NCBI GenBank assembly: GCA_025786725.1
Contig: JAHLTZ010000007.1
Span: 62,001 to 126,000 of the forward strand
Reading direction: 5' to 3'
Length of the DNA: 64,000 bases
Source: Syncephalis fuscata S228
Taxonomy: Eukaryota > Fungi > Zoopagomycota
Numbering within the stretch: the first letter of the stretch is position 1; the number at the start of each line of letters is the position of its first letter. This document shows, piece by piece, positions 1-64,000 of this stretch. The position numbers and the translations under genes were made by a program. The notes below the pieces were generated by a model. That model did no database searches, had not been told where the DNA came from, and saw only the letters and a list, made by a program, of their open reading frames with translations.

Positions 1-42
1 AACCACGAGAGCAATGAGAGACTTGGGATTGGAAATTATCAT
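1..42 (-). CDS. Possible 5' end of a secreted-protein gene, truncated by the window edge
   Basis: GCC-ATG at 42 reads MIISNPKSLIALVV..., resembling the start of a signal peptide. Only 14 codons are visible. Confidence 0.3.
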   Translation of the reverse strand, partial: MIISNPKSLIALVV

Positions 43-1538
43 GGCAATTTTTAATCGTTTAACAAGGATAGCAAGTTATATATTTTATGTAAAAATGGAA
101 TTTGTAAAATGCCTCTAGAGATAGCAGTATAAGCGAAGTGTGTATAGGAAATACACGGCAACAGATGGTCAAACTATGGACATTTTATAGCAAATTTGAA
201 AAACTGCAGCTGATTAATTATCCAGCATAGAAGATAATGCGGATGTGCCACATGTAAAAATAACTGAATTCAAAACGGCTGCAACATCGACTGCAGCTCA
301 AAAAGGCAATCTACATAATGATAGAAAAAAAGAAATGAGCTGAGACTGCTAGCACATCAATCGTAGACCAAAAAGGTAAATTTGTGTACGATTATGTATA
401 GATGTACCAGACCTGGAACTACTACAAGTAAATATAGGTTTCAACTCCACATGGTTTGATTGTCAAGCGATTTGCATATAGCTTTTAGAAACATACATTC
501 CGGTTTAAAAAAATAGAAAACAAGCATTCAAAACAATGATAGTTATTGTGGAATCCCATGTTCAATGGTTATAGAAATACCACAATTATGTACGTATGTT
601 TTGAACAACTATTGCTTACAGCTTCATTTAGATATAGCCTTTATTGCCGTTGTATGTAGATTGTGATGGCTCTCGACGCATATTGAACATATTCACGGCT
701 GAGATAATGTTTACAGCAAGGTACTATTTACTAATGTAATATTTTTGAATAGCTATTTTACGAGTGATTGTATCAACTATAGCATTATTAATGCATTGCC
801 ATGTCCGCAGTTATAGTCTAGCAGATTATAAATCAATAAATTATATAAGTAATCGCATATTGCAATTATTTTTATAAAATTATATACATGACTATTGCCA
901 TATCATCACTGAGTTATAATCATAGTATTTCATTTGATATCAGTAAATTCGTAATGTGAAATTTAAAAAAAGGAATTTAGAGTGCTGGCCCAAGCCAATT
1001 ATTTAGTATTAATCGCAAATAAAACTAGCCATTATCAATTCAGGCGCACAATATCCACAGTAAAATAATGTTTAGCTACAATAAAAAGATTAACTACGAT
1101 ACTTTGATCAGCAAATGTCTACTAATTTCATATAGTCAATTAACTTCAATAATATTTATTATTTGTTTTCGTCTATATCTTTTTATCTTTCACGCGTTAT
1201 CTTCTATTTAGTATTATTTTATCACCATTCTTTAATTGTAATATGTAGATAAGGTATAAATAAAAATCTAATAACTTAGTTACATATGACTAAAATAGAA
1301 ATTTGTGTTTATTAATACAAATTTGCATAGTTGAGTGGGCATAACTATGTGCAGATTTGATAATATAATAAATCTACTGGTTGAAAGTTGAATAAACCGG
1401 GGTATTGGCTGGAACTTGATATACGTACAAGACTAAAAGACAAATATTGAATAACCTTGAGTTTTTTGAATATATACCTAAACATGGTAAACTAAATGCT
1501 CAATTACTCTGGCAGCTTTAATGTCTTGGAAGCATAGA

Positions 1539-4413
1539 TCATTCTAATATATAATTAAATACAATATTTTGCACAAAATTAGTGTATAAGCAATTATATA
1601 TAATGCCACTTACTGCCTATTAGTATCAAGTTGTTTATACGCACAGTACATAGTATATGATTAGCGTATATTTAGTTGCTACGTTATGCCACTTACAGTC
1701 TATTAATATTAGATTGTTAATACGCACAATTCGCAGTATTTGATTAGCGTACAGTCAATTAATATACAGCATCACTTACTTCCTATTGGTATCAATTTGT
1801 TGTTAGATATAATATATAGTATGTATTATTAGTGAGTAATCAACTAATACAAAATAACACTTACCGCCTGTTAATATTGAATAGTTAATATAAATGGTAC
1901 ATAAAACACAATTAGTAATTAGTCAATTAATGCAAAATGTAATTTACCGCCTATTAATATGATATTGTTGATACGCGTAGCACACGGTGTGTAATTAGTG
2001 CATAATCAATTAATATAAACTATTACTTACATTCTATCAGCGTCAGGCCATTGGTATACATATGGTATATAAAGTGTAATGAGTGCATATCCTACTAGTA
2101 TACAATATCACTTACTTCCTATTAATATTAAAATATTAAATATGTATAGCTAATTAATATATGTTATCACTTACCAACTATTATAGCAAGTTGTTTGTAA
2201 TATAATACATAGTATATAATTAATGTATAGTTAATTGATATACAATAACACTTACCACCTATTACATTAGATTTTCAATACGCATATAATACATTATATA
2301 GTTGGTACATAATGAAACAGTATAAAAATACTTACAAACTATTAATATTGAGTTGTCAGATATGTGCATTGCATTGCATGCAATTAGTGTATGAACTGTT
2401 GATATACAATGGCACTTACTGCCTATTGATATTAAATTATTTATGCCCACAGTATACAATATACGATTAGTGCCCACTCAATTTATTTGTAATAACACTT
2501 ACCAACTATTAATATTGAGTTGTCAAATACGCGCATTATATAGCATGCAATTAGTGTATGTTTAGCTAATATATAGCACTGCTTACAAACTATTAATATT
2601 ATGTTATTAAAGGCAATTGTATTTGATTAGCGCATAGTTAAAGCGTATAAAATAGCACTCACCGCCTATAAATATTAAATTTTTGGCAAAAGCATTGTAT
2701 AAAATTTAATTAGTATAGAACTGATCAATATACAATGGCACCTACAATCTATTATATTAGATTTTGATACACCCATATAGTATATAATTAGTTTGTGCAT
2801 AATCAATACATAGTTCCACTTACACCCTATGGATGTTGAGTTGTTGGCAAAATTAGTAAACAAAGTATAGTTAGTACAAAGCTAGCTAGCTTTAAATGTC
2901 ACTTACAGGCTATTATATTAAATTTTAAATAAATAAAATACAGTTAGTACATAGCTAATTAGTATGCAGCCTCACTTACGTCCTATTAATATTATTTTGT
3001 TGATAGATATAGCAGGCAACATGCAGTTAGTGTTTAGTTGATTATTATGAAATATTACTTACCAACTATTAACATTATAATATCGATATTCACAGTACAT
3101 AGCATTTAATTAGTGCATAGACAATTAGTATACAATTTCACTTACCGGCTATTAGTATCGATTTGTTGATGCACATAGTACATAGCATGCAATTAGTAAT
3201 TAGTTAGTTAATATACAATTTCACTTACGGGCTAATAGTATTAAGTTATTGATACAGATGGCACATAGTATACATTTAGTGTGTAATCAATCAATGCACA
3301 ATGTCAATTACCTCCTATTAATATTGATTTTTGGTACAAAAAGTACATTGCTTAACTCATGATTAGGTAGTGTAAAATTCCACTTACTAACTATTAATAT
3401 TAAGTTATTAATATATGGGATGCGTAAGATTTGGCTAGTTTATAACTAATTGAGCTAAACTATTACTCACGAGCTATTAATATTAAGTTGACAAGTACAG
3501 TGAGTAGATTTTAAGCAATTATAAACAAGCTAATATGCAACTTCACTTACGACCTATTATTATTATTACGTTTTATATATATAGTAAACGACATGCAATT
3601 AGTGAGCTGTCAGTTAATATAAAATAATACTTACCGGCTATTAGTATTGGTTTGTTGATACACATAGTACATATCATGCAATTAATATATGATCAATTAA
3701 TACACAATATCACTTACGAGCTATTAATGTTAATTTGCCATATAAAAATGATAAATTAAATTGCTAATTAGCATACAATGCCACTTACTTTCTATCCATG
3801 TTAATTTAAGAAATAACATTAATGAGCAACTAAATTGTTAATTAACATACAACACCACTTACTCACTATTAATGTTAATTTGACAAATAAAACAATAATC
3901 AATTAAAATTTTAATTAACATAAGATATCACTTACACCCTATTTGCATCAATTTAAGAAATAACACTAGCGATCAATTGAATTGTTGATCAACATATAAT
4001 ACCACTTACATCCTAGTAAAGTTAATCCAGTGTATTATTATTATAAACATAGTATTTTATCCACTAGTTTATAGCAAACTTACTTTTGTCCAATGATGTT
4101 GCTTGAGCTATTTTACATTAACAAATAATGCCTAATTAATCTACAAATAGCTATTTATAACCAAACCTACCGGCTGTTTACATGTGTTTATCATGTTTAT
4201 TACGTAGATGGCAGTTTGCTGTAAGTATCAAAATAATGATTCATGGTAATGGCTTACCCTCTAATACTGCCATTAGCCAAACATAATCCTATTGCATATT
4301 TATTGTAATTTTGACATACCACGACGAATTATAGATGGTTTAGCATCCGCTATAGTTATATTGGCTACAAAAGCCACAAAGATAGTAAAGACGACGACAA
4401 TAGAAAACTTCAT
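1539..4413 (-). CDS. Secreted Cys-rich prepropeptide (73 aa) encoded by 36 coding exons, 33 of them 3 nt long
   Basis: Exon 1 is 4413-4320 (94 nt, MKFSIVVVFTIFVAFVANITIADAKPSIIRR+G). It is followed by 3-nt exons at 4260-4258 and 4173-4171, a 24-nt exon at 4107-4084, 31 consecutive 3-nt exons from 4012-4010 to 1616-1614, and a last exon from 1543 with TGA at 1541-1539. Every exon is flanked by YAG and GT(A/G) sites, introns are 56-84 nt, and the joined CDS is 222 nt with no internal stop. Confidence 0.9.
1544..4012. repeat. Degenerate tandem array of ~70-85-bp units, each one intron plus one 3-nt exon
   Basis: The + strand motif CACTTAC-NNN-CTATTAATATT recurs 31 times with a modal spacing of 83 bp. 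Unit interiors share AATTAGT and TATACAAT motifs. Confidence 0.95.
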
Positions 4414-5792
4414 GGTGATTTTACTTTGATGAAAAACAAGCAAAGCTAGTACTAGTGTATATTTAGTATAAATTGGGTAGTAGTTAATGCTTAGCAAAAT
4501 TGGAGTGTAGTGATAATATCACATAGTATTACTTGTATTTTGTGAGCTATTTAAGTCTTTGATTATAATGAGATAAGTTCAATATGGATTGTATGGAATA
4601 TGTCATTAAGACGCAATGTGAGCCAATAATACACGTCTACACAATGTTTTGAAATATGTGTATATTTATAAATTAATGGCGTGTTAGTATACAGACTAAC
4701 TCTTTGTCTTAACTTGTTCTGCACTTAGACAATCAATAAGACAATACCAACTACACAATACATATGTGATATAAATAAACAAGCCAATCTGCATTGTGCT
4801 TTGCACAGTACGACAATGCCACAACAAAGGTCGGATGGGTTTTATAGGAACAATGACGACAGTGTTACTGGGTTCTGTTCTCAATTTTTTCAAAAAAAAC
4901 TCAACAGTAAATATTTGCATACAATTTAAACAAAGAGCGCTAGATCGCAGCGAATCTAAAACATTGTAACTGTTTACAAATTTATACTATTATATATAAT
5001 TTATCTTTAACCTATTGAATTATAAAAATATTTGGATTATTTCACGTACAAATCAAATTTGATGCTATGGCTGTTACTATAAAATAAATATTTATTAAAT
5101 TTATAAATGTATTACATTTGAGCACACCGTTGCACATATCGTGCCATTTCCGCCGTCTTAAACAATATATCTTCAAAATTATCTAAAGTTTGTTTCACGG
5201 TAAGCGTTATTTGTAGTGTGATATACACGATATTTTAACAATAAAGCAATTTGCACAATCACGAGTGTCAGTGATTGTTTATACGTGAAACAGCCTATAT
5301 TTATCCAATTGCAGACAACATAATTTGCAGATACTAGGTTACAAACACTGTATAGTTTCAAACAAATACTAACAGTTTGAGTACATAATAATAGTGAACC
5401 ATATATAGAACAGTGATCATACAGGGCCTGGCTAATTTTCAACGCTTCTATAAAGTGATTATGACAACAAAGGAACAACAAGCAATAGAAAAGAATAAAG
5501 AATTGTGGAATTCAATCTGCAGTCACATATCCAATATAATAGAAAAGTAGACTGAAGGAATATAGCATTGAGTGTGCAATCCATATTGGATCGAATCTTT
5601 AGCAATAGTCATCAAAAACTATAAAATTCTAAAAGGTAACACGAGTCGATTGGCCTGTGCCCATCATTCCTCTATTAATCGAGACATCGGATGTTACCGC
5701 TAATGCCTAAAAAGATGGATTGTGTTTTATAGCTGGACTAGCCTTGTCCACATCTTTTTTACCTTTAACACAGCGAGTTTTTTACTGTTTCA

Positions 5793-7112
5793 ATGAACGC
5801 GCGTCTGCACTGTCCTGTTCACGGTTTCCACACTATTCTATGCGACGCAGATGGACAACGCCGTGTAGCTGCATCTCCGCCCAGAGCAGTGCCCTATCCC
5901 GTTCTCATTCCTGATGCGTCACCGCGACGTGCATCATCCCATGTTCAGGCCAATGACGAACCATTCTCTTCGTCCTATTCACCTTCTCGTTCAAGGTACA
6001 AAGGACAACTTATGGCGGGTATTGGCCGTGCAACATCACTATCATTTCATAGTAGTGGTATGAGTAGCGAGGACCGCGTCCAAAAGGCTATACAGTATGC
6101 AGTTGATAACGGCGAAAACACGGTCGATTTGAGGTAACTAGTCCTTATAATATACTATATGTGGTTTATTGACCAGCAATATCTATACCATCAACGCATA
6201 ACAATGACAGTGGTTCGTTTTCTTTACAAGATAATGATCGTATTCGCGTGTTGCCATCGGATATTGGCGAATTACGTCATCTGACAGTGTTGCCGCCGAT
6301 GCATTGCGAATCAGACCACAAATCATCAAATGGATTACAGTTATTTTTAGGCTTTAATCTACTTAAAGATCTACCTATTGAATTATATGATCTTCGCAAT
6401 TTAACGGTGCTTGGATTGCGTAGGTCAAGCATGATTTGGCTGTTAATTGTTATTAATTGTATGTATTTATTTAGAAAATAACCAATTGGCAGAACTTTCG
6501 TTTCGTATTCGACAATTGACTAAACTAGAACGTTTGAATCTAGGCGGAAATCAATTGGTGAGTTACAGCCTATTAATGTAATAATATCATGGTCCAATAT
6601 TAAGCGTTAAATAATAGGAAACACTGCCAGGAGAACTATTATGGCTACCCAGTTTACGTAGTCTTACCGTACTCCCCAATCCACTACGCTCTTATCCCGC
6701 ACTCAATAAGCGACAGCAAGAATTACAGGTACATTGGCCATCATGGCCCTGTCTTCTTCCAGCGTGGATTGTGCAGCTAAACGTCCAATGGGTATGCTTA
6801 CGCTGGGAACCGCTACCAACTTTAACGGAACTATGTGCGCGTCAAGCGCTTATTTATCCCGATGATTTAAACGCTATACGGCACTGTATGCCAGGACGTA
6901 TTCGAGATATGCTCGATGAGGGAATGCATCGACGCTGTATTGCCTGTGGTCTATTTTTTCTACGTGCTGGTGTCAAGATGATACTTTGGCTTGATTATCT
7001 CGGTGCTCGTGAATTGCCGTTTCTTTTCCGCTTCTGTTCTGTGGCATGCTTGGAGAAACCAGGTGAATTACAAACTCGTCTAGAACGAGACTTTTCCCGT
7101 CAAATTACAGCA

Positions 7113-7143
<31 letters not shown>

Positions 7144-7238
7144 CATCATCAGTATCTAATAATGGTTATAATCGTCATAACAATAATGAGCCACATCATC
7201 ATCATCATAATCATCATCATGATTCAATGGAGCTTTAA
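5793..7238 (+). CDS. Leucine-rich repeat protein with BC-box-like motif and C-terminal Cys cluster (LRRC58-like)
   Basis: LRR motifs (LFLGFNLLKDLPIELYDLRNLTVLGL, LNLGGNQL), then LPTLTELCAR and CIAC...FCSVAC. Spliced; start codon uncertain. Confidence 0.75.
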
Positions 7239-7300
7239 TTGCCTTAGTCGATGTATTAATAAACTTTAGTGTATTTTTCATTTATTTTTTATTTGCTACT

Positions 7301-8549
7301 ATGAATGACACAGAATTGCCCGTTCAAGATAATAACGACTTCACACTTGTGACGAAACGTGGTCGACGTAATCGTAATAAGAAAATGAGCGCAGGTCAAG
7401 CTAATGACGACGAGGCAACAAGAAAAGCCAAAGCTTTTGGGCGGGCTAGTCAACGGATCGCTGAATTCTGGTAAGTGTACTGCGTGCAGATAGGCCAAAA
7501 CTTATACGTCTATGGTTCTATTGTCACTCGATGGCATTTGAACTATCTAGCGATGAATTACGCCAAAGTGCTGTCTATGCTCATTTACAAAGTAAGCCAT
7601 CAACTATAATAAGAGATTAGAACAAACGTTTAACGCAGTCTATTCAGCACTCTTTAAAAATGAACTAAATCATACATTACCACGATATCTACTTGTCTAT
7701 GGACTTGGTTCGATGATGACATCGAGAGAAGCATGCCGCCAGCTAGCATTATGTCAATTATTGGCTGAGCACCTCAAGGTAGCATACTATACACTTGATT
7801 AAAGCCATTTCATCAACTACTGATTGTATCTATCTACTAGTTGCCCGCCAACAGTGTCCGAGGATATGATCCTATTTGGACAGTAGAAGATTGTACACTA
7901 TTTAAGAATTGTGGATTCGGATGTATTGAACAAAATGAAGCAAGTTAATTTATTTATATCCATTGGATGGACTAACTAATATATGCTATGGTGTATACAG
8001 CGTGGCTATTGTTCACTAGCCGACTGTACTCTCGTTTATATGCCGCACTGTCCCAAAGGTCTATACGAGAATGTATTGGCTGCAAATTGGCACCCCGATC
8101 GATTTACGCATTTAATTCTACTTGGTAATTGTCTTGAAACCTATATTGCACGGTAAATATACGTTTACATTTATAACATTATTTATTAATATTAATACGT
8201 ATAGATTAACTAAAACACAGTTACATAAAGAACTGCCACATGCTGAACAAATATCCTTTTTGTATGCAACTTGCATCAATTAATAGATATTCTCTGTATT
8301 TCTTAACAATAACACGCCTGTAACTTATTAGTTATGCGATATATTCAGTTAAAGCGGACACGCCAAGACTCTAATGACTATACATCAGACATGTTGGAAG
8401 AGGATAAACGACAGTTTGATGATAACCATCGTGCATTTAGTGAATTATGTCTACAATGGCCTGATCCACAACGATTATCAGATAAAGAACAAAAGATCGA
8501 CTGGAATCTATCAGTCAATGCTATCGATGATCCAGAGTTAATTAATTAA
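7301..8549 (+). CDS. SRR1/BER1-domain protein
   Basis: Spliced motifs VYGLGS, GYDPIW, LVYMPHCPKGLYENVLAANW and LILLGN are typical of the SRR1 family. Confidence 0.8.
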
Positions 8550-8678
8550 TCTGCATTATTGTTAATAAATAGACATTTGTATAAACCATTAATCAGCTAT
8601 TTATGAATTAATTGCAATGATGTTAAATCATCTTTACTAAATTGTAAGAATCAATCATTTGCATAATGAATACGCCAT

Positions 8679-9119
8679 TTATTTCTTGTTCCTATTTAAT
8701 AAATACGCGTGTAAATAAATACATATATATAGAATACGTGTAGTAATAGTGTTACTTACAAGGTCCAGACGCTAGCTATTAACGAGAATAAATCGATCGA
8801 CATAAAGGGTCAGCACGCTGTATTACAATCAATAGTAAGACTTACCAAAGAATGGAAGGCCAAAGCCAACTGCGCAATAAGTAGTGAATTTCACGGCTAG
8901 ACCAAACTTGTTCTTGGTAGAGAAGGGCAGATTCTACGCGTAGATGATCAATAGCACGCGATAAATAGATCAGATCACGTATAGTCTAATTGAAGTATCA
9001 CTTACTTGTCCGTGGGTGTTCTCAGCGTGGAACATACGGCGCTGCACTTGTCCACGAGTAACGGGAGAAGTCGCCATAACGGCGCGACGCATAACTGGAC
9101 GAGCAGCAAGAGCAAGCAT
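8679..9119 (-). CDS. COX8: Cytochrome c oxidase subunit VIIc (yeast Cox8 family)
   Basis: Four exons: Arg-rich mitochondrial presequence MLALAARPVMRR..., then NLPFSTKNKFGLAVKFTTYCAVGFGLPFF, ASVWTL and NKK-stop. Missed by the ORF track. Confidence 0.9.
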
Positions 9120-9383
9120 AGTGGAGTGATGTGGTGCAGTTGCACGAGTGTTGTTAATAGACGACTGGAGTATTGAAAAAGAGAATCCGGCAAATAACGG
9201 AAAGGAGAAAGAAAGATGATCAATTTAGAAGCATGAATTTTAATTAGTTAATTAACATTAACAACATTTATATAGATAGTATTGCATAACCACTTTAATT
9301 TATTTCCCCTTTCTTAATTAAAAGCAAAGGCGCCTTTATTCAATAATGGTGGCGATTATGCTGTGGAAATTGTTTGTTTATAT

Positions 9384-11922
9384 TTATGGCTCCAAACGCT
9401 TTGGATCACGCGGGAATAGAGATGCCTTACGGATATTGCCCAATGAAAGGAAAAGCATTAAAACACGCTCAAGACCTGGTCAATTCATTATATAGCATTA
9501 TTAATTACAATTCATGATTAAACTCGTTCAAGGCACTACTTACCAATACCACCACCAGCATGAGGAGGTGTGCCATACTTGAATGCATTAATATATGGTT
9601 CAATTGAGACTGGATCAACACCGTGTTCATCGGCACGCTTTCTCAAGAATTCCGAGTCGTGAATACGCTGGGCACCTGACATAATTTCCTCACCACGAAT
9701 GAAGAAATCATAAGAGTTTGAATATCCCTATAATAATAAAAAGTAATTAGTAGTTGGTAATGTTAATAAATAGGTTATTATCCTGTTGTAACATAGTTTG
9801 GATACATGATAGATACGTACAGGCATATTTGGGTCGGGCATGGTGTAGAAGGGTCGTACAGACAATGGGAATTTGTCAAGCATGTAGAAATCGGTCTTGT
9901 ATTTCTCTTTGACAAGCTGGCCAAGACGACGCTCTGCTTCAGTTGACAAATCATCAAAATCGCTAATCTCGTAGCCTGATTCACGTAGCATTGCTACACC
10001 TTCCGGATAAGTAAGACATAGAGTCTTTGGTAGATATTGTAGTGGCTCAAATGGATGCTGACGATTAACAACACCAATCTCTCGTGCATAGCGTTGATTC
10101 AAACCATCAAAGATAAATACGAATAGCTCGCCAAGTAGATCAAGTACCTTGATAGATAGACAGATTAGAATGGGTATATAGTTTAATAATTGATTCTAAT
10201 ATATAAATAATATTAGCTTACTTCATGATAATGTTCCTGGAAGGCCATTTCCAAATCGACACCAACAAATTCGGTCATATGACGATGCGTGTTGGAATCT
10301 TCAGCACGGAATACTAAATAGATTACGTAGAATAAGCTGTATTAGTAGCTGTATTGGATCAACAATTTATAGTATATCTATAACTTACCAGGGGCAATCT
10401 CAAACACTCGGTCAAAATCGGCACAGATGGCCATTTGTTTGTAGAACTGTGGTGATTGAGCAAGATAGGCAAAGGCTAATTTGTATAGACAATAAATAGC
10501 AGTTCAATAGCTTAAACCGGCTGCTTACTCTTAAAATAGCTAATCTTAAATACACTGGCACCACTTTCACTGGCAGCACCAAGAATCTTTGGCGAGTGGA
10601 TTTCTACAAACTTGTTTTGTAGCAAGAACTCGCGGAAGAGCTCACAAATACCCGATTGGATACGAAAGATGGCTTGACCTGTAATGGTCTATCAATATAG
10701 CATAATGGTATAATTAATAGATTAGAATGTCATTCCATAATAAATAGATTTATATGTAAAAGCAATGTACTTACGCGAAGATCAATAACACGATTGTTAA
10801 GACGTGTATCAAGATTAACACGGCTAAACTGGCTATCTTCCTACTCATAATAGTATACATGCTGAATATAGTGGACTATTAATAGATTCAATAACTTATT
10901 TACCTTTTCATATTCTGCATCTGGTCGGGAAGCATCTTCAATCGAGAATGGTAGTTGAGGTACAGCTTCGCTTTCTACAAACAACTATATCATAACAAAC
11001 CTATTAATTATAACAATATAGTATAATATAATATAATGACTTACGGAAAGAATATGTAATTCTACATCTTGTACCGTACAGCTACGAATGGGCTCCGGTG
11101 CTTTATTGACTTGAGCCTCAACTAGAACAATCGATTCATTGGGAATGCTAATATAAAATATCATAATACAAGTAATTGATCAACCAATTAATTAATAAGT
11201 ATATTCGACCAATAGTAATTTATATAATTAAATAAATTACCTTACAGCAAATTTCAACATTTTTTTGCTTACACGCTCCTTATCGGCCACCAACAAGGCT
11301 TGTACCGTTGAATACTGGTGGCGTAGCAAGAAGAAGCACATTTTAGCACCTAAAATCTTTAATAAATGTATCCAACTGTAGTGATTATCCACTTACCTGT
11401 TGGACGTGAATGCTGTACACGGGCCCGTAAAAGAATAGTTTGACCGGCCAGATCGGCAGTAATATCCTTAATAGCAGTACGTACTCGACCTAATATAAAC
11501 AAGTAGCGTTATATTAGTATATTTAGTTGTTTGTTTGTCTATCTATTTATTTATACATCGACATCTCTATAGATCAATGGATCACCTACCAGTACGCTCC
11601 TGAGATTGATTCATAGGCTTTTTGCCATAGTATTCAGTAGAATAATCAACCTCGTTGGCTTCACGGGCTGCTTTGTCGGCAGCTTCTTTTGCCGCACGTT
11701 CTTGCTTCTTTGCCTCCTTTTCCTTCTTGGCTTGAAGCTTCTTGAAGGCCTTTTTGAGATCTTGTTTCCTTCGTCACTGTATATACGTAATATTAATACC
11801 ATGTAACAGTATTAATTACAACAGTTATAGTAATACGCACTCATAGAAGACTTCTTCTGACTCGTCTGGATTGCGACAACGTCTACCGTTACAGGTGCTG
11901 CCTGTGGTTGAGATTCTGACAT
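9384..11922 (-). CDS. DPS1: Cytosolic aspartyl-tRNA synthetase
   Basis: Motifs [56 protein letters not shown] and [10 protein letters not shown]. Apparent 1-bp errors near the 5' end. Confidence 0.97.
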
Positions 11923-12193
11923 TTTAGCGAATTAACAATCAATAGCCAACGTGTTAACCAGTAGAAGGTGAAAAAGAGCTGAAATGATAAAAGAAAAACT
12001 TCAATTTTCAATATGAATAATGATGATGTAGATGATGATGATGTTGTTACAGATAGATGACGATTAAAACTGTCATTATGAATCAGGACGTCGTTTTTCC
12101 TCTTCTTTAAAACACTTTATATTTTGAAAGTGTACACTGTAGCCAATTTATTACAATTCATTGATAGCTTAGTCTTGTGTTTTTATTATTACT

Positions 12194-13444
12194 ATGGAAG
12201 AGGTGCAACAGCCAAATCCATGTAACATATCGCTTGTGGAGGATATTCCATACGAATTACAAATAAGAATTGTTACATTCTTGAACCTTAAAACAGTTAC
12301 TGCTATAGCTCGAGTACGTAATAAAGTAGTCGATAGAACTTGTCAATAATATTATGTAGACATGCAAGGCTTTGTATAAGTTGTCAAGGATGATTGGGCG
12401 TGGAAGGATTATTAGTGTAAGTATCTACACGGCACAATAGTCAATTTAAATAGCTTAATGGTTTATATATTCAGACATCGATATGGTTCAAAAGTACTAC
12501 CGGCATCTAATGAAGATATATCCTACTTGGATATTTATAAACGTATATGTTAGTACATAATTGAATATGGGAACGATATAATTGGCACTTACATTGATAT
12601 ATAATAGCATATCCTGAATTATTAATCGCGGATAACTTTGACATTATCCATAATAATGACCCTTATTGGAAAACTATCACTATAAGGGGTAAGCTATATT
12701 TAGACTAAATAGAATATAAACACTAACTGCGCTATAGCAATGATAAAAGTATCAATGTTGCCTGGTTAAATCATGTTTGTTGGTTGCATGTAAGTGAACT
12801 TTGTAATTAATGGTTAAGTATTAACGATCTGGATAGCTGGAGGGAACTATGAATCGTATCGAACATGGCGCTTATAAAGTGGTTTGGCTTTTGTATACTG
12901 TCACACTCCATACAATCTAGACGATATAACCTTTCACGCAGATGTTGTAGGACAAGTAAGTGATATAAAGTATGTACTTGTAATTAACCATGGACGGTAG
13001 CAAGTTAATGATCAACTGGAATCCAAGTTTGCATCAACTATTCTATACAATCAGAGCCGTAATGGATTGAAGGAATATGTCATGCCTGGCACGCTGAATG
13101 TAAAGCCTGATGATAACTATGCTGATGTGAAACTTTATGTACAGGACCATAGTAATCAGTGGAAAGTAAATATAGTAAGTAATTATTGGCTGATGTATTA
13201 TAAATTAACATTTTATTAGGGATTTGTGGCGGTCAAACTGGTTCCTGCTTATAAAACTCGCAATGATAAGGAAAATTCGGAGACTGAAGAGAATTTAGAC
13301 GCAAATGATAGCTCTGATTTGGCATTTTTTTCCAATATGGATATTGGAAGCACTATTGATGAACAAGATGAGCATGATGAGCATAATGAACGAAATGGAC
13401 AAGATGAATCGAAGTATTTGTTCAATGTAGTATATCATAAATAG
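12194..13444 (+). CDS. F-box protein with putative PP2 (phloem protein 2)-like C-terminal domain
   Basis: N-terminal F-box (DIPYELQIRIVTFLNLKTVTAIAR). Later exons read HNNDPYWK, VAWLNHVCWLH, GAYKVVW and QDHSNQWK, followed by an acidic tail. Confidence 0.7.
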
Positions 13445-13684
13445 CTGTTTAATTTTAATAAATAATGATTTGCTATTGAATAGTAATTATTGTGACATAG
13501 CATCAATTATTTGTATGTTTGTATTTGCTCAATTAAATATAATAACGATAAAATAGTTAATAGATTAGTAGATACTGTTTGATAATTTAAAATACTTTTA
13601 CTATTGACAATATGTTTGTTATTTGATTGTAATACGTAACTCACTGATTAATAAATGCTATTATTTATTATCTATTTATCATGT

Positions 13685-14372
13685 CTAAATGTTGAACAAC
13701 AGCGCGACAACAACTACAACTACTAATGAGCCATAGAGTTGGCATTGATGGTGAGAATTTGGTAAAAAAGAATTGAGCTTATCGTTTTCACTTGTGTTAT
13801 TTGGAGCGGTAATCTTGACACATTCGTCATATCGCTTTTGTATTTCAGCTTATTGTAGCAGATATATTCTTGCATAGTTGTAGTTGATCATTTAGCCAAC
13901 CAGTCCAACTTTTAATGTAATGAAGTTCGCACTTATCGCATAGCTCATTTTCTAAGGAAGACTGCCTAAACTCTCGTCATTCTGTAACAACGTTCAAGTA
14001 AACTGGGTTGACGACATGTTGCTTCACATCGTGGTATATTGGTAGCCATTCTGTATAAAGTCTGGTGGCTATTTCTTCTAAGCTCTGATCTCCTATCGCA
14101 GCCATTCTCTAATATTTTAACGCTGTGTAAGTTGTTCACTGCTACATATCTGCCTGGACCACTGTCGGCAGGTGCATTACATAATTGGGCTTGGTTTGTA
14201 GCCAAATCGTTTAGTCCAACTTTTAAGCAAGGATGAGCAACAATCGGTCTGCCATTGCTTTACGGCAATCATCTGATACTTCATCTTCAGCGCTGATATT
14301 GATCGGACCTTGTGTTATAATGATGCCAACTACGGCCATCAATACGATGCAAACGTTAATGAATCGGGTCAT
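13685..14372 (-). pseudogene. Secreted, possibly GPI-anchored Cys-containing protein with several frame disruptions (pseudogene or sequencing errors)
   Basis: Signal peptide MTRFINVCIVLMAVVGIIITQG and C-terminal hydrophobic tail GSLVVVVVVALLFNI-stop. The middle requires frameshifts. Confidence 0.45.
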
Positions 14373-15744
14373 AATATAGTTAAATAAAGCGAGTGATTTC
14401 CAGAAATCGTAATGGATGAGGTTAAAGCATTGGTATAATGCACCATCAAGTAACCTAAAACAGCATATATTTATAATGGCAACTCTAGCCAACTCGTTAA
14501 CTTGATTCGATAATCTTTAATTTAGAGATAATACTAAGAAAGCTAATTAGGCACCGTCATATTGAAATAAAGGCCTAGTATTGGTCGAACCAGTTCCAAG
14601 GCAGCTGAATAGGCCTTAATCTAGCATATGGCAATATTTATCACTGTGTGTTGCAAAAAAAAATCCAGGAACCACACAACACTACACAATTGTAATAAGC
14701 TGAAACAGATAGTGTTGCAGCGGACTGTTATTATCGAATAACTGCATGGCATTTTCGAGTTTTATCAGCACGTTTTGTTACAAAAACCAGATAGTTTCAA
14801 ATAGTAATGAGCATTTGAAAAATAGTATCCTATACTGTTCTCTTGATCCAAAATTTGCTATTAATTGCTGGATAATTTTTTTGAATTGCATAGTTATAAA
14901 TAAAATAATAACCGGAGAATAAAATACCGAGCATTGGTTAAATGATTTTGTATGGATCCATCATTATAGCAAGTAAATTTATTTGCCATTTTGCATGTGA
15001 TTACATAAACACTCGACAGTATATGTTTGCATTAAAGCTTTTTTATATATTATCAACAATGGCTAAATAAAAATGCACAATCGAGTATAGATGATCCAAT
15101 GTAACATCCGCGTTACATAATATCAGAAACCAATGTTTTGTAACCATACCAGCTATAGAGATAACAGCCTTTTGCTATCTCCACTTGAACACTGTAATTA
15201 TACGCTGTATTTGACTTGTTTTGAAGAAAGGATGCTGATATGGCATTTACTCTAATCATATAAGCCATAATATATAGTCAAAGTACCTCATTTATATTAA
15301 CAAGGTCATGAAAAAAATAGTTTTTTATAATTATATTTAATATATAACACGTCATTGGTTTGTATTACGAAAACATTTGAAAGTGTATTGCTGAACATAA
15401 AATAAACATTTAAAAATGTTTTCAAATTTTTACTATAGTTACTTTGATATATTTAGTGCAATATCAATTTATATAGTACTACAGCTTTAAGATAGAATAT
15501 AATGACTAATAAGCTGATTTGTAGTAATTTACTTAATATAGACAGCTAATTACTTGTGCTAAATACATTTAAATTATTGTTATAAAATTTAGTCTTCTAT
15601 AATAAGCTGTACATGTTATATCTATAGTTATTAGTTATTTAATAAATGACGTTTTCAATTACAGTTAGTTAATAAATATAAAGCAAATTAAATTCATGTC
15701 CTTAGCAATAAACAGACTTTAGTATAAGATAAAAATACAATATA

Positions 15745-16454
15745 TTATTTCTTTCCACTTCGACGTTCTGTAGATGGTGCCAAGCCGAAACTGGATGGTA
15801 ATTGAATGTCAAACTCGACGCCAATAGCTTTAATTAAAGCATGGTGGTGCACTATTTAATAGTTTATTAATAAGGACTAATAACATGTCAGTTTACATAC
15901 CTGCATGATGTACACAGAACCAAAGCTCTCTTCCCCAAGTGGACCATAACAAAACCGAGTCTTTTCCCGCTGGATTTACAATAGCTCTAATACCGACCGA
16001 ATGCGTTGCTGGTAATAGCATATATTTCTCTAATCTTTGCGCTAAACCATCGATAAGTTGCTGTGCTGCCACTCGATCCTTCTCTGCTGGCACCTGATAT
16101 AATAGCATTAACAACAACAGTATAATCATATGCTTTCATACAGCTTACCTGTGCACTACGACGATCATAGTCAACTAGCGTATATTTATTTTCATTGTTA
16201 TCCTGACTATCAGTTGGCAATGTCGCATCTAAGCCTTCAAATAACAGTCTAAAATGATCACACAGATGTCGTACATGTTTGCCGATAGTACTGCCAGGCA
16301 CGCTACGCGATACGGCAGTGTATATGTTATCTCCTGGCAGCAGTTCAATCATATCCTGACACTGTTTCAAAATACACATGGCCGCCTCTATCACCTCAAC
16401 CATATCGCCTTCAGCCGTATTATGGCTATCTGGAATGGTTTCTAAGCCTGACAT
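15745..16454 (-). CDS. DinB-like superfamily protein
   Basis: Three exons with STIGKHVRHLCDHF, VDYDRR, STWGRELWFCVHHAVHHHALI and FGLAPST. Confidence 0.85.
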
Positions 16455-16678
16455 ACTAATATTGTAATGACTAGTGTATGCTAGCAACGCAACGTGGGAA
16501 GAATAGGAGAAAGAGGTGTAAATTGGCATGGTACAAGTTGTGTCACAAATTAATCTAAATAAAAACGGCATCTTTAGTGCCAATCCATTAGACACTGATT
16601 GGTTCGACATTATACGCGTGTTGTGTATTAGCGCCAGTCTTTTGTCCTTTGATCAACCTACCACGCTTACTTTCTAGT

Positions 16679-19481
16679 ATGTCTCTAGCGGAATCTACAA
16701 ATAATAAGCGCGATTATGATAGCGATTCCGACTCTATCGGTCCAGCGCTACCGGATCGCGATGCAGGAAGTGACAGCGATGGTAGGCATTCTATAGATCT
16801 CAGCATTGTAAAACCCCACTATTTAACACTACGTTATAGATATCGGTCCAGCCATGCCTTCAGTAGATGTCCGAGGCTCAGAAGCACAGAAGAAGAAACG
16901 AAAGCGAGGCAAGTACACACTTTTATGGCAATACAGCGTCTAAACTTTAAACAGCTCTTGCCCATGAGGAACTTTACACGGAACAATTGCCTTGTGCTGA
17001 GATGTATGAGCGCAGTTACATGCACCGAGATGTACTATGTACAGTTGATTTGACGGGGTAATATTGCGTAGATATATATATATACAATGAATGGCTAACC
17101 AGCATGGCTATTAGTACTGATTTTATAATTACTACATCTATTGATGGACATTTGAAGTTTTGGAAGAAGATGGATATGGGTATTGAATTTGTTAAGCATT
17201 ATCGTGCTCATCTTGGTAAATAGAATGATTTTGGCACTAGTATAGTATATCTGATCAATTTCATAGGTGAAATTACTAGTACAAGTGCATCAGCCGATGG
17301 TACATTATTTGCATCAACAGCCACGGATAAAGCCATCAAAGTATTTGATGTAATTAATTTTGGTCAGTTACTTGTGGAATAATATATAATAACATATAAT
17401 ATAATAACATATAATATACTAATGGAATAATTAGATATGATCAACATCATTAATGTAGATTATGTACCAGGTAGTATTTGTTGGATACATCGACGTGGTC
17501 AGGCACAGGCTTTATTAGCATGGTAAGTAGTTATAATGAATAGTAATACAATTAGGCTTATAATAAACAATAGTGCAGATCGTGACTCAAATGTGATCTA
17601 TGTATATGATGGTCGAGCCGATGGCAAGCCACTTCAAACTATTACACAATTACACAGTTCTTCTGTCTGTACTATAAAGGTAAGTTGATGGCTATTAAAT
17701 GATCACTGACAATTATAACTGTAAATTTATTTACTAGTATAATCCAGTATACGACTGTGTCATATCGGCTGATATTAGTGGTATGGTCGAATACTGGAAT
17801 CCATCCACGCCCAATGAATTACCCACTACTATTGGATTTGAATATAAATCAGCCACAGATCTATATGAATTTAAAAAGGTCAGTTATGTGGATTAGACAG
17901 TAGTATATCCACTAAATGATAGCTATATTAATAGTGTAAATCTTACCCGGGCAGTATTACATTTTCACCTGACTATGAACAGTTTGTCACTATGGGTGTG
18001 AGTGACCGTCAAGTACGTGTATTCAAGTTTGCCACGGGTAAAATGATACGTAAATACGATGAGACACTCGAAACAATTAGTGAGATGCAACAGGCAAGTA
18101 TTGAATTGGTATTAGTTAAATAACACGTAGTTAATGAGTGTTGTTGATTAGGCGGGTACAGCCTTTTACAAATTAGATGATATGGAGTTTGGTCGTCGAT
18201 TGGCCGTGGATCGTGAATTAGAATCCAGTTCTCAGGCTCATTCAATGAATGCTGGTAAGTAGGCTGCATTACCGCTATAGTTGTTGTATTAACTTAAATA
18301 GTTTTTGATGAAAGTGGTCACTTTCTACTTTATCCTACTCTATTAGGTATTAAAGGTAATGGACGATTAAATGTGTATTTATAAATGACTAATAGTAATA
18401 ATACTTAGTGGTGAATACACATACCAATCGAGTGGTTCAAATTCTTGGTAAAGGAGAGCCGCATCGATTTATGAGTATGGCTCTTTATCAAAGAGCACCA
18501 CAAAAAAAGGCTACAACTACTTTGGTAAATATAACTATAAATAATATATGTATTTACTAATTAGAACTTGATTGATTGATAATAATAATAATAATACTAG
18601 GCTATGGCTGCTTCAGATAACCCATTGGTTAAAGAAAAGGAAAGAAAAGATCCAACACTACTATGTACGGCATTTAAACGTAATCGATTCTTTTTATTTA
18701 CACGTCGAGATCCTGAATCGTATGTAGTAAAGACAATGATTATTAACTATATATATATATATATATATATACTAATATTACTATTTATCTATTACTTACT
18801 TAGAGAGGCATCTCATCAAGGTGATCGCGATGTATTTAATGAGAAACCAACCCGGAAGAACAAAGTCTAGCAGTAGCTCAATCGGCGAAACAATTTGGTA
18901 CACGCGCCATTCTACGTACAACACTCGGTGACATTCATATACAGTTGTTCCCCAGTGAAGCACCAAAAGCTGTGGAAAACTTTGTTACTCATGCTAAGAA
19001 TAATTACTATGATAATCTACTAATTCATCGAGTTATTAAAAACTTTATGCTTCAAATGGGCGATCCATTTGGTAAGTGATAACAACAACATAACCGCAAT
19101 ATTACGCATCTATGCTTATTGTAATATGTATTTAGGTGACGGTACGGGTGGTGAATCTATTTGGGGTCGAGATTTTGAAGATGAATTCCATCCAGATCTA
19201 AAACATGACCGTCCCTACATTGTTAGTATGGCCAATGCTGGTCCCAATACTAATGGCTCACAATTCTTTATTACGACTGTGCCCACAGTAAGTGTATAGT
19301 TTATATCGCTATCCATCTATATCTAATTCCATGATAGCCTTGGTTAGACAATAAGCATACTATCTTTGGACGAGCCATTGCTGGATTCGATGTTATTCAT
19401 CGTATTGAAAAAACAAACACGGATAAACTTGATAAACCACTTGAAGATATTAAGATTATGAATATTGATATTAAACAATGA
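16679..19481 (+). CDS. PPWD1: Cyclophilin with WD40 repeats (PPWD1/Cyp15 family)
   Basis: [13 protein letters not shown]40 exons and a cyclophilin domain ([62 protein letters not shown]). Confidence 0.95.
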
Positions 19482-19636
19482 TCACACTTATTACGGCTAT
19501 ATACATTTGTGATCAATAATAAACTATAATTAATGAACATCATAAATACTAGATAATAGAATGTATCGACATCGATAATTTAATGAATACGAAAAAGAAA
19601 GAAACGAACAAAGAGAAAAGTGAATACCATCGTTCA

Positions 19637-22408
19637 TTATTTGGCCACACGTCGTGCCGTACCAATATGACAGGCATTCACCTTAGTGGCAAATCTTAGT
19701 GAGCATAGCGTTTCTTGGAAGCTTTCTGGCAATGGAGAAATATTAACAAACATCAACGTCTTACTATTGCCACCTAGAGAGTTCTGCAGTAAATAGGTGA
19801 GTTTTGAGTTACGATATGGAATATGGCCATCTTTGTTATTGGATAGTGCAGCGATAACATCGCCTAAACTGGCCAACTTTTGTTAATAGCTTGCGTCTCT
19901 TTAAGACGGTCTCCAGTGGCACCTGACATGGCCAATCTTTCTGAACCGGCCAAATCAATAAGATTAAGTACACCTTCACTAGTTTCATCGGTAATAACAT
20001 TTCGACCTGTAAGTCGAAGGGTGAATACACTAATAGCGTCATATTATATTAATTAATATACAATCCCTTACTATTATATGTATATACTACTTACCTATGA
20101 CTACGAGAGGATCGCTCGTTACAAAGAGTTGATCCTACTGCTCGATTCTGACTGGCTTTCTTTAACAATGCGGTTACTTTCTCCGAGGTATCAAGCATCA
20201 CTAATAAACTAATTAGACAATGCATTTATACAGTTATGTAACTTACCAGTTTTGACATCAGTTATAATGGTCTTGTTACCGGCTACATGTTTAATATCGT
20301 GCTTCTTATTCAAATCACCGCTGCCTAGTAGATCATGAATGGTTTCATTGTAGATTTCTACAAATTGACCCTCCATCGTGTAGGCCCATCCCTTTTCCTT
20401 TAACTTCTCGGCTGTTGCAAATATTTGGTGTACTGCCCGTGGAATCATGCCAATACTTGTGGCATCTGGATGATTGGGTCCTTCCATTGTATAAGTCTAA
20501 TAATGTTGTTATCACTAAGTAATACACAGTTTATATTTAAATACCTTGCCACTGCCAGTCTGGCCATATCTGTTTAATTATTGACTATTAGTATTGTCTA
20601 TTACTAAGTAGTAAATACTTACGCAAATATACAGACTGGATAGCCATCCAATGCAGATTGAACCAATTGCGATATTTCTTCAAATACTCGCTCTTGCTCA
20701 ACATTAATAGGGAATACATTATCGAATGAGAATGGATATGACTTGGTTACTGATTTACTGCCATCAGCCGATTCCTATTAAATAGTAATATTAGTATATT
20801 ATGTCTATATAGTTTATAGAATAAATTATACCTGAGTCTGGCATAGTTCAATATCTTTACCGCCCATGGCAGTAGGTAATTTCATATGTGGCATGCTTCC
20901 TTCAGTCAATTTATTACTGTTACATTCATCATCTATCATTGTTTACTGGTATAAGTATCATAACCATTAATTCTATAAGCTTGTATACTTACTCAATAAT
21001 GGACGGACACGGCAAAAGACACGGATATTGCCTTTTAATTCCTAAAATACAATAGAGTTTATTATTGTTATTATATGTTGTATATTGTTATTATTTACCT
21101 GAATTGTATTATGTAAACGACGACGCATCATTTCTTCTTCTCGGATCTTTTGTTCCAATTCGGCGATTAATTGTTTATTGTCCTTTACATCACTTTGAAG
21201 TTGTTCAATCGTTGATTCACGAGTCTTTAATGTATCTTCCGTACGCTATAAAGTATCCATTGTATTTATATTAACTACTACCACACTATTATTATATATG
21301 TACACTTACCTGTAATTTAGTCTTTAATGCACTGTGATCACCTTCAAGTGTAAGGAATGCAGCCGATTGCGATGAAATAGTACTCTTTAACTTGGCATTC
21401 TCTTGCTTCTCTTGCGTTAAACGCTCTTCAGTTTGACGTAGTTCATCGGCTAGACTATCATGGGCTTGTTGAATCGATTCTTGGATCTTCTTTAATTCGC
21501 AAGTTCCAGTTTATGTTTTGCGTCAAGCGCTTTTACAGTCTGCTCATGTTCAAGTGCTTCTTCCTCAAGTTTCTGTTGCATATCGCTTAGCTGGGCAGTA
21601 ATTGTATTATTCTCATTTTCCTTGGCGGTCATACGCTTCTGCAAATTGGCTCGAGATGATTCAAGTTCTTTAACTATATTATATTCAATAAATACATATT
21701 TATAAATGTAATTACTATTATACTTACTCTTTGCTTCACTAGACTCAATCTTCTCGTTCATTTGGTCAACTGAATCCGTTGACGATTGGATTTGGGTCTT
21801 TAAAGCTTCACTTTTATCTTTCATCTCTTCTAAATGGCTCTATAGAATAGTTGAATAGTTATACTATGTACCATTAAATTATTTACTAATTCATACCTTT
21901 ACAGTCGATCCTTTTGCTGTTGGTGCAACCAGTCGCTTCTTCTTTGCCAACGGCCCAGTACCCGCTGAACGAGCCACACGTGCTGGATCTTTATTCTCTT
22001 TGGCCAATGACCTAGCAGTTCCATTAATCGCTGAGCTGGATGTAGTCGTTGGTGCTTTTTTGACTGGAATTGAACGAGCAGCGACTTTACTACCACCACG
22101 TGCTGTTGCTGTTGCTGCTGTTGGAGCGCGTCTTATACCGGATGTAGCACCGCCACGACGAGACCCCGCTCCGACTGTAGCTGCACCACGGCCTGGCTTG
22201 CCCACTCTTGAAGTCGTTGTTGTTGTTGTTGGCTTGGCTACTGGTTGCTGGTCTCTAACCTCCGCTTTACGTTTTAGCCCTGCTTTGCAGTATCGGCCGT
22301 CTCCTCAACAGTATCTTCAGCTAAAACATTATTGGATTTGTCTTTGGAGGGAGTAGCAAATGACTTGTGTCGTGCAATCTTACTGGGTTGCTGAGTACGT
22401 GTCGACAT
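19637..22408 (-). CDS. KAR3: Kinesin-14 (C-terminal motor, Kar3/KIFC1 family)
   Basis: Basic N-terminal tail, coiled coil, [14 protein letters not shown] neck, [34 protein letters not shown] and [10 protein letters not shown]. Confidence 0.93.
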
Positions 22409-22686
22409 GGTTGTATTGAACAGCAATAGTGGTTATTCAGTTAACAAGTCAGTATAACAAAGTCAATCAGTGACAACTTAAAAGAAAGAAAAGTAAAACG
22501 GTAACGCGTTCTGTAAAATGGATGTTATGGCAATTGTATTTCAATTGGAGGGCGTGTTTTTGAAAAATCAACAAATCAACAGATCACGTGACATTGGATG
22601 AATACATCACACCACACATAGATACAAGTTATTCATTTATTTGTCTTATTCGCTCACTTTCACTCTATGTAATAACCACTCGTGTC

Positions 22687-24351
22687 ATGTACTTGCCAAC
22701 CTTTCAGTTTCCACGTATTACTGCTTTATTCTATGCCGAGTTCCATCCTACACAAGGGCCGGCTATTGTCTATGATGTGCCAGAGGGTTCATTAACGGGT
22801 CAGGAGCGTTTATTTGACTTTGAAGCGGTCTCAGACTACGTTATTCCAAAGTCGGGCGTGACTGACCGTGTAATAACGCTAACTGCTGGCAACTACAAGC
22901 TAGTTGGTTGTCCATCGCGGGTTGAACATACACGCTATGCACGTAATGCACTTATATTCAACCTTGTATTTGTATTTGCTCGACAGGCAGACACACGGGC
23001 CTATGAACCAGTAGTTCGAAAGATGGCCACTACTCTGCGTACACTTGAGGTATTAATGGGCTATTTACAATGGCTAGCCAGTATCTTACTCTAAGGCTTA
23101 TTTAGATTGAAAGTAGCTATTTACACGATGAATCTAAAAAAGAACGTATTGCTATGCTTATGGGTCAAGCATATGAAGATTTGAATAGTATGAAAGAGTG
23201 TCTTATTCCTATTGGTAATACATTAATTAGAATACTTAATTAACTTGATTAACTGATTATATTATATTATATATTAATATTATTGTTGTTATTAGATCCA
23301 AGCCATACAGTTAATTTAAAATTATTTCCAGTTTTATCTCAGCCACCACTGATTAAAGATTATGTGGTACCAATATTAACTGCACCAGTAGAACGATTAG
23401 ATCTTGATAATTGGGATATTACAGCACGAAAGGTAAATGATTGCATCCGTTTATATATTATTAGTTAATATAGCTGTTTAATACAACCATTTAGATTTTA
23501 GAACATATCGATGGTATAGCACCTATTCGGCGAGTTGCAGAAATGGCCGATGTTGATACAGATAAAGTTCGTCGACTAGTACGACATTTAATGTAATTGA
23601 TTATTTTATTGTTGTAAATTTATTTAAATAGCTAACATTTACTCGTTTTGCTATATAGTTATTATGGCAGCGCTGTTATTGTCGATATATTTCAAGTAGG
23701 CGATGCTGTAGATGCAATGTTATTTATGTAATGCTAACATTATATAGTATTCCAATAGCTATACTCTACTAGATGGCGCAACCGAACTAGTCGATGACCC
23801 ACAACAACAACAAGAATGTATGGCATATGTTACAAAACCTGGTACGTTATTAGCATTAAATAGTAGTTAATAAATAGCTAAATAAATAGTAGGATCTACA
23901 TCAATTGCATTTTCTCGTATATTTTCACTCTATTGTGCTCTTAGACCAGGTATTGCACTAAAGGATTGGATACGTGACCATCAGGCCGATCTTAATAGCA
24001 TTGATGTTCGGTATGTATTGTGTTTATGTAAAGTACCAACAATTAAGCATAGTAAATATAGACGCATGATGGCATTTGGTGTAATCCATCGTTTATTACG
24101 TCGTGTCCATTGTTATCCTTATTTACCCGAGGATAGAAGACGCCATGTACCAGTAGCACTACAACGGTAAGTATTTGTTAATAAATAAGCTTTAATCTAT
24201 TTTTAATACAATAATAATAATAATAATAATAATTAGATATCTTGATGGCACACATCATTATGATGAAATAGGTGTAGCACTAGGATACAATTCATTTGAA
24301 TTACGTGAGATATTAACAAAAGATGCCGCATTTATTGAAATAAATCGTTAA
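22687..24351 (+). CDS. NPR2: Nitrogen permease regulator 2 (GATOR1/SEACIT subunit)
   Basis: FYAEFHPTQGPAIVYDVPEG, YARNALIFNLVFVF, WDITARK, IDVRRMMAFGVIH and LDGTHHYDEI. Confidence 0.93.
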
Positions 24352-24537
24352 TTTTGGTTGACCCAGTGTTAGATTGCTAATGTGTAAATATAAAAATAAT
24401 GTGACAAATACTTGGATGACGTGTTCAACCTCGCTTGTTCTTTCCTCGTATTTCTTCTACTTTACTGTTATCGTTGTCGTTGTTGCTGTGCTAAAACCTA
24501 TCTATTCATCGTCTACTCGTGCTAAATTATAGGCAAT

Positions 24538-25611
24538 ATGAGTCGATCTTCCGGTTACGATCGGCATATTACTATCTTCTCGCCTGAAGGTCGTCTCTAT
24601 CAAGTCGGTGAGTTGCAAAGGTTGCGGCACTAGATGACGATAGATTAACAAGCCTGGCTTGGATGAATCATATAGAGTATGCATTCAAGGCTATTTCCAA
24701 CTCAGGTATTACTTCAGTTGGTGTACGCGGCAAAGATTCAGTAGCTATTATTACACAGAAGAAAGTGCCAGTAAGTGATAGTGTAGACACAAGTCAATGG
24801 CTGTATTAACGTTTCTATTTTAAGGACACATTGTTGGATGCATCGTCAGTGACCAATCTATTTGCACTTACGCCCTATGTAGGCTGTGTAATGACCGGTA
24901 TGACCGGTAAGTCTAGAGCATAGCCACTATTATAAGAAGTAGTTTATTAATATACCACCACCATTATTATCGCTATTAATGTTGTTAGCGGATGCTCGTA
25001 TACAAGTAACTCGTGCTCGTCAAGAGGCGGCTGAATATCGGTACAAATACGGATATGAAATGCCTACTGATATGCTTGCTAAGCGTATGGCCAATATTAA
25101 TCAACTATATACGCAACAAGCAGCCATGCGTCCATTGGGTGTATGTACGTAACTGTAACTAAATACAAACAACCATTCTAAATAAGCCATTCTAACTTTA
25201 TTAAAGCTATGATTTTGATTGGTGTTGACGATGAAAATGGCCCCATGCTTTACAAGTGTGATCCAGCTGGCTATTACGTTGGCTATAAGGCCACCGGTGC
25301 TGGATCCAAACAACAAGAAGTCATTAGTTATCTGGAAAAGAAGCTAAAGCGTGAGCCAGAATTGAATTTCGAAGAGACCATTGAGGTAAGTTACTATTAA
25401 GTTTATTGCACTACATTTTATTTATTGCCGTTTAATATATATATATATGCATATATAGTTGGCCATTAATACGTTAGCATCGGTGTTGTCGGCTGATTTC
25501 AAACCAACTGACGTTGAACTCGCCTATGTCACATCGGATGATCGTCAATTCCGAATCATGCCAACCGATGAAATTGAGCGACATCTGCAACGCATTACAG
25601 AGCGGGATTGA
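24538..25611 (+). CDS. SCL1: 20S proteasome subunit alpha-1 (PSMA6/Scl1)
   Basis: [49 protein letters not shown] and [14 protein letters not shown]. Confidence 0.95.
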
Positions 25612-25732
25612 TTCATTTCTATTAAAGAAAGCTATGTTTATCACAATGCAATAAATCACTCGTTTCAATCATTATAGAATGTTTATAAATAGTTAAATAG
25701 TTAAGGATGATGATAGCAATATATAGTAGTTG

Positions 25733-26141
25733 TTATGGCGGTGATTGAGTCTCTGGTTGTTGTTGTTGTTGTATTAAAATTACTTGCCATACAACAAATA
25801 CTACCCATATTACAATAGTGGCGGCCATTAATATCTAGTGAATGAACAGTTTATAAGTCAATAAATGTTATTAAATACTCCACACTTTTTACCTTTGTAA
25901 ATAGACAACAATTGGGTGAAGGAGGACCACGATGTTGTTTGGTCAGCTTCTCATTGGATATTAGGTAATGATGTGGTAGATTAAGTCGGACTTCTTTATT
26001 ATCCACACTAGTAGTTGGTGTTGGATTCAATGGTAATAGTGGATAATGTACCTCTTGGGTTGTTGGAGTATATAAATGATCGACTACTAAATCGGTCGAG
26101 GCATCCACTAGACTATCTTCACTACTACGTGTTGATGTCAT
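25733..26141 (-). CDS. Hypothetical small protein with a C-terminal transmembrane segment
   Basis: Exon 1 (...PPSPNCCLFTK|gtaaaa) splices in frame to ILMAATIVIWVVFVVWQVILIQQQQPETQSPP-stop. Confidence 0.5.
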
Positions 26142-26534
26142 TGACAATATACTAGCAATGGTATCAATGAATAAATAGTGTTTGGCTGACTAGTAGCTAG
26201 TTGGTAAAACGACGAAAAAAGTACGGAGAAGTAATAAGTGACAGAACAAGCCCGCTGTTACAGCTCTGTGTATCATATGCAGCGTTATAACTACCACTAA
26301 CTAGGCAGCTATACTCCTTGGCCGCATTCATGATTGGTTGTGAATTATTTGTGTGTTGCACAAAGCTGCAGTCTAAACTATAAGAAGTATACTGAGTTGT
26401 AATGCTAAATTGGTAATTAATTAATCAATCAGTTAATAATTATAAACGCGTTATTTAACACTAGTAAATAAATAAAGCAATAATACAACGGTAATTAACG
26501 GTATAATGTTTTATTCAACGTGCTAATAGGCCGA

Positions 26535-27724
26535 TTAGTTTTCGAGCACTAGACTGATACCAACTTTGTGGGCACTCTCGTTCAAACGAGTGGTGTCGAA
26601 GCTGCCACCGAGTGATACCTTAACACCGGCACGAAGGCGCTGCGTATAGCCAAGACCGAGACGGCCACCGTTATCAATCTTCGCCTTAACGAAAGCATCC
26701 TTATCCAAAAAGTATTTGGAACCAAGTTCAAGAGCTACTGGAGCATTCTTTGTCTTGGAGTCCCAGGTAGCCTTGGCACCGACTTCAACATCTGGATTGA
26801 CGCGATGGAAGAACGAGGCGGAGTAGACGGTCAAACCGCTAGTGCTACAATAGCCAATGACATATATGCATTATTAGTTTAGCGTAAATGGTGATCAATA
26901 ATCAACTTACGCATGAAGAGCCACTGCGTATTGAGGTGCAGAATAGCCAACAGCCGAGCTGTAACGCGTAACATTGCCATTAAGCACATCGTAGCTAACA
27001 TCGGCACCGAATAAAAATCCCTCGTGTCTATTATATTATAGTTAGCATTCATATTCCATCTACTATCCCTATTAACGACTTGTACTTACCCAAATACAAT
27101 ATCGCCAGTAAAGCTAGGACCCTTGAATAGATCGACAGTACCACGGGTGAACACACCTGGTTGCTTATAGTTAATGCCAACCTTGGCTGTCTTTTGACTA
27201 ATACGTAGCAATATAAGTAAAGTATAGACAACAACAAACCAAATAAATTACTTACCCAACAGCCGGCAACAATGAAGCATTAATATCCAACTTCAATCCC
27301 TTGGCTACTTTATTCTCCAATTCTACTTGGGCACTTAGAACGTTCTTGGTGTTCCAGGTATTGGTCACCGTCAAGCCTGTAAAGTATAGTATGGTATATT
27401 CGTTTATTGTCCCCAATAACTTGTTCTACTGCCTAATACGTACCGTTCTTATAGTCGGAGTATTTGGCCTTAAGCTCGCCATTAATAACTCCCGACTTGC
27501 TTTCTTGCGCGCCATTGACAGTGAAGCTCTATAGTTGACGCGTAGTATGGCATAGGATGGACGTTGATTAAAACCCACTTGTTTATCGCGCTCTATTTTC
27601 CACTTACCACGCCATTAGGTGTCTTGGTCGTCACTTCAAGCTTGACCGTGCCAACTGGGTAGTCGCGACCCAAAAGATCACCCACTGACTTGCCAATATC
27701 TCCGTATTTAACCGTGGTAGCCAT
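26535..27724 (-). CDS. POR1: Mitochondrial porin / VDAC
   Basis: MATTVKYGDIGKSVGDLLGRDYP N-terminus and KAKIDNGGRLGLGYTQRLRAGVKVSLG...HKVGISLVLEN C-terminus. Confidence 0.96.
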
Positions 27725-27770
27725 AATATACTAGATGAATAGACTGTCAACAACAACAACAAGTAGCAAC

Positions 27771-27810
27771 AGTAGTAGAAGTGGTAGAAGTAGAAGTAGA
27801 AGTAGAAGTA
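27771..27810. repeat. (AGAAGT)n microsatellite upstream of the VDAC start codon
   Basis: Direct hexamer repeats visible in the sequence. Confidence 0.7.
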
Positions 27811-28288
27811 GCGCAACTGTGCAAACGAAAAAGAAGAGTAGCTGCAGTGGACATGTGGTGTCGGATGAGTTCGGAACATGTGTACCACTGTGTGTGTACA
27901 CAAATGAGTCGATATTGAGAGGAAACAAAAAACTGGCATTCAAAACTTGTAATTTAATTCATTAACCAATCAAAGAAATGCCACGTCAACGACATAACAA
28001 CACGATTTCATATCCGTTATTGTATACACTATTATAGTTCATCCAATGAACACTATAGTAATAGTCATAGTCATATTTATAGTTATATTATACAGCAATG
28101 TTAGTTACTATAACAGCTATATCGATAATGGTAATATAATCATGGTTATATTTATTGAATAGTATAAAACTAAATGATAAGCAAGTATTGATGTCGTATA
28201 AACAGTAATACTAGATTGCTTTTATGGTTCGTGCTATGAGAAAATATTCTGCGTTCTTAATAATACTAAACGTAATAGAGTAGTAAAA

Positions 28289-28848
28289 TTAAGCCTTGGT
28301 CAAAATAGATTCATCGTCGATGTCGCTAATATCGTTCGCTTGAATCTCTTTAATATCGCCTAGCTTATCTTTAAGCGCGCTCTTACTGCCGGCGTAAATC
28401 ATCTTTTGCTTAACGCCCAAATTATCTGGCACCCTATTAATAACCATCAGTTAATTACTATCAATGATACACGTATGGCTAAATAGTAGAATACTACTTA
28501 CCAGGCGATAAAGCAAAGCTTGTTGCGCTTGCCTTCTCCAGCAATCTCATACTCGTGATCCACAATAACGTAGTAGGCTCTGTCCTCAGATAGATTTTTT
28601 ACCAGGTCATCGTGAGTACCGCTGGCAATCGTTTTTTCGACTACAATCTCTTCATTTTTAATACCGAGAAAGATGTATTTATATTTGCGGTCCTTCTTCA
28701 ATTCTTGGAATGTCGTAAGACACTCATCTGATACTTGTACACCGGTGGACTATAAACAATAGGATATATGCATGAGTTCATTAAACTGGCTTCATCATCT
28801 GGCGCATATAGTTGATAGCAACGACGATGCCTATTCTACACTTACCAT
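28289..28848 (-). CDS. COF1: Cofilin / actin-depolymerizing factor
   Basis: ATG-only first coding exon, then STGVQVSDECLTTFQELK, EGKRNKLCFIAW and KQKMIYAGSKSALK. Confidence 0.92.
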
Positions 28849-30170
28849 GATGAAACGAACGGTTCAATGAACAGAAAGATGAAGAGAAACAAGTAATGGC
28901 GCGTAGGATGACGCAAGAGCCACAGATAAGATGAAAGAGTAGTGAAAGAGAGAAAGAGAAAGAAAAGGAATGAGTTGATAGCAATAAAGGTCAAAGTGAA
29001 CCTCGTTGTGTTGAGAGGATACGATGGTCATTTTATAGGTGACCAACCAACTGACGTGGACATGTTCCAAATGGCCAGATTGGCGCATATATCGTCATCA
29101 TCAGTATTAACATCGTTAATACCTATAATAACCATAATATTAATATTAGTAATTTCTAATAGATATTATCACAAGATATATCAGCTTGTACTGACTACAC
29201 GTGATATGCACAAACATAAACACATGAACAATTGACTCAATTCTTGGCAAAGTAATTTAGATTAAAAGTAGATTGATAGAATATTAGATATAATAAATAC
29301 AATTAGATTAGATTAGATAGATTTACACAATATAGTCATATTAATATGAGCATAAACACTGTTACTAATGCTACTGATAATTATATTGTATCATAGATGT
29401 AATTATATTGTATTTACGAAGTGTGTTTGTGTGTAGTAAAATAGTATCAACGATCTGTAGATTAATTGTATGGATACGCTCCAGACGAATAAAGCGACTG
29501 CTGATTAGACAGACACATAGAGTGAGTGAGTGGATGAGTGAGTAGGTTAAAGAAGCGAACTTGTAATAAAGACAATGAATATAAGCGTACGTCGCTATCC
29601 ACAACAGAAATAGACTGCGCTGATATTAGACGAGAAGCGCAACTAGAGGGCGCAAACTATCCCATCTACGGTTTGTCGATGTGGATGAGACGGAAACGCC
29701 AATGAATGAGGATAAGGGAAAGTAGGAAAGATAACACGTTGTATTGGCCGTATTATATATACGCAACCATCGTACATCTATCAAAGATGATACAATATAT
29801 ATGTATATATACTAACCAGATATACAAAATATGAATTGTATGTATGTGTATGTGTGTCTGTATATTGTTATGGTTGTTGTTGTTGTCGTCATCGGCGCCA
29901 GATAGGGCGCGTCAGTGTACTATAGATTGTCATTATAAACAATAGGCAAACTATTCATCTTATCAATAGAAATTGAAATATTGTGGCATCTGAACAAGCA
30001 CAGGCAACAGCAGCAAAAGGGCGCACCCGCACAAAGACGAACTAGCAAGCAGACAAACAAACAAACAAAAGGGTAGTGGAAATAGTGAGTAGGAGGCGGA
30101 TGACGTGTAATAGCAATAGTGGTGTATATATAGGAAGGAAATGAAACAACAGATCAATTCATGGCCCATA

Positions 30171-31155
30171 TTACTTCGTACTAATAGAATTGCCATTTGT
30201 AGGCACTTCCATTTCGTAGAAGCGGCATAAATGACGTTCAGCTCTTCGGTATTCGCGTTTAAGCCGTGCCAATAGCTCAATACCACGAGCAAGTGCAGCA
30301 TCATCGTCAATCTCGGGAAGACTTGCTTCATCGGCACTGGCCCGACTATGCTGGATCTTTTCACAAGTATCCTCGACCTTTTGGAGACCAAGTGTTGCCG
30401 AGCTGCCCTTTAAGAAATGGCCAAGTTTGGCATAGCTTTCTAGGTTCTTATCCTCACTATATATATATGTATGTATGTATGTATGTATATGTGTATATAA
30501 TATGATTAGTTTAATAATAACATTATTAATAACAAATAACAATAATAACAATAATAAATAATAACAGTCATATGGCTATATACTAATGGTTATTGTCATT
30601 CTATTACTTACATTGCTTTATCCATTTCACCAAATGTTGTATGAGCTTGTTCAAAAAAGTTGATAACAATGGATTTTGAGAATTCATGCTCGTCATCGTC
30701 ATCCATTTCAAGTAGCTGTCCAAATACTGCATCGTTGATAATATCATCGCCATCATCGTCGTCTTCTTCTTCTTCGTCGTCGTCTTCTTCTTCAATTTCC
30801 TTCTTTGCTAATGCCTCAGTTTGGGCATTTTTAGCCTTATCATCCTCCTTCTCATTTGCAACTACTGGCGCGGTCTCCTATTGGTTATTTACAAATATAT
30901 GCGCATTGTTAGTCGATATGCAATCATGCAGCATAAGCAAGCAGTGGTCGAATCAATCTATCATAAAGTGCATACCTCGGTTAAAGAGTTAGCCGTATTA
31001 GCCACGTCTCCGCCTTTTGTTGCAGCCAACTTGCTGTTAGTTGCTTCTGCAGCACCATCCTTTGCAGATATATCTGCTGCTGTTGATGCTGCTGCCACTA
31101 CTGCAGTTGCTGTCTCGCTTTGTGCATTCTGCGTAATAATAGTGGTGGTTAGCAT
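30171..31155 (-). CDS. YPD1: Histidine phosphotransfer (Hpt) protein
   Basis: FGQLLEMDDDEHEFSKSIVINFFEQA and KLGHFLKGSSATLGLQKVEDTCEKIQ (phospho-His motif). Start codon uncertain. Confidence 0.9.
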
Positions 31156-34100
31156 ACAGTGTTGCATAAACAATGCCTTCCTTTCGCCACGCCATAGATT
31201 GGATAGACCCAGGAATGAACCAAGGCGACCCGGTCTATTCTATCACGCAAGCATGGCGAATAGAAGAAAAAGGTCTGATGATGACTAGTATACTTGCCTT
31301 GGTAGCCATTATCGCAGTATATAAATCTACGTATGATAATTTATCCTTGAAAAATGAAACCTGCGGCAATCTTGTGGCAAAAGCAAAGAAAACAAGAAAC
31401 AAAGTTTAGTGAGTGAATACCAAGTAAAAAAGGAAGACAAGCACTATTTTATAGGCGAATGACGCAATACAATTCCAATACGATGAAATAGCGTCAAGCC
31501 CGATACAGAGATAGAAAGAGGTGGCGGTAGCTATGAAAGACAGACGTGGCACACCGACAGCTGTCTCTTGCTTTCTTCAAGCTGACGCTGACTTGCCCGT
31601 AAAATAAAGAACTAGATTGTTCGAAAATACAAAAGATACAATAGCAAATAGAAAGTGCTACTGATTCGTAAAAAAAGCTTCCAAATCACGCGAACTTGCA
31701 CAGTGATAGTGGGAAAGTAGGACAACAATCTGAAATGGTAAGAAGTAGTAGCTGCCCAGCCGTTACAGTGAGTATGGCAATTACACAAGTGGTTTGTTGA
31801 CGCTAAGCCTAATCTGGTAACGTCAGAGTTAAAGATTGAGAAATAAAGAAGAATTGGACGGTGCACGAGGGGTCACTCGGTCGGTCAACAACGACAGTAA
31901 TCGATGAATAGAAAGAAGATGCAGAAGAGTTGAAAGAACAAACGCGTCTGAGTTATGACTATTAGGTGGGGTATCATTTATAAATGTGTATTTATATGTG
32001 TATATGTACATATTTGTATTAACACCACCCATATTATATTATATGTATTATACATAGTATACATTTTATACATATTATATATATATGATATCAATTAATA
32101 AATTAAAATTAAAAGTGTACTAATAACTGTTCAAAACGCTTATAAATATAATACAACTACTTTGATAAACAAGTAATAACCAACACCAGTATTAATGTAT
32201 ATATATATATACAGTAACTATACTAAAACACACACACGCACACTTCTAACTAACAAGTTATTTGAAAACATGACCCATCCATATTGATATTTACATTGTC
32301 ATAAACAAGTATGGCTGGTTAGTCATAATGACACCTTATACTAACAACACAAATTATGTCACAAGTGGAAAGACGCTTTGTTACATACATGGATATTCAT
32401 AGATATTGATAAAAGAGGAATAATAACAATAACAATAAACATAACAGCCGTCACCTTCAATTACTTACCCGTGACATCCACTCAATAACCGACATGGCTC
32501 AATAGCAAGTAGAAAAGGTAGGAAAAGCAGATTTAGCGGATCATAATGAGCACGAGCGTTGGAATAGTAAAGATGGCCGTTGTATCCAAAATACATCATG
32601 TCATATGGCGACGATGGCAATGATTGCGTATTTGTGGTCTGGACGGACGGCAAAGAAGTATAGGTCATCGATTCGCCCATATCTATTATCAGCTTACTTG
32701 ATAGTTAAGTAATAAACAATGACCTTGTAATATAGTGGTAGTAGTCAATAATGGTTACTATCTAGGCAAAAAAAGGAAATCTAATTAGACTAATAATAAA
32801 ATCAGTCCTGGGTGGGTGGTGGGGTTCAATGCAACTGGACAAAAGGCCAGAATAAAGATAGTACGGGTTTATAACAAAGGCGAGAGTAACGACGATCAAT
32901 AGAAAATAGATTCGCGTTATATACGAAAATGGTTGTCAAAATAAACAAGTGACTAGAATGGAGCAATATAAAAGTTTAAACGCAACGGTAAAAAACGAAC
33001 GCAATAGTGTAGAAGGAGCAATAGTGAATCGATATAGTAGAGGCGACAGTAGTGAAAATAATAATAATAGACGATATAGAAAACAGTATAAAAACGAAAG
33101 ACTATGACGATGGACGGTATAGAATGATACTAGTTCGGAGGACGAGTCCAACGACTTTGCCAACAAATAGAAACTATTTATACATAATTAGAAAGCTTGA
33201 ATTATGAGTTCCGGGTATTTGAATTGCAGGACAGACACGCATGCGCACACGCGACAGTATAATGGATTTAATAAGGAAAGCTTGTTTTGTAATAATATGT
33301 TATTAATCAACAACATATTGCTTATATCATTCTAGTAATTAACTAATTAACTAATTAAATTAAATTATTTATTAAATCTATGTATGTGTATATTTGATTG
33401 CTAATGGCACTTTTAATAATTAAATTGCAAATGTTAATAGATGAAAACGTCAGCGGTTTAATTGAACGGCAGCAGCGGTAGACGCAGCAGCAAACGCAGA
33501 CGCAAAAGCAAGTCGGATGAATATCATGCAATGCATTAACCATGAATGCATCGACTAATGAATAGAAAAAGTCAATAGCCATTTTGTTGTTGTTGTTGTT
33601 GTCGTAAATTGACTAATTGAGTGAATGAATGGAATTTGTAAAATTGAACCTGCAGTTATCTGTCCTCACTCATTCAATCATTCAATTACACTCATACTTC
33701 GTATGCAGCCATTTTCTACTACCTTTTCTCCGCCTTATCCGATGTATTTTCGTTTGTGTTCACCATCGCTTGTTCTTACTCGTTCCTGCCATCTGAATCT
33801 GACAAAATCGCCGAATCTCTGCAGCCTCCCTTGCTTCTATAGGACTAGACACCCAACCAACCACCACCCAGTCACAGAGAGAGAGAAAGACGGAGAGAGG
33901 GAGAAAGTAAGTGCGCGTGATTGGCCAACCGATACGCAGAGTGCCGTTGAGAAACAACAGAGCAACCTATACATACAGAGTGTGAGTGAGCGACATATAC
34001 AGAGACAGAGACATATACAGAGAGAGAGAGTCAATGTACACGCGTGTACCCGAACCAAAGGCGTCATGTCCCTTTGTTGTGAACCCTTGTAGACTTATTG

Positions 34101-34501
34101 GCTACAAGTAGTAATATTCTACCGGTTAATCTCTGATACATGTTCAAAAACACGCATATTTAGTGTATTAACAAGTATTACAACCATATATATATACACG
34201 CGACTCATCAGTGTGCTTACGATTGCACTGCACTGTTTTGTAACCAACCAAGTGGGTAGGTGTCATTTGCGCTGTAAAACGATCTTCATGACTTCATAGC
34301 GTGTACACGTATGCACGACCATGCGGCGCGCTACGAACAAGCCATCCATGCTGTTAGTTAAGGGGCGGGATATGACTGGTGGTGGTGACGGGCCGACCAG
34401 CCTAAATGCTATAACGAGTTACTTACACGTGTATGCTCTGTGATGTAGAAATTCAATCATTATTGCCAAGCAGCAGCATTCATACTTAGTGTTTTAGCAG
34501 T

Positions 34502-37323
34502 ATGTCTGATGCAAAATACTTCCAGCGAGGTAAGTAGTCATTGTTATTATTGCTGCCGCTGCTGCTGCTGCCGCTGTTGCTCTTGCCGCTGCACTGTCGG
34601 TAGCTGCTTTAAAAACACATGGCCATACAGGAATAGCAGTCTTTAAAATTTACAAAGTTTATTGATAACCAACCAACGAATCAATTGCTGCTATTCTGCA
34701 CACAGGTAAAATTCAAGAGCTTCGAAATGATCTTGTATCCGATAAACGCGATAGTAAATATGCAAAAAAGAAGGCAGTCCTCAAGGTAAGGATGTCTATG
34801 AAGGCAGCCTCTACATACAAGCAATACACGAGTACAACAGCATGTTAACTTGTTTATTGGTGCATTCTATAACAACAGCGTATTGTAGCCAACATGACGA
34901 TGGGCAATGATATGTCGCCGTTATTTCCGGATGTAATTGCCTGTCTAAGTATTCCAAATTTAGAAGTAAAGAAAATGGTTTATCTTTACGTTACCAACTA
35001 CTGCCGAAGCAAGCCGGACATGGCTCGAATGGCCGCACCCTACTTCGAAAAGGTAACAAACAAACACAAGCAATGGCTTCGTGTAACTTATTACTGACTT
35101 ACCTGCTGTTTGTTTGGCCATTGCGATTGTCCTTATGACCATGGCGATCATCCCATCTAGGATGTCAATGATAGTAATCCGTTGATTCGCGCCTTAGCCA
35201 TTCGTTCCATGGGCTACATCCATATAGATCGTGTGGTGGATGGCTTTTGCGATCCACTACGCCACTGTCTGCGGGATCCAGATCCATATGTGCGTAAAAC
35301 GGCTGCTGTCGGGGTTGCCAAACTGTTTATGCACGACCCAGCACTCGCCGAGAGTGAGGGGTTCCTTGAAATGTTACGCGGCATGCTTAGCGATTCCAAT
35401 CCAGCTGTAAGTTCAGTATGCGCGGCATGAATGGTACGGCATATAGCTCATAATCGCTCTATATGGTGGCTGGTATAATTATAGGTCATATCAAATGCGG
35501 TAGCTGCATTAGTTGAAATATCAGAACGTTCACCCAACTACCAATTAGAGATGAACATGTCGACGGCCAATCGTCTAGCGAATACATTGAATGAATGCTC
35601 AGAGTAAGTGAAAAAACAAACGAAATTGATTAGCAATAGTCATAATAATACAAACAATACTGATATGGATATTAATAGATGGGGACAAGGATATATTCTA
35701 GAGGCACTTTTGTATACAGTCCCTCAAGAAGTGGGCGAGGCTGAATTGCTTGCTGAACGTATTGTATCACGATTACAACACGCCAATTCATTCGTTGTAT
35801 TGGCTACAGTTAAATTGCTCGTTTATCTGTTAAATTACATGTCACGAGAAGAGGATATCACTGGATTCTCTTCAAAACTAGGGCCACCTCTTGTTACATT
35901 ACTGTCCCATGGACCAGAAGTGCAATATGTTGCACTGCGTAATATTCTATTGATCATTCAAAAGTATCCGGAAATGCTACAGGCTGATGTACGTACATTT
36001 TTCTGTAAATACGACGAACCAATCTATATCAAACTATCGAAATTGGAAATCATTTTCAGACTGACCACTGAGGACAATGCACGTGAAGTGCTATCAGAAC
36101 TGCGAGAGTAAGTAGAAGACCGGATGCACTGCATACATCCCTCGTATAGATAGCAGTGCCATTAATACCATGACCATTAGATATGCATCAGAAATTGATG
36201 TTGATTTTGTTCGTCGTGCAGTACGATGCATTGGTCGACTAGGCATTAAGCTGGAACAATCGTCGCAAATGTGCATTGCTCTATTATTGGAACTAATACA
36301 AACGCGTGTAAGCTATGTGGTTCAAGAAGCGGTTATTGTTATGAAGGTGATGTCACTGCCCCCAGTGTAGTACTATTTACTAAATAGCCTATTGATATGC
36401 ATATAGGATGTATTCCGCCGTTATCCTAACAAATACGAAAGTGTCATTCCTACACTATGTGAGAATCTCGACGATCTGGATCAACCCGAGGCAAAAGTCG
36501 CTATGATATGGATTATAGGCCAGTATGCCGAACGAGTAGAGAATGCCGAGGGTGTATTAGAAAGCTTTGTAGATACATTTAAAGAGGAACATACAGAGGC
36601 AAGTACAGTGATTGCTTATTCATATATGGTATTCATTGGTTAATGGAAATAATAGGTTCAATTGGCTTTATTAACTGCTGTAGTTAAACTATTTCTTAAA
36701 AGGCCAGCAGCTGGACAAGAGCTTGTACCGAAAATACTTAAATGGGCCACCGAAGAAGTTGATAATCCCGATTTACGTGATCGTGGATTTATTTACTGGC
36801 GTTTACTTTCTACCAATCCTACGGTAGCCAAGGTATTGATATTATTGCTACAGTAATGTTAATAATAATATTGTGGTTATTACTTAGAGTATTATATTAT
36901 CGGATAAACCAGAGATATCCACTGAAGCTGATCATATGGATCCAGTTATGCTTGAAGAACTACTGCTACATATTGCCAATCTCTCTTCAATCTATCACAA
37001 GTCACCGGCCATGTTTATTAGTGGTGCCAAGATGCGCTCATTGCCGCCATCACAGGTACTAAATACCCACTCGGTTGTGCCACCACTGTAAGTAGAATAG
37101 ATGGCCATAAATACAACGCAATACTTATTAATACGATATCTATGGTATTAATAGTGGTAGAATGACCTCTGTAACTCGATTCGACGATAACTTTTCTGGC
37201 AATGAGCTATACGGTGTGGCACAAGAGGATCATAATATGGCTGTAGCTCATACAAGAATACAGCGAGTCGATGATTTACTCGACCTTGACACGCCACTTG
37301 ATGATCCAACCACGTTTACTTAA
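34502..37323 (+). CDS. Clathrin adaptor complex beta subunit (probably AP-2 beta, Apl1-like)
   Basis: [55 protein letters not shown] and a C-terminal clathrin box LLDLD. Confidence 0.93.
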
Positions 37324-37493
37324 TAATATATAATTGTTTGTTTGTTTGTTTATAATTACATTGAAGATCTATAACATAATACTAATAGATACATCTTTAA
37401 ATAAGTAAATTAATTCATTATTAACACGTCTAAATAACTATTCATTGATTCTAATACTTTAATATCATTAATATCATTACTATATCGTTTAAA

Positions 37494-40400
37494 TTAATCA
37501 TCATCACGATTGGTTCGTGACTTTTTAGATCTAGATTCACCGCCACCTCTCGTTTTACGCTTTTCTGCCTTACTTTCCTCACGGAAGTAATCTTTACGAT
37601 CGCGTTTAACACGAGCCATACGTTTTGATTCATCTTTTTCACGGCTTCGCTGGGTTTCTTCACGTTTTGTGGCCTTTTGTACTTTACGTTTACGATCCTT
37701 TTCTTTGCGTAATGTTTGTATTTGTTGTAACATACTAACAATATCACGTTCCTTTGGCTCCATAATTACTGCCAAACGTTTATCAAGTTTAGCCGATGCA
37801 GCCTTCTTCTTCATCAATTTGGGTTTTGAAGCAAATGGCAAATCAGATTGTAATCCCTTTGGAATACGTAATGGATTGAATTTACGTGGTGCTCTTTCAA
37901 TTGTCTAATAAAAATTAATATTAGAACTAGTCAATATGATCAAATGGCATAATTACTTACTTTGTAGGATGAATCGGCTTTGTGCGGTACAGCTTGTCCA
38001 GCTTCATAACGAACCTGGGCAATAGGTCTTACACCTTGCCAGCTCTTCTTATCCGATAATAGTAGCGATGTTACAGGATTACAGTATTTCTTTGGTCGAA
38101 CACCGTACCATGTACGTAGAAATACAATATCGCTCATCAACGGCTTATCCTCGAATGTTGCCGGTAACAGCCTGGCTTATTATTGATCGCCTTCTTAATT
38201 TGACCACGAATACCACTGACCGTACGGATTTGTGCACCTTCAAACTTGGTCACTTCAAGAGGTGAATTAAACATGCCCTTGATAAATGCCGAGTTTTTGT
38301 AAATCTTGTAAGGCGTGCCTGTAAGTTTTAATTTCTTAACAATTTCTGTCGATTGATTAATATCAAGTACAACACCCGTGGCACTAATCCTAAACGATGC
38401 CTATAATGATATAAATAAATAATTAACTAATTAACTAACTAATTAATTTAAATATACTTACTTTGTTTTGTGACATAGATTGTACAGCACAAAAACCAGT
38501 ACTAGGTGCCGTCATTGGACCTGAATAAACAACAATATTAATGTTAATGTTAACAAATCTCTATTGCTATATAGCTTACCATAGAAAGTGGCAAGACAAT
38601 GCATATGTTCTGGTGTATATTTAAGCATACGATTACGTGTACCATCATCAAGTGAATAAAGTGGAATCGATTGGAATCGACGCCAACCAATTGAAAAGAT
38701 TAATGGATCATTGGTCTTTAAAATCTTGGGATGCCAACGATGCCGTTTAATACGAACCTATTCATTATTATAATATTTAATTAATATTATACCTAGCCAA
38801 TTAACCAATCACCTACTTGTACAAATCCAAATGACTCCTCTGATGGCAACAATCCACCCAGTACAACTGGATAGGATGGATTAAAATGTGTAACAAATTC
38901 ACAAGGCATTGATTTAACCAGTACACGCACATATGTGCCTGGCATATATCCTTGTACAGCAGCCCGTATTTCTGGGTCATCTTCTTCAAATTCTTGAATA
39001 TTAAGGGCCAATTGTTTACTAATCTCATCTTTGGCTTGTTCATACAAATCTTGTTTCTCTTCTTCATCCCATGCATCATCGTATTCAGCATCAAATCGTC
39101 TCTTTAAATCTTCTTTCTTTTTCTCAAGTTTGGCACGGTCACGATCTGCTTCGTCAACTTCTTCGCCCTCGTCTTCATCTTCATCGTCTTCATTGCTACT
39201 ATTGTCTTCATCTTCATTTTCTTCATCTTCTTCGTCTTCATTATCAATCTCTTCAGCCAAGAATCGACCACGTAATAAAGTAGATATCTAATAATAGTAA
39301 TATATTTATTAATATATTTATTAATATATTATATATGAATTACTTACATCATGTCGTTCTTTCCAACTGTCCAAATCATTAGTAGATGGTACAATCTTGC
39401 CCGTATCAGTTGAATATGGTGTTTGAGATGTTACTCTACAAAAGAATCCTTCTTCTTCATTTTGTTCATTATTATCTGTATCTAATAGTAAACAAGCCGT
39501 GGCATCGACTCTTCTTCATCTTCATTATAAATCATTTGCATAACAGATTTGGAGCGTTTTCTCTTTTGGAATAGTTGACCTGCTCGTTCTTCAATATTCT
39601 TCTTCCATCGAAGATTGCCTTCTAATGTATCCTCCTCTTCCTCCTCCTCCTCCTCCTCTTCGTCATCATCGTCCTCTTCTTCGTCTTCACTATTTAATGT
39701 TGCTAAATTCTCTTCATCATCTGAATCCATTTCCAATTCACTATCTGTATCAGCATATGGAATAACTTCATCATTATCACTAGTATCAATATTCTCTTTG
39801 GACATGTTCATATCATCAGTACTACGAATACCACCAGAAATATAACCTTCTTCATCGTCACTTTCCATTTCAATATCGTCTTCATCTTCTTCATTGATAT
39901 CACCATCTTTATCGTCATTATTAAACATAAGACGTCGTTCTCTTGTTTGTTTAATATCTGATGCTTTCATAGGTGCTGTATCAGCAAATACACGTAATTC
40001 TGCCCCTTCTAATTGTTCAGCCAATGTTGTCTGTGCTTCTTGTAAATCCACTACCATCTTTACACCAGGCGTTACTGTCTCTCCAGTATAGCCATCGGCA
40101 TTACTGTCACCACTAATGTTAACTTTAGAAAATGTATTTGTAACATCAATATAGACGGCATCTTTATCAACCATAATACCGCCAATATCTGACATGGGAG
40201 CATGAATAAGCTTTTGGCGTTCACTTAGACGCTTTCGCACTTTATCAGGCAATGGACATGGATCAGTTAAAGCGCTAATATCATCTAGAGAAAAGTCACC
40301 GGCGCCAGGAATATGGACCTATTATATATGTATATAATATATATCAATATGTATTAATACACTCCAATATAATGTATTATATCGTTACCTTTGTATTCTT

Positions 40401-41524
40401 TTTAAAATGAGTACCTCTTAAATAGCCATAGAGTGTAACAGTACGATCACATTTAGGATTCTTACGAATTGCTTCAGGATCTGTTAAATCTTCTACTCGA
40501 TCAGCTAAAAAGTATGGATGTGTATTGCGCCAAATTAATGGACGGAATTTCATAACTGAAATGAATCGACATAAATTCATGATTTCATTGTTGGGATAGC
40601 GTCCATTAATAACACCAGAAAATAGAATAATTTGGCACCTTGATAGATTTCGGTCCAGAATCGACGTTTCATGGTCTTTTTTACTACGCTTACTCGTTTA
40701 GCGGATTTAATTTCGTCTAAATGAGTAAGTACACCCATAATACGTGGGAATCCATGTGTATGTAGAATATTAAGGAATTCAAATGTTTCCTATAATTAAA
40801 TATAATTAATTACGGTATATTAATAGGTTTAACATATTCAATTACCATCTCAAATCCAAAACTGGCATCAATAGTTAGTAGAACAAGGTCGGCTATTTTA
40901 GCCACATCAATCATAGCATTCATATCATTAACACATTCAATAAATGTTAAACGGCGTTTTTTTCCTATTAATTACAAATAAATATTAATTAAATACTAAT
41001 GGTTGGATCGATTATGTAACACTTACCACTAACAACTGTAATAGGCCTTTGATTTCACCAACTGAATGTTTTGTATATTTCTTAACTAATGATCGAATAA
41101 GTGTCGTTTTACCCGACTATATACAATATAAATAGTATAATAATGTATTGTAATATTGATTAGTAATAATTACTATATACAATTATAATATATAATACCT
41201 GAGGTGGTCCTACAATAGCAATAATAACTGGTGGTGGTTCAATAGGTGTTCGATCAACCAATGCAACGTGTAGCTTCTTTTCTGCCAAGTCTTGATTACG
41301 ACGAGCAACTTTCTCAGCTGTATGGCCTGATCGCAAAGCAAACGCCTACTCCAACCCAGTATATTTATGTATTTACGTATTTACATATATTAGCTTTAGA
41401 GTATTTTATCTATCTACCAGCTTTATACCTTAACATTCTTTGCATTGGCGTGTGGTCTTTTAGCCTTCTCGGCCTTGGGACCGGCCATTTTGACCCGATG
41501 AGGCTTTTTTGCGCGATCTTCCAT
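37494..41524 (-). CDS. BMS1: Ribosome biogenesis GTPase Bms1
   Basis: [59 protein letters not shown] and [10 protein letters not shown]. Confidence 0.96.
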
Positions 41525-41788
41525 GTTGACCCTAATATATAAGTGTATATACGCGTATCACCAAATAAAAAAGACCGTTCACCGTTAACAAGTCTTACAC
41601 AAAACGAAACGAAGCGATACGAGACGGAATGTGAAAGAAAAAGTTAGACGAGATGAGGAAAAAAAAGAAAAAAAGAAAAATCCGAACCTAATAATTTAAT
41701 TAAATCAAATCAAATCCATTCATATCCATACGTCATCTTATATTACACTTGTTTCCTACTTTTCTCTGTTCATCCAACGAATGTCAAT

Positions 41789-43379
41789 ATGTCAAGTTTA
41801 CAACGCAAGATATTTAAAGCAGTTAATGCAATTCCAGAAAATGAAGAACCTGAAGTGTCTACTCAAGAAGATAAAGAGATAAACAAGTAAGCTGATAATT
41901 GAATAGAATAAATAGTATATTTATATTATATATATATAGTCAATTAACTGGCGAACAAGAACAAGAAACCTCACATAAAAATCATAAAAACAACACTTTA
42001 GTTGAATGGCAAACCTTTTTTGATAACAAACGACAAATCATTGCCAATGATGGCAGTATATTTTGTATCTATGAGACACATGCTACTAATAACATTGATA
42101 ACAACAGTACAACAAATCCATCACCACCACCACTATTTATATTCCATCATGGAGCAGGTCAATCAGCATTATCATTTGCTTTAACGGTAAAAGAGTTAAA
42201 GAAACGATTGAATAACCAGTGTTCAATTGTATGTTATGATTGTCGTGGACATGGTAAGTAATAGGATCTATTTAGACTTTTATCATAAATACCATTCATT
42301 AGGTGATACCTATACAAAGAATGACACTCTATTGAGTTTATCACAACTTACAGAAGATTTAGCCTTAATTGTTCGTAATGTACATACAAATACAAAACAG
42401 TCTATGGTATTAATTGGACATAGGTAATTAATGAATACTGTAAATATTAATCAATATTAATCAATATTAATCAATATATATATATATATATGTATAATGG
42501 TTCATTAGTATGGGCGGTGCTGTAGTGGCTGATGCCGTATCGCGCAAACTAATTACCAATCTGACTGGGGTTGTTGTACTTGATGTCGTTGAAGGTATTA
42601 ATTACATAAATCTATAATACAATATATTTATATTTAATTCAAATAGGTAGTGCCATAGAATCACTTGCTTATATGTCGGCATTTATTCAATCACGTCCAA
42701 CAATATTTGATACACTTGAGGATGCTATTCGTTGGAGGTAATGTCAACAACAATACTAGTAACAGCAATACTAATAAATGCGTCATTTATAGTATACGTT
42801 CAGGCGGTGTACGTAATATTGGATCAGCTCGTATTTCTATACCTCCACTACTTTGTCCATCTAATAATAATGATACACAACACCCAAATAATACAACATG
42901 GCAATGGAGAACTGATCTAACGCCTACAAAGCCTTATTGGACAGGTATTTATGATATATATATATACTATATTTATATTTACAATAATTAGAATGGTTTA
43001 ACGGATTATCTGAGAAATTCCTTAAATGTCCCACTGCTCGTCTATTAGTACTAGCAGGTATTTATTTATTTATTTATTATTCATATTAATAGATGCTAAT
43101 ATGTTATATGTTATAGGTGCCGATCGTTTAGATAATACACTTATGATTGGACAGATGCAAGGTAAACTAAATAGAGTGAATAATAGCTTTTATTAATAAA
43201 ACGGTGAATTTATAGGCAAATTCCAACTATTGGTCTTTAATCAATCTGGCCATCATATACAAGAAGATGTACCGGATCGTTTAGCAGAGGCATTAGTGGA
43301 ATTCCAACATCGATATCAACCATTGAACATGCCCATTAAACGATTCCCTATTCCAATGCCTACAACTAATAAACCATAA
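41789..43379 (+). CDS. PPE1: Protein phosphatase methylesterase 1
   Basis: FHHGAGQSALSFA, YDCRGHG, GHSMGG, VLDVVEGSA, LMIGQMQGKFQL and GHHIQEDVP. Confidence 0.93.
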
Positions 43380-43406
43380 CTATGAATTGCTATTATTAAT
43401 ACACAT

Positions 43407-43462
43407 AAATAAATAAATAATCAAATAAATAATCAAATAAATAATCAAATAAATAATCAAAT
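43407..43462. repeat. Short tandem repeat (AAATAAATAATC)n
   Basis: About 4 copies between PPE1 and the GCFC-like gene. Confidence 0.8.
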
Positions 43463-43510
43463 ATTTTAATTGAAACCATTCGTGTCACCACTTTTACTTA
43501 CTTGTTCACC

Positions 43511-46184
43511 ATGAATCCATTATTACCTGTAGTAAAGAAGAAAGATGCCAGTAAGAAGAAGAATAAAAAGAAGGAAAAGACTACTTTGTCGTTTAATCTA
43601 GATGAGGTAAGTAGTACTGAAAGAATACGAATCTTGTAAGTCTATAGCTTCTTGTAATGACACGGTATATATAGGAGGGTAATGAAGAGGTATTTCAGCT
43701 TAAAAAGAATGTGGTAAGCACAGTAGCCACAGATAATCAGCGAGAAGCGTAAGTAAAAGATACAACAGTTATAATGGATAGCGTAATGAATAGATTACAA
43801 TATATTATAGGACAGAAACAGTACAAGTCAACAAGAGTAAAAATAAATTGGCACCATCAACATCGGTGGCATCTCTGTATGGATACGATCCAACATTACA
43901 TCAACGACAACAAGACGCATCTATTAATGAAGATGAATTAGAGGGTATTCCAGATGCAGCGGCTATTAATGCGGCAAAGAAACAACGGGCTCATCGACGT
44001 AAAATGGCTGATTGGAAACATTCAGTGCTTGTAGGCGATCAAGATACTGAAGATCATATTAGTTTTCTAGTTACTGGTAAATAGAATATAGTAAACAGTC
44101 ATTAGTATTAACTATGAATATCAATAGACGACAAGAATAAGACAAAAGAGAAACAACATAGTGATGCAGTGGCAAGTGCATTAGAAGATGCAGCGATGCA
44201 AGAATCGTAAGTGAATAATTAAATACGAACAATTAAATATTAATAAATGTTATTTAGTGAAGCATCAGATGCAGAAGAATTTAATGCTTATGAAAATCAA
44301 TTAATTCATCGAGCAATGTCTAAACAGCAAAAGAGTAAGTTAATAATGGGATAAATATTAACTAATTAATTATTAATTATTAATTATTAATAGAACCTCA
44401 ACGAGCATCTAATTTACCACCTGTAGTTACTCCTGGTATGTATAAACAATGATTATAATAATTATGCTATATTATACTAATGATTAACAAATTGATAGTA
44501 CCAAGTGTTACAAGTTGTCCTACAGTTGATCAAGTTGCCAAACTGGTTAAATCCACAACTGATACAGTCAACCATCAATTGGCACAAGATGAAAGTGCAT
44601 TGGAGAAGGCCCGTATTAGTCGGGATCAAGCGCATACAGGTTTAGAAGCATTAAATGTCGAAACAGAGGCTTGTTGTGCACGATTTGAATTCTTTGAACA
44701 GTTTAAAGACTATGTCAATAATCTAGCTGATTTAATTGATACTAAAGTAAGTCTAATAGATATTATAAGATAATGCGTCTATACTAACTAAGCATTACTA
44801 ATGCAATTAATTAGATGCCAGCTTTAGAAGAATTAGAAACTAGAAAGAATTCTCTTTTAGAGAATATGGCTTCAAAAGCAATGGAACATGGCTCACTATT
44901 TTGTATGATACAGCACAGCCGATGATATAGATAATAGTAATAATAATTGTAAGTAATATATATATATATATATATATTGTGTGTGTGTGTATTTAAAAAT
45001 AGTAATGTAATAACATTAAACAATCATTTAGTCTTTGACGGTTTACATGCTGCATTGAAACAACAGTTTAATGATAATGAAGCGATGTTCAGTAAGTTAA
45101 AGTAAATATAAATAATTATGATTTTAATACTAAACTATTATTGTATATTAGCTGATATAACAAGTGAAGCAATAGTCTATTAGCTGATACAGATAATGAT
45201 TATAGTGTATGAAGGCAGCTCAAGAAAAGTTTGCTAGTTGGGCACAATCATATCCGATGAATATGCCACTGCATATATTGAATTATGCTTACCACCAATA
45301 TTTGATGCCTATATACGCTTAGAACTACTTCAATGGCTACCTTTTGAGGTAAATAACTTGTTGTTATACTAATATATTCATGTTACTTATTCATCAATAG
45401 AGTAAGAACACTCAGTTTTTTAAAGATATGGACTGGTTTCAAAAGATGGAACAAGCTGGTTATACAGAATTGAAAACATTAGTTGCTACGGTATTACGTA
45501 AATCAGTTATGCCACAAGGTAATAGTGTTGAATTAAGACGGTAATATATATATATATATATATACTAATAACATTATATTTATATAGTTATCTTTGGTGT
45601 ATATATACCTTATCTAGATTCACATACCCAATGGATACATGATTTACTTGTTTGGCTACGTAATTATGATGTAGTGCCCAAGAAGTTTACAGTAAGTCAT
45701 TGATGCTTATTAATACTTATTATATTTCTATAATACTAATACTGATCAATATAGAAACCATTAGAGGAACGAATACAAGCTTGTATTGATCAACATGCCG
45801 AATTATTACAACATTCTAATTTAAATCAACAAACACCTATATTGATCGAGATGAGCTGTGCAGTAAGTAGTAATAAATAGGTAAATACCATTAATAACTA
45901 ATTATATTTACGTTGTACTATAGTTATTAAGAAACATATGCCGTCTGGGTCATGAATCAATATTCTCGTCACTATCGGTCTATCTGGTAAAACTAATTGA
46001 TACATGTCGTCGTTATCAGCCTACAATTCTTCAATCAAATACATGGACTATGGTCAGTAGTCTAATATTACTATTATTGATTTATTATACATATACATTA
46101 ATGCTGTATTATTAGACATTGGCTTTAATGCCAGAAATATGGCGACAAGATACCGAGTTAATGAAAGCCATTTCTGCACCATAA
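43511..46184 (+). CDS. GCFC/PAXBP1/Ntr2-like spliceosome-associated protein
   Basis: GIPDAAAINAAKKQR, a coiled coil, and KFASWAQSYPDEYATAYIELCLPPIFDAYIRLELLQWLPF (GCFC domain). Many short exons. Confidence 0.8.
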
Positions 46185-46345
46185 ATTATAATTAATAATT
46201 GATATTAAAACAATACTTATCAATTAATAAGTAAATAAAACACTTGATTTACACTCTTTTACTCTTTTTTCGCTCTGTTGCTTCTTTTTTATTCGTTAAG
46301 GTTGTGTTATACACACAATATACTCATTTATAGTACTGCTGAAAT

Positions 46346-48192
<1,847 letters not shown>

Positions 48193-48435
48193 AATAAATA
48201 AGCTTGCAACCATTAATTATTATAACACTATGATATTGCTATATATTATTATTGATATTGATTTTACTACTGTAAACACACATATCATGTACACAAAACA
48301 ACACTACTGGAAATAGGAGGAAATAGATTGGAATGAACTCCAAAACATAACAATTAATAAGACTAATGTAACAGAGTAGGAGACACACCTATCGCCTAAT
48401 GCGCCTACTCTTTTTCTTCTCGCTTCTCTCCACTT

Positions 48436-51400
48436 CTAAGTAGGTATAGTTAGTGGATCTTCACCAAATACAACACTTTCAAGCCAGTAAATGGTGCCTT
48501 CAAACCATTTAGATCTTGCAGGGACCAGTGGTTCTTGTACGGCCCATACCGATTCACCAACAAATGGTTCACTAATTAATGGTGCTCTCCATAAGACACC
48601 AAATTTACCACCTGTTGGATCAAAGAATAGCGGTGCTGTTAATAGACCAAATAGATAAATGGTAATGGTTATTAGAAGCACTTGATGTATCTGGATAATA
48701 CGGAATTGTTTTGTAAAGTTATGCGGCATATAACTGGCCATTGTATCAGGTGCTTCAAGTTCAGAGACTCGCAAGTCATCGGTAACAGCATGCATCTTGC
48801 GGTCTTTCTCCCCATCAATACCGTGACCTTTAAGCGTTGTTGCTTGTTTGCCAGACTAGTAAACATTAGTATACTATTGAATGAATGAATGGATGGATTA
48901 CTAATGCAATTACCTTGTTTGATGGATTGCGAGAGATGACATCACTGCCAGCATGGGTAACCATCCATTGAGGGCCGCCATCTAACAATAGTTTAATTAA
49001 TTAGTTATGTAATTGTCTTAATAATAAATAATACTGACCTGGTGCGTGTTTCATCTCATTATTAATGGTCCATTATTGGGTCGTGTCTATTATAAATAGA
49101 TTATTAAATAAATCATTTAATAAAGTGTTGTTTAACTTACATTAGATGGTTTAAATCAGAGGGTAATACTATATAGTTAGACATAATTAGTTATAACACA
49201 ACATCTATATGACTAGTTCTACTTACACAACTCGCATTGAGTACCTTGTGTATGAATGATAGGACCAGTCGTGCCATTCTTACGCATCTTTTCCAATTGT
49301 AGTATCAGATTTTCTTTATCGTTATTGGCTTTTTGTAATTGACGACGTAGATCCTCTTGTACTATATATATATAATTATATAATCATATAATCATATTAT
49401 AATGCTTTAGATGTATTGATCAATTAATTGACCATTATTAAACTTACCACGGTTATTGTCAGACATTATACGATCTTTTTGCTGTTGTAATACTTCATTT
49501 TCATTTCGAAGTATATCAATATGATGATAAATGTCTCGATGCAACTAAAGTTACAAAGTAATTAATAGCAGGCTTATTAGTATTATTGCTATAGTAAATA
49601 ATAAAGCCTAATAACATACATGACCTTCCTCATGGATGGATGTATCGGCAGATTCTAAATAAACAAATTAAATAAGTTATTATTATTACTATTATTACTA
49701 TTTAGTAATAACTTACCTGTAGGATATTGGTTTACTTTATTTAATAATTCAACATTATCGGTATGACGCTTAATAAAGTATTTCTATTAGTATTTCTATT
49801 ATGTTGAATATAGAATACTTACTTGATTATTGGCATCAGTCTTTGTCTTGGGTAAGTTGTTGGTTAGAACGTCATCGTTATCAAAGCTTGAATTGCCTAT
49901 TTCCGATTTCAAATTCTATTTAGTATTGATACTAGATTAATTGTATATTCTTATAGTTATTCCACAGTAACCTACTCTTCCTGTTCGTGCTGCTTCAGCA
50001 GTAACAAGTCTGATTAAAAGGTTAAGATAGTAAACATATTAATAAACATATAAATGTAATTGGTTAATAAAGGATACGATGCTCGGCCTAAACTGTCCGG
50101 TATTTGAACAGGTGCTCTATTAGACCATGCCTCGTGTTCTGCCTTCATTTGCTTGACTATTCGTTTTAATTCTTGATTCTCTTTTTGTAACAATTCGTGT
50201 TCCCGTTCAAATTCCTGTGCACATATGACATCATTTTCTAAACGGCGTAATGCTCTTTCAAGCTGTAAACGTTCCTCGGCCGACTATAATGTAAAGACTC
50301 GTGTGTTAATTGTTTACCACTAATCAGTTGTTATAACGTACACGTCGTTGATCTGTTGCCAATTGTTCTATGCTACTCTCGGATGTTTGTAGCTCTTCGT
50401 CTTTAACTCTAAGTTGTGCAAATAGCTTTTCCTCATCCGCTATAACCATATTTAATATTAGTACAAATCATAATTGTATTTACAATTTATTACTTACCGC
50501 ATTTTTCTTCATATTGTGTTTTCATTTTAGTCAATTGACTTCGTAACACTTTGATATTCTTTGTATATTTCTGTGCCTCATTCTCTAGCTGTCAATTGCC
50601 ATTATATTATTATTATTGTGTGTTAATATGTTTATTCAACTTACCAAAGTAATTTGTTCACGATGGTGTTTTTCATTGCCTTGTAGTTCAAGTATGTGTC
50701 GCTTTTTAATACTAATAGCATTCTGCATCTCGTCCATCTTTTGTTGAAGTATGGCCACTGCTTCATCGTGTTGGCGGGCCATTGTACCAACGTGCTCTTC
50801 TGATTCTTTTTGACGTCGCTTATAATCAGCCATTTCTCGTCTTAAATTGGTTATTTCATTTACTAAATCCTATATTGGCAATTTATATGGTTAAATAGGC
50901 TATACTAGCCAATAAAATATAGCTACTAACTGCATGTGACATCTCTTCATCGCCTGGATAGTCCTCTGGTTCTTCCATGGTATTTGACATGAATTTAGCA
51001 CGGCGTGCCAAAACACCAGGTGATAAAGGCGAACTAGGTAGATTGGGCGAGTCGCTACGATGTCTGGAAAACATATTTGAATGTCTAGATTTTGTAGGTG
51101 ATTCCAAGTTCTATTTTCAACAGCCAATGACAAAATACATTAGTAATCTAGGAATATACGTGTACAATAAATTCATTTACATCAGTTGGCGACCGAAGTA
51201 GATCCCGTGCCAAGTATCGTCGACCAGTGCTATTTCTTCGATCTCTATACTGGCCTTCATCTTCAGAGCCAAAATACTCGTAATCGGCACCATTTGCTTG
51301 TTGTTGCTGTTGCTGTTTTGTCCATAGATCGGTGTTTGTTTTCTTTGAACCTGATTTTGGCAGTAGTGCGCCATATTCTCGACGTGATGACATAGGCGAT

Positions 51401-52033
51401 GACGGTGCCATACTATTTGGTCGAGGGATGCTTGAACGACCTTGCCCAGGTGTACCACCACGAGAAGCTGGTGATGCGGGCGCCAATTCTCGTAACTGAG
51501 GAATCAAATCAATTACTTGGCTCATAGTAATAGTAATATCTCCCTGAGCTTGAGCCATTGAATTAATCATATCCTTGGCCGGTTCGTTTAGTCTTAGTTT
51601 ACGCTCTTTGTCTAGCTGTGAAAATAATGGTCCAAGATCCGATGCCGTAATAACATTTTGATTATTATGAACTAATTTACCAAATAAATGGCGTACATGT
51701 TCAATCAGCTCGCCATCCTCTTCTGGATTCAAACCATCAGGAAAATATTCGCCAGGTGTGGGTGTATTGGCTCGATAAGCCGATGTCTAAGTCGTGCATC
51801 ATTATAATGGTCGGTTAATAAGGAGGTATTAACAATTAAAACATGTACTACGTGCTGTTTAGGCAGTTTCTCTTCATATAGTTATATATATAATATAATA
51901 TACTAATACTAATAACTAGTATTCTACTCGTTCATTAGGTTATAACACTTACCGTAGTGTTAGCGTCTGTTGTTGATGGCGCTGTTTTGGAATCATATTC
52001 CATATCTGATATTGGATCACCGCCCGTATCCAT
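48436..52033 (-). CDS. Coiled-coil, C-terminally anchored membrane protein; KASH/Kms1-like candidate
   Basis: N-terminal EF-hand-like segment, long coiled coil, one TM helix (VLLITITIYLFGLLTAPLFF) and a short tail ending PLTIPT-stop. Confidence 0.6.
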
Positions 52034-54227
52034 AATATTAGCCAATGCTGGTCTAGCTATGTTATCTTTTAATAATAAAAAAGCGACGTACACAGCGTCG
52101 TTGAGTGCAGTTCAGTGCCAATTGAAGTTACTAAGTAAATAATGGCAAGCGTAGATAATCGCCAATAACAACGCTAATAAAGGCTGCAGTAATATGTAGC
52201 TTCCCCCTCAATCGTTGTATGTTCAACGATTACAGATAGAAAAGAGAAAAGAAACAATAACAATAACAAAAAGTACAATCCAGTCAAGGCTTGTAAGACA
52301 AAAGACGTGACAAACTGTCGAAAATGACGCTTAAATATCGCGCAATAGACGTTGGTCGAAATGTAAACAATAACAATAATGATGGTGATCGATATACACA
52401 ATACTATCCGTCAGTGAAGAGTCTACGTTTAACAAGCGAGTTGATATAGGCAAGAAAAGTGGCCAGAATACAAGTAGTAGAAGTAGTAGAAGTAGGTTAG
52501 CTAGTATGGACGCGTAGATAAAAGTGGTATGGCAGGTCAAAGCGTCGATATATGCGTAGGCTATAATTCTGTATGTGTACCAATGGATGGTGTAAAAGGA
52601 ACAAGGTTGATGAATCAATTAGAGATGAAATTATATCGATATTCATACAACTAATCACTTATTATTATTATTATAGATTGAATACTTTTATGTTCTATTC
52701 ACTTTTCAACTATTAAATTAATTCAGCTTTTTATGCATTGTAATTATAAAGTATCCATTTGTATCATTATTATTTATAAATCGATACTATTGTCATACGT
52801 TTAACTCTAACCATAGAGTCATTTATTATAGCTATGCTCATAAACCTTGTACCAACATGCAGTATCGATCCACGTGATTAAACCAGCTGATATTTGAATT
52901 TAATTATGCGACTAACATCTACTTTAATCCCTCGGGGTAGTAAATCTTTTCTTACTAAAAGAAAATGAACCCGTGTTCTCGGCAGTGGTGGTGTTGGTCT
53001 GTCATTTCCATCACAGATTAAAGAGCTACTTTGACTCTCACATTTTGAGTCCTCAAAGCAAAACCCATTCCAATCAGAGTTATGCCGTTGTTATGCACAG
53101 CATAGTTATATCAATTCCTATTAAAATGTTGTTAATAAATTGATTTGAATAAATAATATGTTATATTATTTGATTTCTTTTAAACATTTGAAGCTAATTA
53201 TTATTGTTGTTGGCCATGTGTAGAAAGATTAATTGAATATTAATAAAAGCCATATGATTGCGATTCTATATCATTCTGCAGTTGTCGTTATTGTTACTAC
53301 GTACAGTGTGGATTATTGCGTCTAAATGATCTTTTTATTTTCTAATTTTTACTGTTGCATTTTAGGTATATTTGTAATGTAAGATACTCATTTATGGCGA
53401 CAAGAAGGTAGGATAAATAGCGTTCTAATGTCCACTATTCCCTTGAGCATTTTTGGTATCAACTTAGTAGATGCAGTTTATTTGCCAATCATTGATAAAG
53501 CAAATGGCTCCCCATATGCAATAATGATAGGTTGAGTTCTTCATCAGGAAGATCTTGTGGCGACAGTTGTAACCAGAAAAATACGGCATGCCGTTGAGGT
53601 TACTTGAACAGGTGTTGATGTAAATAAGAGAAATAAAGACTAGGATTGAATATGTTTTTATTAATATTCAAATACACATGCTATTTATATTGTATATTCA
53701 ACATCATCATGTAATATATTACTGAATAAAACAATAAGATAGCAATAGGAAAAGAAGAGTAAAATAAGTAAATAAAAAATATAGGTTGAAATACAATAGC
53801 TTTTTAATGTTAATCATTTATTATTAGACTCATGTGATTCAGTGTCAAAAGATCAAAGCTAACATCCTTTACTTGATTGAACTACACATCTGTTGTTCTA
53901 CTAAACATGGAACTGAATGGCGAGTGACATTAAATAGCAAACTATAATGCTTTGAATAATTTACAGCAACAATAATATGGATCAACATTTATCTATTCAT
54001 TATATTTTATTGTAAGTAACATGAAAATACTATTTAATATCTATTTTGATATTGAAAATAGTGCAAATTAATTAAGACTCTGATTGATTCAATCAAACTT
54101 GATATGACACTGCTTCAACAAATACCACTTCTCAGTAGTAAAGACTGATCGACGGTTTATTTGAGTTACGGGTCTTTTTATCCTTCAGTTTAAGGGTAGA
54201 GATTCAAAATGAAATAGCTCCTGTTAT

Positions 54228-55291
54228 TTAATACCAGCTCATTTTATGAGCACGTTGACGACGTTCTTGAGAATCGGCTTCACGTAACGTGCCATCAGTA
54301 TCACGTACAAGAATTTGTCGTTTCTATTTAACTATTAGTATAGACAAATTTTACAAATAATGTAACTTACGGTTACATCAACTTTACGATTAATATCGGT
54401 AATCATGAATTGCCATCGCTTATTGCCTAGACTGGGCTCGCGGGCAATTACTTGTGCTTCCGATGATTTGTTGTTTTGTTCTAACTGAAGCTGTGCCAGT
54501 GTGATGCTTTGACGGCCCTTTTCATCCACCGACTGTTTAATCTTTTTATACGACAAACGTTCTAGCAGTTTTGCAGCATTCTATAATACATAATAATCAT
54601 AATATAAAATAGTAAATACATTTAAAATAATATAGCGCTCTTCGTTCTATTGTACAATAAATTTACCTCAGGCCCAAATTTTGTTTCTTCACCAATAGCA
54701 ATGTATTGTGGCTTGCCTACGTGTGGTATGGCTTCGTGTGGCAATTCGCTTAATACCATTTTTGATTGAGCTCCTAACATCTTTTCCATGCCATCAACAT
54801 AGTGTTTCTGTACTACCATATTCTACGCGCTAGTGATGAGTATATTTGTATACTGCATTTTATACACCAATAAATACCTTGGCAGATTCGCGTGCTTCAT
54901 ACGCCTTTAGACGTAGAATGGCTTCTGCTCGCTTAATAGATATATTGTATTGGTTGGAGATTTGACGTGGCGTCCATACCGCTGGATTATTATACCATAG
55001 CGAGAAAATCTCGGAACGCGTCTTGTCCGTTAAGGGTGCATTGGGACGGAAGGCTGGATTCAGCGGGAATGGCTGTTGTTATTAGTATAAGTTAGTTAAT
55101 ATATGACCGTTAGTAGGTGCTAATCAAGGTAATATACGTGTGTGTACACATACATGGCGACCCATACCAACATAGTTGGTCTGTCCCGGTGTCATATACT
55201 TGTATTTATCTCCTTCATTTAATAGCCAATTAACCGCCCGTCTAAGCTGTTTAGACGCTGACTTGGTTGCAGTGGCAGTTGGGGTCGCCAT
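54228..55291 (-). CDS. Mitochondrial small ribosomal subunit protein mS45 (Bot1/Mrps35 family)
   Basis: QPFPLNPAFRP, RQISNQYNISIKRAEAILRLK and C-terminal ILVRDTDGTLREA. Confidence 0.85.
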
Positions 55292-55738
55292 GTCGTTATA
55301 GTGTTGCTAAATTGACGAATGAGGAATCAGAGAAGGAAGAAGGAAAGGAAAAATGACTAGATCTCAATAGGTCTATTTTATAAAATTAAATATTTAGTTA
55401 TACAAAGGCTATTAACTAGCTAACAATATTAATTGGTGTAATTCAATCAGTTAATCAGTTATTAGTCCTTTGTAGCTATATAATAACATATGCATTTAGT
55501 TTAACTACACACTATTACTATTATCACAAACTAATACAATGTTTGCTGTTCATTTTAACAACAAAAAGCACTTATTTAATCTTAAACATGGCATTATTTT
55601 AAAGAATTGGCAGGTACAAGTGAGTGAGTAGGTGGCGCTTAATGAAGAAAAATGACACAGTAATGACTGGTAATAGTCGTAATGGTGATGGAGTTACAAG
55701 GTTCATCAAAGTGTATCCTACGCTATCCTAGATTGTAT

Positions 55739-57839
55739 CTAATCATCAACATCCAATTGCTCCAATAGTGGTACCAAATCATCCCATAAAGTAGCACTCT
55801 ATAGTATTTGTTAGTGCTGTTGATCTATTTGTAATACTGCAACTTACTTTACGATAAAACTCGGCTTGACTTTCTGCATATTGCTGCAAGAATTCTTTCA
55901 TATCAGTTGCCTTGTCTGTCTGAAAGTTGTTAAATTCTCTAATGACTTCACGGGAAAACAATAGCGATACATCATGTGTCTCATTAACTGCTACTTGTAA
56001 CTATATAATATATAATTAATAATACAATAATTAACTATCCTATTACTTATAGATGTTATTATTCTACTTACCTCATCAATACGTTTTTCTAAACGTAATA
56101 ATTTCTGTTGCCGCGCCTGTTCCATATCGACCCCTTTCATTTCTTCGTACTTTCCTTTAATATATGAAGTAAGACCAGTCGCACCACGTGTATCCTGTAG
56201 GCGTTTTTGCTCTTCCTGCTGTTGCTGTAAATAGAATTGTAGCACTTCATAGTCAATCTGCTTCTGATCGCGTAATCTGAGTATATTCTATACGATTACT
56301 GTTACTTTGGCTATTCATTTACATTATTTAGTAATAGTTACCTTAACACTTTGACAATATACAACATATTCTCTCAATTGAGTTACAAATGCGTGTTCAT
56401 CCGAGTATGTCTAATTGTTACAGTAAAAGTAAGTAAATACTCAATTATATACACGTTATTGCATACCTTTTCTTTCATTAGTTCGGTCGCTTGATTAATT
56501 GTGTTGGCAAATCCATTTAACTGTTCTGCCATTCCCGTTTCAATACTTGCCAAATCAACAATACTTTTAGAGAATATAGTATTGTCATCTTGGAGCTCTA
56601 ATTAATATAACATCTGTATCAATAAACTGTTCATATTTATTATTACAATTATCTTACCCATTTCACGTTTTGTCATCTTTTGATAAACCTTTTCTATTGC
56701 CAATAGATTTTCTTCAAGCTTTTCAGTTGTTTCTTTAATATCAATAAATCGTTGATCTGGATTCTTAAGCTTAGAAAAGGCATTTAAAATAGAGTCACCA
56801 AGACTATCCAGCAAAGTGTCGCGATCAGGTATATTTGCCTCAGTTCGTCCTACAATAGTTACAATTAGTATTAAAAACTATAACTCAATCTGCTTACCAA
56901 ATTGGGAGTTGTAAGGAACTGTTTTACATGTTCGTTTAATTGCAATAATGGATGTCGAGCAATACGACGAATAAACCGTTCTAATCTACATATAAATCAA
57001 ATAAATTAATATTTACAATGTTATCTATATCATTTCACTTACCCGGCCCGTCGTTTTTCAATAAACTCATCATCAAACCGATTACCTGTCAAGTAGCCTT
57101 TGTAACCCACATAAGTGACTAATTCAATTTATTATGATCTAATCACTTACCCATTCGGTATTTCTCAGGTGGTGGTGAAATAATACACTGTGGATATTCA
57201 ACTGCCAATACAGAGTGTAGCCATGCAAAGTCTTGATATCGACGGCGAACAGTAAATGTTGGTGCACCAAGTGATGAGACGCCACACTATATAAGGTGTA
57301 AGTAAAGTATAATACTATGCTAATTACTTAGTACCATAGTTGTTATTTGATAGGATATATGTACATCCTTGACTGTCTCCTTTCGTGGATCGCTAACTGA
57401 CACCGATGTAAATATACGATTGCCAGTCTCTTGACTTCCAAGCTCCGTATAAAGCTGTGCATTTTTTATACTAGATAGATTGCTCGTTGGTGGATGTGCT
57501 GCCGGACTTTCTGTTTCTACATCATCCGACTCCATGGCCGATGTCAACGGATCAGTTTGTGGATAGCTATGCTGAACGTCGTCCTAATAATACAACCATA
57601 TTAGCGTTTATACTTTATGACCTTAACAATAACCACACAATAGCTACAACTAGCATCTTTGTTCTAATTCTTGGCATTGCGCATTTATCGATAACATTGG
57701 TACTTACCCAAACGGTAGACCCGCCTAGCTCCTCTGTTGGCGTGATACTTGTGTCTCGTAGACCATTAGTGATCAATTGTGGATCGTATTCATCGGTTGT
57801 GGTCCCCCAACCAGCAGTACGATAGTCATAGTCATCCAT
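55739..57839 (-). CDS. SNX4: Sorting nexin 4 (PX-BAR)
   Basis: PX domain (VRRRYQDFAWLH, PPPEKYRM, RFDDEFIEKRR, RIARHP), LGDSILNAFSK and a BAR domain with LRLRDQKQIDYE. Confidence 0.9.
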
Positions 57840-58207
57840 AGATATATGCTGTTGTAATTCAACAAATACAGCAAACCAGGTCTAAATCAACGCCTAACAG
57901 TGGTCCAAATGAAATAGAAACTAGAATAACAACGGTAACGACGGGGAGACAAGTTTGTTTTGGCAGTAGATAGTAAAGGGTCGGCAAGGACGAAAAGATG
58001 ACGCCAATAACCTTGGTCAGTGGAAACCAATGAGAAAGTCAACGGCTTCCTCTATACACGCAAAGTGCCCACGTGACACTTAATATTTCACAGTTGGCTA
58101 TTAATGAAATTGTAGCCAATAATAATAAAACTTTATTTTTCTCTAAATAGCTGCTATTGTTATTGTTCATCACTGCCAGCACCCTTCTATAGCTATAGAC
58201 AGCAACT

Positions 58208-60019
58208 ATGGCTTTAAGACTAGGGGCTAGTCGAACGGCCCTGTCGTCCCTGGGCACGGCATTCATCACTAGATACTTCAGACGTTCTGGTATAGATCGG
58301 TTTAATGCTACACTAGCAAAGTATGACGCGATCAGAGCGGCAGCTGGTATACGCGCCATGAGTGAATTAGCTGGCAATACTGAGGAAAAATACAAGACTT
58401 TAATGACAAGCAAGATTGAAACGCATTTAATACAACTGGTAAATAAACAAGCAAGTTTAGTAGAAAGATTAAATCAAAAGGTTAGTAATTAATTATTTTG
58501 CAGTTAAATGAGTTGATAATATTGAATAAACAATACATTAGTCGGATGAGTTGTCACCAGATGCGATGGCCACTATATCAAAGGAGATTAGTGATTTGGA
58601 CGAGTTGACAACACCATTTTTAGAATTAAAACGTATTCGTCAAGTAGGTTACAGTGCTTATTAATGCAACTATACTAAAGTATGGCTAGGAACTATGTGA
58701 ATTAGACAAAGCGTACCAAGAAAGCTGTCAAGAATCAAATAGAGATGCCGAACTTGAAGAAATGCTTACAGAAGAACGAGATGATGCACGTGAACGACTT
58801 AATCGGCAAGAACGAGCAGTTATTCGAGCATTAATACCACCCGATCCTACCGATGCAGCAAGCGCCATTCTTGAGATTCGTCCTGGTAAGTTGTAGCGTA
58901 TCGGATCGCAATAGTACTATCTAATAATTCTATAGGTACGGGAGGAGATGAAGCGTCATTATTTGCCGGTGATATGTATCGCATGTTCCAGCGATATTCT
59001 GAGGAAAAGCAATGGAAATTTGAAATTCTTTCGTCAAATGGAGACTTACCACGTTCTATAAAGGTAAGTAATCGATGGAATCATATAAATAGTAGATAAT
59101 TATGACTTATTAGGAAGCAGTAGTTAGTATTACAGGTAGGTAATGACAATTAAACAAATCGACAATATATTGAATAGCAACTCACTAGGCAAAGGAGTTT
59201 TTGGCAATTTGAAATATGAATCCGGCGTGCACCGGTAAATAATCAACCACTAATAATGCGTAGATTAATAGATGGTTTAGAGTGCAGCGTGTGCCAGAGA
59301 CTGAAAAACAAGGACGTGTCCATACCAGTACAATTACCGTGGCCATTTTACCTCAAGCGACTGAAGTAAGCATGTATGCTTATGCTATTGCGCTAACATG
59401 ACATATAGGTTGATATAACGATACGTGAATCAGATCTACGTATTGACCTGTATAGGGCCAGCGGTAAAGGTGGCCAGCACGTTAACACAACCGACAGTGC
59501 CGTACGTATTACCCATATTCCAACGGGCACCGTTGTAGCAATGCAAGACGAGCGATCCCAGCATAAGGTAATTAACTGGACAATTGGATAATTATTATGC
59601 TGATTAATGTAATTTGTAGAATAAAGCAAAAGCACTTAAAGTATTGCGCGCACGAGTTTATGAACAGGAACGACAGCGAACAGAACTTGAGCGTCGCTCA
59701 GCAAGAAATCAACAGGTAAATACACTTGGTATTAATAATGTTAATCATGGTCATTAATGCATTTTACTATTTATTTAGATTGGTTCAGGTGGCCGATCCG
59801 AAAAGATTAGAACCTATAATTTTCCGCAGGTAAATTTAATAGATAATGCTGACGATATAGTTTATTAATAAACAAATTGATAATTAGAATCGTATTACCG
59901 ATCATCGATACAATTATACGATGCACGGTGTTGAAGCATTTTTGACTGGTGAAACGACGCAAATGCTTATAGACACGCTTAAATTACGAGAAGAAATAGA
60001 AAATATTTCGTCACTTTAA
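58208..60019 (+). CDS. MRF1: Mitochondrial peptide chain release factor 1
   Basis: [26 protein letters not shown] (PxT motif), [11 protein letters not shown] (GGQ motif) and [19 protein letters not shown]. Confidence 0.95.
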
Positions 60020-60069
60020 TTTTATAAACAAACTTTTTTTTCACTTTTAATATTCGAGTCTTTTAAAAT

Positions 60070-61521
60070 ATGAATATCTTTGAACGAGCAGCCATCACAG
60101 GCAAAAGCGCCTCTACTCTTTCAACGGTAGGCGTCAGCCATGACGCACTACCTTGGGTTGAGAAATAGTAAGTATTATTGATTAGTGGGTATGCTACCAT
60201 AGATTAATGACCATAATAACGCGCTTAGTCGGCCAAAAACCATGCGTGATATTACCGCTCAAGAAGAAACTATCCAAGTGCTGACACGAACTATGGAATC
60301 TCGCAATGTAAGTGATTAGTACTATTTCTTAATTGATTGTATTGAAAAGATTTATAGTTACCTCATTTGCTGTTCTACGGCCCACCAGGTACAGGAAAAA
60401 CAACGTCTATTTTAGCGTTAGCCCGTGAGATGTATGGGTAAGTAGCATGGACCGCTTAGCCTGGCTTAAAGGCTATTAATTAAATGTTAGCTAATTATGG
60501 TATCCATTACTGCTTAAAAATACATTAGACCAGCACTTTTTAAATCGCGTATACTTGAACTTAATGCATCCGATGAACGCGGCATTCAAGTAGTTCGAGA
60601 AAAGATAAAAAACTTTGCTCGTATTTCTGTTAGCCAGGATAAAAAGTTAGATAGCTGTCATGTAGATAGAACAGTACTGATTAGCTTATTGTACTAATAG
60701 CGAACAAGCACCACCTTACAAACTAATTATACTCGATGAAGCAGATGCTATGACTGGAGATGCACAATCGGCTTTGCGTCGTATTATGGAGGCCTACTCG
60801 AAAGTAACTCGGTTTTGCATAATATGTAATTATGTCAGTCGGTAAGTAATATTTATTTATTTATTTCAGCACTGTAGCTGTACAAACTAACTAATATTAA
60901 TTAGTATCATTGAACCATTGGCATCACGTTGTGCTAAATTTCGATTTAAACCACTTAGCACACAGGATACAACAATGCGTTTACGCTACATCTGCCAACA
61001 GGAAAATGTCAATTGTACCGATGAGGTAACTAAACAATTAAAATGATGTCATTGTTTATTAGATAACGTATTTTTATATTCAGGTATTAGAAGCATTAGT
61101 TCGTGTGTCGGGTGGCGATTTACGTAAAGCCATCACCTTTCTACAAAGTGCCTATCGCCTTCATATAACTGACAATATATCTGTGCTGGCTATTGAGGAA
61201 ATGGCCGGTGCTGTACCTAGCGATATTATCGACAATTTAATGGCCACGTGGCAGCGTGTACCTTCAATGCACGATCAAATACTACAAGTAGTTCGTGAAA
61301 CTGTATTATCAGGCTATTCAGCCACACAAATTCTATTACAGTTACATGACCGACTTATTGACGATATTCACTTGACATCAATACAAAAGGCCCGAGTAGC
61401 ATTAGTACTTGGAGAGGCAGATAAACAATTGATGGATGGGGCGGATGAACACCTTCAACTATTAAATATACTAATGGGTGCTTCCCGTGCACTGACGGCA
61501 ACACCATCATCAAAGTCATAA
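60070..61521 (+). CDS. RFC2: Replication factor C small subunit (yeast Rfc2 / human RFC4)
   Basis: [50 protein letters not shown] and [11 protein letters not shown]. Confidence 0.93.
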
Positions 61522-61806
61522 GCTACACACACACACAAATGCTATACAGAAGCAGTTAATGGTATAATTATTAAAATAAACACATTCCAACGAATGATTT
61601 GTATTTATTTTTTTCCATTGGTTATTACTAAGTGATTATCATAAAACAAAGTAGAATTTGTTATTTCACTTTCTTCCCGACTAAATTAAATGACACAAGC
61701 TACTAATCTTTTCCCCTTCTTTTAAAGGATAAAGATTATAAACAAGTTGTGTACTACTCATTTATGTCGGATTACTTACTACTTTGACGACTAGGCTGTT
61801 ACTGCC

Positions 61807-63286
61807 TTATTCTGGAGTGGCAGAGCGGTGTGACGCGGCATCTCCGTTGGGTGACGCAGAACGACGGTCGTCCTTTGGAGATGGAGAGCGATAATCGCCA
61901 TTAGGCGATGGAGAGCGACGATCTTTGGCTGGAGAAGGAGAGCGGCGATCATCGCGTCGGTCGTCGCGCCGGTCGTCACGTCGGCTGGTGTCGCGTCGGT
62001 CGTCGCGTCGATCGTGATAACGGTCGGAACGGCGGTCATCTCGGCGGTCATCGCGTCTATTATCGCGTCGGTCGGAACGACGGTCATTGTAGCGGTCGGA
62101 ACGGCGGTCATCACGGTAGCTGCGACGTGGTGAGCGGGAACGGGAACGGGAACGAGAACGAGTGCGAGAACGAGAACGGTCACGGGAGCGGGAGCGGTCG
62201 CGTCTATTTAATATGTATAATAGTTTAACATTATGATAAGTGTTATGAATAAAAGTTTGACACACCCGCGTATTAGCTATATAGCTAGTATCATTATATA
62301 ATAGCATAATAATATACTATGCTATTTGCATCGATATTAAACAAAGTCAAATATCGCCACCATAAACATAAGCAGAACATGTATACTTTCTATGTGCAAC
62401 AGCTCCCAAACTGGCAAGCGGATTTCAAGGCAAAAATAGCAGCAAGAGCAGGAGCAGCATAATCAGCAGCATAATCAGCAACGTGGTAGCGGCAATAAGA
62501 TCAGTAGCAGTAGCATAGATTTAACGGCAACGTCAGATTCAGAGCATCCAGCAACAATTATCTGGTATTGATTCATTGTCATATGCAATATTGCTTAACA
62601 ATTATATATTATTGTATCAATACATATTATTCTACTACAATTGCCACAACTAGCACGCCAAATCATACATATAAATAAATATATGCATCATCTATCCAAT
62701 AATAAAAATAATACACCATACTGAATTACTTACCGAGAGCCGCCACCACGACGAGAGCTTCCGCCGCTTTGTGAGCAATCACGAGCCCAATGGCCTAAAT
62801 AGATTGTTTTAATTTTACTGTTTATTGTTTATTGTTTATTGCTTATATCCATTACTTACCTTCACCGCCACAACGGAAGCAGGTATTATCGTCACGATCG
62901 CGTACACGACCATGTGATTTCTCAACGGCAATGCGCGAGCCATTCAGACGCATACCGTCGGTGGCCCGGATGGCATTCTCGGCGTCATTGTCATTGTCAA
63001 ATTCTACAAAGCCATAGCCTATTGCCAACAAGTTAATAAAAAGCACAAAAACACATGCTGTGCTATTTTACTTACAATGATTAAGACCGTGCTAATAGTA
63101 CAAGTGATATATGACAGATAATCGAATGTTTCAGTTAATGTGCTGTTTAGAATAGATCGATTATTACCGATCCAACGCAATACACACCTTTACATCGCAG
63201 CGGACCAATTGGCCGTATTTATGAAATACATCTTTCAGCTCACTAGAGCTTAGATCTTTAGGAAGACGGCCAACAAAAAGTTGCAT
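61807..63286 (-). CDS. SR splicing factor with RRM, CCHC zinc knuckle and RS/RD domain (SRSF7/9G8-like)
   Basis: MQLFVGRLP, YGFVEF, CFRCGGEGHWARDC and an RS/RD-rich tail. Confidence 0.9.
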
Positions 63287-64000
63287 ATCAGATGAGTGTT
63301 GTTGTTGAAGGGAATAAGTAATCAGATAGCACGGAGAAAGAAAAATCAGCAAAACAGCATGGAGTTATTAAACTGTTGTTCTTTCGTTAAATATGATTCG
63401 CTAGTGTTACTAACATTCACCAAAGTTATCTAATTAACTAAAATTAAAATAACAATAGGCTTTTTATTTAAAAAAAAACGTAGATATTTATAATAATAAT
63501 TCCACATAAAGTTATCTGTATTATTAGCCAAAGTTAATTGATAGCATGATAGTGCAAGGCTATATAGCGTTTTCAAAGTTCGAATGTACACAAAATTATA
63601 GATCATGTGTACACGTTCTTAATTGTCGCAATGCCAAAGCTATGTTGATTGCATCGTATACAACTATACAATTAGCTTTAATTTTATAGTAGAATCCAAA
63701 GTATACGATTGATTACACACAATTGATAATAATGTTATGGTATTGAAAGTTGCCATATATAAATTATCATATTTATGTTACATAGAAAACACTACGATGG
63801 CTAGCAGTGCGATGTATTTATTTGGCTAAAATAAATTGGCACAATATTGTTTAAATGTAGCGCCACAGCACAACTGTAATAATATTAAAATATTACTAAT
63901 GAAATGATTTTTTTACTTCATCAGGGACTTTGTCGTCAATTACTACATAAAATGCACCATCATAATAATATTCCGACGTAGTAGTTGGGCCCTTGTAGTT

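Follow-up and report, generated by a model that had tools for sequence, protein, structure and literature searches.

The minus strand of the window, by which we refer to the whole stretch of 64,000 nucleotides of DNA from Syncephalis fuscata analysed in this study, harbors a small gene that includes a run of 31 consecutive exons of three nucleotides each. The structure of this gene is real and extreme. Judged from its sequence, we consider it probable that the small exons are mostly all included and that the locus gives rise to one main, likely secreted, precursor of 73 residues, which would be cut, likely at a Lys-Arg site, to a cationic peptide with four cysteines. The array had originally been proposed to constitute a combinatorial splicing library of peptide variants, with constitutive splicing and a modularity acting only over evolutionary time as alternative. 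Our sequence tests lean towards this alternative of a single main isoform, since stop codons are not avoided at skip junctions, since the order of exons appears constrained, since the cysteine pattern is broken by 15 of the 31 single skips and since the splice sites are of a kind found in a housekeeping gene.

Results

Organization of the micro-exon gene

Parsing of the coordinates has defined a gene model on the minus strand that comprises 36 exons and 35 introns and whose joined frame encodes 73 residues. Exon 1 (4320..4413, 94 nt) holds the start codon, a hydrophobic signal-peptide-like segment and an Arg-Arg pair and ends in phase 1. It is followed by two pro-region exons of 3 nt (exon 2 at 4258..4260 and exon 3 at 4171..4173), both located outside the region covered by the original prediction, and by exon 4 (4084..4107, 24 nt), which contributes the remainder of the pro-region through the Lys of the Lys-Arg site, all three being of phase 1-1. 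The array of 31 consecutive 3-nt exons, which would encode the predicted mature peptide, extends over 1614..4012 on the same strand, with the 5' ends of its first eleven exons at 4012, 3938, 3865, 3791, 3720, 3637, 3553, 3473, 3390, 3314 and 3231, those of the following eleven at 3148, 3065, 2982, 2909, 2826, 2748, 2665, 2589, 2505, 2422 and 2338 and those of the last nine at 2258, 2177, 2118, 2033, 1950, 1867, 1782, 1699 and 1616. The coding start of the last exon (1539..1543, minus strand) provides the two bases that finish the final Lys codon, followed by the stop. All 35 introns are of the GT-AG type, 56-84 nt long and located in phase 1, with those between which the 31 array exons are placed measuring 56-82 nt. 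The coding sequence amounts to 222 bases, 123 of which are carried by 33 exons of 3 nt and the single 24-nt exon, all of phase 1-1, and the 31 array exons contain 21 distinct triplets. The claim that the locus contains 31 three-base exons, all of phase 1-1, is thus borne out by the coordinates, given the upstream frame.

Upon full inclusion, phase 1 is open and phases 0 and 2 contain one stop each, and retention would introduce an in-frame stop in case of 30 of the 35 introns. On the minus strand, an acceptor followed by three nucleotides and a donor motif is found 46 times, compared to 5-21 occurrences for each of the other 23 combinations of strand and spacing, and on the basis of these motif counts the array is not a product of chance. 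Outside of positions 1500-4420, the window contains no second micro-exon array, and short exons flanked by strong sites are limited to scattered candidates of 1-12 nt. A set of intron-split open reading frames on the plus strand (5769-7238) adjoins the array gene and, inspected by eye, resembles leucine-rich repeats.

Features of the predicted precursor and peptide

Fungal small secreted peptides processed by Kex2 start with a signal peptide, which is followed by a short pro-region ending in Lys-Arg and by a small product. The layout of the predicted precursor corresponds to this type, with a signal-peptide-like start, a pro-region and a dibasic site preceding a small product, from which we infer that it would likely be cleaved at Lys-Arg. 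Its N-terminus, encoded by exon 1, reaches a hydropathy peak of 3.2 at residue 5 in an 11-residue window, and hydropathy and layout together suggest that the precursor likely carries a signal peptide and is secreted. Dibasic sites are located at residues 30-31 (Arg-Arg) and 41-42 (Lys-Arg), the latter coinciding with the start of the array, such that the predicted product of 31 residues begins at its first exon. With a molecular weight of 3.3 kDa and a pI of 9.2, this predicted mature peptide is cationic; its first half is rich in Pro and Gly and its second half contains four cysteines in a C-x4-C-x3-C-x3-C spacing. Crustacean antimicrobial peptides of the arasin type combine a Pro-rich segment with four cysteines, and the likeness of the predicted peptide to these and to Kex2-processed peptides is one of layout and composition only.

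Homologues of exon 1 were found neither among proteins of 23-74 residues nor among eight candidates of 75-2000 residues (none at E≤10) nor among 1.84 billion representatives, searches for which a short signal-peptide query is insensitive, and exon 1 did not match any Pfam family. In a tblastn search of the window and 124 metagenome loci, the spliced peptide retrieved exon 1 itself only, with the best score outside the gene at an E-value of 1.9.

Splice sites and kinship of the introns

The exons of the array are preceded by a TAG acceptor in 30 cases and by CAG in one, and each of the 31 is followed by GT. Both AG and GT are intact in all 31 units and exactly three bases apart, and the donor bases at positions +3 to +6 are retained in 29-30 of them. 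As reference for splice sites in the same DNA we have used a mitochondrial porin gene on the minus strand (26538-27724), which contains five introns of 58-79 nt. Its exon at 26538-26825 matches a protein of S. fuscata with 100% identity along 96 residues, which marks the window as fungal DNA, the next best match, from Thamnocephalis, being 92% identical. The donor GTAAGT is present in 26 of the 35 introns of the array gene and in four of the five porin introns, whose ends were set by eye from tblastn alignments. The splice sites of the array gene thus resemble those of a housekeeping gene.

Introns 5-8 (3721..4009, minus strand), with lengths of 68-71 nt, form a tighter subfamily of 71% mutual identity, and introns 9-35 (1544..3717, minus strand) belong to a single homologous family, in which 13 members are exactly 80 nt long. 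These 13 introns share a common ancestor, since their ungapped identity amounts to 60% compared to 31% in shuffled sequences. We have relied on ungapped measures and discarded gapped pairwise identities, for which shuffled controls were as high (0.62 against 0.64). The kinship does not extend to the triplets, as the three exon columns show pairwise identities of 0.25-0.31 (0.28 overall, chance 0.26) compared to a mean of 0.58 in 68 intron columns. A profile of the introns matched the array alone in a search of the window and the 124 metagenome loci.

Within the 27 introns 9-35, the sequence from position 38 to the acceptor does not contain a single AG, although 36.3 would be expected from composition and 7.2 from column shuffles (none of 2000 as low), whereas the frequency between positions 8 and 37 is normal (24 AG compared to 28.9 expected). 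In light of this AG-free zone, the introns look maintained. The zone covers about 40 nt and starts at an internal CTAAY motif (conserved at positions 33-37), which is found in 24 of the 35 introns and whose four core columns rank third in conservation among 65 four-column windows. The second A of this motif most often occupies position 36, about 44 nt ahead of the acceptor. An AG-free zone would be left by a distal branch point combined with selection of the first AG downstream. We regard the internal CTAAY as a candidate for such a distal branch point and not more, since GA is also somewhat depleted after the motif in introns 9-35 (12 compared to 18.5 expected, with the depletion being strongest for AG) and since 19 of the 35 introns contain a proximal branch-like motif 8-10 nt from their end. 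Hairpins as a guide for splicing were ruled out, as the introns are not more stable than shuffled sequences (mean z of 0.19, with one of 35 below -2) and lack a consensus fold, and a search of window positions 1-7000 did not retrieve a structured RNA from Rfam.

Consequences of exon skipping

The arithmetic of skipping contained in the original prediction was reproduced upon recalculation. Twenty-nine of the 31 single skips leave the frame open, with TAA arising in the remaining two if either the micro-exon at 3863..3865 or the final one at 1614..1616 (both minus strand) is omitted, and skipping of the first array exon still leaves Lys-Arg intact. Together, the open skips would result in 29 distinct products, with 14 clean deletions and 15 new residues. 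These properties do not support the proposed combinatorial library, as they reflect arithmetic plus chance. Symmetry is uninformative in this respect, since it follows from the length of 3 nt for every such exon, whose phase is inherited from the first intron. The number of open skips is equally uninformative, because shuffling the order of exons while keeping the full frame open leads to the same level (a mean of 2.3 single-skip stops compared to the two observed, P(≤2)=0.59). If all skip junctions are considered, stops are found in 37 of 496 compared to 39.0 in exon-order shuffles. Synonymous recoding of the same peptide leads to a mean of 1.9 single-skip stops and to a mean of 24.8 and a minimum of 15 stops over all junctions, with the real codons performing, if anything, worse than the recoded ones (P(≤obs)=0.95). 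As its skip-junction stops exceed the mean of the recodings, the gene has left its freedom to make skips safe unused.

The four cysteines and their C-x4-C-x3-C-x3-C spacing are retained in 16 of the 31 single skips, whereas in the remaining 15 a cysteine is lost, the spacing altered or the product truncated. When the order of exons is shuffled, 4.6% of the arrangements are open (P=0.046, a modest test) and 1.1% are both open and contain at least four cysteines, the latter criterion having been chosen after inspection of the peptide. This rarity of open exon orders favors selection on full inclusion.

The product spectrum was simulated with independent inclusion of each exon at 99, 98, 95 and 90%, which results in 73, 54, 21 and 3.7% full-length products and in 86, 74, 47 and 21% products that are free of stops and contain the cysteine pattern. 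At 98% inclusion, 20,000 draws contain 859 distinct products. Since small errors in skipping already yield a real mixture, the boundary between noise and library is a quantitative one, and because only 54% of the products remain full-length if 2% of exons are skipped, a single main isoform requires an inclusion of about 98% or better per exon. A eukaryote-wide survey associates exon skipping with splice sites that are weak, with exons that are short and with long introns on either side, and describes it as low in fungi (PMC6142364).

Codon-sized exon arrays in metagenome and prokaryote DNA

In the part of the metagenome data that was scanned, 125 stretches matched a three-unit pattern, 124 of which were taken as loci (L001-L124) and 120 retained after removal of four overlapping duplicates (L029, L060, L065 and L083). 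The about 3000 matching stretches estimated in total should not be taken as a count of arrays, as the pattern also matches repeats with a fixed triplet. With thresholds of at least 10 units, at least five distinct triplets and a spacing of at least 55 nt, variable arrays of 3-nt exons proved common and were identified in 52 of the 120 loci (for example L010, L024, L031, L049, L063 and L080), with a maximum of 44 consecutive units. Their 975 triplets include four stops compared to 60.8 expected, whereas phase-1 joins contain 116 (127 in shuffled sequences) and phase-2 joins 26 (24.5 in shuffled sequences). Based on this depletion, the metagenome arrays apparently consist of whole sense codons in phase 0. 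A Pfam scan of 67 of 70 flanking open reading frames from 28 loci has revealed NACHT-type domains in four (L014, L031, L033 and L063), in L031 next to ankyrin repeats, and weak matches to GTPase or Roc families in four of the 28 loci. In L043 (9334-11087), open reading frames for a retroelement protease and a reverse transcriptase are located about 2.4 kb downstream of the micro-exon array.

The metagenome arrays share with the array of S. fuscata the tandem arrangement of homologous short introns between variable triplets. They differ in their apparent phase 0, the NACHT-type neighbors found in four of 28 loci, the absence of the S. fuscata intron family and a smaller set of triplets, with the 8.8 distinct triplets per 10 in S. 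fuscata exceeding the values of all 52 arrays (median 6.7, maximum 8.5).

Prokaryote genomes served as control, where 116 stretches matched the pattern and where 35 of 38 long chains contain fewer than five distinct triplets. These fixed-triplet chains mostly correspond to one cyanobacterial repeat (L131, L132, L163, L195 and others, and also the metagenome locus L012), which resembles a CRISPR repeat. It holds an exact mimic of AG-NNN-GTAAG with a fixed triplet and is thus a source of false positives in scans for micro-exons. The three variable arrays found in prokaryote genome bins (L174, L185 and L237) have a GC content of 16-18%, 29-38 three-base exons and introns of about 30 nt and are mostly open in phase 0 with cysteine-containing translations; they are probably mis-binned eukaryotic contigs.

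Discussion

Relation to known systems

Arrays of codon-sized exons are already known, and what appears new is a predicted secreted-peptide gene that is built in this way and in phase 1. The closest precedent is found in the NACHT-ankyrin genes of truffles, for which tens of 3-bp exons and alternative splicing were reported (Iotti et al., 2012, PMID 22289772, as related in excerpts of PMC4986451, PMC10197012, PMC13449251 and PMC9815663). As far as these excerpts describe the truffle (Tuber nank-type) NLRs, the S. fuscata gene, with its 31 consecutive 3-nt exons, shares with them the fungal origin, the tens of consecutive codon-sized exons and the potential for residue-by-residue variation. The proteins are otherwise distinct, since the truffle NLRs are intracellular, whereas the gene of S. 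fuscata encodes a predicted precursor of 73 residues with a signal-peptide-like start and a Lys-Arg site, and since in the latter, unlike in the truffle genes, the array would account for the whole mature product. The S. fuscata array lies in phase 1. Neither a NACHT domain nor ankyrin repeats are found in the S. fuscata gene, as shown by its 73 residues, the lack of a Pfam match in exon 1 and of a long open reading frame adjoining the array. Whereas alternative splicing was reported for the truffle genes, the gene described here is known from DNA sequence. Isolated exons of 3 nt were described in Coprinopsis, with 27 cases in 26 genes in the part of that work available (bioRxiv 10.1101/2024.05.10.593147).

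A second system of related layout are the micro-exon genes (MEGs) of schistosomes, which according to the accessible parts of two accounts encode secreted proteins with small symmetric exons and verified splice isoforms, with 10-20 exons mostly of 15 bp (3-81), introns of 0.1-5 kb and an apparent restriction to flatworms (PMC4350168; bioRxiv 10.1101/2023.06.21.545858). To the extent of these descriptions, both share a coding region consisting mostly of very small symmetric exons, and the gene of S. fuscata may in addition resemble the MEGs in its putative signal peptide and in secretion by a parasite. In contrast to the long introns and flatworm origin of MEGs, the gene of S. fuscata contains 33 exons of 3 nt and introns of 56-84 nt and resides in a fungus of the Zoopagales. 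A secreted peptide constructed from 3-nt exons was not found in reports of the open-licence literature. A CRISPR array or plain satellite was ruled out as identity of the S. fuscata array, whose variable triplets are each bounded by an invariant AG and an invariant GT and whose remainder is a diverged homologous intron.

Main isoform, library or decay

The precedents in truffle NACHT-ankyrin genes and schistosome MEGs, as far as described in the cited excerpts, lend weight to the view that appreciable skipping causes one locus to secrete many single-residue peptide variants, which would be of most use in the Pro/Gly-rich first half, as skips there do not disturb the cysteine pattern. In our judgment this is rather unlikely. 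In its favor, every skip keeps the frame, the predominantly open skips would offer both deletions and substitutions, the cysteine pattern would survive 16 of them, modest skipping would suffice to generate hundreds of products, and the secreted peptide of a parasite would be a plausible target of diversification. However, stops are not avoided at skip junctions, and skips in phase 1 can create stops where the metagenome arrays, as apparent whole sense codons, would make any skip safe. Moreover, at 90% inclusion only about a fifth of the products would be stop-free with an intact cysteine pattern, and the donors are of consensus type and the introns short. The predominance of one isoform is in turn opposed by the extensive alternative splicing reported for comparable truffle arrays and by the association of short exons themselves with skipping, as both are presented in the accessible parts of the respective sources. 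We nevertheless favor the formation of one main product.

Tandem Repeats Finder assigns periods of 74-83 nt to the array, three protein searches did not retrieve a homologue of exon 1 and the interiors of the introns are only about 58-60% identical, which could also be expected if the locus were a silent pseudogene or a tandem repeat undergoing decay, where the peptide reading would be accidental or its product no longer made. We assign a very low probability to this view, which is difficult to reconcile with 31 AG/GT pairs that have remained intact at an exact three-base spacing despite diverged interiors, with the AG-free zone in introns 9-35 and with a frame that is open from a hydrophobic N-terminus via Lys-Arg to a stop just past the array. 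Additionally, the pattern matches in prokaryotes are mostly fixed-triplet repeats, whereas 21 distinct triplets are found here. A different origin would be offered by an intron-less peptide gene that existed first and into which an intron was copied or inserted at every codon, or whose introns were homogenized by gene conversion, with constitutive splicing and no role in diversification. It would account for a likeness of triplets that is at chance level and independent of intron similarity and for the star-like relationships of the introns, but appears still more improbable, since 31 exact 3-nt spacings in a single phase would be hard to obtain by independent insertions, and the intron family is absent elsewhere in the window and in the 124 metagenome loci. 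Mobile introner-like elements form a stable hairpin, which is not found in the introns of this gene. Conversely, growth by copying of intron and triplet as a unit is not established, because the similarity of introns predicts neither the similarity of triplets (Mantel p of 0.32 and 0.73), and thus no co-descent of triplet and intron was detected, nor the distance along the array, with which it does not fall (rho of 0.015). Should each triplet have been copied along with its intron, divergence has since been faster in the triplets than at the intron sites, as would be expected of a repeated codon that was reshaped into a specific peptide.

For the preferred case of one main peptide, we propose that the array would have originated inside a phase-1 intron and grown as a unit of intron and triplet was copied in tandem, each copy lengthening the peptide by one residue, and that the triplets would have diverged afterwards under selection on the peptide, such that modularity would have acted over evolutionary time. 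Each short intron would be recognized on its own, likely with a branch point at a distance of about 36 nt from the donor and 44 nt from the acceptor, and in this distal position the branch-site complex would be kept away from the next donor, which follows three bases past the acceptor. Shorter variants may arise in minor amounts by occasional skipping, and the peptide may act outside of the cell on a host fungus or on competing microbes.

Implications

With 35 introns in such a short coding sequence, the gene poses an extreme test for a spliceosome that encounters 31 consecutive 3-nt exons. It would either have to include each of them with an efficiency of about 98% or better or generate a mixture of products, a question that bears on the purpose of codon-sized exon arrays in general. 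The layout carries the design of the truffle NLRs into a predicted secreted-peptide gene of an early-diverging fungus, with a phase that differs from the arrays sampled here. As genes composed of micro-exons are invisible to searches for open reading frames and homology, small secreted peptides built in this manner may be absent from annotations. The genus Syncephalis is named among mycoparasites in the portion of a study available (PMC6850671). That such a mycoparasite would secrete a swarm of single-residue variants of a cysteine-containing peptide by stochastic skipping of codon-sized exons in phase 1 is, judged from the properties of the gene, unlikely; if true, splicing would provide a peptide library directed against hosts or competitors, in which residues are deleted or swapped and changes tolerated mainly in the Pro/Gly-rich half. 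The predicted peptide itself is a candidate for a molecule that this little-studied parasite directs against its host or against microbes.
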